IMG/VR virus record: IMGVR_UViG_2541047502_000017
Length of the DNA stretch: 5,650 nucleotides
Source: a virus
Lineage: Duplodnaviria; Heunggongvirae; Uroviricota; Caudoviricetes
Direction: 5' to 3' (one strand)
Part shown: positions 1 to 5,650 of the stretch, piece after piece
Layout of the letters: each line of letters begins with the position of its first letter
Position numbering within the stretch: position 1 is the first letter of the stretch
Made by a program: the position numbers and the translations under genes
Notes under the pieces: model-generated
What the model was told of the DNA's origin: nothing
Databases searched by the model: none
Seen by the model: the letters and a program-made list of their open reading frames with translations, nothing else

Positions 1-1578
1 CTGTTACCCGTTTATGCACAGAAAACCGGGAAAACCACCGATGAAATTGCTGCCATGCTGGCGGATGAGACCTGGATGTCCGGTGCCGAATGTCTGGCAC
101 ATGGATTTGCTGATCAGGTGACGCCAGCCGTTAAGGCAATGGCATGTATTCAGTCAAAACGTACAGAGGAATTTAAAAAGATGCCGGAATCCATTCGAAA
201 CATGATTACTCCGCCACGCAACAGTGCTCCACGCGTACAGGATGATGGACCTGCAGCCTCCCGGACGCCAGTGCAGGCAGCAGCACCTGTGGTGGATGAA
301 AACAGTATCCGTGCGCAGGTACTGGCAGAGCAAAAAGCGCGTGTAAACGGTATTAATGATCTGTTTGCCATGTTTGGCGGGCGTTATCAGACGCTGCAGG
401 CTCAGTGTCTTGCCGATCCTGAATGTTCGCTGGAGCAGGCCCGCGAAAAGCTGTTGAACGAGATGGGGCGCGAGTCCACGCCATCTAATAAAAATACCCC
501 GGCTCATATTTATGCCGGAAACGGTAATTTTGTGGGGGATGGGATCCGCCAGGCGCTGATGGCGCGTGCCGGATTTGAAAAAACCGAACGTGATAATGTC
601 TACAACGGGATGACCCTGCGTGAATATGCCCGTATGTCACTGACTGAACGGGGTATTGGGGTTTCCAGTTATAACCCGATGCAGATGGTCGGTGCGGCGT
701 TCACACACAGTACGTCTGACTTCGGTAATATTCTGCTGGATGTTGCGAACAAAGCCATTCTGCAGGGCTGGGAAGATGCCCCTGAAACCTATGAACAGTG
801 GACGCGGAAAGGTCAGTTGTCTGATTTTAAAATTGCCCATCGTGTGGGTATGGGGGGCTTCAGTGCTCTGCGTCAGGTGCGTGAAGGGGCGGAATATAAA
901 TACGTCACCACCGGAGATAAACAGGCCACTATTGCACTGGCGACCTATGGCGAGCTGTTCAGTATCACCCGTCAGGCCATTATCAATGATGATCTGAATA
1001 TGCTGACCGATGTCCCGATGAAACTGGGCCGTGCGGCGAAATCCACTATTGCCGATCTGGTTTATGCCATTCTGACGTCTAACCCGAAAATCTCCACAGA
1101 TAATGTAAGTCTGTTCGATAAAGCGAAACATGCAAACGTACTGGAGAGCGCTGCAATGGACGTGGCATCGCTGGATAAAGCCCGCCAGTTGATGCGCGTT
1201 CAGAAAGAGGGGGAGCGTCATCTGAATATTCGTCCTGCGTTCGTACTGGTACCGACGGCGATGGAGTCTGTTGCTAACCAGGTCATTCGCTCCTCAAGTG
1301 TCAAGGGGGCTGACATTAACGCCGGTATTATTAACCCGGTGAAAGATTTTGCGACCGTTATTGCAGAGCCTCGTCTTGATGATAACAGCCAGACCACCTT
1401 CTACCTGGCTGCGTCAAAAGGCTCCGATACGATTGAAGTGGCTTATCTCAACGGTGTGGATACGCCATATATTGATCAGATGGAGGGCTTCAGTGTGGAT
1501 GGCGTGACAACGAAAGTGCGTATTGACGCCGGTGTCGCGCCAGTTGATCACCGCGGTCTGGTGAAATGTACGGCGTAA
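1..1578 (+). CDS. Fused prohead protease / scaffold-like linker / HK97-fold major capsid protein; 3' portion only (5' end lies upstream of the window)
   Basis: Frame 1 is open from base 1 (no stop before the ATG at 55 listed in the ORF track), so the gene enters from upstream. The first ~30 codons (…KTTDEIAAMLADETWMSGAECLAHGFADQV) resemble the C-terminal end of ClpP/S49-type phage prohead proteases. A Pro/Ala/Gln-rich, charged linker follows, then ~350 aa that read like an HK97-fold major capsid protein. Stop TAA at 1576-1578. Confidence 0.8.
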   Translation: MLPVYAQKTGKTTDEIAAMLADETWMSGAECLAHGFADQVTPAVKAMACIQSKRTEEFKKMPESIRNMITPPRNSAPRVQDDGPAASRTPVQAAAPVVDENSIRAQVLAEQKARVNGINDLFAMFGGRYQTLQAQCLADPECSLEQAREKLLNEMGRESTPSNKNTPAHIYAGNGNFVGDGIRQALMARAGFEKTERDNVYNGMTLREYARMSLTERGIGVSSYNPMQMVGAAFTHSTSDFGNILLDVANKAILQGWEDAPETYEQWTRKGQLSDFKIAHRVGMGGFSALRQVREGAEYKYVTTGDKQATIALATYGELFSITRQAIINDDLNMLTDVPMKLGRAAKSTIADLVYAILTSNPKISTDNVSLFDKAKHANVLESAAMDVASLDKARQLMRVQKEGERHLNIRPAFVLVPTAMESVANQVIRSSSVKGADINAGIINPVKDFATVIAEPRLDDNSQTTFYLAASKGSDTIEVAYLNGVDTPYIDQMEGFSVDGVTTKVRIDAGVAPVDHRGLVKCTA

Positions 1579-1601
1579 ACGTCGCAGACAACAACTCTGA
1601 T

Positions 1602-1621
1602 GGCCCGTAAGGGCTTTTTTT
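1602..1621 (+). terminator. Possible weak intrinsic terminator/attenuator after the capsid gene
   Basis: GGCCC-GTAA-GGGC hairpin (4-5 bp GC stem, GNRA-type tetraloop) at 1602-1614, immediately followed by a run of 7 T at 1615-1621, 24 nt after the capsid stop. The short stem makes it weak. Confidence 0.35.
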
Positions 1622-1632
1622 GTACCTGAAAT

Positions 1633-1651
1633 CAGCCCCTGAACGGGGCTG
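1633..1651 (+). other. Perfect 7-bp stem-loop just upstream of the next gene's ribosome-binding site (possible RNA stability or processing element)
   Basis: CAGCCCC (1633-1639), loop TGAAC, GGGGCTG (1645-1651) form a perfect inverted repeat. No T-run follows. The GGAGA Shine-Dalgarno at 1654-1658 and the ATG at 1665 come right after. Confidence 0.3.
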
Positions 1652-1664
1652 TGCGGAGACAGTT

Positions 1665-1988
1665 ATGGCAAAGAATTTTGTAGAAGAAGGAAAAACGGTG
1701 GCGATTGTTGCCAGTGCAGCCATCAGCAGCGGAGATCTGGTGCAGGTGGGCGATGTTTTTGCGGTGGCGCTGACCGATATTCCACAGGGTGAAACAGGCG
1801 ACGGCATGACCGAAGGTGTGTTTATGCTGCCTAAGCTGAAAACGGATGACATGAAAACGGGTAAGAAGGTTTATCTGAAGTCAGGAAAAGTTCAGCTGAC
1901 TAACAGCGGCTCTGATCCGCTGGTCGGGGTTGTCTGGGCAGATGCCGGAACCAGTGCAGAAGAAGTGCCGGTAAAACTCAATGTCTGA
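1665..1988 (+). CDS. Small head protein, DUF2190-like (putative capsid decoration/cement protein)
   Basis: 107-aa ORF. ATG at 1665 is preceded by GGAGA at 1654-1658; the ORF-track start at 1620 is a TTG lying inside the hairpin/T-run and is unlikely. Gly/Val-rich, beta-rich composition and position immediately after the major capsid gene. The family name is from memory and not verified. Stop TGA at 1986-1988 overlaps the next start. Confidence 0.65.
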   Translation: MAKNFVEEGKTVAIVASAAISSGDLVQVGDVFAVALTDIPQGETGDGMTEGVFMLPKLKTDDMKTGKKVYLKSGKVQLTNSGSDPLVGVVWADAGTSAEEVPVKLNV

Positions 1989-2256
1989 TCCCTTTTCCCG
2001 GCTGGCAGCGCGTATGGATGCTATCACGGTCAGAAAGATGGGAAAGACAGCCTCGATTAATGATGTCGATATGACTGTGATCCCGGGAGAAACACTGGCA
2101 GAGCTGAATGCTCTGTCCGGACCTGCGGTCTCTCTGGTGGTGTTTTCTTCGGGATACCGCCCACGGCGCGGGGATCGCGTTGTTTATGACGGACAACAAT
2201 GGACGGTCACACGGCATGAACGCTTTAACGGTAAGCCAATGATCTTTATTGAGTAA
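1981..2256 (+). CDS. Head-tail joining (head completion) protein, lambda FII-like
   Basis: 91-aa ORF. Its ATG at 1981 overlaps the upstream stop (ATGTCTGA, 8-nt overlap), indicating translational coupling. Recalled similarity to lambda gpFII at both ends (FSRLAARMDAI versus FDNLFDAAIARAD; PRRGDRVVYDGQQWTV versus LRRGDTLTIGEENFWV). Stop TAA at 2254-2256. Confidence 0.65.
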   Translation: MSDPFSRLAARMDAITVRKMGKTASINDVDMTVIPGETLAELNALSGPAVSLVVFSSGYRPRRGDRVVYDGQQWTVTRHERFNGKPMIFIE

Positions 2257-2267
2257 AGAGGTGTGGG

Positions 2268-2846
2268 ATGAAGGGGCTTGAGAATGCCATCCGCAATCTG
2301 AACAGCCTTGATACCCGTATGGTGCCACAGGCCAGCGCATGGGCGATAAACCGTGTGGCACAGAAAGCGGGCTCGGTTGCCACCCGGCAGGTTGCCGGGA
2401 ATACCGTTGCGGGAGATAACCAGGTGAAAGGGATCCCCCTGAAACTGGTTCGTCAGCGTGTCCGGGTGTTTAAAGCCAGTCCGTCAGGAAAAATGACGGC
2501 CAGGATCCGCGTTAACCGGGGCAATCTGCCCGCCATTAAGCTGGGGACAGCCCGGGTCAGACTGGCCCAGCGTGGTGGAAAACTGCAGTACCGTGGCAGT
2601 GTGCTGAAGGTGGGTAAATATCTTTTCCGGGATGCGTTTATTCAGCAACTGGCGAATGGTCGCTGGCATGTGATGCGGCGTATTGATGGCAAAAATCGTT
2701 ACCCCATTGATGTGGTGAAAATCCCGCTGTCCGGACCGCTGACACAGGCATTTGAAGATGCCCGCGACCGCATCATTGCTGCGGAAATGCCGAAACAGCT
2801 GGGGTATGCACTGAAACAACAACTGAGGTTATGGCTGACCCGATGA
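2268..2846 (+). CDS. Tail completion protein, lambda Z-like
   Basis: 192 aa, the same length as lambda gpZ. N-terminus MKGLENAIRNL…AWAINRVAQKA and C-terminus …NGRWHVMRRIDGKNRYPIDVVKIP…LGYALKQQLR resemble gpZ as I recall it. AGAGGTG ribosome-binding site at 2257-2263. Synteny FII-Z-U-V. Confidence 0.8.
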   Translation: MKGLENAIRNLNSLDTRMVPQASAWAINRVAQKAGSVATRQVAGNTVAGDNQVKGIPLKLVRQRVRVFKASPSGKMTARIRVNRGNLPAIKLGTARVRLAQRGGKLQYRGSVLKVGKYLFRDAFIQQLANGRWHVMRRIDGKNRYPIDVVKIPLSGPLTQAFEDARDRIIAAEMPKQLGYALKQQLRLWLTR

Positions 2847-3244
2847 ACCGACATACACAAATCCGCCAGGTCGTACTGGCACGCCTTCGGGAACAGTGTG
2901 GAGACAGCGCCACGTTTTTTGACGGGCTTCCGGCATTTGTTGATGCGCAGGAACTGCCTGCCGTGGCGGTGTGGCTGAGTGATGCTCAGTACACCGGAAA
3001 AATGACGGATGAAGATGACTGGCAGGCTGTTCTGCATATTGCTGTCTTCATCCGGGCACAGGCACCGGATTCAGAGCTGGATATGTGGATGGAGAGCACC
3101 ATTTTCCCGGCCCTGAATGATGTATCGGCACTTTCCGGACTCATCGACACCCTGATCCCACTCGGTTTTAACTATCAACGTGATAATGAGATGGCCACCT
3201 GGGCGATGGCGGAAATCACGTACCAGATCACGTACACGAATTAA
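2843..3244 (+). CDS. Tail terminator protein, lambda U-like
   Basis: Start ATG at 2843 overlaps the Z stop in an ATGA arrangement (TGA 2844-2846). The product MNRHTQIRQVVLARL…ATFFDGLPAFVDAQELPAVAVWLSDAQYTG…DSELDMWMES…ITYQITY closely parallels lambda gpU (…ATFFDGRPAVFDE…PAVAVYL…DSELDAWMES…LTYVITY). An in-frame ATG at 2831 is an alternative start. Stop TAA at 3242-3244. Confidence 0.85.
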   Translation: MNRHTQIRQVVLARLREQCGDSATFFDGLPAFVDAQELPAVAVWLSDAQYTGKMTDEDDWQAVLHIAVFIRAQAPDSELDMWMESTIFPALNDVSALSGLIDTLIPLGFNYQRDNEMATWAMAEITYQITYTN

Positions 3245-3254
3245 GGAGGTGGTA

Positions 3255-3998
3255 ATGACCACGCCAAATCCACTGGCAAAGACGAAAGGTGCGGGGACGA
3301 CGTTCTGGATGTATACCGGCAACGGCGATGCGTTTGCGAACCCTTTGTCGGACACTGACTGGCTGCGTCTTGCGATGGTGAAGGATCTGCAACCTGGCGA
3401 AATGACCGCTGATGCAGAAGATGACACTTATCTCGATGATGAAGATGCAGACTGGAAAACGACAACCCAGGGGCAGAAATCCGTTGGTGATACTTCGGCG
3501 ACGCTGGCCTGGCGTCCGGGTGACAGCGGGCAGAAAAAACTGGTTCAGTTGTTCGACTCCGGTGAAGTCTGCGCGTTTCGTATCAAATATCCCAACGGCA
3601 CTGTTGATGTTTTCCGCGGCTGGCTGAGCTCACTGGGTAAAACCATTGCCTCAAAAGACGTGATGACCCGCACAGTGAAAATCAGCGGTGTGGGGCGTCC
3701 ATATCTGGCAGAGGAGGGCACTGAAACTGTGGGCGTTACCGGGCTGACGGTGGCACCGGCATCCGCCAGTGTCAATGTGGGAGCAACCACCACGCTGACC
3801 TTTACAGTAAAACCTGACGGAGCCAGTGACAAAGCGATCAGTGTGCATTCGACAGATCCACAGACAGCCACTGTGACCCTGAACGGACTTGTGGCCACGG
3901 TGAAAGGCGTGAAGCAGGGCAGCGTCAGCATTGTGGGCATGACCGCTGACGGGAATTTTGTGGCTGTGGCTGCGGTGACTGTCAGCGCTGCAGGTTAA
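3255..3998 (+). CDS. Major tail tube protein, lambda V-like, with C-terminal Ig-like (Big_2-type) domain
   Basis: Strong ribosome-binding site AAGGAGGT at 3243-3250, 4 nt before the ATG at 3255. The N-terminus MTTPNPLAKTKGAGTTFWMYTGNGDAFANPLSDTDW…YLDDEDADW…GDTSATLAWRPGDSGQ…YPNGTVDVFRGWLSSLG matches lambda gpV nearly motif for motif. The C-terminal ~90 aa (GLTVAPASASVNVGATTTLTFTVKPDG…) look like a Big_2 Ig-like domain. The ORF-track start at 3180 lies inside the U gene and is rejected. Stop TAA at 3996-3998. Confidence 0.9.
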   Translation: MTTPNPLAKTKGAGTTFWMYTGNGDAFANPLSDTDWLRLAMVKDLQPGEMTADAEDDTYLDDEDADWKTTTQGQKSVGDTSATLAWRPGDSGQKKLVQLFDSGEVCAFRIKYPNGTVDVFRGWLSSLGKTIASKDVMTRTVKISGVGRPYLAEEGTETVGVTGLTVAPASASVNVGATTTLTFTVKPDGASDKAISVHSTDPQTATVTLNGLVATVKGVKQGSVSIVGMTADGNFVAVAAVTVSAAG

Positions 3999-4018
3999 CA
4001 GGACGATACTCATCATTT

Positions 4019-4042
4019 GCCCCGGTTATCCGGGGCTTTTTT
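4019..4042 (+). terminator. Rho-independent terminator/attenuator between the major tail gene and the chaperone gene
   Basis: GCCCCGG (4019-4025), loop TTAT, CCGGGGC (4030-4036) give a perfect 7-bp GC-rich stem, followed directly by TTTTTT (4037-4042). It starts 20 nt after the V-like stop and lies just upstream of the G-like ribosome-binding site. Confidence 0.55.
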
Positions 4043-4055
4043 GCAGGTGGAGAAC

Positions 4056-4445
4056 ATGATGTTTCTGAAACAGGGCACGTTTAATTATGAAAAGCAGTCC
4101 GTGGTGCTCAGTGAGCTGTCCGGGCTGCAGAGAATTGAATATCTGGCGTTTGTTCAGCAGCGAACGGCAAAGTTTGATGCCGAAGAGGGAGAACTGCCGG
4201 AGGCTGAACGACAGATTGCTTTTCTGCGGATGGGGATGGATATCAATGCCTGGCTGGTTTCCCGCTCACTGTGGAATGCGGAACAGTCTCAGGATGTTGA
4301 GACGCTTTGCGCATCCGTTATTACAACATGGTCGTATGATGCCCTGGGAGCGGGGGCGGAGATGGTTCTGTCGCTGAGCGGTATGGGAGCCATTGAGAAT
4401 GCCGGGGATTTGGAGCATGAGGTGCTGACGCCGGAAAAGTCCTGA
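4056..4445 (+). CDS. Tail assembly chaperone, lambda G-like
   Basis: MMFLKQGTFNYEKQSVVLSELSGLQRIEYLAF… parallels lambda gpG (MFLKTESFEHNGVTVTLSELSALQRIEHLA…). AGGTGGAG ribosome-binding site at 4045-4052. The start is ATG 4056 or the adjacent ATG 4059. The ORF-track start at 4017 is a TTG inside the terminator hairpin. Stop TGA at 4443-4445. Confidence 0.85.
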   Translation: MMFLKQGTFNYEKQSVVLSELSGLQRIEYLAFVQQRTAKFDAEEGELPEAERQIAFLRMGMDINAWLVSRSLWNAEQSQDVETLCASVITTWSYDALGAGAEMVLSLSGMGAIENAGDLEHEVLTPEKS

Positions 4446-4783
4446 CGCGGGAAATGCAGTTTGTCATGCGGCTTGCCCGGGAGTTCCGGCGGGCAGACTG
4501 GCGGCGGATGCTGTCGGAAATGTCGGCCACTGAGCTTGGTGAGTGGGGCGATTATTTCCGGATGCAGAGCTTCAGTGATGTGTGGATGGATGCGCAGTTT
4601 GCCTCGCTGAAGGCATTGATCGTGAGAATGGTGTCCGGTAGCAGTGATGCTGCGGTGGCTGATTTCAGCCTTTTACCGGAAGAGAACGGGATACCGGAGC
4701 GAACGGACGAAGAACTGATGCATCTTGGGGAAGGTATTTCCGGAGGTGTGCGTTATGGACCAGATAGCCAACCTGGTCATTGA
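4056..4783 (+). CDS. Tail assembly chaperone G-T fusion product, made by a -1 frameshift near 4433-4439 (two-segment CDS: 4056 to about 4439 in frame 0, then about 4439 to 4783 in frame -1)
   Basis: The downstream ORF (4454-4783 in the track) is in the -1 frame relative to G, overlaps the G 3' end, and has no ribosome-binding site of its own. This is the conserved G/G-T architecture upstream of tape measure genes in long-tailed phages. Stop TGA at 4781-4783. Confidence 0.7.
4433..4439 (+). other. Putative -1 programmed ribosomal frameshift site (heptamer G GAA AAG) for the G-T fusion
   Basis: The -1 frame is open only from 4421 (stop TGA at 4418-4420) and the G frame stops at 4443, so the shift must occur within 4421-4442. 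The only slippery element in that interval is GAA-AAG at 4434-4439, preceded by G. It differs by one base from lambda's G GGA AAG. Confidence 0.55.
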
Positions 4784-5390
4784 TTTGGGGATTGATGCGG
4801 CAGAGTTTAAAAATGAAATTCCCCGTATCAAAAACCTTCTGAATGGTGCAGCCAGCGATGCAGAACGGTCTTCTGCCCGTATGCAGCGTTTTATGGAGCG
4901 TCAGACTCAGGCCGCCCGGCAGACAATGCAGGCGGCTTCTTCGGCTGCAACAGCCGCATCCGTCCATGCGCAGACGGTGGAGAAGAGCGCACAGGCTCAT
5001 GAACGCATGGCCCGCGAGGTGGAGCAAACCCGCCAGCGTATGGAGGCACTGAGCCAGAAAATGCGCGAGGAACAGGCGCAGGCCATGGCTCTGGCGGAGG
5101 CTCAGGATAAAGCGGCTGCTGCGTTTTATCGTCAGATTGACAGTGTGAAACAGGCCGGTGCGGGGCTGCAGGAATTACAGCGTATTCAGCAACAGATCCG
5201 ACAGGCCAGAAACAGTGGCGGGATTGGTCAGCAGGATTATCTGGCGCTGATTTCTGAGGTTACGGCGAAAACCCGTGTTCTTACACAGGCTGAGGAAGAG
5301 GCTACCCGACAGAAAGTGGCGTTTATCCGTCAGCTTAAAGAGCAGGCAACCCGCCAGAATCTTTCTTCTTCTGAGTTGCTTCGTGCGTAA
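4755..5390 (+). pseudogene. Tape measure protein gene, N-terminal ~212 codons only; truncated by an insertion sequence
   Basis: GGAGGTG ribosome-binding site at 4742-4748 and ATG at 4755, overlapping the end of T by 29 nt. The N-terminus MDQIANLVIDLGIDAAEFKNE… resembles lambda gpH (…VGDLVVDLSLDAARFDEQ…), followed by Ala/Gln/Arg-rich coiled-coil-like sequence typical of tape measure proteins. Tape measure proteins of tails this type are usually 700-1100 aa, but this frame stops at TAA 5388-5390, which sits inside the GTAAGCG terminal motif of the IS. Confidence 0.7.
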
Positions 5391-5650
5391 GCGTACATCC
5401 TGAACCGTCTGGTCAGAATCTGACGAATTAGACAAAGTGGTGTCCACCAAATAAGTAGTGGGAACCAAAGTATCAGATATGCAGAAAAATGTGACTCCCG
5501 GCAGGCGAAAAGGCTGCCCTAATTATCCTCCCGAATTTAAACAGCAGCTCGTTGCTGCCTCCTGTGAACCCGGGATATCCATCTCAAAACTTGCTCTTGA
5601 AAATGGCATTAACGCCAATCTGTTGTTCAAATGGCGACAACAATGGCGCG
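5387..5650 (+). mobile_element. IS66-family insertion sequence, left end (continues beyond the window)
   Basis: The sequence beginning GTAAGCG at 5387 matches the 5'-GTAAGCG terminal inverted-repeat motif I recall for the IS66 family. About 90 bp further in, an ORF begins whose product resembles IS66-family TnpA/orf1. It interrupts an otherwise conserved phage gene. Confidence 0.6.
5479..5650 (+). CDS. IS66-family transposase accessory protein TnpA (orf1), N-terminal 57 codons; 3' end beyond the window
   Basis: Frame 1 is open from the ATG at 5479 to the window end. Translation: MQKNVTPGRRKGCPNYPPEFKQQLVAASCEPGISISKLALENGINANLLFKWRQQWR, with a helix-turn-helix-like segment and the ANLL…W(R/K)QQW motif typical of IS66-family orf1 proteins. 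It is not in the ORF track because it has no stop within the window. Confidence 0.65.
   Translation, partial: MQKNVTPGRRKGCPNYPPEFKQQLVAASCEPGISISKLALENGINANLLFKWRQQWR

Follow-up and report, generated by a model that had tools for sequence, protein, structure and literature searches.

The closest described counterpart of the locus analysed here is the 'tripartite capsid gene' of Gifsy-2, STM1034.3n (696 aa), in which the protease and coat genes are fused (PMC12315714) and which is presented as a single composite coding region in the title of Effantin et al. 2010 (Virology 402:355), as cited in PMC8538268. The Gifsy-2 capsid carries a trimeric decoration protein at its 3-fold axes (PMC8538268), and a table in PMC8814770 lists the shell as T=7; maturation of the Gifsy-2 capsid protein through proteolytic loss of the protease and middle region is likewise taken from secondary citations. 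The Pseudomonas MD8-like phages have the same three-in-one gene, likewise described as a single coding region (PMC8508860 section 2.5), and gp5 of MD8 itself is a 693-residue protein uniting protease, scaffold and major capsid protein (MCP) in a single gene (PMC8508860). Lambda and HK97 are organized differently. In lambda, a ClpP-clan protease is followed in the same frame by the scaffold, which is also made from an internal in-frame start, so that genes C and Nu3 are nested (Shaw & Murialdo 1980, cited in PMC8508860; CDS C 4418-5737 and nu3 5132-5737 in RefSeq NC_001416); the capsid protein E is encoded by a separate gene. HK97 gp5 joins a helical N-terminal domain to the HK97-fold capsid, and the HK97 protease has a gene of its own.

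The window, by which we mean the whole 5,650-nucleotide stretch of DNA analysed, opens inside a gene of the Gifsy-2 kind. An ORF scan of the given (+) strand, on which all features described below are located, found frame 1 free of stops from base 1 to a TAA at 1576-1578 and many stops in the other two frames of bases 1-1578. The encoded protein matched PHROG 133 over profile positions 139-667 of 668 (E 5e-270), which indicated that the window begins some 140-150 residues into a longer protein. The missing upstream 150 codons were supplied by prophage copies in E. coli O157:H7 whose sequence agrees with bases 1-5386 at 100% identity. Bases 1-1578 correspond at 100% identity to positions 6001-7578 of L001, inside a CDS (5551-7578) encoding WP_001136598.1, and in the identical O157:H7 chromosomes the ORF extends, free of stops and frameshifts, back to a GTG start. 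This GTG lies 450 bases upstream of window base 1, and an AAGGAGG Shine-Dalgarno (SD) sequence precedes it by 5 nt. Window base 1 is the first base of codon 151 of a 675-codon gene, and the window encodes the last 525 residues of a 675-residue, 73.5-kDa protein, followed by the stop. For the whole-protein HMM match described below, the query was the full protein of a genome that does not differ from the window in the 1578 bases they share. An earlier reading of the window from its letters alone (the sequence-only reading) had proposed that the capsid frame is continuous with a protease segment at the window start, and both the stop-free frame and the recovered upstream sequence bear this out.

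The full protein belongs to NF045540 ('ClpP-like prohead protease/major capsid protein fusion protein'), against which it scored 979 bits, twice the curated cut-off of 475, with residues 32-674 of 675 covered; the RefSeq product name of the exact protein already follows this label. It shares with the Gifsy-2 protein the same order of three modules and 70% identity over 669 residues, in agreement with the earlier statement that the arrangement is known from enterobacterial prophages. The neighbours match as well: a portal gene upstream, a decoration protein of ~107 aa downstream and then the lambda-like Z, U, V, G, T and H tail genes. Nothing substantial differs between the two loci, apart from the sequence of a first linker, an 8-residue indel in a second linker and the fact that the window copy lies in a degraded prophage. 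A protein of the MD8-related Pseudomonas phage vB_Pae_CF165a is 56% identical to the window protein over 97% of its length, the MD8-like phages differing from the window prophage in host genus and G+C content. The Gifsy-2-type features found are the whole-protein HMM match, a ClpP fold, an HK97-fold capsid domain in the same ORF and the synteny of the head module, in which the portal gene is immediately upstream (overlapping) and the decoration gene immediately downstream, with no separate scaffold or capsid gene. Overall, bases 1-1578 are very probably explained as belonging to the capsid gene of a lambdoid (Gifsy-2 / mEp460 / cdtI-type) O157:H7 prophage, a gene of which they make up the 3' three-quarters. 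The protease-scaffold-capsid fusion as such is known, curated and widespread, which makes its detection here correct but ordinary.

Bases 1-201 encode the end of the protease domain (residues 151-217), as delimited by Pfam, alignment to ClpP, Foldseek and an AlphaFold2 model. In the window alone, residues 3-41 matched the last 40 positions of Pfam CLP_protease at 21.9 bits (cut-off 20.2, E 1.8e-4); in the full protein, CLP_protease (PF00574) covers residues 31-191 with an E of 1.7e-36, and NF045542 scored 215 bits (cut-off 120). The model has a Foldseek TM-score of ~0.8 to ClpP, and its fold matches viral proteases too. By alignment to solved ClpP chains, we placed the catalytic residues Ser101 and His124 upstream of the window, in the motifs GVAASMA and MIHKP, which align with the Ser and His motifs of ClpP; Glu173 (bases 67-69) aligns with the catalytic Asp of ClpP and is adjoined by Asp172 (bases 64-66). 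In 128 diverse relatives, Ser101 is conserved in 99%, His124 in 100% and position 173 as Glu in 85% and Asp in 10%. The N-terminal domain has the ClpP (S14) fold, a Ser-His pair and, at 172/173, a third residue that is acidic; catalysis is predicted from this alignment. The sequence-only reading had called the segment ClpP/S49-protease-like, of which the ClpP part holds and the S49 part does not: PF01343 (Peptidase_S49) was unmatched by the full protein, the best SppA-type match (TIGR00706) reached 22 bits against a cut-off of 155, and the S49 assignment was rejected since only S14/ClpP models exceed their thresholds. The lambda protease, in contrast, is of the S49 family (gpC matches PF01343 at E 1.5e-44), although a profile comparison by hhalign aligns the lambda and window protease regions with a probability of 80%. 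The HK97 protease belongs to yet another arrangement, being of a different family and encoded by a separate gene, whereas that of the window is fused.

The HK97-fold major capsid domain occupies bases 529-1575 (residues 327-675). Phage_capsid_4 (PF25209) matched the full protein at E 1.5e-54 and window residues 227-522 at E 1.1e-54. Two AlphaFold2 models were computed from alignments of 64 and 65 sequences (mean pLDDT 78.8 and 80.6), the second without the protease. Searched against the PDB with Foldseek, the full-length model retrieved ClpP chains only, so that the second, protease-free model was needed to reveal the capsid fold; it matched HK97 Prohead II and Head II, T5 pb8, other phage capsids and encapsulins with a probability of 1.00 at 8-15% identity, and viral 'Major capsid protein' models matched the capsid domain with a TM-score of 0.79. 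The domain shares only ~12-15% identity with that of HK97, and Gifsy-2-type capsids use a decoration protein (PMC8538268) where HK97 uses covalent chainmail. In lambda the capsid protein is a separate gene product, whereas here its counterpart is in the same ORF as the protease. If cut just upstream, the capsid domain would be a protein of 349 aa and 38.1 kDa.

Hundreds of capsid subunits go into a capsid of the Gifsy-2 type. HK97 and lambda draw the protease they package from a separate or nested gene, and a 1:1 coupling of protease to capsid by the gene itself is therefore puzzling. A candidate solution is an in-frame ATG at bases 181-183 (Met211), a putative internal initiation codon singled out by sequence conservation and mRNA openness. 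It is preceded at bases 166-170 by an SD-like GAGGA, a candidate ribosome-binding site located inside the coding frame and formed by codons Glu206-Glu207. Initiation at Met211 would yield residues 211-675 (465 aa, 50.6 kDa), that is, the scaffold-like module and the capsid domain without the protease. This would give a nesting like that of lambda C/Nu3, and the predicted product would be an exact architectural analogue of HK97 gp5.

The ATG is found at codon 211 in 57/57 representatives of 48-100% identity which, like the codon 206 figures that follow, is a column count in a clade of probably single origin and thus not a count of independent events. The third base of codon 206 is G and the next two bases are GA in 57/57 representatives below 93% identity (GAG in 48, CAG in 6, AAG in 3), as compared with an average of 0.48 NAG over 48 E/K/Q control columns. 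Elsewhere in the same alignment, columns reaching at least 0.95 were found only at the true SD of the annotated start. The register between the SD-like element and the ATG is fixed, at an aligned spacing of ~8 nt. The mRNA from -30 to +20 around Met211 is less structured than the gene background in 57/57 representatives (mean z +1.87), and this same stretch is A+T-rich by 13.5 points; neither the open mRNA nor the A+T signal was seen in the control clade. The vB_Pae_CF165a gene also has an internal ATG and AGGAG. A first test, on four sequences and then on 19 contexts, had been weakly significant (p ~0.03) given a GAG usage of 35-46%, and it took DNA from diverse species and controls by site to make the signal convincing. 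These data suggest that the GGA core of the SD-like element is held by synonymous-site constraint in an open, A+T-rich mRNA and that a 465-residue scaffold-capsid protein may be translated from a nested start. That the gammaproteobacterial branch (the window, Gifsy-2, mEp460, cdtI, the Stx-phage relatives and the MD8-like phages) carries a nested gene pair that is both real and not already described seems to us, from this comparative evidence, a serious possibility somewhat short of probable. We found no mention of a nested start in the literature covered, from which the primary Gifsy-2 paper is excluded, nor of an internal start in the MD8 paper (PMC8508860).

It is also quite possible, at a little under an even chance, that the 675-residue polyprotein is the sole product, the ATG and the GGA core reflecting either constraint on the protein, where a conserved Glu/Asp-Phe-x-x-Met-Pro motif closes the protease domain, or ribosome pausing in support of protease folding. 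Both published descriptions cited above, the title of Effantin et al. 2010 as given in PMC8538268 and section 2.5 of PMC8508860, read the gene as a single composite coding region. Pro212 is kept in 120 of the 128 relatives, including those lacking the methionine, so that some constraint at this spot acts on the protein. The internal ATG and SD were not found in relatives at ≤43% identity, in the more distant of which position 211 is A, V, I, P or T, and yet these relatives keep the fusion; a second product can therefore not be essential to the architecture as such. The probable single origin of the Met clade likewise weakens the counts. A protein-level constraint, however, does not predict that the residue at codon 206 should vary (E, K, Q, R, M) while the G of its third position and the GA after it never do, nor that the same signature should recur in the alignment only at a known SD. 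The constant spacing to the ATG and the unusually open, A+T-rich mRNA of all 57 representatives, with no equivalent in the control clade, also speak for initiation at Met211.

Some further candidate observations on the nested start were discarded. Proteins P0166 and P0229 start exactly at the Met-Pro and were considered as natural stand-alone scaffold-capsid proteins, but were rejected as evidence: one of them comes from a 1.5-kb contig ending 35 nt upstream of the Met-Pro, and in the draft genome that encodes the other, homology to the fusion linker persists in the upstream frame, indicating a frameshift. A dnaX-like frameshift at TTTAAAAAG, beside the SD-like element, was dropped as the heptamer is not conserved in relatives. 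Met211 was also rejected as the positional equivalent of the lambda Nu3 start, which aligns at about residue 150, inside the protease domain, while Met211 comes after it.

Between the protease and capsid domains, at about window codons 46-176 (protein residues 196-326), the sequence-only reading had seen a single low-complexity, charged linker of ~120 aa at codons 30-150. This description did not hold: the region, with a charged fraction of 0.24, differs little from the flanking domains in charge or sequence entropy, and it consists of two short disordered linkers around a folded module. The first linker (bases 208-294, residues 220-248; pLDDT <50) is P/A/Q-rich and varies in length and sequence; in the family alignment, gaps and variability peak in its columns, and it is poorly conserved with respect to Gifsy-2. 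The module (bases 298-471, residues 250-307) stands in the scaffold/delta-domain position and was predicted by two independent models (pLDDT 76-88) to form three helices at 250-273, 280-288 and 294-307, with Arg264, Ile268, Ala297, Leu301-Leu302 and Gly306 conserved. The second linker (bases 478-522, residues 310-324; pLDDT <50 in both models) contains Pro311, kept in 108 of the 128 relatives, and the 8-residue indel relative to Gifsy-2. It is the most likely region of a putative maturation cleavage freeing the capsid protein, although the cleavage site itself is not readable from the sequence, as had been rightly noted at the outset.

A profile of residues 245-326 gave no significant Pfam or PDB match to scaffolds, delta domains or other families, its top matches being insignificant ClpC N-domain repeats (E 0.5-1.2), and because of this the label 'scaffold' is given to the module by position and analogy only. 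The order of module, 15-residue linker and HK97 fold resembles HK97 gp5 in architecture only, the same profile showing no sequence similarity to the HK97 delta domain. It is conceivable, but unlikely, that the module instead regulates or inhibits the protease, docks to the portal or, as a spacer, positions the protease in the shell. Such roles would agree with the lack of significant matches just described and with the shortness of the module, ~58 folded residues against 102 in the HK97 delta domain (PMC8508860). Its location directly upstream of the capsid N-arm is nevertheless that of the delta domain in HK97, the interval from portal to decoration gene holds no separate scaffolding gene, and the equivalent region of MD8 resembles the lambda Nu3 domain in secondary structure (PMC8508860). 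The module also travels with the capsid domain in a second type of fusion. NF045541 ('prohead protease/major capsid protein fusion protein') is homologous over the middle module and capsid domain, matching residues 220-672 at 399 bits, below its cut-off of 525, so that the window protein is not a member. In this second type, represented by Ralstonia phage YO194_2 (31% identity), a different N-terminal domain, not ClpP-like and with no Pfam match, is fused upstream in one 697-residue ORF. We conclude that a polypeptide combining protease, scaffold-position module and capsid protein, as first proposed, is supported, and that the idea of one precursor may need correcting in view of the internal start signature.

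That the long ORF might be a nonfunctional accident of this genome, through a frameshift, lost stop or assembly error joining separate protease and capsid genes, is hardly credible and already refuted by the distribution of the fusion: indel-made fusions do occur at the locus (~12 portal-protease-capsid ORFs of 1159 residues) and other lesions are present in the same prophage, but the same end-to-end architecture aligns with the fusion in >100 clusters at 50% identity, 35-60% identical to the query, is also found in the cultured phages mEp460, cdtI, Ayreon, Tritos and Gifsy-2, is covered by a dedicated, curated NCBIfam model and is kept in frame across the junction region. The 1159-residue proteins were themselves considered as a designed four-part fusion and rejected; they are single-base-deletion alleles (GATCCGGCC to GATCGGCC) that arise by loss of one C in the overlap of portal and protease.

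A scheme of head assembly can be proposed by analogy with Gifsy-2, HK97 and lambda. Fused chains would co-assemble on the portal into a procapsid with the protease and scaffold modules inside. The protease, whose conserved Ser-His active site and likeness to Gifsy-2 make autoproteolytic processing plausible, would cut in the flexible linkers, with residues 308-326 as the likeliest zone, after which the freed N-terminal parts would be degraded and leave the shell. The remaining capsid protein of ~38-40 kDa would then expand and be stabilised by the decoration protein encoded at bases 1665-1988. We infer processing, cleavage positions and T number, and likewise that the middle module is a scaffold. 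As a probable refinement suggested by the comparative evidence, ribosomes would also start at Met211 and produce the protease-free, 465-residue scaffold-capsid chain, the ratio of the two starts (73.5-kDa versus 50.6-kDa chain) setting the number of protease domains packed per procapsid. The gene would then act like the nested C/Nu3 pair of lambda combined with the delta-domain capsid protein of HK97. If true, the internal start would resolve the awkward implication that each capsid subunit brings its own protease, and would be a third documented way, besides lambda C/Nu3 and HK97 gp4/gp5, to set the protease:scaffold:capsid ratio from overlapping coding sequence. The fusion architecture is thus the known part of this account, documented and curated, and the conserved internal start signature is the new part, which we offer as a lead.

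The gene following the fusion gene (bases 1665-1988) was assigned to a head decoration (cement) protein of 107 aa (DUF2190 / Phage_cement_2) from Pfam (PF09956, E 9e-21), PHROG 122 ('head decoration', E 1.8e-47) and synteny, its position being that of STM1034 in Gifsy-2. Further downstream, an IS66-family element interrupts the tape measure gene at about base 5387, and the prophage is therefore probably defective and, in the source strain, probably incapable of virion production. The portal gene is split in identical prophage copies and the terminase is a pseudogene in one strain, so that the window copy may never be expressed productively. The window contains no Chi site (0.34 expected).

The full-length fusion is present in 80 phage records. 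If initiation at Met211 is real, the family has a second protein product that thousands of its database entries lack. Correctly annotated, the gene is the major capsid gene of the prophage and not merely a "Clp protease", the label under which many database records list it.

The sequence-only reading held that the window opens within a single polypeptide carrying a prohead protease, a linker and the major capsid protein. On the + strand, frame 1 reads from base 1 without interruption until a stop codon at 1576-1578, whereas stops abound in the remaining two frames. Of the 525 window residues, 3-41 align with the final ~40 positions of Pfam CLP_protease (21.9 bits, cut-off 20.2) and 227-522 with Phage_capsid_4 (E 1.1e-54). 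The alignment to a PHROG profile of 668 positions begins only at position 139 and continues to the end of the profile, so that some 140-150 residues are missing upstream of the window. Many complete E. coli O157:H7 chromosomes carry prophage DNA with 100% identity to bases 1-5386, and in them the fusion ORF runs unbroken from a GTG start that lies 450 bases before the window, with AAGGAGG 5 nt ahead of this start; a stop or frameshift separating protease from capsid just upstream of the window is therefore excluded. The product of the full ORF (WP_001136598.1, 675 residues, whose numbering is used for the protein) is already named in RefSeq as a protease-capsid fusion and reaches 979 bits (cut-off 475) with NCBIfam model NF045540. 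Pfam places CLP_protease (E 1.7e-36) at protein residues 31-191 and Phage_capsid_4 at 378-672, confirming that protease and capsid share one polypeptide. The proposed ClpP/S49-like protease proved to be ClpP-like, whereas none of the S49 models was matched by the full 675-residue protein.

The upstream sequence supplies the catalytic pair: in alignments to solved ClpP structures, Ser101 (GVAASMA) and His124 (MIHKP) take the places of the active-site Ser and His. The catalytic Asp is aligned with Glu173, which adjoins Asp172 (both at window bases 64-69). Across 128 diverse full-length relatives, Ser101 is conserved in 99%, His124 in 100% and Glu or Asp at position 173 in 95%. Two AlphaFold2 models, of a near-identical 675-residue protein (64-sequence alignment) and of window residues 100-525 (65 sequences), agree on a layout comprising a ClpP-like domain (protein residues 21-217), a disordered P/A/Q-rich linker (220-248), a confidently predicted three-helix module (250-307), a second disordered linker (310-324) and the capsid domain (327-675). 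The protease module superposes on ClpP with a TM-score of ~0.8; the capsid module matches HK97 Prohead II, Head II, T5 pb8, other phage capsids and encapsulins with probability 1.00 at just 8-15% identity, and also matches viral "Major capsid protein" models. The region between the domains had been described as a ~120-aa low-complexity, charged linker, which is inaccurate since only ~45 residues are disordered, composition and entropy are otherwise ordinary, and the three-helix module is folded within it. This module has no significant match among Pfam families or solved structures. For the suggested precursor with its own protease and scaffold, the analysis shows a single ORF, three modules, conservation of the active site and membership of the family, while the scaffold role of the middle module rests on its position, the lack of another scaffold gene and its occurrence next to the capsid domain in a second type of fusion with a different N-terminal domain.

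The interest of the locus, low to moderate, rests mainly on a candidate internal start. A scan for such starts singled out the in-frame ATG of Met211 (bases 181-183), directly after the protease domain, with a Shine-Dalgarno-like GAGGA at 166-170, 11 nt upstream. We sampled 120 loci from viral and genome collections, giving 48 distinct contexts and 57 representatives of less than 93% mutual identity (48-100% identical to the window protein; counts uncorrected for phylogeny) from Enterobacterales, Pasteurellaceae, Pseudomonas, Shewanella, Psychromonas, Ferrimonas, Photobacterium and Oceanimonas. Every one of the 57 has the ATG. Constraint on the protein could also account for Met211, and Pro212 is indeed conserved even in relatives without the Met. 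Codon 206 is GAG, CAG, AAG, CGG or ATG, its third base always being G, and is followed by GA in 55 of the 57, which yields a GGA core in fixed register while synonymous sites around it vary freely. As a site-by-site control, NAG usage was taken over 48 Glu/Lys/Gln columns of this alignment; it averaged 0.48, and values of at least 0.95 were reached only at codon 206 (57/57) and at two codons of the annotated start's genuine Shine-Dalgarno. The mRNA from -30 to +20 around Met211 has less structure than elsewhere in the gene in 57/57 representatives (mean z +1.87), with A+T raised by 13.5 points. All three features are missing from relatives of at most 43% identity: they lack the ATG and the GGA core, and their mRNA is not open at this place (mean z +0.41, A+T excess +1 point). 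These three hallmarks of initiation are all present together or all absent, and their joint occurrence suggests a second product, a 465-residue protein of 50.6 kDa in which the scaffold-like module is joined to the capsid protein. The clade carrying Met211 probably has a single origin. The predicted product would have the architecture of HK97 gp5 and be made in the manner of lambda Nu3 within C, although the latter analogy is conceptual only, since Nu3 starts inside the protease domain whereas Met211 follows it. Separately, Lys203 (window 157-159), 22 nt upstream of the ATG, is AAA in 54/54 representatives, which places it at the other end of the NAG distribution; it may belong to an A-rich enhancer of initiation.

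By analogy with Gifsy-2, HK97 and lambda, the chains would co-assemble into a procapsid that encloses the protease and scaffold modules, after which cuts in the flexible linkers would release the N-terminal parts; shell expansion and binding of the decoration protein, which in Gifsy-2 forms a trimer at each 3-fold axis (PMC8538268), would follow. The second linker is the most likely maturation site, and a cut there would leave a mature capsid protein of a predicted 38-40 kDa. Two conserved prolines each stand at the start of one disordered linker: Pro212 (window 184-186), kept in 120/128 relatives inside an F-x-[NK]-x-P motif, and Pro311, kept in 108/128 after a conserved L-L-x-x-[LM]-G (window 466-483, Gly306...Pro311). 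Both motifs may serve in protease recognition or cleavage.

The architecture is already known and curated, and it is common. It had correctly been attributed to enterobacterial prophages: besides the curated NF045540, the product of the 'tripartite capsid gene' of Gifsy-2 (Effantin et al. 2010, as cited in PMC8538268) is 70% identical to the window protein over 669 residues, and the gene order around the fusion gene is common to both phages. A three-in-one gene of the same kind occurs in Pseudomonas MD8-like phages (PMC8508860, section 2.5), the full-length fusion is found in 80 phage records, and well over 100 clusters (50% identity) align end to end with it at 35-60% identity. An unannotated record of Ralstonia phage YO194_2 (L086 2829-4922) holds a 697-residue ORF in which an N-terminal domain without Pfam match is followed by '...MPGEATT...' and then by the same middle module and capsid domain; it is a second type of protease-capsid fusion (cf. 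NF045541). In GCA_000755365.1 (L087 2411-4386) a protease gene (201 aa) is apparently split from a scaffold-capsid gene (443 aa). The frame ahead of the second gene still shows homology to the fusion linker, and the protease reads aberrantly in part, so this pair probably reflects a frameshift in a fusion gene or, the genome being a draft, a sequencing error. About a dozen 1159-residue database proteins join a lambda-type portal to the protease-capsid chain; compared with the usual arrangement, a single C is missing (GATCCGGCC to GATCGGCC) from the 56-nt portal/protease overlap (upstream of the window, at 5551-5606 of L001, a locus of the identical O157:H7 prophage). They are either real alleles or assembly errors.

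The capsid gene is intact in the window copy, and the prophage family (L001 1296-5606) is decaying in O157:H7. At ~5387 the tape measure ORF meets the terminal repeat (GTAAGCG...) of an ISEc8-like IS66-family element, whose left end occupies 5387-5650 and supplies a TAA stop at 5388-5390; tnpA comes next, starting near 5480. A search of 5,426 complete E. coli genomes found this exact junction in none of them. Otherwise identical copies have the portal gene annotated as two CDS (L001 4025-5149 and 5271-5606), and strain FRIK944 carries an internal stop in the terminase large subunit (pseudogene) and a frameshifted DUF1441 gene. The window prophage is probably unable to make infectious particles.

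The remaining window genes form a lambda-like head-tail series: a decoration protein (1665-1988), a Gifsy-2-family head-tail protein (1981-2256), homologues of Z (2268-2846), U (2831-3244), V (major tail protein, with a Big_2 domain; 3255-3998), G (4056-4445) and T (4454-4783), and the tape measure gene from its annotated start at 4755. The 91-residue product of 1981-2256 is named 'DNA breaking-rejoining protein' in RefSeq and 'ATP-binding sugar transporter from pro-phage' in Pfam; both names look like legacy misannotations, since a role in head-tail joining is indicated by where the gene lies, by PHROG 153 and by a weak match to Phage_attach. In the tail assembly chaperone pair, T lies in the -1 frame relative to G, the same relative frame as in the G/GT programmed frameshift of lambda.

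Follow-up and report, generated by a model that had tools for sequence, protein, structure and literature searches.

The described elements closest to the locus considered here are terminators within the late operons of tailed phages and stem loops that stabilize or insulate mRNAs. In phage T7, the terminator T-phi lies after gene 10, which is a comparable position. Parallels among stabilizing stem loops are the 5′ hairpin of ompA, those that take part in processing of the pap operon, and synthetic hairpins that insulate ribosome-binding sites. In the P22-like phage L, as at the present locus, terminators are found inside the late operon after the procapsid/coat module; in both cases a terminator follows the most abundant structural gene of an operon that is transcribed from one antiterminated late promoter (PMC8022706). 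Internal late-operon terminators are reported to be common, but 'their roles are not known'. As explanations, the phage L authors put forward partial termination or the blocking of spurious transcription that is not antiterminated (PMC8022706). Unlike the locus described below, phage L has no second hairpin described beside the ribosome-binding site.

At the level of the terminator sequence itself, a map across ∼10,000 sequences shows that the strongest sites carry the motif GC(U)7RU (Battaglia et al., bioRxiv 10.64898/2026.05.29.728758). In this motif, GC represents the last two bases of the stem (positions −11/−10) and RU is at positions −2/−1. The motif also emerged with the Escherichia coli polymerase and is reported to be necessary for strong termination; mutations at the GC or RU positions that preserve the stem nearly abolish termination (bioRxiv 10.64898/2026.05.29.728758).

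The DNA analysed, referred to here as the window, is 5650 bases in length and belongs to the late operon, with head and tail genes, of a lambdoid prophage of E. coli. It is 99–100% identical to DNA of phages mEp460, cdtI and Ayreon and of many O157:H7 prophages; in O157 Sakai, the counterpart of the region is in prophage Sp3, between ECs_0829 and ECs_0830. The two hairpins of interest are both found in the 86 nt gap between a capsid gene and a small head gene (Table 1). The capsid gene shows a match to Pfam Phage_capsid_4 (E = 1e-54) and has the RefSeq name 'ClpP-like prohead protease/major capsid protein fusion protein', which agrees with the position downstream of the major capsid gene given in a first-pass annotation of this DNA. 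The 107 amino acid product of the small head gene matches Pfam Phage_cement_2 (PF09956, formerly DUF2190; E = 9e-21), and its homologue in mEp460 is annotated 'head decoration'. Genes that follow are those for head–tail joining, Z, U, tail tube protein V, G/GT and tape measure. A gene for a Q-like antiterminator is present in mEp460, and five terminators are annotated within the late operon of this phage; one of these follows the capsid gene and another the tail tube gene. A promoter scan of the capsid–cement gap revealed no promoter-like site on the + strand. A TATACC-like stretch was considered as a promoter and rejected, as the window reads TGTACC and the key −10 positions are missing. There is an 8 nt overlap (1981–1988) between the cement gene and its downstream neighbour (Pfam Gifsy-2 family, FII-like), and no hairpin separates the two; thus, any drop in expression past the cement gene must be translational and not a result of termination.

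Table 1. Positions of features at the capsid–cement junction of the window, and pairwise identities among 30 representative relatives.
Feature	Position	Strand	Description	Pairwise identity
ClpP-like prohead protease/scaffold/major capsid fusion gene, 3′ part	55..1578	+	From the open reading frame list; truncated by the 5′ end of the window	
Capsid fusion gene, last 90 nt				56%
Capsid fusion gene stop codon	1576–1578	+	TAA	
14 nt preceding hairpin 1				29%
Hairpin 1	1602..1615	+	Stem and loop below	
Hairpin 1 stem	1603–1606/1611–1614	+	GCCC/GGGC	99.2%
Hairpin 1 loop	1607–1610	+	GUAA; 14 different tetraloops in the representatives	43%
GC(U)7RU motif	1613..1623	+	G1613 C1614, U-tract 1615–1621, G1622 U1623; exact match to the consensus	
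Linker (11 nt)	1622..1632	+	GUACCUGAAAU; family consensus A-U-A-C/U-C-U-G/A-A-A-A-U (AUAYCURAAAU)	
Hairpin 2	1633..1651	+	Perfect 7 bp stem CAGCCCC/GGGGCUG (1633–1639 with 1645–1651), loop UGAAC	
Shine–Dalgarno sequence of cement gene	1655–1658	+	GGAG, 3 nt past hairpin 2	
Cement/decoration gene (small head gene)	1665..1988	+	107 amino acids; start ATG 1665–1667; from protein alignment	
Cement gene, first 45 nt				64%
Third codon positions				39–44%

Hairpin 1 is small. The 4 bp stem has an energy of −6.7 kcal/mol, and an optional G1602–U1615 pair extends it to 5 bp and −8.8 kcal/mol (z = −2.2; 5 of 200 shuffles are as good). Seven U residues, at 1615–1621, come directly after the stem. Thus, the hairpin with a GNRA loop and seven T proposed for positions 1602–1621 is confirmed by sequence and folding. 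The GNRA tetraloop is present in the window as GUAA, but this property is not conserved in relatives, which display many loop sequences. When the 67 nt stretch from 1598 to 1664 is folded, both hairpins form (−27.8 kcal/mol, z = −3.5), in line with the structure prediction that the first-pass annotation had called for, and the local hairpins dominate in equilibrium folding of the window (P = 0.87 and 0.93).

Hairpin 1 has the properties of an intrinsic terminator, a GC-rich hairpin followed by a 7–9 nt U-tract on the coding strand. In GenBank, a rho-independent terminator is annotated at this site in mEp460, Ayreon, mEp213 and mEp043, and these annotations are predictions as opposed to mapped RNA ends. 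The annotated sequence is identical to that of the window in mEp460 (NC_019716, 6334–6353) and Ayreon (MF807953, 6325–6359), and the one in mEp213 (NC_019720, 6294–6312) shares the GCCC-N4-GGGC-U7 core. All four records mark hairpin 1 alone; hairpin 2 and the linker are unannotated. Hairpin 1 is therefore an already known terminator, and hairpin 2 together with the fixed module is a modest new addition that is ordinary in kind. Accepted in vivo terminator stems are 4–17 bp long with energies below −7 kcal/mol. The hairpin 1 stem is at the lower limit of accepted lengths, and efficiency of termination may therefore be low. A simple terminator-pattern scan of the window gives seven sites, compared with 5.5 ± 2.3 in shuffled sequences, which is not above chance. 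Significance thus has to come from comparison with relatives.

Relatives were gathered by way of the cement protein and a DNA pattern. This yielded 73 distinct intergenic sequences, all from Enterobacterales prophages; hosts are Escherichia, Salmonella (Gifsy-2), Klebsiella, Enterobacter, Kluyvera, Yersinia, Pantoea, Edwardsiella, Sodalis, Proteus, Rahnella, Morganella and Providencia. Thirty representatives with flanks less than 85% identical were compared in detail. Unrelated matches of the DNA-pattern search were selected by the pattern itself, and many are start codons (ATG CCT/TCT AAA), so these are not taken as evidence. Both hairpins are kept at the homologous position in 71 of the 73 sequences, over many genera, and the loss of either stem from related phages, which the first-pass annotation had named as an outcome that would tell against its proposal, is not what is found in this set. 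The hairpin 1 stem is nearly invariant and the coding regions on both sides have diverged considerably (Table 1). A terminator score of the d'Aubenton-Carafa type is positive in all 30 representatives (+17 to +31). The capsid stop codon is 20–31 nt upstream of the hairpin 1 stem in this set. A boxB/nut hairpin of the lambda type was also considered, as the stem GCCC…GGGC resembles boxB, and was rejected because boxB has a conserved GNRA-like loop that is recognized by N protein, whereas the 4 nt loop here is freely variable (14 loop sequences in 30 representatives).

The terminator region in the window contains an exact match to GC(U)7RU. The sequence GCTTTTTTTRT is present only once in the window, where 0.01 occurrences are expected, and only once in the 44.5 kb mEp460 genome (0.07 expected), where it is at the capsid terminator. 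Among the 30 representatives, GC is conserved in 29, exactly seven U residues in 29, and both the R and the U that follow in all 30. This near-invariance is explained by the termination consensus. The window resembles the HUB ('hairpin, U-tract, bubble-edge') definition of Battaglia et al. in having GC, U7 and GU at 1613–1623. It differs in that the hairpin is very short (4–5 bp) and that termination is predicted. The match places the predicted RNA 3′ end at U1623, and not at 1621, near which the first-pass annotation would have the transcript end. A release signal that appears to be so precisely tuned argues that termination itself, and not only protection of RNA, is under selection.

Host RNA polymerase that is unmodified by the phage Q antiterminator would pause and free the RNA at about U1623. 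Termination at hairpin 1 would leave capsid-operon transcripts with a defined, hairpin-capped 3′ end, and would stop spurious or non-antiterminated transcription from entering the downstream head-completion and tail genes. Polymerase modified by Q should ignore the terminator and is expected to read through. As such, the benefit of a perfect termination site in a Q-dependent operon is not directly explained. The amounts of cement protein required are usually close to those of the capsid protein, and a strong stop just before the cement gene would therefore be counter-intuitive.

Hairpin 2 is the more stable of the two structures (−13.9 kcal/mol, z = −3.6; 1 of 200 shuffles is as good). The perfect 7 bp stem loop originally described at 1633–1651 is confirmed. 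It is found in 71 of the 73 distinct intergenic sequences when each is folded singly, and z is below −2 in 23 of 24 correctly delimited regions, as opposed to 2 of 30 length-matched controls from upstream. The pairing is kept while the sequence changes. About 20 distinct 5′ arms are found, and stem variants include CAGCCCC/GGGGCUG, CCGGCAC/GUGCCGG, CCGGCU/AGCCGG, CGGCCCC/GGGGCCG, CCGGUGC/GCAUCGG, CUGGCUC/GGGCCAG and GGCCUCUC/GAGAGGCC. An alignment by MAFFT alone mis-registers hairpin 2, and RNAalifold found only three of its pairs; the sequences were for this reason re-aligned with a covariance model. In the covariance-model alignment of 77 sequences, both partners have changed in six of the seven pairs. 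Covariation reaches a score of 0.279, compared with 0.113 in shuffles (none of 500 is as high) and 0.02–0.10 when partners are slid; 87% of the hairpin 2 cells are paired, compared with 33–65% with slid partners. As this alignment is fitted to the model, the counts lean toward structure, and folding without an alignment agrees with them.

The position of hairpin 2 is also fixed. It always precedes a Phage_cement_2 gene, and its end is always 0–3 nt from the GGAG, which is invariant in the family alignment. The first-pass annotation had the stem adjoining the ribosome-binding site of the small head gene, and this holds both in the window and in the family. Loops of hairpin 2 are often UUCG (8 of 30) or GNRA, and this enrichment points to selection at the RNA level. 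Thus, as judged from comparative sequence data, hairpin 2 is a genuine conserved, structured cis-acting RNA that is kept by compensatory changes. No Rfam family matches it, and it is unannotated in the mEp460, Ayreon and mEp213 records.

With respect to function, we infer termination in vivo at hairpin 1, read-through under Q, and a role for hairpin 2 in the read-through RNA. The best reading, which is considered fairly probable, is that the terminator is constitutive and that the hairpin after it belongs to the leader of the downstream message, which it would stabilize or insulate. In read-through RNA, hairpin 2 would act post-transcriptionally by locking the GC-rich leader into a fixed fold that keeps the AU-rich linker, the GGAG and the AUG open. 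It may also protect the downstream cistron in the manner of a 5′-proximal stem after cleavage in the AU-rich linker. The ompA, pap and ribosome-binding site-insulating stems are similar to hairpin 2 in that a stable GC stem is found immediately upstream of the ribosome-binding site. The AU-rich single strand ahead of hairpin 2 is a candidate RNase E entry site. The likeness is one of geometry alone (0–3 nt from the GGAG, and an AU-rich linker).

Hairpin 2 may alternatively serve the upstream gene. In Q-antiterminated read-through mRNA, it would be the main barrier to 3′-to-5′ exonucleases after endonucleolytic cleavage downstream, backing the short hairpin 1 and raising the half-life of the capsid message. 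This is the main rival and is possible, albeit somewhat unlikely. The far greater stability of hairpin 2 relative to hairpin 1 (−13.9 vs −8.8 kcal/mol) is consistent with it. So is the distribution of hairpin lengths. Relatives with a longer first hairpin of 7–8 bp (Pasteurellaceae, Morganella psychrotolerans and the sequence L284) have no hairpin 2, and all members with a 4 bp hairpin 1 possess it. The absence of hairpin 2 beside long first hairpins fits protection of the 3′ end at least as well as it fits a leader role, but the correlation comes from only a few independent lineages. Distant relatives from other Proteobacteria have a single strong capsid–cement hairpin, sometimes without a U-tract, which is also in keeping with a 3′ barrier. 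Moreover, many other phage terminators run directly into a ribosome-binding site without a second hairpin between; translation past a terminator therefore does not in general depend on a hairpin 2. Against a 3′ barrier, the strict 0–3 nt spacing to the GGAG would not be needed for such a role, and this spacing is compatible with the leader hairpin proposed above. In the more distant relatives from Citrobacter youngae and Scandinavium (L047 and L052), the second hairpin is followed by a U-rich run (TTTTCCTTTT or TTTTTTG), a layout that resembles two tandem terminator-like hairpins ahead of the cement gene.

Between the U-run and hairpin 2 there are 11 nt (1622–1632), one less than the 12 nt given in the first-pass annotation. 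Pairwise identity of this linker among the 30 representatives is 81%, and that of the 14 nt preceding hairpin 1 is 29%. Specificity of the motif to the capsid–cement junction was ruled out by unrelated phage terminators that share the same bias. Two mEp460 terminators that lie past the Q gene continue with GTGCCTGA and GTACCTGT, and other than at the capsid site the motif is found in that genome only after these two. They are near-duplicates at 39837–39867 and 40514–40547 that flank gp51, just downstream of the Q-like antiterminator gene, and consist of CCCGCC-CCTGA/ACTGA-GCGGG plus T6–7 followed by a GTRCCTG motif like that of the capsid terminator. The first of them (39837–39867) may be a tR′-type terminator of the late promoter.

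Viral contigs were also scanned for CGGG-T7-RTRCCTGAA, a pattern with an unrelated stem end. At least 120 stretches matched, compared with 1 and 0 for two composition-matched controls. The matches represent at least 75 distinct hairpin contexts with unrelated flanks. At 96 unselected CCCGC-N4-GCGGG-T7 sites, the bases that come next are A (81), T (73), G (78), C (53), C (59), C/T (76) and G (55). Another 84 terminator-like sites from the same contigs have a similar but weaker downstream bias, and T-runs without a preceding hairpin are flat, with no bias. The bias of phage terminators past the U-run is roughly T7-A-T-G-C-C-(C/T)-G, often leading straight into a GGAG and start codon, and positions one and two of it agree with the GC(U)7RU motif as published. 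The first ∼7 bases of the linker, by this comparison of sequences, behave as part of the terminator context. Pairing of the linker (YCU) with the Shine–Dalgarno sequence was also assessed. Only two pairs, both invariant (YC with GG), can form in every sequence; a third forms in 32 of 75 sequences and a fourth rarely, and covariation gives no informative support. On average, the Shine–Dalgarno bases are predicted to be unpaired with a probability of 0.41.

These data bear on whether the linker and hairpin 2 constitute an operator for a trans-acting factor that tunes cement translation, which could be a phage structural protein acting by feedback, Hfq/ProQ, or a small RNA. Together, the U-rich tract and the A-rich linker resemble Hfq sites of the generic type. 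The linker is also more conserved than the coding DNA of the relatives (∼60% identity), and among the matches that carry hairpin 2 the module is at the capsid–cement junction only. However, the first ∼7 linker positions follow the bias common to unrelated terminators, the invariant R-U is accounted for by the termination consensus, and the linker motif elsewhere in mEp460 is only after the two other terminators. The stem sequence of hairpin 2 is freely variable, such that only its shape could be recognized. An operator of this type is considered improbable.

In O157 Sakai, no Hfq-bound small RNA is listed at the locus, which also speaks against such an operator: the Sp3 intergenic region (910082–910167) has no EcOnc entry when the coordinates of the Tree 2014 supplement are checked in the Sakai genome. 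The Hfq, RNase E and TIER-seq tables consulted likewise gave no hit for a transcript end or cleavage here. Known prophage RNAs were considered individually and rejected. HnrS, a 66 nt multicopy prophage small RNA (HnrS/EcOnc10–12), is encoded between lysis and terminase genes on the opposite strand. EcOnc22 (of EcOnc22–24) is elsewhere, between tail genes, and EcOnc13 and EcOnc32, the only Sp3 entries in the table, are also elsewhere, at ∼901.3–901.7 kb.

A broader proposal is that lambdoid late operons carry a cis-regulatory RNA not described before, formed by the linker and hairpin 2, for example a shape-specific operator or processing signal that would proportion capsid and cement output. 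This is regarded as unlikely. If it were true, the near-perfect terminator before the cement gene would be part of the control and not a simple stop.

The first-pass annotation had also proposed an attenuator. The terminator signal it implies is present, as the annotations in related phages and the GC(U)7RU match show, but regulated termination is not supported, there being no conserved antiterminator, leader peptide or Rfam match. For termination to be switched, alternative pairing between the hairpins or with flanking RNA would be needed. A GCCC/GGGC core is common to the two hairpins in sequences of the E. coli, Klebsiella and Yersinia types, such that their arms can swap, and the equilibrium probability of hairpin 1 is ∼0 in 5 of the 30 representatives and 0.15–0.19 in two more. 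But a swap is impossible where hairpin 2 has the form CCGGxx (Gifsy-2, Providencia, Proteus and Pantoea), and it is thus unconserved; in the window the local hairpins are favoured. In addition, hairpin 2 is transcribed only after the decision to terminate. The capsid stop codon is only a short distance upstream of hairpin 1, there is no leader open reading frame, the 14 nt before the hairpin are poorly conserved, and no Rfam leader or riboswitch matches at E ≤ 10. A regulated attenuator is thus very improbable. Among seven shared-core sequences (L006, L011, L017, L153, L189, L251 and L018), a nested three-tier fold is the local minimum free energy structure in five, with energies of −25 to −28 kcal/mol; L189 and L251 retain two hairpins in the local fold. 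In the nested structure the hairpin arms exchange partners and the U-run pairs with UGAAA of the linker.

Hairpin 2 was also viewed from the opposite strand. The minus strand continues past the hairpin with AUUUYAGRUAU, in which the A-rich end of the linker, read in reverse complement, supplies a short U-run, such that the two hairpins would represent a back-to-back bidirectional stop. The run has only 3–4 U residues, the terminator scan does not call it, and it has no GC(U)7RU match on the minus strand. An antisense terminator would also leave the fixed spacing to the ribosome-binding site unexplained, and it is highly unlikely that hairpin 2 has this role. The constitutive terminator followed by a stabilizing or insulating leader hairpin remains the preferred reading.

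At the capsid–cement junction, the newly proposed GC(U)7RU signature can be seen in a clean natural setting, fixed over wide phage divergence on a minimal hairpin and within an operon thought to be antiterminated. The junction thereby sharpens the question posed in the phage L paper of why late operons keep internal terminators (PMC8022706). Genome annotation has missed hairpin 2, a structured element that is small and well supported. The module could serve as a compact terminator-plus-leader part. The overall picture of phage gene expression is unchanged by the two-hairpin module.

An Rfam scan of the whole window (E ≤ 10) shows no match at the two-hairpin locus. There is a weak match to the fluoride riboswitch at 526–609 (+), within the scaffold/capsid coding region (16.7 bits compared with a gathering threshold of 34, E = 0.49), which is almost certainly due to chance. 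Two metagenome-assembled genomes (MAGs), labelled 'Bacillota bacterium' and 'Proteobacteria bacterium' (L008 and L009), encode a cement protein 98–99% identical to that of the window, and their intergenic region is identical to that of the window or differs by one base. A third MAG, labelled Geobacteraceae (L014), has an Enterobacter-type copy of the cement gene. These occurrences suggest contamination or mis-binning.

A second, stronger terminator-like hairpin is present in the window at 4019–4042 (+), directly 3′ of the tail tube gene V. It consists of GCCCCGG-TTAT-CCGGGGC followed by six T residues, and in mEp460 it is an annotated terminator (8751–8774). On its 3′ side, a GGAG at 4049–4052 and the start of the G chaperone gene follow, with no second hairpin.

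Follow-up and report, generated by a model that had tools for sequence, protein, structure and literature searches.

The window, by which we mean the whole 5,650-nt stretch of DNA analysed here, was identified from its sequence as part of an mEp460/cdtI-type lambdoid prophage of E. coli, with positions 1-5391 displaying 98-99% identity to phages mEp460, phi458, Ayreon and cdtI, all of them temperate lambdoid phages of this host. It carries late genes on the plus strand, from the capsid part of a protease-capsid fusion to the 5' part of a tape measure gene (Table 1). Between the gene for the major tail (tube) protein, V, and that for the tail assembly chaperone, G, lies a non-coding element at 4019-4042 that reads GCCCCGG-TTAT-CCGGGGC and then TTTTTT; 20 nt separate it from the V stop codon on one side and 13 nt from the ATG of G on the other. 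A previous sequence-only reading had described a perfect 7-bp GC stem with a 4-nt loop and six T here, placed between the major tail gene and the G/G-T chaperone genes. The sequence, a terminator scan, a repeat search and folding agree on the structure, and the Pfam families of the flanking genes (Phage_TTP_12, Phage_TAC_2, Phage_tail_T) bear out its position. The mEp460 counterpart of the V gene is likewise annotated as major tail protein.

Table 1. Features of the window, with the hairpins of the V-G junction in other lineages in the last nine rows.
Feature	Position	Strand	Evidence or detail
C-terminal capsid part of protease-capsid fusion	55-1578	+	Pfam Phage_capsid_4
Companion terminator-like hairpin, GGCCC-GTAA-GGGCT + 7 T	1602..1621	+	scan; dG -8.3; past protease/capsid fusion gene (stop 1576-1578)
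Perfect 7-bp hairpin CAGCCCC-TGAAC-GGGGCTG, without T-run	1633..1651	+	inverted-repeat search; just before cement gene RBS
Cement protein	1665-1988	+	Pfam
Major tail (tube) protein gene, lambda V type, C-terminal Ig-like domain	3255..3998	+	Pfam Phage_TTP_12 1.2e-66, Big_2 1.3e-11; stop TAA 3996-3998
Spacer, 20 nt, V stop codon to hairpin	3999..4018	+	sequence
Hairpin, 7 G-C pairs	4019..4036	+	stem 4019-4025 / 4030-4036, loop TTAT 4026-4029
T-run (U-tract), six T	4037..4042	+	sequence; abuts stem directly
GGTGGAG, putative Shine-Dalgarno-like motif for G gene	4046..4052	+	read from sequence; 3 nt past T-run
Tail assembly chaperone gene, lambda G type	4056..4445	+	Pfam Phage_TAC_2 1.8e-39; mEp460 annotation
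T-type frame, G-T frameshift partner	4454..4783	+	Pfam Phage_tail_T 3.9e-15; -1 relative to G by frame arithmetic
Tape measure gene, 5' part, cut short in window	4755..5390	+	mEp460 annotation; ORF stops at 5390
Gifsy-1			GCCCCGG-TT-CCGGGGC, then TTCTATGG
Fels-1			GCCCCGG-CT-CCGGGGC, then TTTGCGGG
Citrobacter prophage (L013)			GCCCCG-ACTC-CGGGGC, then TTTGCGGG
Gifsy-2			degenerate, 5' arm lost; T7 tract kept
Symbiopectobacterium (L015/L017)			two tandem hairpins: AGCAGCG..., T7 tract after it; then GCCCCGCG..., TTATTCGG after it
Atlantibacter prophages (L018/19)			GGGGGC-GTGA-GCCCCC, then TTACGG
L178			GCCTCG-GAAA-CGAGGC, then TTTTTATT
L179			GCGCCCC-GAAA-GGGGCG, then TTTTTATT
L221			CGCCCC-GAAA-GGGGCG, then CTTTTAT

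A consensus scan ranked 4019-4042 as the top terminator-like site of the window (7 pairs, 7 of them G-C, loop of 4), and the repeat search of the window returned the same perfect 7-nt arms at 4019-4036. Folding of the isolated hairpin gave a dG of -15.0 kcal/mol, and its d'Aubenton-Carafa-type score (after d'Aubenton-Carafa et al., 1990) was 40.9 against a threshold of about 0. The minimum free energy (MFE) z-score of the 71-nt context 3990-4060 was -1.14, in a test that is insensitive to one short hairpin in G+C-rich flanks, and a motif-specific shuffle test took its place. When the window was shuffled 3000 times with dinucleotide counts preserved, a single shuffle gave a site as strong as 4019-4042 on either strand, the requirement being 7 perfect pairs with 6 or more G-C and, in the 8 positions that follow, 6 or more T. 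The stem-loop is G+C-rich and within the dimensions of intrinsic terminators (about 5-14 pairs, loop of 3-8 nt), the U-tract follows directly 3' of the stem, and the whole is non-coding, lies past a stop codon and is on the same strand as all genes of the window. Judged by sequence, 4019-4042 carries every feature of an intrinsic (Rho-independent) terminator.

The signal is directed along the plus strand. No T-run follows the 4019-4036 hairpin on the reverse strand, where an A-run precedes it instead, and a scan of the minus strand returned no site. A bidirectional terminator, or a terminator of a minus-strand gene, was rejected on the lack of a minus-strand T-run and of a credible minus-strand gene. 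A dispersed repeat family of the REP/BIME type was also rejected, since a search of the mEp460 genome (44.5 kb) that allowed up to 3 mismatches returned the hairpin sequence only once. A scan of 3990-4060 against Rfam gave no covariance-model match. At E ≤ 1, the window gave a single Rfam match, a weak one to the Fluoride riboswitch family at 526-609 within the coding sequence of the capsid fusion; it scored 16.7 bits (E = 0.49) where the gathering score is 34, and it is almost certainly due to chance.

The element is not a new observation, because the mEp460 record (NC_019716/JQ182728) already annotates a "rho-independent terminator" at 8751..8774, which maps exactly onto 4019-4042 of the window. 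In mEp460 the hairpin takes the form GCCCCGGTTATTCGGGGC, whose apical pair is G-U; element and position are otherwise those of the window, with no difference of substance, and both are computational predictions. A second "rho-independent terminator" of the mEp460 record (6334..6353) corresponds to 1602-1621 of the window. The Ayreon record (MF807953) lists a terminator feature under the matching V-G stretch, a match made by listing and not by coordinates. The element at 4019-4042 is thus already known, real but ordinary. The mEp460 record has a third such feature (9389..9406), at about 4657-4674 of the window within the T coding frame (GGCTGATTTCAGCC followed by TTTTA); this site is weak, lies in coding sequence and was missed by the scan used here. 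A published sRNA of E. coli K1, the ArcA-regulated sRNA-17 (PMC7719688), maps to mEp460 30932-30956. An overlap of this sRNA of mEp460-type prophages with the window was considered and rejected, since the window does not contain its primer sequence, which falls in the early region at mEp460 30932.

Only two intergenic gaps of the window are sizeable, one past the capsid gene (1579-1664) and one past V (3999-4055), and both contain hairpins. Two of the three perfect 7-bp hairpin-type inverted repeats of the window fall in these gaps. The whole-context MFE z-score at the post-capsid site was -0.75. Between Nu1 and J of mEp460, a block of 18 kb, no plus-strand hairpins other than those past the capsid gene and past V ran straight into five or more consecutive T; the next one comes after the lom moron. 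The chance that two sites would follow exactly the capsid and V genes among 17 junctions is about 1 in 136 by a rough, post hoc estimate. The capsid gap of the window has a tandem layout of a terminator and a second hairpin without a T-run, as does the V-G gap of the Symbiopectobacterium loci. With a permissive scan, mEp460 1-20000 returned 39 terminator-like sites compared to 17.7 ± 4.3 in shuffles, many of the extra ones on the minus strand and inside genes; promoter-like sites in the same stretch were depleted (6 compared to 13.3 ± 2.8 in shuffles).

Past the hairpin, a consensus scan of the window and of mEp460 8.8-12.9 kb found no plus-strand sigma-70-like promoter, in agreement with the earlier placement of the element inside a late operon. 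Because no plus-strand promoter-like site was found downstream, G, T and the tape measure gene H would depend on read-through of the element, G being the first gene past it and thus the first to do so. The V product would be needed in far larger amounts than those of the genes past the element: lambda-type tails contain about 32 hexameric rings of V and a few copies of H, while G and GT are absent from virions.

Loci with G homologues were taken from species-representative genomes and IMG/VR, and 87 of them with a G protein at least 92% identical were treated as close relatives. The hairpin is kept in all 87, with exactly the window sequence in 64, and the T-run has a length of six in 80 loci, five in 5 and seven in 2. 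The sequence-only reading had proposed looking for the hairpin in related prophages and had named its absence from close relatives as grounds for abandoning the idea; this comparison leaves the claim standing. In 69 distinct haplotypes of 630 nt, the hairpin changed only at its two apical pairs and its loop (G4025A, C4030T/G, C4031A, T4027C), apart from one haplotype without C4036 that has a G-U closing pair; the lower five pairs were otherwise invariant. All stem variants score as terminators (d = 14.6-32.6, compared to 40.9 for the window). The spacer 3999-4018 was variable at 4 of 20 positions. Two of 16 positions varied in the lower stem and T-run compared to 15 of 41 in the rest of the gap (one-sided Fisher p = 0.067), so that the apparently greater conservation of stem and T-run is suggestive and not significant. 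No double compensatory change in the stem was observed among the relatives of this homologous group, which are 95-100% identical; the sequences are too similar for covariation to be seen. In the flanking genes, third codon positions were variable at 51 of 93 in the tail of V and at 22 of 97 in G. Over all sites of the 69 haplotypes, the C-terminal Ig-like part of V (3719-3995) was variable at 112 of 277 and G (4056-4348) at 40 of 293. The hairpin therefore sits where diversity changes, from the V C-terminus to G, which may be a mosaic boundary.

The sequence-only reading knew of no equivalent element at this position in lambda, and this proved correct. The lambda V gene runs to 9695 and G begins at 9711; the 15 nt between them (TAATCCGGAGAGTCAGCGATG) form no hairpin. 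Lambda and the window phage have homologous V, G, T and H genes in the same order and Q-dependent late transcription, and they have a hairpin after the capsid gene (E in lambda) in common; it is the post-V hairpin that lambda lacks. The lambda hairpin, in the E-FI gap at about 7160-7202 (2161-2203 of locus L002), is a 7-bp structure, ATGGCCC-TTCG-GGGCCAT, followed by TTGTTTCTCT, a T-rich tail. Lambda-identical V-G sequence also occurred on short contigs (L024-L036, L039, L042), several named with about 1x coverage, from assemblies whose labels include Kitasatospora, Chromatium, Paenibacillus, Shewanella and Pseudomonas, among others. This looks like contamination of the assemblies with lambda control DNA.

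In the diverged loci checked, the upstream ORF was always of the lambda V type with the conserved PNPLAPVKGAGTT N-terminus, and the V-G gap was bimodal. It was either 11-23 nt without a hairpin, in six of the lineages sampled (lambda, L014, L020, L022, L037, L222), or 28-77 nt with a G+C-rich hairpin, degenerate in Gifsy-2. In different lineages, the gap is occupied by G+C-rich hairpins that are all perfect over 6-8 bp and have at least five stem sequences unrelated to one another, and because a stable V-G hairpin has been kept or re-invented with so many unrelated stems, we argue for selection on the structure. A proper U-tract is present in about half of the hairpin-bearing lineages, the other half being without one; good T-runs behind differing stems are those of L178, L179 and the first hairpin of L015/L017. 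Terminator scores were marginal (about -5 to 0) in Gifsy-1, Fels-1, L013, L018/19 and L221. Stable hairpins (-11.6 to -15 kcal/mol) with poor T-runs were found in Gifsy-1, Fels-1, L013 and L018/19 and as the second hairpin of L015/L017. A stable hairpin is therefore kept at the V-G site independently of the U-tract, as expected of a hairpin that stabilises an mRNA 3' end, and the sister lineages that keep it without a usable T-run point to a function that does not need termination. A set of 54 near-identical Gifsy-1-type loci, found with the Gifsy-1 G protein, has the stem unchanged in 54/54 and adds no diversity. One Serratia marcescens contig (L016, 2265-2500) has a V-G gap of 236 nt in which an insertion of about 160 nt interrupts the second hairpin of the L015/L017 type (GCCCCGCGTA...). 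The insertion is itself strongly folding and may be a small mobile element.

Terminators at comparable positions have been predicted in unrelated phages. In SPP1, ARNold predicted terminators at 8775-8815 and 11255-11304, where the MCP gene 13 ends at 8777, the TTP gene 17.1* ends at 11279 and the chaperone gene 17.5 starts at 11363 (PMC6316719). These are the same two positions of the late gene order as in the window, one behind capsid gene 13, the other between tail tube gene 17.1/17.1* and the frameshifted chaperones; however, the sequences are unrelated, the host is Gram-positive (Bacillus) and further terminators are predicted elsewhere in the SPP1 late genes. SPP1 is not known to have Q-type antitermination. 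In mycobacteriophage Corndog, a predicted terminator is the stem-loop on the right side of the gene for the major tail subunit (PMC4351075). The Corndog structure differs in its 12-bp bulged stem, its weak TTTCT tail, its unrelated sequence and the host polymerase involved. In T7, the leaky terminator T-phi follows capsid gene 10 and its termination efficiency has been measured. T7 and the window are alike in that a terminator immediately follows the structural gene of highest abundance and that the genes downstream need read-through. The difference is that T7 uses its own RNA polymerase, whereas the window phage would use the host polymerase modified by Q, at a terminator that is predicted only. 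ONT-cappable-seq has indicated that the majority of terminators in phages are leaky and that inefficient ones balance expression, with T7 cited as the example (PMC9163698). In the literature, a search for directly mapped transcripts at junctions of tail-tube and chaperone genes, or for Term-seq data from late operons of lambdoid phages, returned only predicted terminators and general statements, and PMC10914365 contained nothing specific. No 3'-end, RNA-seq, half-life or in vitro termination results for mEp460/cdtI-type phages were found in the literature.

The sequence-only reading proposed that a partial terminator at 4019-4042 lowers transcription of G, T and H relative to V. As a reading of the sequence this is reasonable, plausible but unproven; it omits antitermination by Q. 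Phage mEp460 encodes a protein of the Q-lambda family (Pfam PF03589, 9.6e-54), and we assume that the prophage of the window has its own Q gene outside the window, as do all relatives with such a late-operon layout. A nozzle built by Q-lambda on the RNA exit channel keeps terminator hairpins from forming, and Q-lambda acts processively over tens of thousands of nt (PMC9388147). Given the Q-lambda-family antiterminator of mEp460, weak termination of late transcripts is expected, which weakens the partial-terminator reading. By this reasoning, Q-modified late transcripts should mostly pass 4019-4042, and termination may affect no more than a few percent of genuine late transcripts.

The reading that we prefer, with a probability of about one half, is that the element combines a leaky operon-internal terminator with a 3'-end hairpin and so favours tail-tube mRNA over chaperone and tape-measure mRNA. 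RNA polymerase not modified by Q would halt efficiently at 4019-4042, whereas Q-modified polymerase from the late promoter would mostly read through, a minority of its transcripts ending there. Those read-through transcripts that are cut downstream would be trimmed back by 3' exonucleases to the -15 kcal/mol hairpin. Termination and trimming would both yield mRNAs that end after the tail-tube gene with a protected 3' end, and the message for V, needed at roughly 200 copies per virion, would outlast and outnumber the messages for the tape measure protein, present in few copies, and for the chaperones. The similar post-capsid signal would do the same for the head. A real termination component is favoured because the U-tract is conserved here and in three other lineages, and a post-transcriptional component because hairpin-only lineages and tandem second hairpins exist. 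The effect on the mRNA ratio may be small or partly post-transcriptional. Because lambda makes the same proteins in similar ratios without a V-G hairpin, the element is an optional refinement that the design can dispense with.

A broader proposal, to which we give limited credence, is that under Q there is no terminator action and that the element is one of a class of hairpins, gained repeatedly behind capsid and tail-tube genes, that work post-transcriptionally at 3' ends or in processing and set the ratios of structural-protein mRNAs in lambdoid late operons. Such a class would explain both the sister lineages in which the stem is kept and the T-run lost and the tandems of a terminator plus a second hairpin. 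More speculatively, hairpins without an adjacent T-run could behave as the 'Q-dependent' non-standard terminators hypothesised in PMC9388147.

Two narrower explanations, both unlikely in our view, each rest on one half of the element. If only the stem mattered, the hairpin would be a purely post-transcriptional device, a 3'-to-5' exonuclease barrier or processing landmark that stabilises the tail-tube message, with negligible termination and an incidental T-run. The homologous stem GCCCCGG...CCGGGGC does persist in Gifsy-1, Fels-1 and the Citrobacter prophage in front of the poor tails listed in Table 1, the Atlantibacter stem precedes TTACGG, hairpins without a T-run stand behind a terminator at 1633-1651 and in the V-G gap of L015/L017, and Q should suppress any co-transcriptional action of the hairpin. 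However, a T-run of 5-7 in 87/87 close relatives, and canonical T-runs after unrelated stems in at least three other lineages, would be unexpected on this account. The T-run is what the second explanation builds on: since an exonuclease barrier alone would not need it, its retention in all close relatives, together with the strong canonical terminator features, could mark a safety insulator that stops polymerase not modified by Q, arising from stray initiation in the prophage or from read-through in lysogeny, and has no part in lytic ratios. Q-loaded polymerase is termination-deficient, so only unmodified polymerases would be stopped efficiently (PMC9388147). Any junction would serve an insulator, yet the only two strong plus-strand sites between Nu1 and J follow the capsid and tail-tube genes, and the non-lambdoid SPP1 has the same two positions. 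The shortage of promoter-like sites in mEp460 1-20 kb relative to shuffles would moreover leave little stray initiation to block, and sister lineages keep the hairpin without the T-run.

That the element has no selected function and is a neutral leftover, such as an ancestral module-boundary terminator or a recombination joint between the V C-terminus and G, is very improbable: lambda and five other lineages do without a hairpin, Gifsy-2 has a degenerate version that lost its 5' arm and kept its T-run, and the hairpin lies at the change in diversity, but all 87 close relatives keep it with changes mainly in the apical pairs and loop, at least five unrelated perfect stems occupy the same gap in different lineages, and every gap of at least 28 nt holds a hairpin except the degenerate one of Gifsy-2.

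The element has little significance beyond correct annotation of the site. If measured, the element would provide a small, clean example of a temperate phage adding RNA-level to translational control of the ratio of tail tube to chaperone and tape measure proteins, and it would show how far a strong intrinsic terminator is still effective in vivo when polymerase carries Q. The comparison across lineages, with two states of the V-G junction and with hairpins that have or lack a T-run, gives a modest lead for mRNA processing in the late operons of lambdoid phages.

At the 3' end of the window (5363-5650, with a junction near 5388-5391), the tape measure ORF comes to a stop at 5390, and the mEp460-like sequence gives out at 5386-5391. 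Beyond it, starting with GTAAGCG, the window matches an IS66-like element and its tnpA accessory gene with 96.9% identity. None of the complete E. coli genomes of the collection spanned the junction of tape measure gene and insertion sequence at 80% or more of the query. From these matches, the tape measure gene appears to be interrupted by an insertion sequence, and the prophage of the window is for this reason probably tail-defective.

What the first reader, a model, noticed from the sequence alone, without database searches (positions are those of the whole stretch)
4421..4445. G/G-T -1 frameshift with a non-canonical slippery heptamer (G GAA AAG)
The overlap of the two frames confines the shift to a 22-nt interval, and the only slip-prone sequence there is GGAAAAG. 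Lambda uses G GGA AAG. Here the P-site codon is GAA, so tRNA-Glu would have to re-pair on GGA with a G·U wobble in the middle position, while the A-site lysine tRNA re-pairs AAG to AAA perfectly. The variant site may change frameshift efficiency and hence the G to G-T ratio.
Basis: partly seen in the sequence, partly recalled or inferred. Interest (0 to 1): 0.5.

Follow-up and report, generated by a model that had tools for sequence, protein, structure and literature searches.

The report
Known GGAAAAG frameshift site, phage G-T
This is the ordinary ribosomal frameshift site that lambda-like phages use to make a small amount of a fused tail-assembly chaperone (G-T); its GGAAAAG slip sequence departs from the textbook pattern but is the commonest form in this gene family and is already annotated in phages N15, phi80 and LLS.

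Summary
Gene G (4059-4445, PF06894) ends CCG GAA AAG TCC TGA. The T frame (PF06223) is the -1 frame and is open from 4421, so the two frames overlap for 22 nt (4421-4442). GGAAAAG (4433-4439), in the register G_GAA_AAG, is the only slip-prone sequence in that overlap.

Among 64 distinct homologous G/T junctions, 49 have GGAAAAG at the same aligned position, within otherwise variable sequence. T-frame protein conservation starts right after the heptamer. The candidate start ATG 4454 is not conserved.

It is not new. The GenBank records of N15, phi80 and LLS mark GGAAAAG as the -1 slippery sequence. The Gifsy-1 and Gifsy-2 records describe the frameshift. PRFect lists the motif class. Peng et al. 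2019 tested G GAA AAG in vitro as a poorly slippery sequence.

I found no conserved downstream RNA structure. An SD-like GAGGTG lies 9-10 nt upstream but is specific to this clade and untested.

This copy sits in a defective prophage whose tape-measure gene is cut by an IS66-family element at about 5387. RefSeq annotates T as a separate ORF. Interest is low.

The parts
4059..4445 (+). Gene G, the tail assembly chaperone and zero-frame product (128 aa). ATG 4056 is an alternative start.
   Evidence: PF06894 Phage_TAC_2, E=1.8e-39. RefSeq annotates gpG from the equivalent of 4059. Ayreon annotates it from the equivalent of 4056.
4433..4439 (+). Slip site G_GAA_AAG. The P-site codon is GAA (Glu) and the A-site codon is AAG (Lys).
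   Evidence: Register confirmed. It is conserved at the aligned position in 49 of 64 distinct junctions. The same heptamer is annotated as the -1 slippery sequence in N15, phi80 and LLS.
4421..4442 (+). The 22-nt interval where both the G frame and the -1 (T) frame are open. The shift must occur here.
4418..4420 (+). TGA stop in the -1 frame. It closes the T frame upstream.
4443..4445 (+). TGA stop of G, one codon after the heptamer. Shifted ribosomes bypass it.
   Evidence: In relatives the G stop lies 0, 1 or 5 codons after the heptamer.
4439..4783 (+). T segment read in the -1 frame after the shift (114 aa plus stop). The predicted G-T fusion is 241 aa.
   Evidence: PF06223 Phage_tail_T, E=5e-15. 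The fusion aligns colinearly with lambda, N15, phi80, LLS and Gifsy-1 G-T.
4454..4456 (+). ATG that RefSeq uses as a free-standing start for T. It is probably not a real start.
   Evidence: RefSeq CDS. The ATG is not conserved (CTG, CGT and others in relatives). The invariant residue E5 of the T alignment lies upstream of it.
4419..4424 (+). SD-like GAGGTG, 9-10 nt upstream of the heptamer. It is a candidate stimulator and is untested.
   Evidence: Sequence. A GAGG or AGGA 4-mer is present at similar spacing in the window clade and the Pantoea group, but absent in the N15, phi80 and lambda groups.
3255..3998 (+). Major tail protein V with a Big_2 domain. It is the upstream neighbour that defines the locus.
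   Evidence: PF16461, E=1.2e-66, and PF02368.
4019..4042 (+). Terminator-like hairpin with a T tract, between V and G.
   Evidence: The Ayreon record annotates a terminator here.
4755..5386 (+). 5' part of the tape-measure gene. It is the downstream neighbour and is truncated.
   Evidence: Annotated as tape measure in relatives. It is identical to the intact O157:H7 copy up to 5386.
5387..5650 (+). Left end of an IS66-family element (tnpA ORF from 5479) that interrupts the tape-measure gene.
   Evidence: (PF01527).

Best explanation
The site is the programmed -1 ribosomal frameshift site of a lambda-like tail assembly chaperone pair.

Most ribosomes translate G (4059-4445) and stop at TGA 4443. 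A minority slip back one base when GAA and AAG (4434-4439) occupy the P and A sites. The single E. coli tRNA-Lys re-pairs from AAG to AAA. tRNA-Glu re-pairs from GAA to GGA, with G:C at position 1, G.U at position 2 and A:U at position 3. Translation then continues GTC CTG ACG... in the T frame. The product is a 241-aa G-T fusion with the junction ...LTPEK-VLTRE....

By analogy with lambda, abundant G and rare G-T coat the tape-measure protein, and the T domain recruits the major tail protein.

What is shown here: the ORF geometry, the domain identities and the conservation of the site. What is inferred: the slip itself, the tandem two-tRNA mechanism, its frequency and the chaperone role.

In this particular copy the tape-measure gene is broken by an IS element. 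The site is therefore a relic here, but it matches the site in phage isolates 98-99.8% identical over this region.
For: - Locus order V, G, T, tape measure, with PF06894 and PF06223.
- T is in the -1 frame and overlaps G by 22 nt. A_AAG is the only perfectly re-pairing site in the overlap.
- GGAAAAG is kept in Gifsy-1, Gifsy-2 and Fels-1 at about 68-70% nucleotide identity.
- 49 of 64 distinct junctions, from many Enterobacterales genera, have GGAAAAG at the same aligned place. The others have GGGAAAG, GGTAAAG, GGCAAAA, AGAAAAG or GGGAAAA. Some phage relatives have AAAAAAG or CCCAAAA.
- Heptamer position 1 is a zero-frame third-codon position. It is G in 61 of 63 junctions, although the codon varies over GCG, CCG, CTG, GTG, TTG, ATG, ACG and AAG. 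That points to selection on the nucleotide. It is what P-site re-pairing needs, given that tRNAs reading GNA codons carry C36 (established tRNA knowledge).
- T-frame residues are conserved from the first codon after the heptamer.
- The records of N15, phi80 and LLS annotate this heptamer as the slippery sequence, and LLS and phi80 give joined CDSs.
- The Gifsy-1 and Gifsy-2 records name the frameshift.
- The region is 98-99.8% identical to that of phage isolates Ayreon, mEp460 and cdtI.
Against: - There is no experimental product for this phage type in anything I could reach.
- In a reconstituted E. coli system, G GAA AAG gave mainly the 0-frame product and was used as the poorly slippery control (PMC6924986).
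- A_AAG alone is barely above background without a stimulator (Sharma 2014, PMC4066793).
- I found no conserved downstream structure. The window fold has z = -0.85 and -0.54. The consensus fold of 32 sequences has -1.43 kcal/mol and no covariation.
- Heptamer position 3 also tolerates T and C, where P-site re-pairing would be poor. That weakens the strictly tandem model.
Confidence: 0.85

Rival explanations
1. The site and product are the same, but the mechanism is single-tRNA slippage. Only tRNA-Lys slips on A_AAG, which is the tetranucleotide or NNA_AAG hexanucleotide mode used by IS1222 and B. subtilis cdd. The slip could occur with AAG in the P site while the A site waits for TCC, or for a stop codon in relatives. 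tRNA-Glu would not re-pair.
For: - A_AAG or A_AAA is the only universally kept part of the site, and heptamer position 3 can be A, G, T or C.
- In 13 of the distinct junctions a stop codon follows the heptamer directly (AAG TAG/TAA, AAA TAG). In many others, including the window, it follows after one codon.
- Tandem slippage on G GAA AAG is poor in vitro.
- NNA_AAG motifs are an accepted class (PMC5009743).
Against: - Heptamer positions 1 and 2 are G in 97% and 100% of junctions, although position 1 is a variable-codon wobble position. Single-tRNA slippage of Lys does not need them.
- A_AAG alone needs a strong stimulator, and none is conserved.
Confidence: 0.25
2. T is a separate gene translated from its own start, ATG 4454, as RefSeq annotates it. 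No frameshift is needed.
For: PGAP annotates a 109-aa 'phage tail assembly protein T' from this ATG. An ATG is present in this clade.
Against: - The ATG is replaced by CTG, CGT and other codons in Gifsy-1, Fels-1, Gifsy-2, N15, phi80, lambda and most other relatives.
- The only purine-rich stretch, GGGAA, abuts the ATG with no spacer.
- T-frame residues upstream of it are conserved, with E5 invariant.
- In lambda, the G-T fusion made by frameshifting and its ratio to G are what tail assembly requires, and no free-standing T product is described there (reviewed in PMC5009743).
Confidence: 0.05
3. The extra product arises by transcriptional slippage on the A run (RNA polymerase deleting one A), not by ribosomal slippage.
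For: A run of four A's is present (4435-4438).
Against: - Productive transcriptional slippage needs much longer homopolymer runs, about 7 or more (established knowledge).
- The conserved G's flanking the run and the strict codon register are features of ribosomal slippage.
Confidence: 0.01

Closest known systems
Phage lambda G / G-T -1 programmed frameshift (Levin, Hendrix & Casjens 1993; Xu, Hendrix & Duda 2004, 2013, 2014)
   Same: - Same gene order (V, G, T, tape measure).
- Same Pfam families.
- Same -1 direction.
- The slip site is at the homologous aligned codons.
- The fusion aligns along its full length.
   Different: - Lambda has G_GGA_AAG (a canonical X_XXY_YYZ heptamer). Here it is G_GAA_AAG, so the P-site tRNA is Glu instead of Gly, and it re-pairs with a middle-position G.U.
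- G ends 1 codon after the site here, and 5 codons after it in lambda.
- T is 114 aa here and 144 aa in lambda.
N15 genes 14/15, phi80 G/G-T and phage LLS genes 11/12, whose GenBank records mark GGAAAAG as the -1 slippery sequence
   Same: Identical heptamer, register and aligned position. LLS and phi80 carry joined CDSs across it.
   Different: - The T segment is only about 40-42% identical in protein.
- Those phages have 5 codons between the site and the G stop.
- They lack the SD-like element seen upstream here.
Gifsy-1, Gifsy-2 and Fels-1 prophages of Salmonella
   Same: They share the context CC GGAAAAG (T/C)CC TGA, with the stop one codon after the site. The Gifsy records state that T is made by translational frameshifting.
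   Different: About 68-70% nucleotide identity. Otherwise equivalent.
NNA_AAG hexanucleotide and A_AAG tetranucleotide -1 shift sites (IS1222 G_CGA_AAG, B. subtilis cdd A_CGA_AAG; Licznar 2003, Sharma 2014)
   Same: A_AAG is the efficient A-site element in E. coli, paired with an imperfectly re-pairing P-site codon that ends in A.
   Different: Here the bases at heptamer positions 1-2 are conserved and allow 2-3 re-pairs of the P-site tRNA. No strong stimulator is evident.
PRFect 'twofour' motif class, and its discussion of tRNA-Glu re-pairing on GGA through G:U (McNair et al. 2024, PMC10885494)
   Same: GGAAAA fits the XXYYYY pattern. The same G:U rationale is published there.
   Different: That work is a statistical motif catalogue drawn mostly from actinophages. 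It gives no analysis of this family.

Membership tests
Lambda-type G/G-T tail assembly chaperone frameshift | Two ORFs lie between the major tail gene and the tape-measure gene, with the second in the -1 frame and overlapping the end of the first. | tested here: met
   V 3255-3998, G 4059-4445, T frame 4421-4783, tape measure from 4755.
Lambda-type G/G-T tail assembly chaperone frameshift | Sequence homology to gpG and to the T segment. | tested here: met
   PF06894, E=1.8e-39, and PF06223, E=5e-15. The fusion aligns with lambda gpGT.
Lambda-type G/G-T tail assembly chaperone frameshift | A conserved slippery sequence inside the overlap. | tested here: met
   GGAAAAG at 4433-4439. It occupies the same aligned position in 49 of 64 distinct junctions, and the other junctions carry related heptamers there.
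Lambda-type G/G-T tail assembly chaperone frameshift | The downstream ORF lacks a conserved start of its own. | tested here: met
   ATG 4454 is not conserved, and conserved T-frame residues lie upstream of it.
Lambda-type G/G-T tail assembly chaperone frameshift | The fusion protein is actually produced at a low percentage and is required for tail assembly. | not testable with these tools
   This needs expression, mass spectrometry or genetics. Data exist only for lambda (PMC3296357; PMC5009743).
Canonical X_XXY_YYZ slippery heptamer | Positions 1-3 are identical, positions 4-6 are identical, and both tRNAs re-pair with only wobble-position changes. | tested here: not met
   Positions 1-3 are G, G, A. 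tRNA-Glu would face G at the middle codon position (PMC6924986).
A_AAG tetranucleotide / NNA_AAG hexanucleotide -1 shift sites | A_AAG is in the zero-frame register, preceded by a codon ending in A. | tested here: met
   GAA AAG is in the G frame. The class is described in PMC5009743 and PMC4066793.
A_AAG tetranucleotide / NNA_AAG hexanucleotide -1 shift sites | Dependence on a stimulator (downstream structure or upstream SD). | tested here: inconclusive
   There is no significant or conserved downstream structure. An SD-like 4-mer lies 6-17 nt upstream in 26 of 64 junctions, against 2-15 of 64 in control windows. It is clade-specific and confounded by acidic codons.
dnaX-type SD-stimulated -1 frameshift | An SD-like sequence about 10 nt 5' of the heptamer, plus a 3' stem-loop. 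| tested here: inconclusive
   GAGGTG at 4419-4424 has the right spacing. It varies to GAGGCG in close relatives and is absent in the N15, phi80 and lambda groups. There is no 3' stem-loop.

The most novel reading that the evidence does not exclude
The true family-wide shift motif would be G_GNA_AAG, with GAA as the preferred P-site codon. In vivo, tandem slippage with a middle-position G.U re-pair of tRNA-Glu would be adequate or even favoured, despite its poor performance in vitro. It might be helped by unrecognised, clade-specific stimulators such as the SD-like GAGGTG 9-10 nt upstream or the nearby G stop codon. Both slipping tRNAs (Glu and Lys) carry mnm5s2U34. The G:GT ratio of these very common E. 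coli and Salmonella prophages would therefore depend more strongly on host tRNA thiolation than lambda's does.
Probability: 0.25. Interest if true: 0.4.

Novelty: already known. Interest (0 to 1): 0.17.

Why it matters
There are three practical points.

1. RefSeq annotates T as a free-standing ORF, with no ribosomal slippage, in this prophage family. The family is present in about 1,850 of 5,426 complete E. coli genomes. Those records therefore lack the real G-T fusion product.
2. Searches restricted to X_XXY_YYZ heptamers, such as Sharma 2014, would miss this site. Yet it is the commonest heptamer in the T-domain family in my survey.
3. There is a gap between the poor in vitro slipperiness of G GAA AAG and its wide natural use. 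It is a small, cleanly testable question about P-site re-pairing rules and tRNA modification.

None of this changes the understanding of tail assembly.

Tried and rejected
- **Downstream stimulatory RNA.** Single-sequence folds of 4440-4530 and 4400-4500 gave z = -0.85 and -0.54. RNAalifold on 32 diverse junctions gave only a trivial 4-bp helix with no covariation. Rejected as a conserved feature.
- **Universal upstream SD-like stimulator.** It is enriched (26 of 64 against 2-15 of 64 in control windows) but absent from whole clades, and it is confounded by Glu/Asp codons. I keep it only as a clade-specific hypothesis.
- **Independent start at ATG 4454.** Rejected on conservation.
- **Chance occurrence of the heptamer.** The heptamer count in the window is not informative: 4 copies against 0.94 expected. 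I relied on register and conservation instead.
- **Viral-contig scan with the single T protein.** It returned only 100%-identical copies. They were useful only to show 80 of 80 retention. Diversity came from the alignment-based genome scan.
- **Literature.** Xu et al. 2004 (Mol Cell) is not held. Full-text searches for GGAAAAG or 'G GAA AAG' together with phage and slippery terms found only Peng et al. 2019. I could not find a measured in vivo efficiency for this heptamer in a phage context.
- **Large searches not run.** I did not run the large protein-database or structure searches. Family membership was already unambiguous from Pfam and the annotated relatives.

Full report
**What the window is.** Pfam scans of the ORFs show the head-tail module of a lambda-like prophage.

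- Protease/capsid fusion, up to 1578
- Cement protein, 1665-1988
- Gifsy-2-family head-tail protein, 1981-2256
- Z, 2268-2846
- U, 2831-3244
- Major tail protein V with a Big_2 domain, 3255-3998
- G (PF06894, E=1.8e-39), 4056/4059-4445
- An ORF in another frame with PF06223 Phage_tail_T (E=5e-15)
- The start of the tape-measure gene at 4755

The 4000-4800 stretch is 98-99.8% identical to phages Ayreon, mEp460, cdtI, Tritos and others. It occurs in 1,848 of 5,426 complete E. coli genomes, including O157:H7.

**Checking the observation.** Translating the three forward frames confirms it in full.

- G ends ...CCG GAA AAG TCC TGA (4443-4445).
- The -1 frame has TGA at 4418-4420 and is open from 4421 to 4783.
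- The overlap is 22 nt (4421-4442).
- GGAAAAG is at 4433-4439 in the register G_GAA_AAG.
- Within the overlap, AAG to AAA is the only perfect -1 re-pairing and GAA to GGA is the only partial one.
- The predicted junction is ...LTPEK|VLTREMQF....

The heptamer on its own is not rare: 4 copies in the window against 0.94 expected. Its weight comes from where it sits and how it is conserved.

**Comparative evidence.** Gifsy-1, Gifsy-2 and Fels-1, at about 68-70% nucleotide identity, all keep CC GGAAAAG (T/C)CC TGA.

I aligned eight T segments and scanned one genome per bacterial species with that alignment. This gave 78 loci across Enterobacterales. A script located the T-frame opening, the G stop and the in-register AAA codon in each locus. 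The 64 distinct junctions had the following heptamers.

| Heptamer | Junctions | Where |
|---|---|---|
| GGAAAAG | 49 | many genera |
| GGGAAAG | 5 | lambda itself, E. albertii, Edwardsiella |
| GGTAAAG | 4 | Pantoea |
| GGCAAAA | 2 | |
| AGAAAAG | 2 | Morganella |
| GGGAAAA | 1 | |
| AAAAAAC | 1 | a remote hit |

More distant phage relatives use AAAAAAG (Stx phages) or CCCAAAA (Vibrio phages).

Column identity across the heptamer is 0.97, 1.00, 0.81, 1.00, 1.00, 1.00 and 0.95, against about 0.3-0.7 for most upstream columns. Position 1 is a zero-frame third-codon position. It is G in 61 of 63 junctions, although the codon it ends varies over GCG, CCG, CTG, GTG, TTG, ATG, ACG and AAG. That is selection on the nucleotide rather than on the amino acid. 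All 80 near-identical viral contigs keep the heptamer while nearby positions are polymorphic.

**The T frame is read as a fusion.**

- T-frame protein conservation starts at the first codon after the heptamer: K-[VA]-[LF]-x-x-E-[LM]-x-F. E5 and F8 are invariant.
- The ATG at 4454, which RefSeq uses as the start of a separate T gene, lies downstream of E5. It is replaced by CTG and other codons in most relatives.
- The conceptual 241-aa fusion aligns colinearly with lambda gpGT and with the fusions of LLS, phi80, N15 and Gifsy-1. There is no gap at the junction.

**Mechanism.** The best reading is -1 slippage with GAA and AAG in the P and A sites. tRNA-Lys moves to AAA. tRNA-Glu moves to GGA, with G:C at position 1, G.U at position 2 and A:U at position 3. 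The conserved GG at positions 1-2 favours this two-tRNA model.

A rival with the same product is single tRNA-Lys slippage on A_AAG, the NNA_AAG class reviewed in PMC5009743. Three things support it. Position 3 is tolerant (A, G, T or C). In many relatives a stop codon follows the site directly or after one codon. And G GAA AAG gave mainly 0-frame product in a reconstituted system (PMC6924986). Sharma et al. found A_AAG to be the best tetramer, but barely above background without a stimulator (PMC4066793).

**Stimulators.** I found no downstream structure. The single-sequence folds gave z = -0.85 and -0.54. The consensus fold of 32 sequences gave -1.43 kcal/mol with no covariation.

An SD-like GAGGTG lies 9-10 nt upstream of the heptamer. 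The window clade and the Pantoea group have GAGG or AGGA at similar spacing, but the N15, phi80 and lambda groups do not. The enrichment is 26 of 64 junctions against 2-15 of 64 in control windows, and it is confounded by acidic codons. This remains a hypothesis.

**Comparison with what is known.**

- Lambda has GGGAAAG at the homologous place and shifts about 4% of the time (PMC3296357).
- The GenBank records of N15, phi80 and LLS mark GGAAAAG as the slippery sequence, and LLS and phi80 give joined CDSs.
- The Gifsy-1 and Gifsy-2 records state the frameshift.
- PRFect lists a 'twofour' motif class and discusses tRNA-Glu re-pairing on GGA through G:U (PMC10885494).

The site fails the strict X_XXY_YYZ definition. 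It is nevertheless a clear member of the lambda-type G/G-T system, and the heptamer variant is already on record. The finding is therefore correct but not new.

**What remains open.** The in vivo efficiency of GGAAAAG is unknown. So is the choice between tandem and single-tRNA slippage, and so is the role of the SD-like element. One untested inference follows from established tRNA biology and from Maynard et al.. Both candidate slipping tRNAs carry mnm5s2U34, so the G:GT ratio may be more sensitive to host thiolation than it is in lambda.

**State of this copy.** The window is identical to an intact O157:H7 prophage up to 5386. It then diverges into an IS66-family end, with a tnpA ORF from 5479. 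The tape-measure gene is cut after about 211 of 1,021 codons, so this prophage cannot build tails and the frameshift site is a relic here.

**Verdict.** The novelty rating is "already known", and interest is low.

Noticed in passing
window 5387-5650 (junction at about 5386/5387): An IS66-family element (left end GTAAGCG..., tnpA ORF from 5479, PF01527) interrupts the tape-measure gene after about 211 codons, so this prophage copy is tail-defective. No complete E. coli genome in the collection carries this exact junction; the best coverage of 5300-5650 was 82%, and that was the IS part only.
   Followed up: partly
window 4454-4783, and L005 5455-5784: RefSeq/PGAP annotates T as a free-standing 109-aa protein starting at ATG 4454, with no ribosomal_slippage feature. 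This annotation stands in a prophage family found in about 1,850 complete E. coli genomes. The G-T fusion product is therefore missing from those annotations.
   Followed up: yes
window 4019-4042 and 1602-1622: There are two intrinsic-terminator-like hairpins with T tracts. One lies between V and G (7 G-C pairs plus T6, annotated as a terminator in phage Ayreon). The other lies after the capsid gene. They could attenuate transcription into the low-copy tail genes.
   Followed up: no
L142-L148, L150-L154, L160, L162-L164, L166: Lambda G/T junction sequence identical to lambda's sits on short or low-coverage contigs of unrelated assemblies, including Neobacillus, Oceanobacillus, Kitasatospora, Pseudomonas, Shewanella, Leeuwenhoekiella, Enterococcus and Pseudoxanthomonas. 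This is most likely lambda control or vector DNA contaminating those assemblies.
   Followed up: no
L134, L136, L137, L139 (Pantoea); L098, L100; L102, L103 (Morganella); L140: Other non-canonical heptamers occupy the homologous site.
- G_GTA_AAG, preceded by a strong GGGGAGGA about 10 nt upstream (Pantoea).
- G_GCA_AAA followed directly by TAG (L098, L100).
- A_GAA_AAG followed directly by TAA (Morganella).
- G_GGA_AAA followed directly by TAG (L140).

The cases with an adjacent stop codon look like 'shifty stop' arrangements.
   Followed up: partly
alignment columns -14/-13 and -4 relative to the heptamer (window 4419-4420 and 4429): A GA dinucleotide (a zero-frame Glu/Asp codon) five codons upstream is 90-92% conserved, and a C at position -4 is 84% conserved. 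This gives a recurrent peptide [ED]-x-[VL]-[TS]-x-E-K just before the junction. I cannot say whether it reflects a protein constraint or a nascent-peptide or RNA effect on the shift.
   Followed up: no

Follow-up and report, generated by a model that had tools for sequence, protein, structure and literature searches.

The window analysed here, a stretch of 5,650 nucleotides, is the entire draft contig AVRQ01000018.1 of Escherichia coli 14A (assembly GCA_000462225.2). It can be stated with high confidence that it records the transposition of the insertion sequence ISEc8 into the tape measure gene of an Sp3-type prophage in this O157:H7-like strain, at codon 211/212. Phage homology ends exactly at position 5386 in comparisons with phage Ayreon, FRIK944 and Sakai, and the sequences diverge right after it. 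The GTAA at the terminus of the insertion sequence closes the tape measure frame at once and leaves a 211-residue N-terminal stub; the donor was most probably an ISEc8 copy resident in the same genome.

An Sp3-type prophage with a shortened tape measure gene

Positions 1–5386 are 100% identical to a prophage that is present in many complete O157:H7 genomes (FRIK944, FRIK2455 and F1273 among them), where the tape measure gene is 3066 nt long (1021 aa). The gene order in these prophages is ClpP-protease/capsid fusion, DUF2190, FII-like, Z-like, U, major tail protein, G, T and tape measure; this is followed by M, L, K, I, J, lom and the tail fibre gene, and then by the effector genes nleB2, nleC and nleH1-1. 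The same block is annotated in Sakai as 'prophage Sp3, lambda-like phage', with ECs_0837 as its tape measure gene. A comparison of window positions 3887–5386 with Sakai Sp3 showed one mismatch in 1500 nt (1499/1500 identical), and the window shares the gene order of this lambda-like prophage, which carries nleB2-1, nleC, nleH1-1 and nleD. Judged by this identity and synteny, the prophage is an Sp3-type, lambdoid prophage of O157:H7-like E. coli. Free phages of the mEp460/Ayreon/cdtI group are 98–99% identical to the window from position 4000 to approximately 5386, and their protein likewise has 1021 aa. At this site, the tape measure gene of Sakai and of every complete genome is uninterrupted, unlike that of the window.

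The genes next to the lesion are arranged as in lambda. The gene for tail assembly chaperone G (4059–4445, plus strand) was recognised by the Pfam family Phage_TAC_2 and is annotated as gpG in FRIK944 and F1273, while the frame for tail assembly protein T (4454–4783, plus strand; Pfam Phage_tail_T) lies in frame -1 relative to G and overlaps the tape measure start with its 3' end. A GGAAAAG heptamer at 4433–4439, just 5' of the G stop codon (4443–4445), is likely to be the programmed frameshift site for a G-T fusion, by analogy with the GGGAAAG slip site of lambda G/GT. The open reading frame (ORF) that begins at 4755 follows the G/T chaperone pair directly, which is the position of a lambda-type tape measure gene: lambda gpH is likewise encoded after G and T, and the intact Sp3 allele carries a Tape_meas_lam_C domain. 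The two proteins differ in length, with 1021 aa for the intact Sp3 protein and 853 aa for gpH, whereas only the N-terminal 211 aa can be encoded here. Elsewhere in the window, the major tail protein (3255–3998) features a C-terminal Big_2 Ig-like domain (Pfam PF02368) alongside Phage_TTP_12, which is ordinary for a lambda-like gpV, and an Rfam scan of the whole window identified no RNA family.

The truncated tape measure gene occupies 4755–5390 on the plus strand. The sequence and the ORF list place its ATG at 4755 and its in-frame TAA at 5388–5390, such that 211 sense codons precede the stop, which is itself codon 212. An earlier note on this DNA had described a recognisable tape measure N-terminus cut at a TAA within a GTAAGCG motif at 5387–5393, and homology and coordinates bear this out; its statement that the frame stops after 212 codons was right about the position of the stop, but counted the stop codon with the sense codons. 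The 211 residues are identical to residues 1–211 of the 1021-aa Sp3 tape measure proteins of Sakai and FRIK944, which are identical to each other, and differ at two residues from the N-terminus of the Ayreon protein. About one fifth of the full-length protein is left. An exact look-up found the stub on record as ERC90948.1, a 'hypothetical protein' (B230_1097) of E. coli 14A; the literature yielded nothing on the accession, assembly or strain.

Pfam analysis of the intact 1021-aa allele located TMP_2 at residues 228–426, TMP_4 at 616–693 and Tape_meas_lam_C at 811–885, and TIGR01541 spans residues 656–981. All of these lie downstream of residue 211, so every recognised tape measure domain is absent from the stub, and a Pfam and NCBIfam scan of its 211 residues yielded no domain match. 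A lambda-type tape measure protein has approximately 850–1050 aa and features both TMP_2 and Tape_meas_lam_C, whereas the product of the window has 211 aa and no domain; the ORF is a gene fragment and not a functional member of the family. The 90% protein cluster that includes the stub holds 794 N-terminal tape measure fragments, most of which are partial proteins at contig ends. One member of this cluster, a 240-aa form (P0123), occurs on 136 contigs, including one of 4.6 Mb, a distribution suggestive of a further truncation that recurs.

ISEc8 at the breakpoint

Across the site, intact alleles read ...TTGCTTCGTGC|TAAGGCTGCCCAG..., which translates as L L R A K A A Q, while the window reads ...TTGCTTCGTGC|GTAAGCGTACATCC.... 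Comparison with the intact alleles indicates that the TAA (5388–5390, plus strand) is supplied by the terminus of the insertion sequence. The element contributes its first G to the Ala211 codon (GCG) and the stop codon follows directly, so that the stub contains no foreign residues. Intact phage tape measure genes (Ayreon, mEp460, cdtI and others) aligned by megablast at 98–99% identity with ends at 5386–5391, where the last few bases past 5386 are chance matches. The long frame can be restored on paper: joining position 5386 to the intact-allele sequence after the shared 14 bases gives ...L L R A | K A A Q L G....

The remainder of the window, 5387–5650, corresponds to the left 264 bp of ISEc8, an IS66-family element of 2442 bp when complete, and lies in the same orientation as the phage late operon (plus strand). 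It matches 263 of 264 nt of the annotated ISEc8 in Stx2 phage 1717 ('insertion sequence:ISEC8', with tnpA, tnpB and tnpC), and its first 74 nt match resident ISEc8 copies on O157:H7 chromosomes and pO157 without exception (74/74). The same 264 nt match thousands of places in E. coli genomes that are annotated 'IS66-like element accessory protein TnpA'. By nucleotide identity, the inserted element is ISEc8. Its left terminal inverted repeat, GTAAGCGTACATC..., was placed at 5387–5408 (plus strand) through a comparison of the left and right repeats with the phage 1717 copy, in which the leftmost 13 nt are perfectly complementary to the right end. The left end seen at 5387 is GTAAGCG, and the ends of the reference copies are GTAAGCGTACAGC and GCTGTACGCTTAC.

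The sole difference within the 264 nt is at position 12 of the element (window position 5398), where the window has T and the copies of phage 1717 and F1273 have G; the T adds one mismatch to the pairing of the two terminal repeats. This T allele is common to resident ISEc8 copies on O157:H7 chromosomes (at about 349 kb) and on pO157, which makes these copies candidate donors. The 74/74 identity, which takes in this allele, is as expected for a donor within the same genome.

The 5' part of tnpA (5479–5650, plus strand) was identified from the ORF list and profile matches and covers 57 of 126 codons before it runs off the end of the contig. It begins at nucleotide 93 of the element, the same offset as in ISEc8, and the RefSeq tnpA of F1273 (381 nt, 126 codons) starts at the same ATG. 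The 57-residue fragment matched Pfam HTH_Tnp_1 (E 1.4e-10) and the NCBIfam IS66 TnpA models (E 1e-16), the latter with scores under the curated cut-offs, which is no surprise when only 57 of the 126 residues are present. The suggestion that an IS66-type TnpA-like ORF begins at 5479 was therefore confirmed by the 99.6% nucleotide identity to ISEc8, the RefSeq tnpA annotation and the TnpA profile matches. In the ISEc8 copies of phage 1717 and F1273, tnpB and tnpC are also present.

The same note had taken GTAAGCG as the mark of an IS66 terminus. This placement holds through the ISEc8 homology that begins at 5387, but the bare 7-mer proved uninformative: it occurs once in the window and at least once in 61 of 200 dinucleotide-preserving shuffles, a chance expectation of around 30% for which we rejected the motif alone as evidence of an insertion sequence. 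Since the 7-mer is this common in shuffled sequence, the insertion finding rests on homology.

The left junction is real. The same junction and the same 211-aa product are found in an independently assembled Logan contig, SRR5461690_279, which is represented in at least 20 samples and ends 29 nt into the insertion sequence, as expected of a k-mer assembler at a repeat. None of 5426 complete E. coli genomes carries the insertion (551-nt junction-spanning query, coverage never above 53%), an exact DNA pattern for the left junction had no match in GTDB species representatives or IMG/VR, and the junction is absent from all phage records that cover the region. With the junction missing from all four of these sets of records, the insertion defines a lineage known only from draft or read data.

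Two readings in which the gene is not interrupted at all can be weighed against these data. A chimera, assembled at the repeat boundary of a draft genome, might be suspected of any short draft contig that ends inside a multicopy insertion sequence, and this contig is of that kind: it begins 450 nt inside the ClpP-protease/capsid fusion gene and breaks off after 264 nt of ISEc8, and both ends have the look of assembly breaks caused by repeats. O157 genomes contain 3–6 places similar to the window region, and the sequence stops at 5650 because the draft assembly broke inside the multicopy element. The break in homology, however, falls exactly at the canonical terminus of the insertion sequence, and the identical junction and product recur in the independent Logan assembly from at least 20 samples, which leaves a chimeric join extremely improbable. 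Even smaller is the chance that the 211-codon ORF is a small gene in its own right, with the tape measure protein encoded elsewhere. The existence of the ORF and the lack of a Pfam domain in its product are what speak for this reading, but all 211 residues are identical to the N-terminus of the 1021-aa protein of Sakai and FRIK944, and 17 of the 17 phage records that cover the region read on through the site. The question of whether homologous phages naturally have a short protein at this position is thereby answered in the negative; phages and prophages encode 1021 aa there.

Predicted target site and right junction

The 8 bp that adjoin the end of the element, CTTCGTGC (5379–5386, plus strand), are the predicted target site and would represent one copy of the expected duplication. 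Two other ISEc8 insertions illustrate the pattern. In phage 1717, the ends of ISEc8 read GTAAGCG...CGCTTAC, and an 8-bp direct repeat, GGTTATCG, lies on either side. In F1273, the Sp3 prophage has another ISEc8 in its DUF2190/Phage_cement_2 gene, in the opposite orientation and with the 8-bp duplication GATCTGGT (locus L008, 6234–8691); the insertion site corresponds to 1734–1741 of the window. This is an independent event, which shares the prophage and the insertion sequence with the window copy but hit the DUF2190 (head decoration-like) gene and left the tape measure gene intact. ISEc8 also disrupts nu1 of the Sakai prophage Sp4 (PMC2669165), another case in which this element has hit a lambdoid O157 prophage in a gene for morphogenesis or packaging, although both the prophage and the gene are different.

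By analogy with the reference copies, the ISEc8 of the window would be complete (tnpA-tnpB-tnpC, 2442 bp) and flanked by duplicated CTTCGTGC, with the remaining 810 tape measure codons behind it. A second CTTCGTGC would thus stand 3' of the element and be followed by TAAGGCTGCC..., and a simple insertion predicts a right junction composed of the ISEc8 right end and CTTCGTGC+TAAGGCTGCCCAGC. A simple, complete insertion of this kind is very likely to be the state of the locus.

It is improbable, by comparison, that the element marks a rearrangement, such as an IS-adjacent deletion or a recombination or inversion between two of the approximately 10 ISEc8 copies of the genome, in the course of which the 3' part of the tape measure gene, and the tail and effector genes beyond it, would have been deleted or relocated. 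The 8–15 ISEc8 copies per O157:H7 genome would offer ample substrate for recombination, and the right junction was found neither by pattern searches of IMG/VR and JGI metagenomes nor by look-ups of remnant proteins. The exact pattern GTACGCTTAC-CTTCGTGC-TAAGGC had no match in IMG/VR and JGI metagenomes, and 11 of 12 guessed C-terminal remnant proteins (with internal ATG or GTG starts, or contig-edge partial forms with a leader derived from the insertion sequence) were not on record in exact look-ups. The missing right junction is, however, explained by a contig that ends in a repeat and by searches that require exact sequence, no positive evidence points to a rearrangement, and the two other ISEc8 insertions that were examined are simple, with 8-bp duplications. 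The twelfth guess, a 739-aa 'MSPKGMM...' remnant (P0150), is recorded from one Logan contig of 2720 bp, which could not be assigned to the window locus. A homology search with the C-terminal 793 aa returned two 792-aa proteins (P0090 and P0117) as candidates for remnants next to an insertion sequence, and these were rejected as frameshift-split alleles without one. On two Logan contigs (L005 9317–12379 and L006 1575–4637) a related tape measure gene is split into ORFs of 224 and 792 aa that lie 10 nt apart and are free of insertion sequences; such splits are frameshift or nonsense alleles or sequencing errors.

Consequences for the prophage and its host

In lambda, the tail initiator complex incorporates the C-terminal portion of gpH, and tail length is dictated by how long this protein is. 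On this analogy an N-terminal stub would be unable to support tail assembly, since it lacks the part needed in the initiator as well as the length. The earlier proposal that the prophage is probably tail-defective is a reasonable inference for a 211-aa stub from which all three tape measure domains are missing. It had further been proposed that the prophage is a cryptic remnant unless the insertion sequence excises precisely. The prophage is indeed cryptic, but the weight placed on excision is wrong, as Sp3 is non-viable through other lesions. In Sakai Sp3, the integrase, bet and portal genes are pseudogenes (locus L009, 1198–1968, 5355–6002 and 17748–18110). The same prophage in FRIK944 has a frameshifted DUF1441 gene, which is the terminase small subunit gene in the Sakai annotation, and its large terminase and gpJ genes are interrupted by stop codons (locus L007, 9296–13606 and 24212–27625). 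Sp3 also has no repressor, anti-repressor or replication genes (PMC2669165), and in Sakai neither its circularisation nor its replication or packaging was seen, making it experimentally non-excisable (PMC2669165). Because of the integrase, bet and portal pseudogenes and the absence of repressor and replication genes, precise excision of the insertion sequence would not rescue the phage. The tail defect is nearly irrelevant to the fate of the prophage, and in practice it adds a lesion to an element that was already immobile and cryptic and is in decay.

An effect on other phages is conceivable but very unlikely. If the stub were made from the late operon and kept the part that is coated by G/GT, it might act as a dominant negative that titrates these chaperones and disturbs the tail assembly of related phages. 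It could be directed at lambdoid prophages in the same cell or at superinfecting mEp460/Ayreon-group phages, and the G, T and tape measure N-termini of the latter are 98–99% identical to those of the window. Should this be true, an IS lesion in a dead prophage would affect the O157 'defective prophage pool'.

Both the element (ISEc8) and the prophage (Sp3) were already known and only the insertion site is new; the event is an ordinary strain-level mutation that raises no new biological question. Its multicopy nature makes the insertion sequence the explanation for the contig end here and for contig breaks in short-read assemblies, and the record B230_1097 (ERC90948.1) should be annotated as the 5' fragment of a tape measure pseudogene disrupted by ISEc8. 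As the site is absent from the 5426 complete E. coli genomes yet present in at least 20 SRA samples, it could serve as a lineage marker. Together with the F1273 insertion and the disrupted nu1 of Sakai Sp4, it provides a further example of how O157 prophages lose their morphogenesis genes to ISEc8.
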